A stretch of DNA of 44,766 nt. It comes from Vectrevirus DIJ06P1. A program made the position numbers and the translations under genes. How positions within the stretch are numbered: position 1 is the first letter of the stretch; every line of letters starts with the position of its first letter. The notes under the pieces are model-generated. The model was given only the letters and a program-made list of their open reading frames with translations. It was not told the DNA's origin and did not search any database. Location of the stretch: the sequence record OZ035817.1. One strand, 5' to 3'. Shown piece by piece: positions 1-44,766 of this stretch.

Positions 1-29
1 TAATAAGTTCAAGATTTGGAGGGAGAAGC

Positions 30-329
30 GTGAGCGTACACAATAAACATGCAGCTACAGAGGATGAGGTTGGCATTCTGCATGGTGCTATTACCAAAAT
101 CTTCAATAAGAAAGCACAGGCAATACTGGACACTATAGAAGAAGACCCTGATGCAGCATTACATTTAGTGTCTGGTAAGGATATTGGTGCGATGTGTAAG
201 TGGGTTCTTGATAACGGCATTACCGCCACACCTGCTGCACAGCAGGAAGAGTCCAAGTTATCTAAGCGCCTCAAGGCTATCCGAGAGGCATCCAGTGGCA
301 AGATTATTCAGTTTACAAAAGAGGAGTGA
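30..329 (+). CDS. putative terminase small subunit (DNA maturase A)
   Basis: 99-aa ORF with GTG start just downstream of GGAGGGAG; lies immediately upstream of the large terminase as T7 gene 18 does. Positional call only, no motif recognised. Confidence 0.4.
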   Translation: MSVHNKHAATEDEVGILHGAITKIFNKKAQAILDTIEEDPDAALHLVSGKDIGAMCKWVLDNGITATPAAQQEESKLSKRLKAIREASSGKIIQFTKEE

Positions 330-330
330 T

Positions 331-774
331 ATGCATAGATGGTGTGAATCTCAAGGTTATACCATCTTACCTTCTGGTGTCATCCTTTCAAAGGGTGGCA
401 CCCCTCTCAAACCATTCAAGGCGGGTAGGGGTTATTTAGCAGTTAAAATTAAAAATAAAGAAGGTAAATGGCGTAATGTCTATGTTCATCAATTAGTGGC
501 TTATAAGTATTTACCTAAAACTAATAATGAAGTAAACCACAAAGACGGCGATAAGCACAACAATGATGTTAGCAACTTGGAGTGGGTAACAAGAAGCGAG
601 AATAACTATTTAAAATGCAATGGAAATGATAGGAGTGCCTTAAATAGCTATTTAGCAAGATTAAAAGATTGCTTCTTGCAAGGTAAGGGTGTAGCAGAAA
701 CCGCTAGACTTACTGGTAAAAGTGAACCAAGAGTTTCTTCTCTCTTTAAGGAGTGGCGAAATGGCAAAGGCTAG
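331..774 (+). CDS. free-standing HNH homing endonuclease
   Basis: ATG at 331 preceded by GAGGAG; HNH core VNHKDGDKHNNDVSNLEWVTRSEN; AT-rich relative to flanks; 3' end overlaps the terminase start by 14 nt. The six-frame ORF 184..774 is an upstream extension of this frame. Confidence 0.7.
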   Translation: MHRWCESQGYTILPSGVILSKGGTPLKPFKAGRGYLAVKIKNKEGKWRNVYVHQLVAYKYLPKTNNEVNHKDGDKHNNDVSNLEWVTRSENNYLKCNGNDRSALNSYLARLKDCFLQGKGVAETARLTGKSEPRVSSLFKEWRNGKG

Positions 775-2659
775 AGAATCACAGGCAGAGGCATTAAAGC
801 GGTGGGAAAACCTTAAAGAACTACAAGACACTTTTAAATATACAGCGGAAGGTTTGCTTCTCTTTGCAGATACAGTTATTCATAACTTAATTGCAGGCAA
901 CCCTCATCTGATTCGTATGCAGGCTGATATCTTGAAGTTCCTATTTTACGGACACAAGTACCGCCTCATCGAAGCGCCTCGTGGTATCGCTAAGACAACA
1001 CTATCAGCAATCTATACGGTATTCCGTATTATTCATGAACCGCATAAGCGTATCATGGTTGTGTCCCAAAACGCCAAGCGAGCAGAGGAAATCGCAGGTT
1101 GGGTAGTTAAAATCTTCCGTGGCTTAGACTTTCTTGAGTTTATGCTGCCGGATATCTACGCTGGGGACCGTGCATCCGTTAAGGCGTTTGAGATTCATTA
1201 CACCCTACGTGGTAGTGATAAGTCTCCTTCTGTATCCTGTTACTCAATCGAAGCAGGTATGCAGGGTGCTCGTGCTGATATTATTCTAGCGGATGACGTA
1301 GAGTCGATGCAGAATGCTCGTACGGCAGCGGGCCGTGCCTTGCTTGAGGAACTGACTAAGGAGTTTGAATCTATCAACCAGTTTGGGGATATCATTTACC
1401 TTGGTACACCTCAGAACGTAAACTCTATCTACAACAACCTACCTGCTCGTGGTTACTCTGTTCGTATCTGGACTGCGCGTTACCCTTCAGTAGAGCAAGA
1501 GCAATGTTATGGCGACTTCCTTGCACCTATGATTGTTCAAGATATGAAGGACAACCCAGCACTTCGCTCAGGGTACGGGTTGGATGGTAATAGTGGTGCA
1601 CCTTGTGCCCCTGAAATGTATGATGATGAAGTCCTAATTGAGAAGGAAATCTCTCAGGGTGCTGCTAAGTTCCAGCTTCAGTTCATGCTTAACACTCGCA
1701 TGATGGATGCTGACAGATACCCATTACGCCTGAACAATCTAATCTTCACCTCGTTTGGTACAGAGGAAGTCCCTGTGATGCCTACGTGGAGTAATGATTC
1801 CATAAACATCATTGGTGATGCACCTAAGTATGGTAACAAGCCTACGGATTTCATGTACAGACCTGTAGCTCGCCCATACGAATGGGGTGCTGTCTCCCGC
1901 AAGATTATGTATATTGACCCTGCGGGTGGTGGTAAGAACGGAGATGAGACGGGTGTAGCCATCGTATTCCTGCACGGCACATTCATTTATGTGTATCAGT
2001 GCTTTGGTGTACCTGGCGGATACCGAGAGTCGTCCCTGAATCGCATTGTGCAGGCCGCACAGCAGGCGGGTGTTAAAGAGGTATTCATTGAGAAGAACTT
2101 TGGTCATGGCGCGTTTGAGGCGGTAATTAAGCCGTACTTTGAACGAGAGTGGCCTGTAACTCTGGAAGAAGATTACGCCACCGGACAGAAAGAATTGCGT
2201 ATCATTGAGACGCTGGAGCCGCTCATGGCAGCCCATAGGCTTATCTTCAATGCAGAGATGGTGAAGTCAGACTTTGAGTCGGTACAGCACTATCCGCTTG
2301 AACTACGCATGTCCTACAGTCTTTTCAATCAAATGTCGAACATAACGATTGAGAAGAACAGCCTCCGGCACGATGACCGCCTAGACGCCCTGTATGGCGC
2401 TATACGGCAATTAACTTCTCAGATAGACTATGACGAGGTTACACGGATTAATCGCCTCAGAGCGCAGGAGATGCGAGATTACATCCATGCTATGAACACA
2501 CCTCATCTACGCAGGGCAATGCTATATGGGGATTACGGTACTGAGCGAAGAGTGACCAACACTTCCGTAGCGATGCAGCAGCGAGTTTACGGGCAGAACT
2601 ACCGAAATAAATCGGCAAGCAGAAATACACTTTCTGCAAGGATTTCAAGGACTTATTAA
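761..2659 (+). CDS. terminase large subunit (T7 gp19-like)
   Basis: ATG at 761 after AAGGAG; segments such as ADIILADDVE, IYLGTPQN, KFQLQFMLN and DRYPLRLNNL match my recollection of T7 gp19. A GTG at 722 is an alternative start. Confidence 0.9.
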   Translation: MAKARESQAEALKRWENLKELQDTFKYTAEGLLLFADTVIHNLIAGNPHLIRMQADILKFLFYGHKYRLIEAPRGIAKTTLSAIYTVFRIIHEPHKRIMVVSQNAKRAEEIAGWVVKIFRGLDFLEFMLPDIYAGDRASVKAFEIHYTLRGSDKSPSVSCYSIEAGMQGARADIILADDVESMQNARTAAGRALLEELTKEFESINQFGDIIYLGTPQNVNSIYNNLPARGYSVRIWTARYPSVEQEQCYGDFLAPMIVQDMKDNPALRSGYGLDGNSGAPCAPEMYDDEVLIEKEISQGAAKFQLQFMLNTRMMDADRYPLRLNNLIFTSFGTEEVPVMPTWSNDSINIIGDAPKYGNKPTDFMYRPVARPYEWGAVSRKIMYIDPAGGGKNGDETGVAIVFLHGTFIYVYQCFGVPGGYRESSLNRIVQAAQQAGVKEVFIEKNFGHGAFEAVIKPYFEREWPVTLEEDYATGQKELRIIETLEPLMAAHRLIFNAEMVKSDFESVQHYPLELRMSYSLFNQMSNITIEKNSLRHDDRLDALYGAIRQLTSQIDYDEVTRINRLRAQEMRDYIHAMNTPHLRRAMLYGDYGTERRVTNTSVAMQQRVYGQNYRNKSASRNTLSARISRTY

Positions 2660-2680
2660 TTACTGGACACTATAGAAGGA
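2656..2680 (+). promoter_or_regulatory. SP6-type phage RNAP promoter
   Basis: ATTACTGGACACTATAGAAGGA just after the terminase stop; matches the consensus repeated across the window. Confidence 0.7.
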
Positions 2681-2824
2681 AGGCCCAGATAATAAGAGAA
2701 AATAATAGGTAATATATAGGTTAACCTAGGTTATATAGGTATGCCTTAGTATGGGTGTACTCCTGTACACCCTATTCATTACTACCTTACTACCTTACTA
2801 TATTTACATAATAGGAGAGATACA

Positions 2825-3103
2825 ATGGCTAATGATTATAGTAGTCAACCATTAACAGGTAAGTCTAAGAGAAAGCAGGTACAACCTGTAAGTGAAGAAC
2901 TAATGCTTCCGGTAATCAAAAAAGAGGAAGCTAGTAAGAAAAGCAATGCTATTAATGATGCCACCAAATCAGGTAAACAGAAAGGGGCCATGGTGTGCCT
3001 TGAAGTGGAAGGTGGTGTATTGAAGATTGCTATCGCGGTTGATGGCAAAGAAGATTCAGAGTGGAAGTTAGTAACAGCGAAACCAACTGTTATCCCAGTT
3101 TAA
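2825..3103 (+). CDS. hypothetical protein (paralog A of tandem pair)
   Basis: 92-aa ORF; shares SGKQKGAMV...IA(I/V)A block with the next ORF. Confidence 0.5.
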   Translation: MANDYSSQPLTGKSKRKQVQPVSEELMLPVIKKEEASKKSNAINDATKSGKQKGAMVCLEVEGGVLKIAIAVDGKEDSEWKLVTAKPTVIPV

Positions 3104-3121
3104 GAGAAGGAGGAAGATTAC

Positions 3122-3415
3122 ATGGCTAAATATGGTACTACAGGTTCTGTTACTGGTCAGGCTTTTCGAGTAAAAGCAGTACAAACTATTGCAACGGCAA
3201 TCCCTATGCCTGTTGTTGCTGAAGCAGACCTTAAGAAGAAAGATCACCCTATCAACATCAAACACCTGTCAGGTAAGCAGAAAGGCGCAATGGTTGCTGT
3301 TGAGAGAGATGACACAACCATGCATATTGCTGTTGCACGTGGTAGTGAACCAACAGACTCTTGGGATGTAACTGGTATGGAAGAGGACGCTGTCACTCCA
3401 GCAGGTGGAGAATAA
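3122..3415 (+). CDS. hypothetical protein (paralog B of tandem pair)
   Basis: 97-aa ORF after GAAGGAGGAAG RBS; same SGKQKGAMV motif as 2825..3103. Confidence 0.5.
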   Translation: MAKYGTTGSVTGQAFRVKAVQTIATAIPMPVVAEADLKKKDHPINIKHLSGKQKGAMVAVERDDTTMHIAVARGSEPTDSWDVTGMEEDAVTPAGGE

Positions 3416-3759
3416 TGCTTAACAAATACTTCAAGCGTCGTGAGTTCGCTTGCCGTTGTGGTTGCGGTACATCCACCGTTGATGCTGAATTACTACAGGT
3501 AGTCACAGATGTGCGTGAGCACTTTGGTTCTCCTGTAGTTATCACTTCGGGGCACCGCTGTGCTAAGCACAATGCTAATGTAGGAGGAGCTAAGAACTCC
3601 ATGCATCTTACTGGTAAGGCTGCTGACATTAAGGTACGAGGCATCTTACCTTCTGATGTACATAAGTATCTTACTGATAAGTACCAAGGCAAATATGGGA
3701 TTGGTAAGTATAACTCCTTTACTCATATTGATGTACGTGACGGGTGTGCACGATGGTAG
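3415..3759 (+). CDS. peptidase M15-type peptidoglycan hydrolase (candidate endolysin)
   Basis: ATG overlaps the upstream stop (TAATG); SGHRCAKHNANVGGAKNSMHLTGKAADI fits the SG(Y/H)R...GG...S.H..G.A.D zinc-peptidase signature as I recall it. Confidence 0.65.
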   Translation: MLNKYFKRREFACRCGCGTSTVDAELLQVVTDVREHFGSPVVITSGHRCAKHNANVGGAKNSMHLTGKAADIKVRGILPSDVHKYLTDKYQGKYGIGKYNSFTHIDVRDGCARW

Positions 3760-3867
3760 GTTGTGTTGCATGGTGTGAACGCATGGTTGCTAAGGCTTCA
3801 GAGGAAGGCAACTATGAAGATTGGCAGAACTACTCAACTTTATTAGCTCAATGGAAAGGGAGATGCA

Positions 3868-4017
3868 ATGAAAAAGCTGTTCAAATCTAAGAAGGTTGTA
3901 GGTGCACTAGTTGCATTGGCAATTGCTCTTGTTTCTGTAGGTCTTGGTGTAGACCTTGGCTCTGGCACGGAATCCTCTGTGACAGACGTGGTCTGCCAAG
4001 TGATCACCTGTGAATAA
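3868..4017 (+). CDS. small membrane protein, 49 aa
   Basis: ATG at 3868; hydrophobic core VVGALVALAIALVSVGLGV; below the ORF-track size cutoff. Confidence 0.3.
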   Translation: MKKLFKSKKVVGALVALAIALVSVGLGVDLGSGTESSVTDVVCQVITCE

Positions 4018-4231
4018 GTTTCTAGAAGTGCTGGCAGGTCTTATTGGCCTGCTTGTCTCTGCTAAGAAGAAACAAGAAGAGAAGGAGGCACAAAGTGAAG
4101 CGAATCATGTTAGTGACAATCCTGCTGATTGGTTCGCTGACCACTTCCGGGTGTCAGCAGGCGTTACCAGAGAAAGCAATGGTGAAACCTCTGAGGCCGA
4201 CGCTGACGGAAGTTTACGAGGTAGACGATAA
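4010..4231 (+). CDS. putative i-spanin (Rz-like), unusually short
   Basis: N-terminal hydrophobic segment FLEVLAGLIGLLVSA then charged region; overlaps a lipoprotein ORF in another frame. Confidence 0.35.
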   Translation: MNKFLEVLAGLIGLLVSAKKKQEEKEAQSEANHVSDNPADWFADHFRVSAGVTRESNGETSEADADGSLRGRR

Positions 4232-4304
4232 GGTCTGCTTTAGTAAGCCTGACGCTACAAAATTAGGTTTGTATATTCTTTCGCTGGAACGCGGATATAA
4301 TTAA
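4095..4304 (+). CDS. putative o-spanin (Rz1-like lipoprotein)
   Basis: GTG at 4095 (or ATG at 4107) after GAAGGAGG; signal peptide plus lipobox LTTSGC; starts inside the 4010..4231 ORF in a different frame. Confidence 0.5.
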   Translation: MKRIMLVTILLIGSLTTSGCQQALPEKAMVKPLRPTLTEVYEVDDKVCFSKPDATKLGLYILSLERGYN

Positions 4305-4333
4305 TACATAGCTTTATGTATCAGTGTCTTACG

Positions 4334-4356
4334 ATTTACTGGACACTATAGAAGAG
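4334..4356 (+). promoter_or_regulatory. SP6-type phage RNAP promoter
   Basis: ATTTACTGGACACTATAGAAGAGG about 80 nt upstream of tailspike 1. Confidence 0.75.
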
Positions 4357-4435
4357 GTAAGATAGCGCCGTTCTTTTGAGCGGCCTATTACTAGCCAATC
4401 TTCATAGGGAGGGTTGGAAAGTAATAGGAGATAGC

Positions 4436-6334
4436 ATGGCTAAATTAACCAAACCTAATACTGAAGGAATCTTGCATAAAGGACAATCTTTGTATGAGTA
4501 CCTTGATGCGAGAGTTTTAACATCAAAGCCGTTTGGTGCTGTAGGTGACGCCACTACTGATGATACGGAGGTTATAGCTGCTTCATTAAACTCTCAGAAA
4601 GCTGTCACAATCTCAGACGGTGTATTCTCTAGCTCTGGTATTAATAGTAATTACTGTAACTTAGACGGTAGAGGTAGTGGGGTGCTAAGTCACCGTTCCA
4701 GTACAGGTAACTACTTAGTATTTAACAATCCACGTACAGGTCGCTTAAGTAATATTACGGTAGAAAGTAATAAGGCGACTGATACAACTCAGGGACAGCA
4801 GGTATCTCTTGCCGGTGGAAGTGATGTTACTGTAAGTGACGTTAACTTCTCAAACGTTAAAGGTACTGGTTTCAGTTTAATCGCATACCCTAATGATGCG
4901 CCACCTGATGGACTTATGATTAAAGGTATTCGAGGTAGCTATTCAGGCTATGCTACTAATAAGGCAGCTGGATGCGTACTTGCTGACTCCTCAGTTAACT
5001 CCCTCATAGATAACGTCATTGCTAAGAACTACCCTCAGTTCGGAGCAGTAGAGTTGAAAGGTACAGCCAGTTACAACATAGTCAGTAATGTTATAGGGGC
5101 AGATTGCCAGCATGTAACTTACAACGGCACTGAAGGGCCAATAGCTCCTTCTAATAACCTTATCAATGGGGTAGTGGCTAATAATCCTAAGTATGCAGCG
5201 GTTGTTGCAGGCAAAGGTAGTACGAACTTAATATCAGATGTGCTCGTAGATTACTCAACCTCTGATGCTAGGCAGGCTCATGGTGTTACAGTAGAGGGTT
5301 CTGATAACGTCATAAATAATGTGCTTATGTCAGGATGTGATGGTACTAACTCTTTAGGACAAGGGCAGACTGCTACAATTGCACGCTTTATAGGTACAGC
5401 TAATAACAACTATGCGTCTGTATTTCCTAGCTACAGTGCTACAGGTGTTATTACTTTCGAATCCGGCTCTACCCGTAACTTCGTAGAGGTAAAGCACCCT
5501 GGCAGGAGAAACGACCTTCTCAGTTCTGCTAGTACTATTGACGGTGCAGCTACTATTGACGGCACTAATAATAGTAACGTAGTGCACGCACCTGCCTTAG
5601 GGCAGTACATAGGTAGTATGTCAGGTAGGTTCGAATGGCGGATTAAGTCCATGTCACTCCCTTCAGGCGTTCTTACTTCTGCTGATAAGTACAGAATGCT
5701 TGGGGATGGTGCTGTATCATTAGCTTTAGGTGGGGGTACTTCTTCTCAAGTTCGCCTATTTACTTCTGATGGTACTTCTCGGACAGTGTCCCTCACCAAC
5801 GGTAACGTGCGTCTTTCTACCAGTAGCACAGGCTATTTGCAGTTAGGTGCTGATGCAATGACCCCAGACAGTACTGGTACATACGCATTAGGTTCCGCCA
5901 GCCGAGCATGGTCTGGCGGTTTTACTCAAGCAGCATTCACTGTTACCTCAGATGCTCGGTGTAAAACAGAACCTCTCACTATCTCAGATGCCTTACTGGA
6001 TGCTTGGTCTGAAGTTGACTTTGTGAAGTTTCAGTATTTGGATCGTGTTGAGGAGAAGGGTGCAGACTCAGCTAGATGGCACTTCGGTATCATCGCTCAG
6101 CGAGCTAAGGAGGCTTTCGAACGTCACGGTATAGATGCACATCGCTATGGCTTTTTGTGCTTCGACAGTTGGGATGATGTATACGAGGAAGATGCAGATG
6201 GCTCTCGTAAACTGATTACACCAGCAGGTTCCCGCTACGGTATTCGTTACGAGGAAGTGCTGATATTAGAGGCTGCGTTGATGCGGAGGACTATTAAGCG
6301 TATGCAGGAAGCACTAGCTTCCCTGCCTAAGTAA
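4436..6334 (+). CDS. tailspike 1, beta-helix with C-terminal intramolecular chaperone (S74-like) domain
   Basis: ATG at 4436 after GGAG; Gly/Ser/Thr/Asn-rich repeats typical of a right-handed beta-helix; C-terminus SDARCK...WHFGIIAQRAKEAF resembles auto-cleaving chaperone domains. The ORF-track start at 4376 is probably too early. Confidence 0.8.
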   Translation: MAKLTKPNTEGILHKGQSLYEYLDARVLTSKPFGAVGDATTDDTEVIAASLNSQKAVTISDGVFSSSGINSNYCNLDGRGSGVLSHRSSTGNYLVFNNPRTGRLSNITVESNKATDTTQGQQVSLAGGSDVTVSDVNFSNVKGTGFSLIAYPNDAPPDGLMIKGIRGSYSGYATNKAAGCVLADSSVNSLIDNVIAKNYPQFGAVELKGTASYNIVSNVIGADCQHVTYNGTEGPIAPSNNLINGVVANNPKYAAVVAGKGSTNLISDVLVDYSTSDARQAHGVTVEGSDNVINNVLMSGCDGTNSLGQGQTATIARFIGTANNNYASVFPSYSATGVITFESGSTRNFVEVKHPGRRNDLLSSASTIDGAATIDGTNNSNVVHAPALGQYIGSMSGRFEWRIKSMSLPSGVLTSADKYRMLGDGAVSLALGGGTSSQVRLFTSDGTSRTVSLTNGNVRLSTSSTGYLQLGADAMTPDSTGTYALGSASRAWSGGFTQAAFTVTSDARCKTEPLTISDALLDAWSEVDFVKFQYLDRVEEKGADSARWHFGIIAQRAKEAFERHGIDAHRYGFLCFDSWDDVYEEDADGSRKLITPAGSRYGIRYEEVLILEAALMRRTIKRMQEALASLPK

Positions 6335-6419
6335 GCAACAGGCAGTGCGTAAGCACTGCTTTTCACGCAACTTTTCTTAAAGGTTATCATGGTGGTAGCC
6401 TTTCAGAAAAGGAGGGTAC

Positions 6420-8471
6420 ATGCTACAAAGATTAGGGGCTTCCATGGTGAAGTTCAAGAGTAAACTCGCTGGTTCCATCGAACGTATACTCTCAGACAAG
6501 TTAATGGATACTGTAAGCGTTAAAGACTTTGGCGCTAAAGGAGATGGTATCACAGATGATACTGCTGCTTTCAAAGCAGCAATAACTTGTGGCGCATCTA
6601 GGGTATTAGTACCTGCAGGCAGGTATGTGATTACTGACACACTTTCTTTGCCATCTGGGGTCTGGTTATTTGGTGAAGGTGTTGACTATTGGGACACCTA
6701 TCGTCCAGACGAGGGTAGGCTTATTAAGTCATGGAGTAAAGGAACGCACCTTGTGTTCACTGGTAGTGGGTCTAAAAACAAGCAATTTCTTAATATCTCT
6801 AATGAACGCCCAACAAAGACAATAAATGGAGTAACTTGCTCTTTTACCGACTTCACTAATAGTGATGCACAAGTAACAGAACCTGCTACACCACGTAGTA
6901 TGAGTATTGCTGTATCAGTACAGGCAGGCAGTGGCTTACGCGATCTTCGTATTATGGTAAACAATGAAGGTATCTCTGGTTACAATGACTTTGTTTCTAC
7001 AAACAAGCTAGGTGACAACTGGGATATTGGGTTGCATGTATATGACAGCTCAGATGCTGTAATTGATAATGTGCAAGTTGTTGGCTATTGGAAGGTTGCA
7101 GGTACACTCTTAACGGAGAACGACGGCTCCATCACAATGCGTGGTAATCCAGAGAAGACACTATTTAATAAGTTCTACACTCAAGGTATCAGAGGTTTAC
7201 TTATTAGGAATAGCCCGCAAGTAGATGTAGTATCTCAAGAGTCAGCAACCAAGTTAACCATTAAAGCGAATGCTACTTCCCGTATATTAGCACAAAATGG
7301 TTTTCGAGTAGCAGGTAGTACTACGATACATAGATGGACTAGTGTTACAAGACAAGGAGACACTTATGTATTAGATGGCATCACACCTGAGTTACCTTCT
7401 GCTTCTGGCCTCGGGGTTGTTCGTTTCCCATCTATGGGTAACAATTGGTCTGGTACAGTGTTCAACAATACTGTTGCTGTGTCCTTTGAGCACTCATCCG
7501 GTAGAACCTCAAGACAACTAGGACTTCCTGTATCTTTTGCTATGGAGATTGATGGCTTCCCTTGTCGTAACCTCAAATTCATAAACTTCAAGGCACAGAC
7601 TTCTTACGATGAAGGAAATACATTGTTTGGTGATATGCGCGATGCCAAGTTTGTGGCTAGCGAGTTCGAGAATGGTAGGCTGATTGCGTATGATTTGTCT
7701 CAGACTCAAGGGTATACTGGTAATATGCGGTCTGCTGTGTCTGACATGCAGTTTCATTCCACTAATATTGAAGGCTTCACACCACGTGATTTCTTCTATG
7801 ACCTAGGACATTTTCCTACTTCTTATACTGATGGTTCTTTTATCATGAAGCATTGGCGAGAAAAGGATTTACAGGTACAATGGTATAATGGTAAAGCATT
7901 CATCCATCTACATGAAGATGATGGCCGTGTAACACTTACCAGTAAAGGCGGTCTAGATTTGTATAACTTTAGTTCTACAAAAGACGTGACGTTCAAGGGT
8001 CGCAACTTTGTATTCAAAAACGATGCAAGTGAAGACGTATTGAAGTGGTTTGGCGGTTCAGGGAATATCTCTACGAAAGGAAACATCTCGCCTATGGTAG
8101 ATGGGGTTGCCTCTCTGGGTACAAATTCCTATCGCTGGGGCGCAGTGCATTCAGTAAATGGGACGTTACAAACCTCTGACGGTAGGCTAAAGGAGATCCA
8201 CGATATTAAACAAGAAGAACTTGATGCGGGGATTGCATTATCAGCAAGTCTAATCAAGTATCGTTGGTATGGAGAAGAAAAGTTCCACTTTGGTTGTATT
8301 GCCCAAGAGGTAATGTTAATCATGGAGAAACATAATCTAGACCCATTACAGTATGGAATGGTGCAGTATGATGAAGAGGCAGACATCTTTAGTGTAAACT
8401 ATGCTGAATTGAACAGCTTCTGCATCGCAGCTCTGTCTAGGAGGTTGAATGCCATTAATCAAATCAGTTAA
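6420..8471 (+). CDS. tailspike 2, pectate-lyase-like beta-helix with C-terminal intramolecular chaperone domain
   Basis: ATG after AAAGGAGGG; VKDFGAKGDGITDDTAAFKAAI is a pectate-lyase-superfamily N-terminal motif; C-terminus SDGRLK...FHFGCIAQEV parallels tailspike 1. Confidence 0.8.
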   Translation: MLQRLGASMVKFKSKLAGSIERILSDKLMDTVSVKDFGAKGDGITDDTAAFKAAITCGASRVLVPAGRYVITDTLSLPSGVWLFGEGVDYWDTYRPDEGRLIKSWSKGTHLVFTGSGSKNKQFLNISNERPTKTINGVTCSFTDFTNSDAQVTEPATPRSMSIAVSVQAGSGLRDLRIMVNNEGISGYNDFVSTNKLGDNWDIGLHVYDSSDAVIDNVQVVGYWKVAGTLLTENDGSITMRGNPEKTLFNKFYTQGIRGLLIRNSPQVDVVSQESATKLTIKANATSRILAQNGFRVAGSTTIHRWTSVTRQGDTYVLDGITPELPSASGLGVVRFPSMGNNWSGTVFNNTVAVSFEHSSGRTSRQLGLPVSFAMEIDGFPCRNLKFINFKAQTSYDEGNTLFGDMRDAKFVASEFENGRLIAYDLSQTQGYTGNMRSAVSDMQFHSTNIEGFTPRDFFYDLGHFPTSYTDGSFIMKHWREKDLQVQWYNGKAFIHLHEDDGRVTLTSKGGLDLYNFSSTKDVTFKGRNFVFKNDASEDVLKWFGGSGNISTKGNISPMVDGVASLGTNSYRWGAVHSVNGTLQTSDGRLKEIHDIKQEELDAGIALSASLIKYRWYGEEKFHFGCIAQEVMLIMEKHNLDPLQYGMVQYDEEADIFSVNYAELNSFCIAALSRRLNAINQIS

Positions 8472-8667
8472 GCAAAGTGCTGTACGCCAGAACACAGAAG
8501 AGCTTATTCAATCAGGACGTGACCCTAAGCAAGCCTATGCGATTGCCAAGGTATACAACGTCGTGCTATGAAGAAACTTTCTGCATCTTCTGCGTAAGCA
8601 GGTTAATATCTTAGTATAAACAAGGGCAGACTTAGGTTTGTCCTTAGTGTATTCCAAAGGAGGTAAC

Positions 8668-8796
8668 ATGCTGAAAGATGGTTGGGTTTCATATGACCCT
8701 ACAGACCCTAAGAATTGGCTACAGGTTATCGCTATAGCTTGTGCAGGTAGCCTATTGGCTGCCCTGATGTATTCATTATGGATGTACACAAAGTAA
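8668..8796 (+). CDS. small membrane protein, 42 aa
   Basis: Strong RBS AAGGAGG 5 nt before ATG; one hydrophobic helix; last ORF before the non-coding terminus region. Confidence 0.3.
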   Translation: MLKDGWVSYDPTDPKNWLQVIAIACAGSLLAALMYSLWMYTK

Positions 8797-9461
8797 CCAA
8801 AGTCAAAATTTTGATGTAGGCGTGTGTCAGCTCTCTCGCCCTCGCCCTCGCCGGGTTGCCCCCATAGGGTGGCCTGAGGGAATCCGTCGAAGACGGGTAG
8901 GGCTGATGTACTCCTTCGCTAGTACAAGGGAGGCGGGGAATGCCTAGGAAGCGCTAGGGCACGCCTTAGTATTGGACAAGGTGATTGCCTTAGTGAAGCC
9001 TCTTAGTACATTCCTGAGGCCATTCAGGGCGTTTATGAGGCATTGACAGGGTGGATGGGTGTGGGCTATCTGTTCGTTTCGCTACGCTTCACTCACTGCT
9101 CCTCACTTCGTTCGTCGCTGCGGTAGCCTGATGTGTACCTTAGGTTATTACTTGATGGATAGCTTAGGTTATAGCTTAGTGACCTACCTTAGTTATAACC
9201 TTAGTGCATAGCTTAGTATCAGCTTAGTAGTGTACCTTAGTAAGTCTTAGTGTCTTCTCTTAGTGATTGCACATGCAAGCATGTAAGATGCCATTAGGTC
9301 GCGGTCGGTAGACCGCTAAAGAAGGAGAGTAGTAATAAGATGCAGTAGGAGGAACACCAGAAGCCTCGCCAACCTAGCCTATCCTAGCTCTGTATCTATT
9401 GCTTTTCCTTAGTCTCACATGATAGACAACCTATCTTATTCCTAGTGATGATAACTTAGTG

Positions 9462-9490
9462 TTGACAAGATAATCTTAGTGTAATACTAT
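9462..9490 (+). promoter_or_regulatory. candidate host sigma70 early promoter
   Basis: TTGACA, 17-nt spacer, TACTAT; upstream of the first early ORF. Confidence 0.45.
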
Positions 9491-9562
9491 GCATCACGTA
9501 GGCGGTGCTGAGGCACCTAGTAGCCAGCTAGTAAGGCATACGAAGAGACTAGCGCTTACATT

Positions 9563-9575
9563 GCTCTTTAACAAT
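9563..9575 (+). repeat. GCTCTTTAACAAT 13-mer, copy 1 of 3
   Basis: Exact 13-mer repeated at 10108 and 10320 in early non-coding leaders. Confidence 0.6.
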
Positions 9576-9633
9576 TTGCTTAGTGTAACCTATGTATGCC
9601 GTGGTTAATTACTTATTGAATGAGGGATTAACT

Positions 9634-9813
9634 ATGACATTAAACAACCGTGAATTATCCGTTCTCTTCACTCTGTTGTGCTACATGATTCGTAACAACG
9701 AATTGCTTACAGATGACGAGTTGGCACTGTATCACCGCTTTCTTAACGAAGGTTGGACCGATACAGTTAATCAATACCGTAACATGATAGATGAGTTGAG
9801 GGAGGGTAAATAA
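9634..9813 (+). CDS. hypothetical early protein
   Basis: ATG at 9634 after GAGGG; the ORF-track start at 9592 has no RBS. Confidence 0.4.
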   Translation: MTLNNRELSVLFTLLCYMIRNNELLTDDELALYHRFLNEGWTDTVNQYRNMIDELREGK

Positions 9814-10037
9814 TGTATCAACATGAGGTATTCTTTGAATCAGCTAGCGAAGCTATTCGCTTCCGTGATGATATGATGCAAGCTGGTGTAGGCGTTGATG
9901 TGTATCACTATTTGATAGATTACGACACTGAATATCACCGAGTTACCTTAGTATCTGAGTATGACAACCAAGTCATTACTGAGTATCTAGGCAGTGAAGA
10001 TTACGATTACGATGAAGTAATCACGACAAATCTCTAA
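9813..10037 (+). CDS. hypothetical acidic early protein
   Basis: ATG after GGAGGG, overlapping the upstream stop; acidic, Tyr-rich. Confidence 0.5.
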   Translation: MYQHEVFFESASEAIRFRDDMMQAGVGVDVYHYLIDYDTEYHRVTLVSEYDNQVITEYLGSEDYDYDEVITTNL

Positions 10038-10045
10038 ATTAACTG

Positions 10046-10074
10046 TTGACAGCCACGGCATACAAGGTTACATT
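10046..10074 (+). promoter_or_regulatory. candidate host sigma70 early promoter
   Basis: TTGACA, 17-nt spacer, TACATT; same architecture as T7 A-type early promoters. Confidence 0.45.
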
Positions 10075-10107
10075 AAGCATCAAGACGGCGACGTCTTTAA
10101 ACATCCC

Positions 10108-10120
10108 GCTCTTTAACAAT
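10108..10120 (+). repeat. GCTCTTTAACAAT 13-mer, copy 2 of 3
   Basis: Exact repeat, about 60 nt downstream of the 10046 promoter. Confidence 0.6.
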
Positions 10121-10319
10121 ACGGTTTGTGTCTTGATAGGCTAACTAACTAACTAAGGTAATTATCATGAAAGGTTTAATTTGTGTAGAACGTATGGTCA
10201 ATGGTAAACTTGAAATATTACCACTGGAAAACCAATCTAGCTTCAAAGAGTGGTATGGCTGTTTCTCACTGATTTAAGGTAAAGGCTGGCACTAGTCAGC
10301 CTATCAAGGCGCAAACCAA

Positions 10320-10332
10320 GCTCTTTAACAAT
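10320..10332 (+). repeat. GCTCTTTAACAAT 13-mer, copy 3 of 3
   Basis: Exact repeat, about 100 nt upstream of ocr. Confidence 0.6.
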
Positions 10333-10428
10333 TTGGATGGTAGCTTCTTAGTCTGGATAGGTTAAACCTAGGAGATTCTCTTGAGTCTCCTATAATGTAA
10401 CCTAACTAACTAAATGAGGATTAATAAC

Positions 10429-10788
10429 ATGGCTATGTCTAATATGACTTACTCTCAGGTTTACAACAACGCTCATGCTGCATTAGTTGAACGTATCTGG
10501 AATGATGCTATTGATTGTATTGATAACGCGCATGATGCAATCCATGATGTGGCGGATAGTGCTGTACCAATCTATTATGCTGACATCTTCTCCGTGATGG
10601 CGAGTGAAGGAATTGATCATTTCTTCGAAGACTCCGGCCTGATGCCAGACACTAAGGATGTAACGGTAGTATTGCAAGCCCGTATCTATGAGCAACTCAC
10701 AATTGATCTATGGGAACGTGTTCAGTATATGATTGTTGAATACATCAACTCCGCCGAATATTTAGAAGAAGAAGAAGAGGAAGAATAA
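10429..10788 (+). CDS. ocr: Ocr-like DNA mimic (anti-restriction, T7 gp0.3 homolog)
   Basis: ATG at 10429 after GAGGA; [42 protein letters not shown] and [15 protein letters not shown] match T7 Ocr as I recall it; poly-Glu C-terminus. Confidence 0.85.
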
Positions 10789-10893
10789 TATGGAAAAGCT
10801 ATACAACTTTATCTTTTCAGACGGTGTAACCCTGAAGTGTTCCCTACGATTCGCACAAATTCGTGAGGAAGTACTAGGCACTACATACAAACT

Positions 10894-10918
10894 ATTTAGC
10901 TGACACTATAAGAGAAGG
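10894..10918 (+). promoter_or_regulatory. variant phage-promoter-like sequence
   Basis: ATTTAGCTGACACTATAAGAGAAGG; position +1 is A rather than G, so function is uncertain. Confidence 0.35.
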
Positions 10919-10979
10919 CTTAACAAGGCGTTGCTACGGTAGCGCCTGATTAAACTTTCACTTACTAGGAGTTAAGACT

Positions 10980-11207
10980 ATGGATTTAGATAGCATCATT
11001 ATGGCATTTGCTCTTATTGGCTTAAGCTGGTGCTCCTATCACCTTTACCGTGAGTTCTTATTTGATAAAGCTAAACGCAAACTAAGAAAGGAAGGCGGTA
11101 ATTACCTTTGTGTAAGAGATGGGCTTGTAGAATACATTGCACCTAACGGCACGGAATGCGCCATTAGCAAAGATGCATTTATAGAAACGTGGCATTACAT
11201 CAAGTAA
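10980..11207 (+). CDS. hypothetical early protein with N-terminal hydrophobic segment
   Basis: ATG after AGGAG; 75 aa. Confidence 0.5.
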   Translation: MDLDSIIMAFALIGLSWCSYHLYREFLFDKAKRKLRKEGGNYLCVRDGLVEYIAPNGTECAISKDAFIETWHYIK

Positions 11208-11241
11208 CTAGCCTATAGCCTACCTGAGTGGGCTATGTGAT

Positions 11242-11264
11242 ATTTACTTACACTATATAAGGTG
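11242..11264 (+). promoter_or_regulatory. variant phage-promoter-like sequence
   Basis: ATTTACTTACACTATATAAGG; degenerate around +1. Confidence 0.3.
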
Positions 11265-11270
11265 ACTATT

Positions 11271-12155
11271 ATGACTACTGAAAACACCCTCCTGTCTGTT
11301 CGTGAAGCTGCAACCGCTGAGATCAAGCAACACTTAGACAATATCGGCACTTCTTACATCAAAGTTGGCGCTTGTCTTAATGAGTTACGCGGTGACTTTG
11401 AAGGTCAAAAAGACTTTTTGGCTTATGTAGAATCAGAATTTGGAATCAAGAAAGCACAATGTTACAAGCTGATGAGTGTAGCCCGTGTCTTTGAAGGCGA
11501 TGATCGCTTTAAAGGCGTGGCGATGCGTGTAATGCTGGCGCTTGTTCCTTTCGCTGATGAAAATATAATCATGGAGAAGGCCGCAGAACTCGCCGCAAAT
11601 GGCAAGCTGGACACTAATGCCGTAAACGCCCTGATTGAACCTAAGAAAGAGTCAAAGGCCGAAACGGTACAATCTAAGGCTGAGACAGTAAAACCGCAGG
11701 AGAACGCGACTGAGTCCGCAGAATTACAGGAAATGCAAGCGCCGCAGGTAGTGCCACCCGCGAGCGAGCAGGAGGCCGACGAATCAGCACCTTGGGAAGA
11801 GGAAAGCAAGCCGGAAGCGCCTAAGGCCGCGCCACTGGATAACACGGCTAACACCGAGAATGCCACTATTGCTGGTCTGCTGGCACAAATTAAAGCACTG
11901 ACCGAGCAATTACAGGTAGCTAATGACCGCATTGCCTCCTTAAGCAGCGCACGCGAAAGCAAGAAAGCAGCCGCACCTATGCTGCCGCAGTTCAAATCTT
12001 CCTGCTTCTACGCTCGCTTAGGCTTGAGCGCTGAGGAGGCAACGAAGAAAACAGCAGTTAACAAGGCACGCCGCGAACTGGTTAAGCTAGGCTATGGTGA
12101 AGGCCATGAAGCATGGGCCTTAATCTCTGAGGCAGTAGAAGAATTAACTAAGTAA
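11271..12155 (+). CDS. hypothetical early protein with Ala/Glu/Lys-rich low-complexity linker
   Basis: ATG at 11271 (GTG at 11262 possible); folded N-terminal part, long low-complexity middle, helical C-terminus; sits where T7 has host-takeover genes but shows no kinase motifs. Confidence 0.55.
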   Translation: MTTENTLLSVREAATAEIKQHLDNIGTSYIKVGACLNELRGDFEGQKDFLAYVESEFGIKKAQCYKLMSVARVFEGDDRFKGVAMRVMLALVPFADENIIMEKAAELAANGKLDTNAVNALIEPKKESKAETVQSKAETVKPQENATESAELQEMQAPQVVPPASEQEADESAPWEEESKPEAPKAAPLDNTANTENATIAGLLAQIKALTEQLQVANDRIASLSSARESKKAAAPMLPQFKSSCFYARLGLSAEEATKKTAVNKARRELVKLGYGEGHEAWALISEAVEELTK

Positions 12156-12218
12156 CCTTATCGGTGGCATCTTCTTAGGTGTCACCTATTAAGGTTTCTT
12201 TCACTAGGAGTAAACAAG

Positions 12219-14846
12219 ATGCAAGACTTACACGCTATTCAACTTCAACTTGAAGAAGAAATGTTTAACGGCGGTATCCGTCGCTTTGAAGCGGACCAAC
12301 AGCGCCAGATTGCATCCGGTAATGAATCAGACACGGCATGGAATCGCCGCTTATTGTCCGAGTTAATTGCGCCAATGGCTGAAGGTATTCAGGCATACAA
12401 GGAAGAGTATGAAGGTAAAAGAGGCCGTGCACCGCGTGCATTAGCTTTCATTAACTGCGTAGAAAATGAAGTGGCAGCGTATATCACGATGAAAATCGTT
12501 ATGGATATGCTGAACACGGATGTAACCTTGCAGGCTATAGCCATGAATGTAGCTGACCGCATTGAGGACCAAGTACGTTTTAGCAAGCTGGAAGGTCACG
12601 CCGCCAAATACTTTGAAAAAGTTAAGAAGTCACTTAAGGCAAGTAAGACTAAATCATATCGCCATGCGCACAACGTAGCGGTAGTGGCTGAGAAGTCAGT
12701 AGCTGACCGTGACGCTGATTTCTCCCGCTGGGAGGCATGGCCTAAAGACACCTTGCTGCAAATTGGGATGACCTTGCTTGAAATCTTAGAGAATAGCGTA
12801 TTCTTCAACGGGCAACCTGTCTTCCTCCGCACCTTGCGCACTAATGGCGGCAAACATGGTGTTTACTACCTACAGACTAGTGAACACGTAGGTGAGTGGA
12901 TAACTGCATTTAAAGAACATGTAGCGCAACTTAGTCCAGCCTATGCACCTTGCGTTATTCCTCCGCGTCCGTGGGTATCACCCTTTAACGGTGGGTTTCA
13001 TACTGAGAAAGTAGCAAGCCGTATTCGTCTGGTAAAAGGCAATCGTGAGCACGTCCGCAAGCTGACCAAAAAGCAAATGCCAGCGGTTTACAAGGCTGTT
13101 AACGCTTTGCAGGCGACTAAGTGGCAGGTTAATAAAGAGGTTTTACAGGTTGTGGAGGACGTTATACGTCTAGACCTCGGCTATGGTGTACCTTCCTTTA
13201 AACCACTCATCGACCGTGAGAACAAGCCAGCTAATCCGGTGCCGTTAGAGTTCCAGCACCTGCGAGGCCGTGAACTGAAAGAAATGCTTACGCCGGAACA
13301 ATGGCAAGCCTTTATCAACTGGAAAGGTGAATGTACTAAGCTGTACACCGCTGAAACTAAGCGCGGAAGCAAATCGGCGGCAACCGTTCGCATGGTCGGT
13401 CAGGCCCGTAAATATAGCCAGTTCGACGCAATCTACTTCGTGTATGCACTGGACAGCCGCAGCCGTGTATACGCGCAATCTAGCACACTCTCACCGCAAT
13501 CAAATGACTTGGGCAAGGCCTTGCTCCGTTTTACCGAAGGGCAGCGTCTTGATAGCGCTGAGGCGCTTAAGTGGTTTTTGGTGAACGGGGCTAATAACTG
13601 GGGTTGGGATAAGAAAACTTTTGACGTGCGCACTGCTAACGTGCTGGATAGTGAATTTCAAGACATGTGCCGCGACATTGCAGCCAACCCGCTGACCTTC
13701 ACTCAATGGGTGAATGCTGATTCCCCTTATGGCTTCCTTGCATGGTGCTTTGAATATGCGCGTTATCTGGATGCACTGGACGAAGGAACGCAAGACCAAT
13801 TCATGACGCACCTACCCGTCCATCAAGATGGTAGTTGCTCTGGTATCCAGCACTATAGCGCGATGTTACGAGATGAAGTAGGTGCGAAAGCAGTAAACCT
13901 TAAGCCTTCTGACTCCCCTCAAGATATTTATGGCGCGGTTGCGCAGGTTGTTATCCAGAAGAATTACGCCTACATGAATGCAGACGACGCAGTGACTTTC
14001 ACATCCGGAAGCGTCACACTTACAGGTGCAGAACTGCGTAGCATGGCTAGTGCGTGGGATATGATAGGAATCACTCGCGGATTGACCAAAAAGCCCGTAA
14101 TGACACTACCTTATGGCAGCACACGTCTAACCTGCCGTGAATCAGTGATTGATTATATCGTTGATTTAGAAGAAAAAGAGGCCCAACGGGCTATTGCGGA
14201 AGGGCGTACCGCCAATCCTGTACACCCTTTTGATAATGACCGTAAAGACAGCCTGACACCTAGCGCAGCTTATAACTATATGACAGCTTTAATCTGGCCT
14301 TCTATTTCGGAAGTGGTTAAAGCTCCTATAGTGGCAATGAAAATGATTCGTCAGCTTGCCCGTTTCGCAGCTAAAAGGAATGAAGGCTTAGAGTATACCC
14401 TGCCTACTGGCTTCATCTTGCAACAAAAGATTATGGCTACTGATATGCTCCGCGTATCTACTTGCTTGATGGGAGAAATCAAGATGAGTCTACAGATTGA
14501 AACGGACGTAGTAGATGAAACGGCAATGATGGGCGCTGCTGCTCCTAACTTTGTGCATGGTCATGATGCCAGTCACCTTATCTTAACGGTCTGCGACCTT
14601 GTTGATAAAGGGATTACATCTATCGCAGTAATTCATGATTCTTTTGGCACTCATGCAGGCCGTACAGCCGATCTACGCAACAGCTTAAGGGCAGAAATGG
14701 TGAAAATGTACCAAGGCCGTAATGCACTGCAAAGCCTGCTAGATGAGCACGAAGAACGCTGGTTAGTTGATACAGGAATCCAAGTACCAGAGCAAGGGGA
14801 GTTTGACCTTAACGAAATCTTAGTTTCAGACTATTGCTTCGCATAA
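12219..14846 (+). CDS. single-subunit DNA-directed RNA polymerase, SP6 type
   Basis: 875 aa; hallmark blocks [24 protein letters not shown] and IHDSFGTH; very close to SP6 RNAP as I recall it, consistent with the SP6-type promoters. Confidence 0.95.
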
Positions 14847-14854
14847 TATTAATA

Positions 14855-14885
14855 GGCCATTCCTTCGGGGGTGGCCTTTCTTTTA
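14855..14885 (+). terminator. intrinsic terminator after the RNAP gene (early terminator analogue)
   Basis: GGCCAUUCC-UUCG-GGGGUGGCC hairpin with UUCG tetraloop, followed by UUUCUUUU. Confidence 0.65.
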
Positions 14886-14919
14886 CCTACTACCTGTAAC
14901 ATTTCATTAACATAAACGT

Positions 14920-14935
14920 GTCTCACACGTGAGAC
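14920..14935. repeat. palindrome GTCTCA-CACG-TGAGAC, copy a
   Basis: One of six copies of GTCTCA-N4-TGAGAC; abuts the promoter at 14938. Confidence 0.7.
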
Positions 14936-14937
14936 TT

Positions 14938-14960
14938 ATTTACCGGACACTATAGGATAA
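14938..14960 (+). promoter_or_regulatory. SP6-type phage RNAP promoter (first of tandem pair)
   Basis: ATTTACCGGACACTATAGGATAA. Confidence 0.7.
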
Positions 14961-15100
14961 CCGTCGGAGACGGAAAGAGAAGGGAAGATAAGGATATAAA
15001 GGAAGTAATAGGTATTAAAGGTTATATAGGTTTACCTAGGAATACCTATTACCTTCTTCCTTCCTCTTATTACTACTTAGAGGAAGGTCAGACCTAAGTT
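14956..15100. other. AT-rich region with purine tract and 11-bp inverted repeat between tandem promoters (putative primary origin or RNA processing site)
   Basis: TAATAGGTATT (15006-15016) and AATACCTATTA (15041-15051) inverted; purine run 14966-15010; placement mirrors the T7 origin downstream of gene 1. Confidence 0.4.
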
Positions 15101-15116
15101 GTCTCACATGTGAGAC
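15101..15116. repeat. palindrome GTCTCA-CATG-TGAGAC, copy b
   Basis: Perfect 16-bp palindrome just before the promoter at 15122. Confidence 0.7.
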
Positions 15117-15121
15117 TTCGT

Positions 15122-15143
15122 ATTTACCGGACAGTATAGATAA
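15122..15143 (+). promoter_or_regulatory. SP6-type phage RNAP promoter, variant (second of tandem pair)
   Basis: ATTTACCGGACAGTATAGATAA; CAGTATAG instead of CACTATAG. Confidence 0.5.
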
Positions 15144-15302
15144 GACTAACTTACTTTGGAGATTTAACCATGCGTAACTTTGAGAAGATGACCCGTAAAG
15201 CTAACCGTTTTGACATGGAAGAAGGGGCAGACGAAAGGCAAGAAGCTGAATAAACCTGTCCGTGACCGTGCATCTAAACGCGCAGCATGGGAGTTCTGAG
15301 TT

Positions 15303-15521
15303 ATGGCTAAATACAGAATCAAGACCTGTTTAAATAGTCACGGGCAAGAGTTCTACGTAGTGCAACGTAAAGTATTAGGCTTAATATGGGTCACTTGTAT
15401 GATGCCTATTGGCTATACTGATACAGAGGCTATCTTCTGCACCGAAAGGGATGCAAAGAAGTTTATCTCTAAGCGTAGAAAAGCTGACTCTTACCAACCT
15501 AGAATTATTAAGGTGAACTAA
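15303..15521 (+). CDS. hypothetical protein
   Basis: 72-aa ORF; stop overlaps the primase-helicase start. Confidence 0.45.
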   Translation: MAKYRIKTCLNSHGQEFYVVQRKVLGLIWVTCMMPIGYTDTEAIFCTERDAKKFISKRRKADSYQPRIIKVN

Positions 15522-17509
15522 TGGCTATTATTAATAACATCCCGTGCCCTGCCTGCCAGAAGAATGGGCACGATAAATCCGGCAATCATCTCATGATATT
15601 TGATGATGGTGCTGGCTATTGTAACCGTGGTCACTTCCATGATAATGGGAAGCCCTATTACCATAAGCCAGAGGGTGGTATCGAGATAACCGAATTGCCT
15701 ATTACTGGCAATATCAAATATACACCTTCTCAATTCAAAGAAATGGAGAAGGAAGGGAAGATAAGCGACCCTAAGCTACGCGCCATCGCTCTTGGTGGTA
15801 TGCGTATGAAAGACCGTTGGGAGGTCATGAATGAGCAAGAAAGGGCAGAGCAAGAAGCAGAGTGGAAACTTGATGTTGAATGGTTCCTCACGCTTAAGCG
15901 TAAGAACCTTGTTTCCAGACACATTCGCGGCGACATTTGCGCATTGTATGATGTACGTGTTGGGCACGATGAAGAGGGTAGAGTCTCACGGCATTACTAT
16001 CCACGCTTCGAAAAAGGTGAGCTAGTAGGCGCTAAGTGTCGTACCTTACCTAAAGATTTCAAGTTTGGACACTTAGGTAAACTCTTTGGTATGCAAGATC
16101 TTTTCGGTATGAATATTTTGTCTCACGTGTTAGACAAGGGAAGACGAAAGGATTGCTTGCTTATTGTGGGTGGGGAACTGGATGCACTAGCAGCGCAGCA
16201 GATGCTCCTTGATTCTGCCAAGGGTACTAAGTGGGAAGGTCAACCTTACCATGTATGGTCTGTTAACAAAGGGGAGTCTTGCCTTGAAGAGATTGTGCAG
16301 AACCGTGAACACATCGCCCAATTCAAGAAGATTATTTGGGGCTTCGATGGGGATGAGGTAGGGCAGAAGCAGAACCAGCAAGCGGCTCGCCTGTTCCCTG
16401 GCAAATCCTATATCCTTGAATATCCCTCTGGTTGCAAAGATGCTAACAAGGCATTGATGGCTGGCAAGGCTAAAGAATTTGTAGATGCATGGTTTAATGC
16501 CAAGTCATCTGATGAAGTCTTTGGTAGCCAGATTAAATCTATCGCATCTCAAAGGGATAAGCTCAAGGCTGCACGTCCAGAGCAAGGACTATCATGGCCT
16601 TGGCCTAAGCTGAACAAGGTAACGCTAGGTATTCGTAAGAACCAGCTTATCATTGTAGGTGCAGGGTCTGGTGTAGGTAAGACTGAGTTCCTTCGTGAAG
16701 TAGTTAAGCACCTCATTGAAGAACACGGTGAATCTGTAGGCATCATTTCTACAGAAGACCCGATGGTCAAGGTGTCCCGTGCTTTTATCGGCAAGTGGAT
16801 TGATAAGCGTATTGAGTTACCGCCAACCAACGACCCGAAAGAAGACGGATACCGTGAGGTGTTCGACTACACCGAGGAAGAAGCTAACGCCGCCATTGAT
16901 TATGTAGCTGATACAGGTAAGCTGTTTGTAGCTGACCTAGAGGGTGACTATTCGATGGAAAAGGTAGAGCAAACTTGCCTAGAGTTTGAGGCTATGGGCA
17001 TTTCTAATATCATCATTGATAACTTAACGGGGATTAAATTAGATGAGCGTGCTTTTGGTGGGAAGGTTGGTGCACTTGATGAATGCGTCAAGCGGATTGG
17101 TACTATCAAAGACCGACACCCGGTTACTATATTCCTTGTATCACACCTTACACGTCCTCCGGCAAACCGTACCCAACACGAAGAAGGTGGCGAAGTTATC
17201 CTTTCTGACTTCCGAGGCTCAGGAGCTATCGGATTCTGGGCATCTTACGCCTTGGGGATTGAGCGTAATACAAGAGCTGAAACGCTTGACGAAAGGACTA
17301 CCACGTACATCTCATGTGTCAAAGACCGCGACCAAGGTATCTACACTGGAACCAAGGTCATGCTTAAGGGTGACATTCAAACCGGACGTTTAATGGAACC
17401 ACAAGCCCGTACTAAGTCATTTGATACAGGTGAAGCAAGGCAACAAGAAGTACCAGATTTACCGGACACTATAGAAGAGACTAACTTCGATGAAGAAAGT
17501 GAGTTCTGA
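15521..17509 (+). CDS. DNA primase/helicase (T7 gp4-like)
   Basis: N-terminal Zn finger CPACQ...CNRGH; Walker A GAGSGVGKTEF; acidic C-terminal tail ending DEESEF. Confidence 0.9.
   Translation: MAIINNIPCPACQKNGHDKSGNHLMIFDDGAGYCNRGHFHDNGKPYYHKPEGGIEITELPITGNIKYTPSQFKEMEKEGKISDPKLRAIALGGMRMKDRWEVMNEQERAEQEAEWKLDVEWFLTLKRKNLVSRHIRGDICALYDVRVGHDEEGRVSRHYYPRFEKGELVGAKCRTLPKDFKFGHLGKLFGMQDLFGMNILSHVLDKGRRKDCLLIVGGELDALAAQQMLLDSAKGTKWEGQPYHVWSVNKGESCLEEIVQNREHIAQFKKIIWGFDGDEVGQKQNQQAARLFPGKSYILEYPSGCKDANKALMAGKAKEFVDAWFNAKSSDEVFGSQIKSIASQRDKLKAARPEQGLSWPWPKLNKVTLGIRKNQLIIVGAGSGVGKTEFLREVVKHLIEEHGESVGIISTEDPMVKVSRAFIGKWIDKRIELPPTNDPKEDGYREVFDYTEEEANAAIDYVADTGKLFVADLEGDYSMEKVEQTCLEFEAMGISNIIIDNLTGIKLDERAFGGKVGALDECVKRIGTIKDRHPVTIFLVSHLTRPPANRTQHEEGGEVILSDFRGSGAIGFWASYALGIERNTRAETLDERTTTYISCVKDRDQGIYTGTKVMLKGDIQTGRLMEPQARTKSFDTGEARQQEVPDLPDTIEETNFDEESEF
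17457..17480 (+). promoter_or_regulatory. SP6-type phage RNAP promoter inside the 3' end of the primase-helicase gene
   Basis: ATTTACCGGACACTATAGAAGAGA, full consensus match. Confidence 0.6.
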
Positions 17510-17530
17510 TTAGTGTATTTATCAGGGCTT

Positions 17531-17546
17531 GTCTCACATGTGAGAC
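17531..17546. repeat. palindrome GTCTCA-CATG-TGAGAC, copy c
   Basis: Flanks extend the stem (CTTGTCTCACATGTGAGACAGG); same extended sequence as copy f. Confidence 0.7.
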
Positions 17547-17585
17547 AGGCTCTTATTAAGTACATTAAATAACTGGAGATTGATT

Positions 17586-18269
17586 ATGTATAACTTAGTG
17601 TTGAATGTAGGTGACTTTGTACGCAACATCAAGAAAGATTCAAGTCGCTATCTTTGCCGTGGTGTTGTAACCTTTGTAGGTGAGAACCTGTATTATGTAG
17701 AATATCGCAGTGGTGTTAAGCAATATTACCACAAGAAGACAGCACATAAATATCTTGAAAAGATTGTAGAGATAAACAATCAATGTAAGTGCATACATGA
17801 TGAGGTTTGCGATAAATGTGCTCGCCAGATGCTTAAGAATTTCCTAGCTCCTCTTTATTATGGTGCTGGTCCTCAAACACTAGCAGAGTACATGGCAGAA
17901 AAGAAAACCACACTCAAGAAAGAGCGTCGCAATGTAATCACTGGTAAGACTCAAAGTGAGATGATTAAGCAATGTGGCACTGCATTAGGTGTTACACAGT
18001 TTAATACTCGTGCATTGGGTAAATCCACAGGACAAGCTATGGTAAAGATTGGAGAAGCCATGATGCATCCAAATGTACCTGTGCGAATCATGGATGTTGA
18101 CCATGCAATCACAGAACAAGGTACGCAACGACGTGTAATTAATAAGCATTTTGCCGACACTATAGAAGGTATTATTCGTAAGCAAGGGTTGAAAGGTCTT
18201 CACATCTTGAATGATGAAGAGTTACTGTACCTCCCTATTGTTACTGAAGAAACCTACGTGAATATCTAA
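17586..18269 (+). CDS. hypothetical protein
   Basis: ATG at 17586 after GGAGAT; 227 aa; AT-rich. Confidence 0.5.
   Translation: MYNLVLNVGDFVRNIKKDSSRYLCRGVVTFVGENLYYVEYRSGVKQYYHKKTAHKYLEKIVEINNQCKCIHDEVCDKCARQMLKNFLAPLYYGAGPQTLAEYMAEKKTTLKKERRNVITGKTQSEMIKQCGTALGVTQFNTRALGKSTGQAMVKIGEAMMHPNVPVRIMDVDHAITEQGTQRRVINKHFADTIEGIIRKQGLKGLHILNDEELLYLPIVTEETYVNI
18148..18170 (+). promoter_or_regulatory. weak phage-promoter-like sequence (intragenic)
   Basis: ATTTTGCCGACACTATAGAAGGT, 14 of 17 upstream positions match consensus. Confidence 0.3.
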
Positions 18270-18279
18270 GGAGTTAATC

Positions 18280-18498
18280 ATGACTAAAGTATTAATTTAT
18301 ATGCGTGGACCTCATAAATGCTATGCAGTTGTAGCACCAAATGGTGTTAAGCCTTATAGTACTTCAAAAGGATTGGCATTAATAGGTGCTAGTAGTAGTG
18401 CAAGTTTCCAAATGGAACTTTTTGGTCATTGGAATGAAAGGCAATTCCGTGAGGATTTTAAAGTCATTGGCAGCTTCATGGTGAAACATGCAGAATAA
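18280..18498 (+). CDS. hypothetical protein
   Basis: 72-aa ORF. Confidence 0.45.
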   Translation: MTKVLIYMRGPHKCYAVVAPNGVKPYSTSKGLALIGASSSASFQMELFGHWNERQFREDFKVIGSFMVKHAE

Positions 18499-18674
18499 AC
18501 ATAGTCTTAAAATGTTCGATGGTCATGAAGACCTGCAAGCCAAGATTACTAACCAAGCCTTCATGTTTGCACAGTTAACTATGGCTGAAGCAAAGAAGAA
18601 TAGCCTGACGCGTGAACAGGTTATCAAGGAAAGTGAAGTGAAACGTAAGATTCGCAGTCGATAAGTCAAGGGTT

Positions 18675-18690
18675 GTCTCACACGTGAGAC
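18675..18690. repeat. palindrome GTCTCA-CACG-TGAGAC, copy d
   Basis: Intergenic, upstream of the DNA polymerase gene. Confidence 0.7.
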
Positions 18691-18815
18691 AGCCTTTCAT
18701 CATATTGATTGGAGGTGCATTATGCCACGTGATTATGATTCTGATTGGGACTATTATGACTCAATGAATCCAAAACCCGAACGTTCAGATGATTACTACG
18801 AAACAGAGGCAATGT

Positions 18816-21362
18816 ATGAAGACTATTGATTGGAAGAAGGAGGCAGAAGGTCGTATCCTCGTGATGGATGCGGAAGCTAAAGGACTCCTTGACGCTATCC
18901 GATATAGACACCGTGAAGATGTGCATATCATTTGCTGCATGGATTTGCTTACTACCGAGGAGTTTCTCTTCTTTGACCCGTATGAGATGCGTGACCCTGA
19001 AGCAAGAGAACGCCTGAAGGAATGGGAAGGTCATCAAGATGGAACCTTGGTTGACGGTGTTAACTTCCTGAAGCACTGTGAGGCTATTGTGTCGCAGAAC
19101 TTCCTAGGGTATGACGGTCTTCTCTTTGAGAAAGCATTCCCTGATATTTGGAAAGGCTTTAACTATACCGAGAAGCGCGGTAAGGGCAGACTCCGTGCTG
19201 ACCTGTGTCCTATCCGTGTTGTAGATACGCTGGTGATGAGTCGTCTGCTAAACCCAGATAGACGCCTTCCTCCGCAAGCATATGCCAAAGGCATGGGTAA
19301 CGTCGCCCCTCACTCAATTGAGGCGCACGGCATCCGTATAGGCCGCTATAAACCAGAGAACGAGGACTGGTCTAAACTAACTGACCACATGGTTCACCGT
19401 GTACGTGAAGACGTGGCAATTGGTCGTGACCTTTTCCTATGGCTTTACAACGGAGAGTGGACGGAGCACAAACGCCGTGGCGTGAATAAACGTACTGGCC
19501 TAGGTATTGAGACAGCCTTCCACATGGAGTCCATTGTGGCGCTGGAGATGAGCCGTCAGGCCGAGCGCGGGTTCCGTCTGGACATCGACAAGGCTTTGGC
19601 CCGATGCGAAGAATTGGACGCTAAAATTGACGAGACAGTCGCAGCGTTCCGCCCTCACATGCCTATGCGTATCAAGTCTAAACCTTTTAAACCGGAAGAA
19701 AAGAATGAAGTATGCCAACGCGCAAATGAGTATGGAGTTAGCAACAATATACCTACTGTCCTTGACCCCTCACACTTTCTTCATGCCGAGAGACGAGGAG
19801 ATCGCAAGACAGTATGGAGTGTCACTACTAAGTCTGGTGATTGGTCGGCTAGTGTCAAGAAAGACTTCCCTCACCTTAGAGGAAACCGTAATGACACGCC
19901 AAGCATCAAGTGGATTGGCGCTTACTCGCCTGTTACTTTCGAAGAGATTCCCTTGGGTAACAGGGATACAGTTAAGCAAGTGCTCTATGATTATGGATGG
20001 AAAGGTGTTGAATTTAACGATACCGAGCAAGCTCATCTCGATGAACACGGAGTGTTACCCAAACCTTGGAGTGGTAAGATAAATGAAAAGTCCCTTACTT
20101 TATGGCAAGAAAGAGCCGCACGTGAAGGTAAAACAGTCCCTGATTGGTGCTTGGGTATCGCTGCATGGTACATACTCGTATCCCGTCGTGGTCAGATACT
20201 CAACCGTGGTGACGTTGAAGCCTTCAACGAGAAGGGAACGTGGCCCTCGCAGGCTGGTGTACGAAAGTGTCGCGGCCTTGTACCTGTAGCATTCAACAAG
20301 GAGCTAGGAATCAATGCGCAGCAATACTACGAGAGGTATGGATATTGGCCTACGTCTGACAAAGATGACGGGGAGTGGCGTGTTCCAGCTGTTGCTATTA
20401 GTATTGGCACTTCTACGTTCCGTATGCGTCATCGTAACGTGGTTAATATTCCTGCCCGTGGCTTGTATCCTTTACGTGATTTATTCATAGCAGGGAAAGG
20501 CAAGCTAATCCTTGGTTGTGACGGTGCAGGTCTTGAACTGCGTGTCCTGTCTCACTTCATGAATGACCCTGAGTACCAAGAGATTGTACTGCACGGTGAT
20601 ATTCATACGCATAACCAGATGAAGGCTGGTCTTCCTAAGCGTGATATGGCGAAGACGTTTATATACGCCTTCCTCTATGGCTCTGGTATAGCCAACCTTG
20701 CAGCAGTATGTGGTGTTACTGAGGCGGAAATGAAGGAAGTTGTGGCAAGATTCGAGATTGAACTGCCGTCTCTTGCACGTCTTCGTGAGAATGTTATCGC
20801 ACAAGGTAACAAGTTTGGCTACCTGCAAGCACCTGATGGGCATTGGGGTCGCATCCGCATGTCTGGTGGTGAACTTAAAGAGCACACGATGCTTAACGTA
20901 TTACTCCAGATGACTGGCTCTTTGTGTATGAAATATGCATTAGTAAAGGCATTTGCAGTAATGCGCAAGGAAGGTGTAGCCTTGGATGCTATGGGAAATC
21001 CTTGTGGTGTGGCTAACGTGCATGATGAAATCCAGATGGAAGTTCCTGAAGAGGAGGTCTTGTATCTTAACTACGACCTACCTTTCACCTTAGATGGGTT
21101 CGAAACAGAGAAGGCTGCCGTGAAAGCAGTGTTCGATGCAGAGGAGAAACGTGTTCATGTGGATTCTGAAGGACGTATGTGGTCTGCTGCAAACCTCGTC
21201 AGTGTTGATGCTGATGCTGGTGTATTGCATTGCCAGCGCCGTTATCACCGTGCAGGGCATATCATTGCCGACGCCATGATTTGGGCTGGTCAGTATCTGA
21301 AGATGCGTTGCCCGATGGCAGGAGAATATAAGATTGGCACAAGTTGGAAGGAAACACACTGA
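18816..21362 (+). CDS. DNA polymerase (T7 gp5-like, family A)
   Basis: ATG at 18816 after AGAGG (ORF-track start 18789 also possible); blocks GLELRVLSHF and KTFIYAFLYGSG match family A motifs A and B. Confidence 0.9.
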   Translation: MKTIDWKKEAEGRILVMDAEAKGLLDAIRYRHREDVHIICCMDLLTTEEFLFFDPYEMRDPEARERLKEWEGHQDGTLVDGVNFLKHCEAIVSQNFLGYDGLLFEKAFPDIWKGFNYTEKRGKGRLRADLCPIRVVDTLVMSRLLNPDRRLPPQAYAKGMGNVAPHSIEAHGIRIGRYKPENEDWSKLTDHMVHRVREDVAIGRDLFLWLYNGEWTEHKRRGVNKRTGLGIETAFHMESIVALEMSRQAERGFRLDIDKALARCEELDAKIDETVAAFRPHMPMRIKSKPFKPEEKNEVCQRANEYGVSNNIPTVLDPSHFLHAERRGDRKTVWSVTTKSGDWSASVKKDFPHLRGNRNDTPSIKWIGAYSPVTFEEIPLGNRDTVKQVLYDYGWKGVEFNDTEQAHLDEHGVLPKPWSGKINEKSLTLWQERAAREGKTVPDWCLGIAAWYILVSRRGQILNRGDVEAFNEKGTWPSQAGVRKCRGLVPVAFNKELGINAQQYYERYGYWPTSDKDDGEWRVPAVAISIGTSTFRMRHRNVVNIPARGLYPLRDLFIAGKGKLILGCDGAGLELRVLSHFMNDPEYQEIVLHGDIHTHNQMKAGLPKRDMAKTFIYAFLYGSGIANLAAVCGVTEAEMKEVVARFEIELPSLARLRENVIAQGNKFGYLQAPDGHWGRIRMSGGELKEHTMLNVLLQMTGSLCMKYALVKAFAVMRKEGVALDAMGNPCGVANVHDEIQMEVPEEEVLYLNYDLPFTLDGFETEKAAVKAVFDAEEKRVHVDSEGRMWSAANLVSVDADAGVLHCQRRYHRAGHIIADAMIWAGQYLKMRCPMAGEYKIGTSWKETH

Positions 21363-21478
21363 TGGATAGGCTTGACATTGTTTGCCTGTTCTTCACTTTC
21401 TTTCTTACACTCCTTATGCTTGCTTGTTATGGGAGTGTGAGACTAGATGTACCTGATGAAGAAGAGGGTTACGACTAA
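21362..21478 (+). CDS. tiny membrane peptide, 38 aa
   Basis: ATG overlaps the polymerase stop (TGATG); hydrophobic core; below the ORF-track cutoff. Confidence 0.25.
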   Translation: MDRLDIVCLFFTFFLTLLMLACYGSVRLDVPDEEEGYD

Positions 21479-21576
21479 TGCAAACTGCTTTTATTATTCT
21501 TGGTATCGTATTATTTATGGTAGTACTCTGGGCCTTCTCTGGCATTGACCCGGATTGTGATGGTAACTACGACTGA
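21478..21576 (+). CDS. tiny membrane peptide, 32 aa
   Basis: ATG overlaps the preceding stop (TAATG); hydrophobic core IILGIVLFMVVLWAF. Confidence 0.25.
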   Translation: MQTAFIILGIVLFMVVLWAFSGIDPDCDGNYD

Positions 21577-21633
21577 GTTATACTCAAGGTCACTTACGAG
21601 TGGCCTTTATGAATAACTTAACTGGAGAGTATT

Positions 21634-21894
21634 ATGATTAAATCACAGAAGTATTTCTCAACTAAAGATCGTAAGGTAGGTTTTGAAATCAAAGTTTGGG
21701 AAGACGGACACATTACTATTATTTACGAAGGTAAAGGTTCTAATGGTATGATGCTACGTAGATGCCGTACATTCACAAAGAAAGAATGTATGCATATGTC
21801 TGAATGCATGTTTCTTTACATCATTGCTGATGATATTAAAGGTATGAAGCTAATTGTATCTCTACCTTTAATACCTAAATCTTTGTTAGGTTGA
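21634..21894 (+). CDS. hypothetical protein
   Basis: 86-aa ORF, AT-rich. Confidence 0.45.
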   Translation: MIKSQKYFSTKDRKVGFEIKVWEDGHITIIYEGKGSNGMMLRRCRTFTKKECMHMSECMFLYIIADDIKGMKLIVSLPLIPKSLLG

Positions 21895-21918
21895 TTTACT
21901 GGACACTATAGAAGGAAA
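21894..21918 (+). promoter_or_regulatory. SP6-type phage RNAP promoter
   Basis: ATTTACTGGACACTATAGAAGGAAAG; followed by a TAGGT-repeat leader. Confidence 0.75.
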
Positions 21919-21980
21919 GCCTAGGTAATCTAGGTTTATAAGGTAGTATGGGTAATTAAGTAAATATAGGAGATATAAAT

Positions 21981-22358
21981 ATGTCAATGGTAACTACTCT
22001 GGTATTTGTAGCTCAATACTTTCGTGGTCTGGCTAATAAGTTCAAATCCAAGGCTATCAAAGCTATTGAGTCTCGCATCGAGGCAGTACAGGCAGAGCAA
22101 GTTAAAGTTGAAGAACATCGTAGTTCTCAAATGATTGACTGTCATAACCGCTACTATGCATCTCGTGATGAACTAAATGCACGTCAAGTCAAAGAGGTAG
22201 AAGATATGCTGGCACGTCACCAGCAAGAGCGTGACAGCCTGAAAGCTGAATTTGAAGAGAACAAGGCATCAATTGCTCTTGTAAATCAAGCTGCATCTGA
22301 CAGCCTGAAGAAAGAGATTGTTATGCTGGAAATAGAACTGGACAACTTGTCTAAATAA
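21981..22358 (+). CDS. hypothetical coiled-coil protein
   Basis: ATG after AGGAG; hydrophobic N-terminus then heptad-like charged region. Confidence 0.5.
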   Translation: MSMVTTLVFVAQYFRGLANKFKSKAIKAIESRIEAVQAEQVKVEEHRSSQMIDCHNRYYASRDELNARQVKEVEDMLARHQQERDSLKAEFEENKASIALVNQAASDSLKKEIVMLEIELDNLSK

Positions 22359-22364
22359 GGGGTT

Positions 22365-22664
22365 ATGATGGAAGAAGTGATTCAAGCTAAACATGTAGGT
22401 ATCATCTTTCGTGATCTAGAGCAGCGTAAAGTTGCAGGTCACACTCGTCTGGCTAAAGAATACGATACAGCAATCACTACTGTGGAACAAGCAGATGCCT
22501 ATCGTGGTCCAGAGTTTACTCAAGGTGAAACTTGTCATCAATTGAGCCTTTCACTTTGTGACACTATGGCTAGTGTAAATGTACAAGAGGTTGAAGATGG
22601 TGAATGTGTTAGTTATGTCTACCCTCTCGACACTATTGCACGTATTAAGGTAGTTCATAAGTAA
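22365..22664 (+). CDS. hypothetical protein
   Basis: 99-aa ORF. Confidence 0.5.
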   Translation: MMEEVIQAKHVGIIFRDLEQRKVAGHTRLAKEYDTAITTVEQADAYRGPEFTQGETCHQLSLSLCDTMASVNVQEVEDGECVSYVYPLDTIARIKVVHK

Positions 22665-22686
22665 TTACTGGACACTATAGAACAAT
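22664..22686 (+). promoter_or_regulatory. SP6-type phage RNAP promoter
   Basis: ATTACTGGACACTATAGAACAATAGG, overlapping the upstream stop codon. Confidence 0.7.
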
Positions 22687-22741
22687 AGGTCGGCTTAGTT
22701 CGGCCTATGATTGTGTAGTGTAACAATAGGAGACTAAATAA

Positions 22742-23548
22742 ATGGCACGTGGTGATTTTGATTTTGGTGCTCAGGTTACTAAAGCTGAAGGTAAAGTATT
22801 TAAGAACCCTGAAGTTGGTGATCATGAAGCAGTAATCTCTGGCATCATTCATGTTGGTTCCTTCCAAGATATCTTTAAGAAAGGTAATACCACTGAAGTT
22901 AAGAAGCCAGCAAACTTTGTTCTTGTTAAGATTATCCTGATGGGTGACGACGATAAGAATGAAGATGATTCTCGCATGGAACAATGGATGGCTGTGCCTC
23001 TGAAGTCTGGTGATAAGGCAACACTGACTAAGTTCCTGAATGCAGTTGACCCTAAAGAGTTGCTGGGTGGCTTCGATGATTTTATCGGTGAATGTCTGAC
23101 TGCAACTATGGTTGGCTCTGGCGACAAGAATGATGATGGTACTTTCAAGTATGTTAACTGGAAAGGCTTTGGCGGTATGCCTGATAAGTTGAAGAAGCTT
23201 GTACTGGCTCAGGTAGAAGAGGAAGGTCTGTCTATGACAGGTCATATCACCTTCGACAAGCTGACCAAAGAAATCCTTGATGACATCCCAGCTAACTTGG
23301 TACGTCAATACTTCCTGAACGAGACACCTCGTGGTAAGAACCTGTCTGTTGCTGGCTCTCACGTAGAAGCTATTATCAAAGCTGCTCGTGAAGAAGACCC
23401 TGAATGGAAGAAGGCTAAGAAGAAAGACGAGGAAGATGCTACCCCAGCTAATCGTAAATCTCTGGATACTGGTGAGTCTGTTCCACAGGAAGTACCTGAA
23501 GCAGAAGATACTCCTGCACCGGAGATGGATGAGGACGCGGAATATTAA
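22742..23548 (+). CDS. acidic protein, possible ssDNA-binding protein
   Basis: ATG after AGGAG; 268 aa; acidic C-terminal tail ending EMDEDAEY, like the T7 gp2.5 tail; fold not verifiable by eye. Confidence 0.35.
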   Translation: MARGDFDFGAQVTKAEGKVFKNPEVGDHEAVISGIIHVGSFQDIFKKGNTTEVKKPANFVLVKIILMGDDDKNEDDSRMEQWMAVPLKSGDKATLTKFLNAVDPKELLGGFDDFIGECLTATMVGSGDKNDDGTFKYVNWKGFGGMPDKLKKLVLAQVEEEGLSMTGHITFDKLTKEILDDIPANLVRQYFLNETPRGKNLSVAGSHVEAIIKAAREEDPEWKKAKKKDEEDATPANRKSLDTGESVPQEVPEAEDTPAPEMDEDAEY

Positions 23549-23557
23549 GGAGAAAGG

Positions 23558-23776
23558 ATGAAAGTACAAATCGTAACCCTGCACTGCAAGAAAGGAATTA
23601 CAACTCTTGGCGGCAACACTTTTCACTCCTTCTCTGAGGGGGGCACATATGCCGACCTGCACTACATCTGGCGCGACGGACAGCACGTGGTGAACTACAG
23701 CGACCCAGCTACGGGGAAACGCCACGGCGTATCGCTTCCGGCGCATGACATTGCTCAGGTGAACACAGTTTTATAA
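23558..23776 (+). CDS. hypothetical protein, GC-rich compositional outlier
   Basis: 72-aa ORF after AAGGAG; noticeably GC-richer with GCG/CGC/GGC codons unlike its neighbours. Confidence 0.45.
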   Translation: MKVQIVTLHCKKGITTLGGNTFHSFSEGGTYADLHYIWRDGQHVVNYSDPATGKRHGVSLPAHDIAQVNTVL

Positions 23777-23777
23777 A

Positions 23778-23793
23778 GTCTCACGTGTGAGAC
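23778..23793. repeat. palindrome GTCTCA-CGTG-TGAGAC, copy e
   Basis: Reverse-orientation version of copies a and d; 16 nt upstream of the promoter at 23809. Confidence 0.7.
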
Positions 23794-23808
23794 AAATCGG
23801 TGTCCGGT

Positions 23809-23832
23809 ATTTACTGGACACTATAGAAGAGA
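23809..23832 (+). promoter_or_regulatory. SP6-type phage RNAP promoter
   Basis: ATTTACTGGACACTATAGAAGAGAAG. Confidence 0.75.
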
Positions 23833-23881
23833 AGAATTTTAATCGGCGATAATGCCATAACCAACAAAAGGAGAATTTAAT

Positions 23882-24253
23882 ATGTTCAAGATTGAAACTA
23901 TCGTAAACCGTGTTGTTAAAGGTGCTGCTCTGGTATCCGTTGAGTCTTTCATTATCGTCGATGAAGCTGATCAACTGGTAGCTGGTACTAAGGCTTACGA
24001 TACCCGTGAAGAAGCTCAGGCTAAGATTGACAGCATGGGTAACTTCGCTGCTGGTCTGGAGTTCGCTCGTGCTTGCTTCCCTGAGCAGGCTGACAAAGCC
24101 CAGATCGGTAAGGCTAACATCGTAGCTGAATATCTGGATTGGATTGCTGCTGGTAAACCAGTGAAAGAAGTTAAAGCTGCTGAAGAAGCTGAAGCTCCGG
24201 CAGTAGAAGAAACCAAAGCAGAAGAAGTACTGTCTGCTGAAGAAGAATTTTAA
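23882..24253 (+). CDS. small acidic protein in a promoter-terminator cassette (function unknown)
   Basis: ATG after AAAGGAG; 123 aa; strongly biased codons; C-terminus ends SAEEEF; followed directly by a terminator. Confidence 0.6.
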   Translation: MFKIETIVNRVVKGAALVSVESFIIVDEADQLVAGTKAYDTREEAQAKIDSMGNFAAGLEFARACFPEQADKAQIGKANIVAEYLDWIAAGKPVKEVKAAEEAEAPAVEETKAEEVLSAEEEF

Positions 24254-24259
24254 TTGATG

Positions 24260-24293
24260 CCCTGTCTGCCTTAGTGTAGGCAGGGTCTTTTGC
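24260..24293 (+). terminator. intrinsic terminator
   Basis: CCCTGTCTGC - loop - GTAGGCAGGG followed by TCTTTTG; sequence-related to the terminator after the capsid gene. Confidence 0.6.
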
Positions 24294-24317
24294 GTAATAG
24301 TTATTGGAGAATGAATT

Positions 24318-24590
24318 ATGCCGACTATTGAATCTCGAATTACAATGGACATTAGCTACAATGCAATCACCAGACAATACATTGGGGTGGCCTATGATTA
24401 CAAAACTGGTGAGAAGCTAGTGGAGGTGAGACAATGGGATGACTATTGGTTAAGACAGAACCTCCATGATGCGGTGTCCTCCTTCTTGAAGGAGTGGCCT
24501 ACATGCGACCAAACTTCGACTTCGGAGCTACAGTATCGGAAGACAATAATCTCATCCTGTGGCCAACTGAAGGTAATAGAATCGCTTTAA
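24318..24590 (+). CDS. hypothetical protein (3' end overlaps exonuclease gene)
   Basis: ATG after GGAG; the last 88 nt overlap the exonuclease ORF in another frame. Confidence 0.3.
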   Translation: MPTIESRITMDISYNAITRQYIGVAYDYKTGEKLVEVRQWDDYWLRQNLHDAVSSFLKEWPTCDQTSTSELQYRKTIISSCGQLKVIESL

Positions 24591-25531
24591 TAGATGCTGA
24601 TATGCTACCCTACATCGTAGCTTATACAATCAGTGACATGACTTATGTGCGAGCCACAACTCGTGTTAAGTCAGGACAAGTCCCATCAATCAAAGATACA
24701 CCTGAGTGTAAGCAAGCGTGTGACCGTGTGAACTCCTTGCTTAACTCTTGGGTATACGCAGCAGAGTGCGATGCAGCTAAGTTATTCATGACGAAATCAG
24801 AAGCTAACTTCCGTGTTCGCCTAGCCTTCACCAAGCCTTATAAGGGTCAACGTAAGACCGAGAAGCCTCCGTTCTTCTGTGAATTGCGAGAGCATCTCTT
24901 AGAGGTTCATGGTGCAATCTTGGCAGATGGAGAAGAGGCTGATGACCTCATGAGCATTGCACAATGGGACAGCCACCGCCGCTTCCAGCAAGATACAGGT
25001 AACGAGTTCCCTATCGGTAGTCCAGAGCATAAAGCATTCTCTGATACTTGCATCGTTTCCTTAGATAAGGATTTGATGATTGTTCCCGGTTGGCATCTTC
25101 AGCCGGGTCAAGAGAAGAAATGGGTAGAGCCTATGGGTTGGCTTGAGTTACGCCGTAAGGCTAATGGTCAGGTTAAAGACCTTAAAGGTGCTGGCCTCAT
25201 GTTTCATTATGCACAGATGATTATCGGTGATGATATTGATAACTATGCTGGCATACCTGGACGTGGTGCTAAATACGCCTATGATCTTCTCAAAGATTGT
25301 AAGACAGAGAAAGAGTTGTACATGGCAGTGCTTGGTGCTTACAAGGCTAAGTTCGGACATGGACAAGTTAAGATTAAGAATTACCGAGGTGGTTATCGTA
25401 TCGGCAAGGCTTTTGACCTGATGCTCGAATGTGGTCGCCTAGCTCACATGGCAAGATTCAAAGGTGATATATGGCGAGCCGATAAGAACCCAATCTTGTG
25501 GGGAGATGATGCGGAATGGTTAGCAAATTAA
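24503..25531 (+). CDS. 5'-3' exonuclease (T7 gp6-like, FEN family)
   Basis: ATG at 24503 after GAAGGAG (GTG at 24494 possible); N-terminal IALIDADMLPYIVAY and central acidic clusters typical of FEN-type nucleases. Confidence 0.8.
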   Translation: MRPNFDFGATVSEDNNLILWPTEGNRIALIDADMLPYIVAYTISDMTYVRATTRVKSGQVPSIKDTPECKQACDRVNSLLNSWVYAAECDAAKLFMTKSEANFRVRLAFTKPYKGQRKTEKPPFFCELREHLLEVHGAILADGEEADDLMSIAQWDSHRRFQQDTGNEFPIGSPEHKAFSDTCIVSLDKDLMIVPGWHLQPGQEKKWVEPMGWLELRRKANGQVKDLKGAGLMFHYAQMIIGDDIDNYAGIPGRGAKYAYDLLKDCKTEKELYMAVLGAYKAKFGHGQVKIKNYRGGYRIGKAFDLMLECGRLAHMARFKGDIWRADKNPILWGDDAEWLAN

Positions 25532-25926
25532 AATCATCGGAGGTAGCAGCTTATAAGAGGGAATTGCTAGAGAAGCAAGGGTGGAAGTGCCCACTATGTG
25601 GCGGCAGTCTCAAGGCTGTTACTCCTATAAACCGTGTACTTGACCATGACCATGAGACAGGATTCTGCCGTGCTGTTGTATGCCGAGGCTGCAATGGTGC
25701 AGAAGGAAAGATTAAGGGTGTTATCTCTGGTTACGGTAAGGCTGGTAACAACCGTTACTTCCAGCTTCAATGGTTAGAGCGACTATATGAATACTGGAAG
25801 TTACATAGTACGCCTCAGACAGATAAGTTATATCACAAACATCAAACGGAGGCAGAGAAGCGCGAGGCTAAGAACCGTAAGGTACGCCTTGCTTATGCAA
25901 GAAAGAAGGAGGTTAAAGTTGGGTAA
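25516..25926 (+). CDS. endonuclease VII-like junction-resolving nuclease
   Basis: CPLCG...LDHDHETG...CRGCNGAEG matches the Zn-binding and H-N-H-like core of T4 endonuclease VII as I recall it. Confidence 0.75.
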   Translation: MVSKLKSSEVAAYKRELLEKQGWKCPLCGGSLKAVTPINRVLDHDHETGFCRAVVCRGCNGAEGKIKGVISGYGKAGNNRYFQLQWLERLYEYWKLHSTPQTDKLYHKHQTEAEKREAKNRKVRLAYARKKEVKVG

Positions 25927-26926
25927 GCTTCGCAGCTTGTACAAAGACTCCGAGGTACTTGATGCAATCGAGCAAGCTACCGACGAGAAAGGTAATGTTA
26001 ATTACAATGAGATGGCACGTGTATTATCGTGTCACCCTGTGGGTAAGAAGATTACCCGCCAGTTGGCTCGATACTGGCATGGTCAATTCAAGAAGACCAA
26101 GAAGAATGGTGATTATTACCAGACCCTTCTGCAAGAAGATAAGCGTATCAAAGAAGAGCGTAAGCTCAGGACTCCTGACCGCTACGAGGATTTGGCTATT
26201 GTTCCATTGCCTGACTCGCCTCATCGAAGTGTACTGGTGATACCTGATACTCATGCACCTTATGAGCACCCAGATACCCTAGAGTTCCTTGCAGCCGTGG
26301 CAGCACGTTACCGTCCAGACACAGTGGTACACCTAGGAGATGAGGCAGACAAACATGCCTTGTCATTCCACGATTCGGACCCAAATCTGGATAGTGCTGG
26401 CATGGAGTTGGAGAAGGCTCGTATCTTCATGCACAAATTGCACAAGATGTTCCCTGTGATGCGCCTGTGTCACTCCAACCACGGCTCTATGCACTTCCGT
26501 AAGGCAAGCGCCAAGGGCATCCCTGTGCAATACCTGCGCACCTACCGTGAAGTTTTCTTCCCGCAGGGAGGTGGCGACCAGTGGGATTGGCAGCATACGC
26601 ACGTCCTTGAGTTGCCGAATGGTGAACAAGTGGCATTCAAGCATCAACCTGCTGGCTCTGTCCTAGCAGATGCAGCGCATGAGCGTATGAACCTGGTGTG
26701 TGGTCACTTGCACGGTAAGATGTCTGTGGAGTACGCACGTAATACACATGAACAGTATTGGGCTGTGCAGGGTGGCTGCTTAATTGATGAGTCATCCCGT
26801 GCATTTGCCTATGGGCGTGAGTCTAAATACAAGCCAGCATTAGGTTGTGTGGTTATTCTGGAAGGTGTGCCTCATATTGTCCCGATGCAAACCAATAGCG
26901 ACAACCGTTGGATTGGCAAGATTTAG
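25919..26926 (+). CDS. calcineurin-like metallophosphoesterase
   Basis: Probable TTG start 6 nt after AAGGAGG; motifs IPDTHAP, HLGDEAD, SNHG, CGHLHG match the phosphoesterase metal-binding series. The ORF-track start at 25787 is an upstream extension. Confidence 0.65.
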   Translation: MGKLRSLYKDSEVLDAIEQATDEKGNVNYNEMARVLSCHPVGKKITRQLARYWHGQFKKTKKNGDYYQTLLQEDKRIKEERKLRTPDRYEDLAIVPLPDSPHRSVLVIPDTHAPYEHPDTLEFLAAVAARYRPDTVVHLGDEADKHALSFHDSDPNLDSAGMELEKARIFMHKLHKMFPVMRLCHSNHGSMHFRKASAKGIPVQYLRTYREVFFPQGGGDQWDWQHTHVLELPNGEQVAFKHQPAGSVLADAAHERMNLVCGHLHGKMSVEYARNTHEQYWAVQGGCLIDESSRAFAYGRESKYKPALGCVVILEGVPHIVPMQTNSDNRWIGKI

Positions 26927-26945
26927 TTGACACTATAGAACAAAG
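26921..26945 (+). promoter_or_regulatory. SP6-type phage RNAP promoter
   Basis: ATTTAGTTGACACTATAGAACAAAGGG; closest to the canonical SP6 sequence; overlaps the upstream stop codon. Confidence 0.7.
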
Positions 26946-27026
26946 GGCTAGGTAAGACTTTATCGGCTGGCGTATCCAAATGATATTGCACTAGCCCTTG
27001 ATTGTATAGTGAATGGAGGATTCAAT

Positions 27027-27530
27027 ATGTCACACTATGAATGTAAGAAGTGTCATAAGCGTTATGATTACTGTACTTGTGGTCAAGAGAAAACATCTTT
27101 TAAAGTTGGAGACAAGGTATTTCGTAATGAAAAAGATTCTATTCCTTGGAATCAATACTGCAAAGAAGCTGGTATTGACCCTGATAGCCCTGTAACCATA
27201 GATGATATTGATGGCATTAACTTGTGCTTTCGTGAGGTGAGGGGTACAGGTTGGGATTCCAAAAAATTCAAACTTGCATCTGATAAGTTAGACAACAATA
27301 TGGTAACTCAGCCTAAGCACTACGAGTTCTTTGATGGTGTAGAGGCAATCACTATCATTGCCCGCAGTATGACTGAAAAGCAATTCGCTGGGTACTGCAT
27401 GGGTAATGCCCTTAAGTATCGCCTGCGTGCAGGTAAGAAGTTCAATACTGAAGAAGACTTGAAGAAGGCAGACTATTATAAAGAGTTATTCCAGAAGCAT
27501 CGTCACGAATGTATTGATGAGGATATTTAA
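27027..27530 (+). CDS. Zn-ribbon protein with DUF3310-like C-terminal domain
   Basis: ATG at 27027 after GGAGG; N-terminal CKKCHKRYDYCTC; C-terminal PKHYEF...GNALKYRLRAGKK...EDLKKADYY pattern; AT-rich gene. Confidence 0.5.
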   Translation: MSHYECKKCHKRYDYCTCGQEKTSFKVGDKVFRNEKDSIPWNQYCKEAGIDPDSPVTIDDIDGINLCFREVRGTGWDSKKFKLASDKLDNNMVTQPKHYEFFDGVEAITIIARSMTEKQFAGYCMGNALKYRLRAGKKFNTEEDLKKADYYKELFQKHRHECIDEDI

Positions 27531-27531
27531 T

Positions 27532-27705
27532 ATGGAAGGTAAACTGTATAGAGGGTACTTCGGTAACTTATATAAAGTAAGCTCTCGCGGTTTTGTATTG
27601 ACCTCTGATGATGAAGGTGCAATGTGGCACATAAGTGCATATGGTTCTAACTTAGCACACTTTAAAGAGGCAATAGTCAAAGGTGTGATGAAGGAGGTGA
27701 AATGA
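27532..27705 (+). CDS. hypothetical small protein
   Basis: ATG at 27532; 57 aa; stop overlaps the ligase start. Confidence 0.35.
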   Translation: MEGKLYRGYFGNLYKVSSRGFVLTSDDEGAMWHISAYGSNLAHFKEAIVKGVMKEVK

Positions 27706-28649
27706 ACATCTTCCAATTCCTAGGTCTTCCAGAAGACCACCGCAATCATCCATTCATGCTGGTGAAGCATCGCGGTGAAGTTCCTGAGAAGAAACTTACT
27801 TTTCCATGTTATGCACAGGTGAAACGAGATGGAATATTCAGTGCTGTTGTGGTGCGCAATGATGGTGCTGTTGCCGTCTTTGGTCGTACTGGTAAGAAGC
27901 TCGCAAATGTTGAAGCCTTGGAAAAGACATTTAGTGTATTTCCTGTCGGGTTGTATCTTGGTGAGTTGCAATCTATGGCTGTTGATGTTTATCTTGAAGC
28001 TCTGTCAGGAGTGGTAAACCCTAATCGTACAGAGCCACTTAACTTCATAGGCCAGCAGATTAAAGACAACCTGTATATCGACTTCTTCGATATGTTAACT
28101 ATTAAGGCATTCCATGATGGATTCACTGATGTTTCTTATCTCAAACGTTACGATGCTTTACATCGTCGTATCGGCACTCATCTTAGCGGGTGCAACGCTA
28201 TCCTTCCTATCACTCCTTGCCATAATGAGCGAGAAGTTGAAGCGTTTGCGCAAGAGCAAATAGATGCAGGACGTGAGGGTGCCGTATTCAAACTGGACTG
28301 CGATTATGAAGCAGGACACAAAGGTTATCGTCAGACTAAAGAAGTCCGTAAGGTAACTTATGACCTTACTTGTATTGGCTTTGAAGAAGGTAAAGGTAAA
28401 TACAAAGGTAAGGTAGCTAACCTCATTTTCAAGTGGAAAGGGGGCAAGACAATCAAAGCTATGCTCGGTAAAGGGTGGACTCATGCAGATGCAGAACAGA
28501 TGTTCCACGACATTAAACATGGTGGACGATTGAATGTCATTGGTAAAATCTTTGAAGTCAAAGGTCTTCAGGATTCAAGCAAGGGCAACATTCGTCTGCC
28601 CAAAGCGGGAGAATTAAGACATGACAAAGATGAACCAGATTTCTTTTGA
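27702..28649 (+). CDS. ATP-dependent DNA ligase
   Basis: ATG after GAAGGAGG; adenylation motif KRDG in AQVKRDGIFSAVV; size about 315 aa. Confidence 0.8.
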   Translation: MNIFQFLGLPEDHRNHPFMLVKHRGEVPEKKLTFPCYAQVKRDGIFSAVVVRNDGAVAVFGRTGKKLANVEALEKTFSVFPVGLYLGELQSMAVDVYLEALSGVVNPNRTEPLNFIGQQIKDNLYIDFFDMLTIKAFHDGFTDVSYLKRYDALHRRIGTHLSGCNAILPITPCHNEREVEAFAQEQIDAGREGAVFKLDCDYEAGHKGYRQTKEVRKVTYDLTCIGFEEGKGKYKGKVANLIFKWKGGKTIKAMLGKGWTHADAEQMFHDIKHGGRLNVIGKIFEVKGLQDSSKGNIRLPKAGELRHDKDEPDFF

Positions 28650-28836
28650 TAGCATGAAGGCAACTCGTGCAGTTGAGGTAGCAGAAGCTATCTTTGAAAC
28701 TTTATCCTGTGGCATGGAAGTGCCATATACTTTACTTGCTGATGCAGAAGAACTTGGTCTTTCTGTAGAAGCTATCCAAGAGAAGGTTGACGAATTATAT
28801 GGTACAGACGAAGAAGAAACCGACGATTTCATTTGA
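28621..28836 (+). CDS. hypothetical acidic protein
   Basis: 71-aa ORF; acidic C-terminus. Confidence 0.4.
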   Translation: MTKMNQISFDSMKATRAVEVAEAIFETLSCGMEVPYTLLADAEELGLSVEAIQEKVDELYGTDEEETDDFI

Positions 28837-28840
28837 AGGA

Positions 28841-28969
28841 ATGGAGATGCTTGAGATGATTCTCAAGCCTTCTTCTCCTAAGGTGACTAAGACTCATGAA
28901 GAGTTAATCGTTGATGAAGTTAAGCGTTACATCATGGATTGTGTCAGAGCACAACTGGTGGTCCAATGA
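28841..28969 (+). CDS. hypothetical small protein, 42 aa
   Basis: ATG at 28841 after AAGGA; fills the gap before the acetyltransferase gene. Confidence 0.25.
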   Translation: MEMLEMILKPSSPKVTKTHEELIVDEVKRYIMDCVRAQLVVQ

Positions 28970-29427
28970 TACGTCCAGCTTCCTTCCTAGATATTCCTGA
29001 GATTATAAACCTTGGGAATAAATATGTGGAAGAGGAAGTCAAGGTTGTAGCCCACCACTCAGCCTCATGGAATGCAGAACAAAGTGCACATAACCTTTGT
29101 GCATCTCTTAGTAGAGAAGATTTATTCCTATGGGTTGCTGTAGATGAAGGGCAGATTGTAGGGTTCCTGTGGGCTGGCTATCACGAGTTGGCCCCTTGGA
29201 CACCTGTAAGAGTTGCCTCTGACATTCTCTTTTATATTATACCAGAGAGGCGAGGAACCCTACTTGGTATGCGTCTCATCAAAGCCCTAAAGCAATGGGC
29301 TAGTGATAATGAATGCTCTGAGGTTCGCCTGTCTATCGCCTCTGGTATTAATGAAGAACGTGTCGGACGTATGTATAAGCGACTTGGCTTTGAACCGTTT
29401 GGCACTGTGTATAACCTGAAGTTCTAA
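28966..29427 (+). CDS. GNAT-family N-acetyltransferase
   Basis: ATG at 28966; acetyl-CoA-binding motif RRGTLLGMRL and C-terminal YKRLGFEP are typical of GNAT enzymes. Confidence 0.7.
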   Translation: MIRPASFLDIPEIINLGNKYVEEEVKVVAHHSASWNAEQSAHNLCASLSREDLFLWVAVDEGQIVGFLWAGYHELAPWTPVRVASDILFYIIPERRGTLLGMRLIKALKQWASDNECSEVRLSIASGINEERVGRMYKRLGFEPFGTVYNLKF

Positions 29428-29436
29428 GGAGATAAC

Positions 29437-29646
29437 ATGGGTGTTGTAAAGAAAGCATTTAAGGCTATCGGTCTTGCTCAAGATGCACCACGTATTGAAG
29501 CCAAAGTCCCAGCACAGCAGCTTGAGCGTAAGCCTGAGACTGAAGCTGAAGATATTCAAATTGGTGCAGGTGGTGATGATGCGACTGCATCTGCAAAAGG
29601 TAAGCGCGGCCTTGTCCGTCCGGTAGCTTCTAGCTTGAAGGTGTAA
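29437..29646 (+). CDS. small basic/acidic virion-associated protein (gp6.7-like by position)
   Basis: 69-aa ORF immediately upstream of the portal gene. Confidence 0.4.
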   Translation: MGVVKKAFKAIGLAQDAPRIEAKVPAQQLERKPETEAEDIQIGAGGDDATASAKGKRGLVRPVASSLKV

Positions 29647-29647
29647 T

Positions 29648-31198
29648 ATGAAACAGAGCACAGATTTGGAGTATGGAGGTAAGCGGTCTAAGATACCTAA
29701 GCTATGGGAGAAGTTCTCCACTAAACGTAGCTCTTTCCTTGATAGGGCGAAGCATTACTCCAAATTAACCTTGCCCTATCTGATGAATGACAAAGGTGAT
29801 AACGAGACTTCGCAGAATGGATGGCAAGGTGTAGGTGCTCAGGCAACTAATCATCTAGCCAACAAGCTAGCGCAAGTACTATTCCCTGCACAGCGTTCCT
29901 TCTTCCGTGTAGACTTAACTGCACAAGGTGAGAAGGTTCTTAATCAGCGTGGCCTGAAGAAGACAGAGCTAGCTACCATCTTCGCTCAAGTGGAAACACG
30001 GGCAATGAAAGAGTTAGAGCAACGTCAATTCCGGCCTGCTGTAGTGGAAGCATTCAAGCATCTTATTGTTGCTGGTAGCTGTATACTATACAAGCCGAGC
30101 AAAGGTGCAATCAGTGCTATCCCAATGCATCACTACGTAGTTAACCGTGATACCAATGGCGACCTGTTAGACATTATCTTGCTACAAGAGAAAGCCTTAC
30201 GTACCTTTGACCCAGCTACACGTGCTGTAGTAGAGGTTGGCCTGAAAGGTAAGAAGTGCAAGGAAGATGACAGCGTTAAGCTGTACACACATGCTAAGTA
30301 TCTTGGTGATGGATTTTGGGAACTCAAGCAATCTGCTGATGATATTCCTGTAGGTAAGGTTAGTAAGATCAAATCAGAAAAGCTACCTTTCATCCCATTA
30401 ACTTGGAAGAGAAGCTATGGTGAGGATTGGGGTCGCCCTCTTGCAGAGGATTACTCAGGTGACTTATTCGTTATCCAATTCTTATCTGAAGCAGTTGCCC
30501 GTGGTGCTGCACTGATGGCAGATATTAAGTACCTGATTCGTCCGGGTGCTCAAACTGATGTTGACCACTTTGTTAACTCTGGCACTGGTGAAGTTGTCAC
30601 TGGTGTAGAAGAAGATATCCATATTGTACAGTTAGGTAAGTATGCAGACCTCACACCTATTAGCGCGGTTCTAGAGGTGTACACTCGCCGTATCGGTGTT
30701 GTCTTCATGATGGAGACAATGACACGCCGTGACGCCGAACGTGTTACTGCTGTAGAAATCCAGCGAGATGCGTTAGAGATTGAGCAGAACATGGGTGGGG
30801 TATACTCCCTCTTTGCTACTACTATGCAATCGCCAGTAGCGATGTGGGGTCTGCTGGAGGCAGGGGAGTCCTTCACTAGTGACTTAGTGGACCCTGTGAT
30901 TATCACAGGTATTGAAGCTTTAGGACGCATGGCTGAGTTGGATAAACTGGCTAACTTTGCTCAGTATATGTCACTGCCATTACAATGGCCTGAGCCTGTC
31001 CTAGCTGCTGTGAAATGGCCTGACTATATGGATTGGGTGCGTGGTCAAATCTCTGCTGAACTGCCGTTCCTTAAATCAGCTGAAGAGATGGCACAAGAAC
31101 AGGAAGCACAGATGCAAGCACAGCAAGCACAGATGCTTGAAGAAGGTGTGGCTAAGGCCGTGCCGGGTGTAATTCAACAAGAACTTAAGGAGGCGTAA
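29648..31198 (+). CDS. portal (head-to-tail connector) protein
   Basis: 516 aa; WQGVGAQATNHLANKLAQVLFP matches the conserved N-terminal block of T7 gp8 as I recall it. Confidence 0.9.
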   Translation: MKQSTDLEYGGKRSKIPKLWEKFSTKRSSFLDRAKHYSKLTLPYLMNDKGDNETSQNGWQGVGAQATNHLANKLAQVLFPAQRSFFRVDLTAQGEKVLNQRGLKKTELATIFAQVETRAMKELEQRQFRPAVVEAFKHLIVAGSCILYKPSKGAISAIPMHHYVVNRDTNGDLLDIILLQEKALRTFDPATRAVVEVGLKGKKCKEDDSVKLYTHAKYLGDGFWELKQSADDIPVGKVSKIKSEKLPFIPLTWKRSYGEDWGRPLAEDYSGDLFVIQFLSEAVARGAALMADIKYLIRPGAQTDVDHFVNSGTGEVVTGVEEDIHIVQLGKYADLTPISAVLEVYTRRIGVVFMMETMTRRDAERVTAVEIQRDALEIEQNMGGVYSLFATTMQSPVAMWGLLEAGESFTSDLVDPVIITGIEALGRMAELDKLANFAQYMSLPLQWPEPVLAAVKWPDYMDWVRGQISAELPFLKSAEEMAQEQEAQMQAQQAQMLEEGVAKAVPGVIQQELKEA

Positions 31199-32118
31199 TG
31201 TCTTTCTCATTTACTGAACCGTCAACCACTCACCCTACTGCTGAAGAGGGTCCGGTAGAAACCAAGGAGGTAACAACTGATGCTGCTACTACTGATACTC
31301 CTGCTGACGCTGGCACTGCTGTACAAGATGACAATGCTGGTGCACAACCTACTGAAGACACCGGAGGAGAAGCTTCTGGACAGCCTTCAGAAAAAGGAGA
31401 CAATGGCGGAGAGAATGGTGAACCTAAGCCAGATGATACCGCGACCGACACTGAGGAAGTGCAATACTTCTTCGGAGAACATGAAGTAACAGTAGACATC
31501 CCACAGGATGTAACTGACAGCCTTAAAGAGAAAGGCATTGATGCCAAGCAGGTTGCCAAGGAACTCTATTCCAAAGGTGGCAAGTTTGAACTGTCAGATG
31601 CAACCAAGCAGAAATTGTATGATGCTTTTGGCAAGTTTGCGGTAGATGCTTACCTGTCAGGTCTAAAGGCTCAAAATGAAGCCTTCTTCCTGAAAGAAGC
31701 CAACGCAGCTAAAGAGTTGGAAGCAGCTAACACCCAACGCTTCTCTGATGTTTCTAAGGAAATTGGTGGCGAAGAAGGTTGGTCCCGTCTTGAGGAGTGG
31801 GCACTTGAAGCGCTGTCTGATGACGAACTAATGGCATTCAATGCGGTGATGGAATCTGGCAACCAGTACCTCCAGCAGTACGCTGTGCGTGAACTGGAGA
31901 GCCGCCGTAAGGCTGCACAGGGTGATGATAAGCCATCCCTGATTGAGCCATCAGCACCTGCTAAGGTTAATGAAGAGAATGGCCCACTGACGCGAGATCA
32001 GTACGTTCAAGCAATCGCAACTCTTAGCCAGAAGTACGGCAATGACCGTAAAGCTATGGCAGAAGCTCAGGCTAAACTGGACGCCCGTCGCCGTGCTGGC
32101 ATGGCTCGCGGTATCTAA
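31198..32118 (+). CDS. capsid assembly scaffolding protein
   Basis: Acidic 306-aa protein between portal and capsid; ATG overlaps the portal stop. Confidence 0.7.
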   Translation: MSFSFTEPSTTHPTAEEGPVETKEVTTDAATTDTPADAGTAVQDDNAGAQPTEDTGGEASGQPSEKGDNGGENGEPKPDDTATDTEEVQYFFGEHEVTVDIPQDVTDSLKEKGIDAKQVAKELYSKGGKFELSDATKQKLYDAFGKFAVDAYLSGLKAQNEAFFLKEANAAKELEAANTQRFSDVSKEIGGEEGWSRLEEWALEALSDDELMAFNAVMESGNQYLQQYAVRELESRRKAAQGDDKPSLIEPSAPAKVNEENGPLTRDQYVQAIATLSQKYGNDRKAMAEAQAKLDARRRAGMARGI

Positions 32119-32124
32119 TTCAGT

Positions 32125-32148
32125 ATTTACCGGACACTATAGAAGGGA
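32125..32148 (+). promoter_or_regulatory. SP6-type phage RNAP promoter driving the capsid gene
   Basis: ATTTACCGGACACTATAGAAGGGAG, 50 nt upstream of the capsid start. Confidence 0.8.
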
Positions 32149-32197
32149 GAAAAGTTCTCCCTAGTTATCAATTTGATTTATAAGGAGATTATAATAC

Positions 32198-33409
32198 ATG
32201 TCTACACCGAATACTCTGACTAACGTTGCTGTATCTGCATCCGGTGAGGTTGACAGCCTTCTCATTGAGAAGTTTAATGGTAAGGTCAATGAGCAGTACC
32301 TGAAAGGTGAGAACATTCTGTCCTACTTTGATGTACAAACTGTTACTGGCACTAACACAGTGAGCAACAAATATTTGGGCGAAACTGAGTTGCAGGTGCT
32401 AGCACCGGGTCAGTCTCCTAATGCCACCCCTACTCAGGCAGATAAAAACCAGTTGGTAATTGATACCACTGTCATTGCTCGTAACACTGTGGCTCACATC
32501 CACGATGTACAAGGTGACATCGATAGCCTGAAACCAAAACTGGCTATGAACCAAGCCAAGCAACTGAAACGTCTGGAAGACCAGATGGCAATTCAGCAGA
32601 TGCTGTTAGGCGGTATTGCTAACACCAAGGCCAAACGTAACAAGCCGCGTGTTAAAGGGCATGGCTTCTCTATCAACGTTAACGTAACTGAGAGTGAAGC
32701 ACTGGCTAACCCTCAGTATGTTATGGCTGCGGTAGAGTATGCTCTGGAGCAACAGCTTGAGCAGGAAGTGGACATCTCTGATGTAGCTATCATGATGCCG
32801 TGGAAGTTCTTCAATGCTCTGCGTGATGCAGACCGAATTGTAGATAAGACTTACACTATCAGCCAGTCTGGTGCAACCATTAATGGCTTCGTTCTCTCTT
32901 CTTATAACTGCCCTGTGATCCCGTCTAACCGATTCCCTACCTTCGCTCAGAATCAGGCTCACCACCTGTTGTCTAATGAAGATAACGGCTATCGTTATGA
33001 CCCTATCGCAGAGATGAATGGTGCAGTTGCTGTTCTGTTCACTGCCGACGCACTGCTGGTGGGTCGTACCATTGAAGTGACTGGTGACATCTTCTATGAG
33101 AAGAAAGAGAAGACTTATTACATTGACACCTTCATGGCTGAGGGTGCAATCCCTGACCGTTGGGAAGCAGTGTCTGTAGTTACCACTAAACGTAATGCAA
33201 CTACTGGTGTTGCTGAAGGTTCTGGTGGTGATGATCACGCAACCGTACTGGCTCGTGCACAGCGTAAGGCTGTATATGTCAAAACCGAAGGTGCTGCGGC
33301 TGCATTCTCTGCTGCCCCAGCAGGTATCCAAGCGGAAGACCTTGTAGCGGCGGTACGTGCTGTAATGGCAAATGACATCAAGCCGACTGCAATGAAACCT
33401 GCTGAGTAA
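32198..33409 (+). CDS. major capsid protein
   Basis: 403 aa; own promoter upstream and terminator downstream; position between scaffold and tail tube genes. Confidence 0.85.
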   Translation: MSTPNTLTNVAVSASGEVDSLLIEKFNGKVNEQYLKGENILSYFDVQTVTGTNTVSNKYLGETELQVLAPGQSPNATPTQADKNQLVIDTTVIARNTVAHIHDVQGDIDSLKPKLAMNQAKQLKRLEDQMAIQQMLLGGIANTKAKRNKPRVKGHGFSINVNVTESEALANPQYVMAAVEYALEQQLEQEVDISDVAIMMPWKFFNALRDADRIVDKTYTISQSGATINGFVLSSYNCPVIPSNRFPTFAQNQAHHLLSNEDNGYRYDPIAEMNGAVAVLFTADALLVGRTIEVTGDIFYEKKEKTYYIDTFMAEGAIPDRWEAVSVVTTKRNATTGVAEGSGGDDHATVLARAQRKAVYVKTEGAAAAFSAAPAGIQAEDLVAAVRAVMANDIKPTAMKPAE

Positions 33410-33416
33410 TACCTAT

Positions 33417-33451
33417 GCCCTATCTACCTTGCGTAGGTAGGGTTCTTTTTG
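33417..33451 (+). terminator. intrinsic terminator after the capsid gene (T-phi analogue)
   Basis: CCCTATCTACC - loop - GTAGGTAGGG followed by TTCTTTTTG; 10-bp stem. Confidence 0.7.
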
Positions 33452-33463
33452 TTAGGAGGATTC

Positions 33464-34201
33464 ATGCCTGTTATTAAACAACAAAGTTACACTGGCTATA
33501 CTGTCTCAGATGTAGCCTTTCAAGTGATTGATAGTAAGCTGGAGGCTGTTAACCTTTGTATGCGAGCCATTGGTCGTGAGGGTGTGGATTCTCTCGACTC
33601 AGGCGACCTTGATGCTGAAGATGCTAGCAAAATGATTGATATCGTCTCCCAACGTTTCCAATACAACAAAGGAGGTGGTTGGTGGTTTAACCGTGAGCCT
33701 AACTGGCAGCTTGCACCAGATACTAATGGTGAGGTTAACTTACCTAATAACTGCCTAGCAGTATTGCAGTGTTATGCTTTAGGTGAAAAGAAAGTACCTA
33801 TGACTATGCGAGCAGGTAAGCTCTACTCTACATGGAGTCATACCTTTGATATGCGTAAGCATGTGAATGCTAATGGTATGATTCGTCTTACCTTACTCAC
33901 CTTACTACCCTACGAGCATTTACCTACAAGTGTAATGCAGGCTATTGCCTATCAAGCTGCTGTAGAGTTTATTGTGTCTAAGGATGCAGATCAGACTAAG
34001 CTAGCCACTGCGCAGCAGATAGCCACTCAGCTTCTTATGGATGTACAATCTGAGCAAATGTCACAGAAGCGATTAAACATGCTGGTACATAACCCCACTC
34101 AGCGTCAGTTTGGTATCATGGCTGGTGGCTCTCAGAATGTGCCTGCTTACTCTCATTCACCTTATGAGAGTTGGGCGCTCCGTCCGTGGGAGGATCGTTA
34201 A
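33464..34201 (+). CDS. tail tubular protein A (gp11-like)
   Basis: ATG at 33464 after AGGAGGA; position and size as in T7. Confidence 0.8.
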   Translation: MPVIKQQSYTGYTVSDVAFQVIDSKLEAVNLCMRAIGREGVDSLDSGDLDAEDASKMIDIVSQRFQYNKGGGWWFNREPNWQLAPDTNGEVNLPNNCLAVLQCYALGEKKVPMTMRAGKLYSTWSHTFDMRKHVNANGMIRLTLLTLLPYEHLPTSVMQAIAYQAAVEFIVSKDADQTKLATAQQIATQLLMDVQSEQMSQKRLNMLVHNPTQRQFGIMAGGSQNVPAYSHSPYESWALRPWEDR

Positions 34202-36603
34202 TGGAAGTACAAGGTTCATTAGGTAGACAAATCCAAGGGATTAGCCAGCAGCCGCCAGCGGTACGCTTGGATGGTCAGTGCACAGCTATGGTTAATATGA
34301 TACCTGATGTAGTGAATGGTACTCAATCACGCATGGGTACAACTCATATTGCAAAGATACTTGATGCTGGGACTGATGACATGGCTATTCATCATTATCG
34401 CAGAGGTGATGGTGATGAAGAGTATTTCTTCACGTTGAAGAAAGGACAAGTTCCTGAGATATTTGATAAGTATGGGCGCAAATGTAATGTGACTTCACAA
34501 GATGCACCTATGACCTACCTCTCTGAGGTTGTTAATCCAAGGGAAGATGTACAATTCATGACGATAGCTGATGTTACTTTCATGCTTAATCGTAGGAAAG
34601 TAGTTAAAGCTAGTAACAGGAAGTCACCTAAAGTTGGAAACAAAGCCATTGTGTTTTGTGCGTATGGTCAATATGGTACATCTTATTCCATTGTAATTAA
34701 TGGGACCAACGCTGCTAGTTTTAAAACACCGGATGGTGGAAGTGCAGACCATGTTGAACAAATTCGAACTGAACGTATCACTTCTGAATTGTACTCTAAG
34801 TTGCAGCAATGGAGCGGTGTGAGTGACTATGAAATACAAAGAGACGGTACTAGTATATTTATCGAGAGACGGGATGGTGCTAGCTTTACAATAACAACCA
34901 CCGATGGTGCAAAAGGTAAGGACTTAGTGGCTATCAAGAATAAAGTTAGCTCTACTGACCTACTCCCTTCTCGTGCGCCTGCTGGTTATAAAGTACAAGT
35001 GTGGCCTACTGGCAGCAAACCTGAGTCTCGTTACTGGCTGCAAGCTGAGCCTAAAGAGGGAAACCTTGTGTCTTGGAAAGAAACAATAGCTGCTGATGTA
35101 TTACTTGGGTTTGATAAAGGCACAATGCCTTACATTATTGAACGTACAGATATCATCAACGGCATAGCTCAATTCAAGATAAGACAAGGTGATTGGGAAG
35201 ATCGTAAAGTAGGGGATGACTTGACTAACCCTATGCCCTCTTTTATTGATGAGGAGGTACCCCAGACAATAGGTGGAATGTTCATGGTGCAGAACCGCCT
35301 ATGCTTTACAGCAGGTGAAGCGGTTATTGCTTCTCGTACATCATACTTCTTCGATTTCTTTCGTTATACGGTTATCTCTGCATTGGCAACTGACCCATTT
35401 GATATTTTCTCAGATGCTAGTGAAGTCTACCAGCTAAAACATGCAGTGACCTTAGATGGCGCTACCGTGTTGTTCTCTGATAAGTCACAATTCATACTGC
35501 CAGGCGATAAGCCTTTAGAGAAGTCAAATGCACTGCTTAAGCCTGTTACAACATTTGAAGTGAACAATAAAGTGAAGCCAGTAGTAACTGGTGAATCGGT
35601 AATGTTTGCCACTAATGATGGTTCTTACTCTGGTGTACGAGAGTTCTATACAGACTCTTATAGTGACACTAAGAAGGCACAAGCAATCACAAGTCATGTG
35701 AATAAACTCATCGAAGGTAACATTACCAACATGGCAGCAAGCACCAATGTCAACAGGTTACTTGTCACTACCGATAAGTATCGTAACATAATCTACTGCT
35801 ACGATTGGTTATGGCAAGGAACAGACCGTGTACAATCGGCATGGCATGTATGGAAGTGGCCTATAGGTACAAAGGTGCGAGGTATGTTTTATTCTGGTGA
35901 ATTACTTTACCTGCTCCTTGAGCGAGGAGATGGCGTATATCTGGAGAAGATGGATATGGGTGATGCACTAACCTACGGTTTGAATGACCGCATCAGAATG
36001 GATAGGCAAGCAGAGTTAGTCTTCAAGCATTTTAAAGCAGAAGATGAATGGGTGTCTGAACCTCTTCCTTGGACCCCTACTAACCCAGAGCTTTTGGATT
36101 GCATCTTAATAGAAGGATGGGATTCATATATTGGTGGCTCTTTCCTATTCAAATACAACCCCGGTGATAACACCTTGTCTACAACCTTTGATATGCATGA
36201 TGATAGCCACGTAAAAGCGAAGGTTATTGTTGGTCAGATTTACCCTCAAGAGTTTGAACCAACACCTGTAGTTATCAGAGATAGGCAAGACCGTGTATCC
36301 TATATTGATGTACCTGTTGTGGGATTAGTTCACCTTAATCTTGATATGTATCCTGATTTCTCCGTGGAGGTTAAGAATGTGAAGAGTGGTAAAGTACGCA
36401 GGGTGCTAGCGTCAAACCGTATAGGTGGTGCTCTCAACAATACAGTAGGTTATGTTGAACCAAGAGAGGGTGTCTTCAGATTCCCACTGAGGGCTAAGAG
36501 TACGGATGCTGTTTATCGTATTATTGTAGAATCACCTCACACATTCCAGCTCCGCGATATTGAGTGGGAAGGGAGCTACAATCCAACCAAAAGGAGGGTC
36601 TAA
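34201..36603 (+). CDS. tail tubular protein B (gp12-like)
   Basis: ATG overlaps the upstream stop; N-terminal GISQQP matches the conserved start of T7 gp12 as I recall it. Confidence 0.85.
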   Translation: MEVQGSLGRQIQGISQQPPAVRLDGQCTAMVNMIPDVVNGTQSRMGTTHIAKILDAGTDDMAIHHYRRGDGDEEYFFTLKKGQVPEIFDKYGRKCNVTSQDAPMTYLSEVVNPREDVQFMTIADVTFMLNRRKVVKASNRKSPKVGNKAIVFCAYGQYGTSYSIVINGTNAASFKTPDGGSADHVEQIRTERITSELYSKLQQWSGVSDYEIQRDGTSIFIERRDGASFTITTTDGAKGKDLVAIKNKVSSTDLLPSRAPAGYKVQVWPTGSKPESRYWLQAEPKEGNLVSWKETIAADVLLGFDKGTMPYIIERTDIINGIAQFKIRQGDWEDRKVGDDLTNPMPSFIDEEVPQTIGGMFMVQNRLCFTAGEAVIASRTSYFFDFFRYTVISALATDPFDIFSDASEVYQLKHAVTLDGATVLFSDKSQFILPGDKPLEKSNALLKPVTTFEVNNKVKPVVTGESVMFATNDGSYSGVREFYTDSYSDTKKAQAITSHVNKLIEGNITNMAASTNVNRLLVTTDKYRNIIYCYDWLWQGTDRVQSAWHVWKWPIGTKVRGMFYSGELLYLLLERGDGVYLEKMDMGDALTYGLNDRIRMDRQAELVFKHFKAEDEWVSEPLPWTPTNPELLDCILIEGWDSYIGGSFLFKYNPGDNTLSTTFDMHDDSHVKAKVIVGQIYPQEFEPTPVVIRDRQDRVSYIDVPVVGLVHLNLDMYPDFSVEVKNVKSGKVRRVLASNRIGGALNNTVGYVEPREGVFRFPLRAKSTDAVYRIIVESPHTFQLRDIEWEGSYNPTKRRV

Positions 36604-37325
36604 TGGCTATAGGTTCTGCCGTTATGGCTGGTATGTCTTCTATTGGTAGTATGTTTACAGGCAGCGGTGCAGCAGCCGCTGCTGGAGGTGCTGCCGCAGG
36701 TGGCGGAGGCTTGCTAGGTTCTCTAGGTGGCTTCCTAAGCGGCTCTACTGCTGGCTTCTCTAATGCTGGGCTTCTTGGTGCTGGCCTTCAAGGTTTAGGC
36801 TTGATTGGTGATCTCTTTGGTGGAAGTGATGAAGCCAAGGCAATGAAGAAAGCACAAGAAGAACAGTGGCGGCAGCAACTTATTGCTACACAAGAAGCAT
36901 ACAAAACAGTAGCAGATGCAGAGCGTTCTGCTGCTAAACAATATCATGCAGATGCAATAAGCAATCAGGCTTCACTACTACAGCAGCGAGCACAGGTTGC
37001 ATTACTAGCAGGTGCTACTGGTACTGGTGGTAACTCTGTATCTTCTATGCTGAATGACTTAGCAGCAGAGGGCGGGAGGAACCAGAGTACAATTATTGAT
37101 AACTATGAGAATCAGAAGATTAACTTCACCAATCAGCTTAAGTCTATCCAGCGAGGTGGACAGATGCAGATGCGTGAGTTTAAGAAGCCTTCTGCCGTGA
37201 GCACCTTGGTGCAAGGTATACCGAGTCTGGCATCTGCCTATGTAACAGGTAGTAAGTCCGGCATGGCTTTAGGTAAAGCTTTAACTGATTCTCGTACATA
37301 TTCATCTGGAACAAGAGGTATTTAA
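36603..37325 (+). CDS. internal virion protein (Gly/Ala-rich)
   Basis: ATG overlaps the upstream stop; Gly/Ala-rich N-terminus then Gln-rich region. Confidence 0.65.
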   Translation: MAIGSAVMAGMSSIGSMFTGSGAAAAAGGAAAGGGGLLGSLGGFLSGSTAGFSNAGLLGAGLQGLGLIGDLFGGSDEAKAMKKAQEEQWRQQLIATQEAYKTVADAERSAAKQYHADAISNQASLLQQRAQVALLAGATGTGGNSVSSMLNDLAAEGGRNQSTIIDNYENQKINFTNQLKSIQRGGQMQMREFKKPSAVSTLVQGIPSLASAYVTGSKSGMALGKALTDSRTYSSGTRGI

Positions 37326-40273
37326 TGGCAATTGAGCGACAAGCAGTACAAGGTCTGCCACAAGTGCAGGCCACTTCTCCTAATGTCATGACCTTTGCAC
37401 CTCAGCGAGTTGGAGGTGTGGAGGCTGGCGTAGCTTCTACCTCCGGTAGTCGATTTATCGAAGACCTTATTCGAGCAGCCAGTAGTGTAGCTGATGTAAC
37501 CACTGGTATCCTTAATCAAAAGATTGAGGAAGATAAGGTTGTTCAAATGGAACGGGCATATAACGGATTAATGCCTTCTGAGGATGCAACTCGTGGTGGC
37601 GCTCGTGCTAACATGCTTGTCAAAGCTCAACTGCTAGCTAATGATGAAGCAGCACGAATGAAAGACATGGCTACTCGTTTCCAAGGGACGGATGACGAGT
37701 GGACACAACTTATGGTTGACTCTCGTAATGAGATGCAGAATAAGCTGTTCCAGCAATACCCTGAGTTGCAAGGTGACAAAGATACTATGCGTATGGTCAC
37801 TAATGTCTTCCAAGAACAGCAGCCTCAGATTTGGGCGACACGAACCCAGCATAAACTTGACCGTGAACAAGCAGACCGTGAGGATATCTTTGACGGGCGA
37901 GTGGCTTCTACTTGGGATTCTAATATTGACCCTGAAGCATCTGGCTATGCTTTACAGGAACGAATCCGCGAAGGTCTTACTCAAGGATTACTACCTGAAC
38001 AGATGCACAAGAAGTTAGTCCAGCGAGCAATTTCACTTGCACAAGGCGGTGATGTTAGCATGGCTGAAGCCCTGAAGTATGTGAAGGACGATAAGGGTGT
38101 TTCTGTTTATGCTAAGAATCCACAGCTTATCACAGCCATCACTAGTGGTAATGCAGTTTGGGCTAGGAATAATGTAGCTGATGTAACTCGTATGTCTTTC
38201 GAAGTTAAAGAATCCTACCTTGCAGGTGATTTAACTGATGAAGAATTGTTGGAACGAGCACAGCACATTAATAATCTGACAGGTAACTCTGTCTTCTCTA
38301 ATCCAGAGCTAGAGGCACTGATGCGCCAACGGGCTAAGCAGAATGCAGAGCTAGGTGCAATGCAGGATATGCGACGTGAGCTTTACTCCGACCGCCTGAC
38401 TGGCTTCCAAGGTAAGACTGATAAAGAGAAGAAGGCTTACATTGATGTTATCAAACAGGATAGCCAACTTTATGCAGACCAGCAAATCAAACAACGTGGC
38501 TTGGACCCTTACAGTCAAGAGGCTGAAGCTATTCGTGGTGCAGTGGAAGTGCAGCGCCTGCAATTCATGAACTCCAAAGGCTTAGTGGATGATACCTTTG
38601 AGTCTCGTATCAAAGCCATGGAATCTATGCTATCGCCTGAGCACTTTGCCAAGGGCGAACCACAGGAGTTGATGACTATTCGCCAGTTGTGGGAACAGTT
38701 GCCAGAAGAGAGCCGAGGTGTCTTTGGTGACACGGTGAATGGCTACATGGATAACTACAACACTGCACTACAAATGGGAGAGACACCTTTGCAGGCTGCA
38801 AGGTTTGCGCGTGAAGCACAGCAGAAATTCTCTCGTACTGAGAAGGAAACCAAGAAGTTCAACTCAGCTATTGGAGATGCACTGGATGAGGTATCTGGTG
38901 CTGGCTGGTTTGATGGTAAAACCGAAGTGTCAGACTTAGGTAAAGCTATTGCGGAAGAAGAGTTACGAGCTAAGGCCAATATGTTGTGGTCTAGTGGTAT
39001 GCGTAACATGGATTCTATCAAGAAGGCTTTAATTACTTGGGGCAATAAACGCTACACTCAAACAGAGGATGCAAAGACTTCCGGTGGCTATTTCATTAAA
39101 GGTGATTACACTTCTGCATCTGATATGCTTATGTCAGTTGGGAAAGGCGTAAACCCTACCGATGTACCTCTGGCGCTTGGTAGGTATGTAGAAACACAGA
39201 TGCCAGAATTGAAGAAGGAGCTTCAAGAGTGGGAAACTAAAGATGATATATACATTGATTACAATGAACAGAAAGGTACTTTCGTGATTCGTGCTGGTGC
39301 AGCAGGTCGCCCTCTTTCTGGAGTAATCCCTGTAACCTCTTTAGATACCACTTCACTACTAGATTCTGCCTATCAGAAGAAAGTAGAGGAACGAGATAAA
39401 GGCGAGTATGTTCACCCTTATCGTACAGATATTGGTGCACAAGAGCCTATGCCAGCTAAACCAACTGCCAAAGATATTGGTAAATTTGGACTAGCTAACT
39501 TCCTCATGTCTTCTGCTTTTGCTTCTGGTGAGAATCTGCCTTCTAACTTCGAGATTAACTATCGAGGTAATATGCAACAATTCTATGACAAGCTAGCTAT
39601 GGATGAGAATAAAGATAAAGTTGGCTTTAATAAGGCAACTGGAACCTTTACTCCATATAAAGATGCTCACGGTGAGTCTATCGGTTACGGTCATTTCTTA
39701 ACGGAAGAAGAGAAGCGAAACGGGTATATTAAGATTGGTGATGAACTAGTTCCCTATCGAGGGTCTATGTCTCAGCTTACAGAGAGCAAGGCTCGCGCTC
39801 TTATGGAGCAAGATGCCAAGAAGCATGTGCCTTCTACTCGTGACTGGAAGATTCCGTTTGACCAGATGCATCCTGCACAGCAACGTGGCTTGATGGATTT
39901 AACCTACAATTTAGGTAAAGGTGGAATCCAGAACTCACCGCGTGCTCTTGCTGCATTCAAAGCTGGTAAGCTTACGGAAGGCTTTATCGAAATGCTGGGC
40001 ACTGCATCAAGTGAAGGTAAGCGTATCCCTGGTCTACTGAAGCGACGCGCTGAGGCATACAATATGGCATCTGCTGGTGGTGTGCCTAAGATTACCGAAG
40101 TGGAGACTCGTGAAGATGGCTCCATGTGGGTTAGGTTTGGTGGACCTATGCCAGCAGGTTCTGTCTCGGCATGGACTCATAAACGTATTGGCGCGGATGG
40201 TTGGTATCAGGTTTATGAGGCTGCACCTACCAAGTTAGCTAAAGGTTCTAAGGTAGGTAAATTTAAGTTGTAG
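37325..40273 (+). CDS. internal virion protein with C-terminal lysozyme-like domain
   Basis: 982 aa; C-terminal segment DENKDKVGFNKATGTFTPYKDAHGESIGYGHFL parallels the T4 lysozyme catalytic region. Confidence 0.8.
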   Translation: MAIERQAVQGLPQVQATSPNVMTFAPQRVGGVEAGVASTSGSRFIEDLIRAASSVADVTTGILNQKIEEDKVVQMERAYNGLMPSEDATRGGARANMLVKAQLLANDEAARMKDMATRFQGTDDEWTQLMVDSRNEMQNKLFQQYPELQGDKDTMRMVTNVFQEQQPQIWATRTQHKLDREQADREDIFDGRVASTWDSNIDPEASGYALQERIREGLTQGLLPEQMHKKLVQRAISLAQGGDVSMAEALKYVKDDKGVSVYAKNPQLITAITSGNAVWARNNVADVTRMSFEVKESYLAGDLTDEELLERAQHINNLTGNSVFSNPELEALMRQRAKQNAELGAMQDMRRELYSDRLTGFQGKTDKEKKAYIDVIKQDSQLYADQQIKQRGLDPYSQEAEAIRGAVEVQRLQFMNSKGLVDDTFESRIKAMESMLSPEHFAKGEPQELMTIRQLWEQLPEESRGVFGDTVNGYMDNYNTALQMGETPLQAARFAREAQQKFSRTEKETKKFNSAIGDALDEVSGAGWFDGKTEVSDLGKAIAEEELRAKANMLWSSGMRNMDSIKKALITWGNKRYTQTEDAKTSGGYFIKGDYTSASDMLMSVGKGVNPTDVPLALGRYVETQMPELKKELQEWETKDDIYIDYNEQKGTFVIRAGAAGRPLSGVIPVTSLDTTSLLDSAYQKKVEERDKGEYVHPYRTDIGAQEPMPAKPTAKDIGKFGLANFLMSSAFASGENLPSNFEINYRGNMQQFYDKLAMDENKDKVGFNKATGTFTPYKDAHGESIGYGHFLTEEEKRNGYIKIGDELVPYRGSMSQLTESKARALMEQDAKKHVPSTRDWKIPFDQMHPAQQRGLMDLTYNLGKGGIQNSPRALAAFKAGKLTEGFIEMLGTASSEGKRIPGLLKRRAEAYNMASAGGVPKITEVETREDGSMWVRFGGPMPAGSVSAWTHKRIGADGWYQVYEAAPTKLAKGSKVGKFKL

Positions 40274-40290
40274 TATCTAACTCAAGGCTT

Positions 40291-40306
40291 GTCTCACATG
40301 TGAGAC
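40291..40306. repeat. palindrome GTCTCA-CATG-TGAGAC, copy f
   Basis: Extended context GGCTTGTCTCACATGTGAGACAGG identical to copy c. Confidence 0.7.
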
Positions 40307-40337
40307 AGGTCTTTATGATAGGCACTATGGAGGAATT

Positions 40338-43300
40338 ATGGAACAAGACATTAAGACTAATTGGGCTGGATATGTCCAGTCTACTCCTGAGCCGTTTTCT
40401 ATTGAGGCGGCTCCGGTATCGGCTCCTACGATACGCCAGCGTAATGAGTTACAAGAGCAAGTTCTTGAAGCTAAAGCTGATGCTGATATCTTAGGTGCTG
40501 TAGGTGCTGCCTTCCAGAATGAGTGGTTGGCATTCGGAGGCAAGCGGTGGTATGACCGTGCCACTGCTGATTTCACACCTCAACCAGACTTCGAGATACA
40601 ACCTGAGCAACGTGAAGCACTACGTTTCAAATATGGTACAGATATGATGCAGACAATCACTGAGGGTGTTCGTTCTGAGGATGAATTGAACTTCCGTATT
40701 CAGAATGCTGATGAAGACCTTGAGCGCAATAAGCGCATTGCTCAGGCTGGCTGGGTTGGCTCTGTGGCGACGATTGGCGCTGCTGTGCTTGACCCTGTGG
40801 GATGGGTTGCCTCTATTCCAACCGGTGGTGCCGCTAAAGTTGGACTCGTAGGCCGTGCTGTGCGTGGCGCTATCGCCGCTGGCGTAAGTAATGCCGCTAT
40901 TGAATCCGTATTGGTCCAAGGTGACATGACTCGTGATTTAGATGACATTATGGTAGCACTAGGCTCCGGTATGGCTATGGGTGGCGTTATTGGAGCTGTA
41001 GCGCGTGGTAAGGCCACTAAGCTCAGTGAGCAAGGAGATGACAGGGCTGCGAGCATTGTGCGCAGTGCAGACGCAGGGGACCGCTATGTGCGTGCTGTTG
41101 CTGATGATAGTATCGGTGCGATGCGTGTTAAGGGTGAAGAGGTACTCACTGAGGGTGCATTTGATATCTCTAGCAAAGGTGAAGATTTGCTGAAAACCCT
41201 ACAGCGGGAAGGTAATGCAATTGATATGACCCCTCGCCGCTGGGCCGGAACTCTGTCTGCCCTTGGTACTGTCGTACATTCCTCTCAGGATGCAAGTGTA
41301 CGCGGCCTTGGTGCTCGCCTGTTTGAGTCCCCCCAAGGCTTAGGTATGCAGAAGGCATCTGCTAGTCTCATGCAGAATACTAACTTGAACCGTCTGAAAT
41401 CTGCTGATATGAATCGTTTCAACGATGGGTTCGATTTATGGCTCAAAGAGAATAATATCAACCCGGTTGCAGGTCATACTAACTCTCACTATGTGCAGCA
41501 ATATAATGAGAAGGTATGGGAAGCTGTACGCATCGGTATGGACGAGTCTACGCCTAAGTCTATCCGTATGGCAGCAGAGGGGCAGCAAGCTATGTATCGT
41601 GAAGCATTAGCATTACGTCAACGCTCTGGTGAAGCTGGGTTTGAAAAGGTTAAAGCAGATGATAAGTACATGCCTGATATTTTTGACAGTATGAAGGCTC
41701 GTCGTCAATTCAGTATGCACGATAAAGAGGACATCATTGAGTTATTCTCTCGTGCATACCAGAATGGTTCTCGTAAGGTTCCAAAGGAAGTGGCTGATGA
41801 TATTGCACGAGCACAAGTAAACCGCGTTGCTGATGCCACCTTGACCGGACAGCTTAGCTTTGAAAAGGCTATGTCTGGTCAAACCAAAGCAGAATATGAA
41901 GCACTCATGCGCAAAGCAGGCTTTAGTGATGAAGAGATTGAAAAGATGGTAGAAGCTCTGGATAATAAAGAAACTAGAGATAATATCTCTAACCGAGCTA
42001 AGATGAGTTTAGGCTTAGATGTTACTCAAGAGTACAATGGTATTCGTATGCGTGACTTTATGAACACTAACGTGGAAGAGTTAACAGATAACTACATGAA
42101 GGAAGCGGCAGGTGGTGCTGCCTTGGCTCGTCAAGGTTTCTCTACCTATCAGGCTGCACTTAATGCAATTGATCTTGTAGAGCGAAATGCACGAAATGCA
42201 GCTAAAGATACAAAAGCACACGCACAATTTGAAGCGGAGTCGGCTAAGATCCGTCAATCAGAGCCTGATTACAAGAAGGCACAAGAGAAGATTGAAGAGT
42301 TAAAGAAGCGACTTAAATTGAAAGAGAAAGATGAAGCAGCAGGTCTGGCTATTGATGAAGAAATCCGTCAGATGCGAGAGGGGCTTCGCTTGATTATGGG
42401 TAAATCTATCGATTCAAACCCACAAGATTTGTCTACTAAAATGCTGCGTCGTGGGCGTGACATTACAGGTGTACTTCGCTTAGGTCAGATGGGCTTCGCA
42501 CAGCTAGGTGAACTTGCTAACTTCATGGGTGAGTTTGGTATTGCTGCCACCACTATGGCTTTAGGTAAGCAATTCCGCTTCACCTCTAAGGCGTTGCGTA
42601 ATGGCGATGGCTTCTTTCGAGATAAGAATTTAGCTGAGGTTGAGCGAATGGTAGGTTACATTGGTGAAGACAACTGGCTGACAACTAAGGGTGCGCGTCC
42701 CGATGAGTTTGGTGATGTAACCACAGTGCGAGGTATGATGGCCCATTTTGACCAGTCCATGAACTCTATACGACGTGCTCAGACAAACCTATCCCTCTTC
42801 CGCATGGCACAGGGTTCTCTGGAGCGAATGACCAATAGGCAAATAGCTTTGTCTTTCATTGACCACCTTGAAGGCAAGAAGATTATTCCTCAGAAGAAAC
42901 TGGAGGAACTTGGTCTTACTCAGGAGTTCATGACTAACCTACAGAAGCACTATGATGCTAACTCTAAAGGTTCTGGCTTGCTTGGCTTTGATACAATGCC
43001 TTATGCCATGGGTGAAACTTTAGCTAATGCTATTCGTCGTAAGTCAGGTCTAATTATCCAACGTAACTTCATTGGTGATGAAGGTATCTGGATGAACAAA
43101 GCACTAGGTAAGACATTTGCACAGCTTAAGTCATTCTCTCTTGTATCTGGTGAGAAGCAATTTGGTCGAGGGATTCGCCACGATAAAATTGGTCTTGCTA
43201 AGAAGACAGCTTATGGTTTTGCTTTGGGTTCAATAGTGTATGCGGCAAAAGCCTATGTGAACTCTATTGGTCGAGAAGATCAAGATGAATATTTGGAAGA

Positions 43301-43646
43301 GAAGTTATCGCCTAAAGGGTTGGCCTTTGGTGCAATGGGTATGATGAGTACAACTGCTGTATTTAGTCTAGGTGGAGATTTCTTAGGTGGCCTAGGTGTT
43401 CTACCTTCTGAGTTAGTACAATCCCGTTATGAGGCTGGCTTTCAGACTAAGGGTTTGATAGACCAAATACCACTAGTAGGTGTTGGTCAAGATGCATATC
43501 GTTTAGCAGATTCTATAACTAAATACGCAGAGGGTGATACAGAAGGTGTAGATGTGGCACGTAGGGCTTTACGCTTAGTGCCTCTAGCTAATGTAATAGG
43601 AATCCAGAACGCATTGCGTTATGGCTTAGATGAACTGGAGGATTAA
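40338..43646 (+). CDS. internal core protein (gp16-like)
   Basis: 1102-aa ORF last in the internal-protein series before the tail adaptor. Confidence 0.8.
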   Translation: MEQDIKTNWAGYVQSTPEPFSIEAAPVSAPTIRQRNELQEQVLEAKADADILGAVGAAFQNEWLAFGGKRWYDRATADFTPQPDFEIQPEQREALRFKYGTDMMQTITEGVRSEDELNFRIQNADEDLERNKRIAQAGWVGSVATIGAAVLDPVGWVASIPTGGAAKVGLVGRAVRGAIAAGVSNAAIESVLVQGDMTRDLDDIMVALGSGMAMGGVIGAVARGKATKLSEQGDDRAASIVRSADAGDRYVRAVADDSIGAMRVKGEEVLTEGAFDISSKGEDLLKTLQREGNAIDMTPRRWAGTLSALGTVVHSSQDASVRGLGARLFESPQGLGMQKASASLMQNTNLNRLKSADMNRFNDGFDLWLKENNINPVAGHTNSHYVQQYNEKVWEAVRIGMDESTPKSIRMAAEGQQAMYREALALRQRSGEAGFEKVKADDKYMPDIFDSMKARRQFSMHDKEDIIELFSRAYQNGSRKVPKEVADDIARAQVNRVADATLTGQLSFEKAMSGQTKAEYEALMRKAGFSDEEIEKMVEALDNKETRDNISNRAKMSLGLDVTQEYNGIRMRDFMNTNVEELTDNYMKEAAGGAALARQGFSTYQAALNAIDLVERNARNAAKDTKAHAQFEAESAKIRQSEPDYKKAQEKIEELKKRLKLKEKDEAAGLAIDEEIRQMREGLRLIMGKSIDSNPQDLSTKMLRRGRDITGVLRLGQMGFAQLGELANFMGEFGIAATTMALGKQFRFTSKALRNGDGFFRDKNLAEVERMVGYIGEDNWLTTKGARPDEFGDVTTVRGMMAHFDQSMNSIRRAQTNLSLFRMAQGSLERMTNRQIALSFIDHLEGKKIIPQKKLEELGLTQEFMTNLQKHYDANSKGSGLLGFDTMPYAMGETLANAIRRKSGLIIQRNFIGDEGIWMNKALGKTFAQLKSFSLVSGEKQFGRGIRHDKIGLAKKTAYGFALGSIVYAAKAYVNSIGREDQDEYLEEKLSPKGLAFGAMGMMSTTAVFSLGGDFLGGLGVLPSELVQSRYEAGFQTKGLIDQIPLVGVGQDAYRLADSITKYAEGDTEGVDVARRALRLVPLANVIGIQNALRYGLDELED

Positions 43647-44608
43647 TGAGTTATACTTTCACAGAACATATAGCCAACGGTACGCAAGTAACCTATCCCT
43701 TTAGCTTTGCTGGTAGGGATAAAGGTTATCTTCGTGCCTCAGATGTGATAGTGGAGTCTCTTCAAGGTAACACTTGGATTGAGGTTACATCTGGCTGGCA
43801 ACTAACTGGCACGCACCAGATTACTTTTGATGTAGCACCAGTTGCAGGTTTGAAGTTCCGTATTAGAAGGGAAGTACAAAAGGAGTATCCATACGCTGAG
43901 TTTGACCGTGGTGTTACCTTGGATATGAAGTCTTTAAATGGTTCTTTCATTCATATACTGGAGATTACACAGGAGTTACTTGACGGGTTTTATCCAGAAG
44001 GATACTTCATTAAACAGGATGTAAGCTGGGGCGGCAATAAGATTACTGATTTGGCTGATGGCACAAATCCTGGAGATGCAGTAAATAAAGGGCAGCTTGA
44101 TGCCATCGACAAGAAGCATACAGATTGGAACGCCAAACAGGACATTGAGATTGCTGGCCTTAAGGCTGGTATGACTTCTGGTATTGCGCACAGAACTGTT
44201 CCTTGGTACACGATAGCCCAAGGTGGTGAGATTTCCGTAAAACCACCTTATGAATTTCAAGATGCACTAGTTTTCCTTAATGGGGTGTTGCAGCACCAAA
44301 TTGTAGGCGCATACTCTATAAGCAACAACACTATCACTTTCGCAGAGCCGCTTGTGGCTGGTACAGAGGTGTATGTGCTGATTGGTAGTCGTGTGGCTAC
44401 ATCTGAACCTAATATTCAGTTAGAGTTGAACTTTGACTTAGTAGAAGGCCAACAAGTAGTACAGATTGGCTCTGCATTTAAGTACATTGAGGTCTACCTT
44501 GATGGATTATTACAACCTAAACTTGCTTATCAGGTAGACGGTGACATTGTTACTTTCTCAGAGGGAGTGCCAGAATGCCGGATGACTGCTAAGATTATCA
44601 CAGCATAA
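43646..44608 (+). CDS. tail fiber adaptor protein (gp17 N-terminal-domain-like)
   Basis: 320 aa; ATG overlaps the upstream stop; short protein suited to docking the separately encoded tailspikes. Confidence 0.7.
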   Translation: MSYTFTEHIANGTQVTYPFSFAGRDKGYLRASDVIVESLQGNTWIEVTSGWQLTGTHQITFDVAPVAGLKFRIRREVQKEYPYAEFDRGVTLDMKSLNGSFIHILEITQELLDGFYPEGYFIKQDVSWGGNKITDLADGTNPGDAVNKGQLDAIDKKHTDWNAKQDIEIAGLKAGMTSGIAHRTVPWYTIAQGGEISVKPPYEFQDALVFLNGVLQHQIVGAYSISNNTITFAEPLVAGTEVYVLIGSRVATSEPNIQLELNFDLVEGQQVVQIGSAFKYIEVYLDGLLQPKLAYQVDGDIVTFSEGVPECRMTAKIITA

Positions 44609-44617
44609 GGAGGTAGG

Positions 44618-44766
44618 ATGATTAACTCCGAACTGGTAGATAGTGGTGTGAAGCTTGCGCCACCTGCACTCGTATCAGGTGGGTACTTCCTCGGTATCAG
44701 TTGGGATAATTGGGTGTTAATAGCAACATTCATTTATACCGTGTTGCAAATTGGGGACTGGTTTTA
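44618..44766 (+). CDS. class II holin (T7 gp17.5-like), truncated by the window end
   Basis: ATG after AGGAGGTAGG; hydrophobic core LAPPALVSGGYFLGISWDNWVLIATFIYTVLQIG resembles T7 holin; the frame continues without a stop to the last base. Confidence 0.6.
   Translation, partial: MINSELVDSGVKLAPPALVSGGYFLGISWDNWVLIATFIYTVLQIGDWF

Follow-up and report, generated by a model that had tools for sequence, protein, structure and literature searches.

A T7-family holin gene split across the ends of a K1-5-like coliphage genome record

Introduction

Phages of the T7 supergroup package their DNA from concatemers to fixed ends that carry direct terminal repeats, and the T7 holin is paired with an amidase lysozyme. 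The K1-5 record shows such an arrangement in its deposited form, with an exact 234-bp direct repeat at both ends. Here, we analysed the record OZ035817.1 of Vectrevirus DIJ06P1, a stretch of 44,766 nucleotides that we refer to as the window, in which a small open reading frame runs off the last base and appears to resume at base 1. Our results indicate, with high confidence, that the window is a complete genome of a K1-5-like coliphage (Vectrevirus, Autographiviridae), assembled as a circle with collapsed repeat copies and opened arbitrarily within an ordinary holin gene of the T7 family.

Results

The holin reading frame continues from the last base to the first

The features that flank and compose the split gene are the following:

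43646-44608, + strand: tail-fibre/adaptor gene, 320 aa (PHROG 2710, E 3.8e-148; K1-5 counterpart annotated 'tail fiber protein')
44609-44613, + strand: holin ribosome-binding site GGAGG, 4 nt upstream of the ATG
44618-44766, + strand: 5' part of the holin gene, codons 1-49 and TA of codon 50, encoding the N-terminus and both hydrophobic stretches
1-46, + strand: 3' part of the holin gene, third base of codon 50, codons 51-64 (charged tail NKFKIWREKRERTQ) and TAA at 44-46
30-329, + strand: small terminase subunit gene terS, GTG start (PHROG 891, PF11123)

The holin gene starts at an ATG (44618-44620, + strand) and, when read directly, its frame is open to base 44766, giving 49 codons plus TA, as the preliminary description had noted in reporting no stop before that base. 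Together with base 1 (T) the hanging TA forms TAT (Tyr50), after which 14 codons follow before the TAA at 44-46; the 15 further codons and the stop position reported earlier were therefore exact. The same description had expected a protein of about 65 aa with a charged C-terminal tail. The tail was found as described, and the length had to be corrected to 64 aa (MINSELVDSGVKLAPPALVSGGYFLGISWDNWVLIATFIYTVLQIGDWFYNKFKIWREKRERTQ). The record breaks just 3' of the second hydrophobic stretch, and the portion encoded at the window end is without the charged tail. Upstream, the tail-fibre gene ends in a TAA (44606-44608) directly before the GGAGG, and a ribosome-binding site is also annotated just upstream of the holin start in LL11. 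Downstream, the first 17 nt of terS coincide with the holin 3' end, and the terS ribosome-binding site (GGAGG, 18-22) lies within the holin tail codons. The order tail-fibre gene, holin, terS is the same in the window, K1-5, LL11 and T7.

Continuity of the frame is in itself weak evidence that the ends belong together. Of 100,000 trials in which TA was placed before a random window position, 26% gave at least 15 open codons, and we dropped the open frame as a statistical proof of the join for this reason. Continuity was not significant on its own, and the join was decided by homology.

The joined protein matches the T7 holin family

Against Pfam, the joined protein scored 95.5 bits with PF10746 (Phage holin T7 family; Phage_holin_2_2; E 1.5e-27), for which the curated gathering cut-off is 25.4 bits. 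The match comprises holin residues 4-59 and the whole profile (1-61/61), and it extends ten residues beyond the join at residue 50. PHROG 920 'holin' was matched as well (E 5.8e-28, profile 3-65/67). The protein had been likened to T7 gp17.5, with an alignment of the two proposed as a check, and BLASTP indeed aligned them over their full length at 30% identity (E 4e-9). The likeness is thus borne out by both profiles, by this alignment and by the common gene position. A tblastn search with the joined holin found at least 80% of it encoded in one piece in 135 records, 33 of them at 99% identity or more.

In Kyte-Doolittle profiles computed in 15-residue windows, the peak windows started at residues 13 and 32, corresponding to residues 13-27 (1.33) and 32-46 (1.77). 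The first stretch (~13-27) is weakly hydrophobic and Gly/Pro-rich, and the second (~32-49) is strongly hydrophobic; this hydropathy is compatible with either one or two true transmembrane domains. The tail from residue 50 (YNKFKIWREKRERTQ) contains 6 K/R and 2 D/E. The protein therefore has the size and layout of the T7 family, in which a small protein (~60-70 aa) carries one or more hydrophobic segments followed by a basic charged tail. We conclude from these comparisons, with holin activity itself being predicted from directly observed homology, that the split gene should be regarded as an ordinary, already known T7-family (class II) holin gene of K1-5-like coliphages.

A lysis cluster downstream offers a second holin candidate

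Further genes with putative functions in lysis are found 3' of the terminase genes:

3415-3759, + strand: endolysin, Peptidase M15 (Peptidase_M15_3; PF08291, E 4.8e-33, match from residue 4; K1-5 counterpart 'endolysin')
3868-4017, + strand: single-TMD protein, 49 aa (PHROG 4712 'holin', E 3e-27)
4010-4231, + strand: membrane protein, 73 aa (PHROG 9219, unknown function)
4104-4304, + strand: lipoprotein o-spanin (PHROG 8971 'Rz-like spanin'), overlapping the 73-aa ORF

As the endolysin domain begins at residue 4, there is no room for an N-terminal signal or SAR sequence, and export of such a signal-less enzyme from the cytoplasm would be expected to depend on a hole-forming holin. LL11 annotates both an i- and an o-spanin in its counterpart of this cluster. 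The 49-aa protein is labelled 'holin' in PHROGs and in the RefSeq entry of K1-5, and putative i-spanin in LL11. Public annotations are thus in conflict over the holin and i-spanin labels of these small proteins.

The main holin might accordingly be the 49-aa single-TMD protein (3868-4017), with the T7-type protein having an auxiliary role in timing or as an antiholin-like factor. Both the PHROG 4712 match and the RefSeq K1-5 label point in this direction, as does gene position, since the 49-aa gene adjoins the endolysin and spanin genes and the T7-type holin gene lies 3.4 kb upstream. However, these labels are annotation only and the curators of LL11 made the same protein a putative i-spanin, the holin gene of T7 is likewise apart from the lysozyme gene and at the same site, flanked by the tail-fibre gene and terS, and the T7-type protein has a strong claim to PF10746 membership. 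We therefore consider an auxiliary role unlikely and favour the T7-type protein as the probable main holin. Judging from the sequence, it would accumulate in the inner membrane late in infection, with its basic tail expected on the cytoplasmic side, and would then trigger and form holes. The endolysin (3415-3759), its presumed cargo, could reach the cell wall through these holes, and the spanins (4010-4304) would complete lysis.

Regarding transcription, an 875-aa ORF (12219-14846) aligns with the gene for the single-subunit RNA polymerase of K1-5 (3301-5928). A search for SP6-type promoter cores (GACACTATAGAAG, at most 1 mismatch) returned ten, all on the + strand, where 0.1 would be expected by chance:

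129-141, 2666-2678, 4342-4354, 17465-17477 and 18156-18168, + strand: SP6-type cores
21902-21914, 22671-22683, 23817-23829, 26929-26941 and 32133-32145, + strand: SP6-type cores

No such core was found directly upstream of the holin gene, the nearest one upstream being that at 32133-32145, and for this reason the holin is presumably transcribed together with the late structural genes. One core (129-141) is located inside terS, 83 nt 3' of the holin stop.

Two tandem paralogous ORFs on the + strand, 2825-3103 (92 aa) and 3122-3415 (97 aa), match the N-terminal part of PHROG 2725 and gave no Pfam match; for these small ORFs, the LL11 annotation notes a probable duplication. The PHROG label 'acetyl-CoA acetyltransferase' is doubtful here because the ORFs are so short. 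The first tailspike gene (4376-6334) is ~96% identical to that of K1-5 (gp46). The second (6420-8471, + strand, 683 aa) encodes a pectate-lyase-like domain and, at the C-terminus, an S74 chaperone domain; at the nucleotide level it matched neither the K1-5 endosialidase nor the second spike of LL11. Given this divergence of the second tailspike, the specificity for host capsule or O-antigen probably differs from that of K1-5.

A single internal copy of the K1-5 terminal repeat

To the preliminary description the window was a circular representation of a terminally redundant linear genome. Continuity of the holin ORF shows contiguous ends only and says nothing of terminal redundancy, which is absent from the window sequence as such and would follow by analogy with K1-5. 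LL11 was rejected as the reference for the ends, its record being without a terminal repeat, and K1-5 was used instead. The features that bear on the ends are:

8836-9068, + strand: homologue of the K1-5 terminal repeat in single copy (88.9% identity, one hit only)
761-2659, + strand: terL, with a T7-type terminase nuclease (RNaseH-like) domain
331-774, + strand: HNH_3 endonuclease ORF, 147 aa, between terS and terL, overlapping the terL start (761) by 14 nt

At 8836-9068 the alignment is unbroken and consists of the K1-5 right-end flank, one copy of the repeat and then the left-end flank. This structure is what a concatemer junction would look like or, equivalently, an assembly with collapsed repeat copies. 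From the single copy and the colinearity, both of which are read directly, we infer that the physical left end is most likely at ~8836 and the right end at ~9068, which would make a packaged genome of ~44,999 bp with the repeat duplicated in the virion; the boundaries could shift by some bases, as the homologue is only 88.9% identical to K1-5. The T7-type domain of TerL, the PF11123 match of terS and the SP6-type promoters agree with packaging and transcription of the T7 type. Colinearity with K1-5, the abutting ends and the single internal repeat copy together support the circular representation that had been proposed.

A genome without fixed ends or a defined repeat, either circularly permuted and headful-packaged or a true circle, would also present only one putative repeat copy, and deposited relatives have been opened at many different points. 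Scattered record starts are, however, explained by conventions of assembly and rotation; K1-5, to which the window is closely similar, was deposited with its exact 234-bp repeat at both ends, and TerL has the RNaseH-like domain of T7-type terminases. We therefore regard a permuted or truly circular genome as very improbable, and retain fixed ends with a terminal repeat as the reading of choice.

The HNH ORF, which begins 285 nt 3' of the holin stop, is missing from K1-5 and LL11 and is found at the same site, with 91-100% identity, in 17 other Vectrevirus records, in some of which it is annotated as a homing endonuclease. Relatives that carry it include VEc3 and AAPEc6. Its sporadic distribution is compatible with a mobile element. 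By comparison with HNH proteins of some cos phages, one could also imagine that it helps to cut the concatemer and that the ends or repeat of this lineage differ from the 8836-9068 site, a scenario to which we give very little credence.

The window comprises one genome equivalent

Whole-window blastn against K1-5 (NC_008152) placed window base 44766 at K1-5 35367 and window base 1 at 35368. The 14 segments obtained (91.9-97.6% identity) cover all of K1-5 in circular order; most of them, those carrying terS and terL among them, are 94-97% identical. The best-matching records overall were Vectrevirus. We also built a 200-nt junction probe from the last 100 and first 100 bases, which was contiguous and 100% identical in 11 Vectrevirus genomes and at least 80% covered in 56 records, where it falls under features annotated 'holin' and 'terminase small subunit'. 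No exact overlap of 6 bases or more was found between the window ends; the circle had already been trimmed. A self-blast of the window, in which extra genome length or an uncollapsed repeat was sought, revealed no internal duplication or repeats. Taken together, the colinearity with K1-5, the lack of end overlap and the lack of internal duplication indicate that the window is exactly one genome equivalent with neighbouring ends.

That the window is instead a piece of a larger contig (a concatemer or larger element) with a coincidental in-frame fit to base 1, a fit seen in ~26% of random joins, has a negligible probability, since K1-5 and at least 11 other genomes have the two ends exactly adjacent, the window amounts to one genome equivalent with no duplicated segment, and bases 1-43 encode the very residues with which the K1-5 holin ends; by sequence comparison, the junction probe, the colinearity and this identity effectively refute it.

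The opening point follows a project-wide convention

The record is broken within holin codon 50, with the terS GTG following 29 nt downstream. Two further records, OZ035792.1 ('Vectrevirus T205P5') and OZ035735.1 ('LI10P3'), have the same first and last 60 bases as the window, and in at least nine more records of the OZ0357xx/OZ0358xx series base 1 or 18 aligns to window base 1 or 18. In all, the homologous position is where at least 11 ENA entries from a single phage collection begin. Several OZ records stop two bases past holin residue 49, and NIC06P3, whose holin is only 46% identical, also ends a few bases past the aligned N-terminal portion. Such OZ records also carry the HNH ORF at identical coordinates (331-771). 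The records belong to a published E. coli phage collection (PRJEB69283), in which Nextera libraries were assembled with SPAdes into single contigs and which has T145_P2 among its Vectreviruses; the collection paper gives the assembly method and no rotation rule.

Because many records of the same collection open at an identical site, we conclude that the break point is a project-wide bioinformatic rotation convention and carries no biological information. In the frames checked by eye, no start codon or ORF boundary was found at base 1. Other laboratories have opened their genomes at the holin ATG (phage 6949), at the terS GTG (6948, PhiNW-E1) or at other internal points. Within this group, many genomes are opened inside the holin gene or at its end, for example OZ035792.1, OZ035735.1, PQ476011.1, OL362272.1 and OY978857.1; such records begin either with the terS GTG itself or 29 nt before it, and the holin is truncated in their linear annotation.

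The most likely course of events is that short reads assembled the genome as a circle, the ~233-bp direct terminal repeat collapsing to one copy, and that the circle was then linearised at an arbitrary, pipeline-defined point within holin codon 50.

Discussion

The split holin gene and its wrap-around are already known and are an expected by-product of linearising a collapsed-repeat assembly. Their value is practical only, for annotation and for a sensible choice of the start coordinate, and our knowledge of holins and of T7-like genome ends is unchanged by the window. Linear gene callers miss or truncate the holin here and in records of the same collection that were opened likewise; the program-made ORF list of the window, for instance, omits it. 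Owing to its 17-nt overlap with terS, the holin is likewise clipped when SP6/K1-5-like genomes are rotated to begin at the terS start codon. A start at ~8836, with the repeat appended on the right, would give an orientation with biological meaning.

Compared with records of its own collection, the window has start and end bases identical to those of OZ035792.1 and OZ035735.1, which are also Vectrevirus records of PRJEB69283, in which the holin is cut in the same codon and the homologue of the K1-5 repeat is likewise present as a single internal copy. These records are 96-98% identical to the window at the nucleotide level and differ in the second tailspike and several small early genes, and the window is therefore a different isolate.

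The counterpart in K1-5 is the gp38 holin (YP_654139.1, NC_008152 35219-35413), which is also 64 aa long and identical at 63/64 positions (98%). Its C-terminal 15 residues are identical to those encoded at window 1-43, and the sole change is conservative, V19 here for I19 in K1-5. The flanking genes are the same, as is the 17-nt overlap of holin and terS (35397 vs 35413). Orthologues of gp38 are found in Vectrevirus and SP6-like phages, and the peculiarity of the present gene is that the opening of the record splits it. The resemblance to T7 gp17.5 (NP_042006.1) is distant (30% identity over the full length; 67 aa vs 64 here), with a parallel hydropathy layout and a charged C-terminal tail. 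Unlike the genes described here, the holin and terS genes of T7 do not overlap (36547 vs 36553), and the endolysin partner in T7 is an amidase lysozyme, whereas in the window it is an M15 peptidase.
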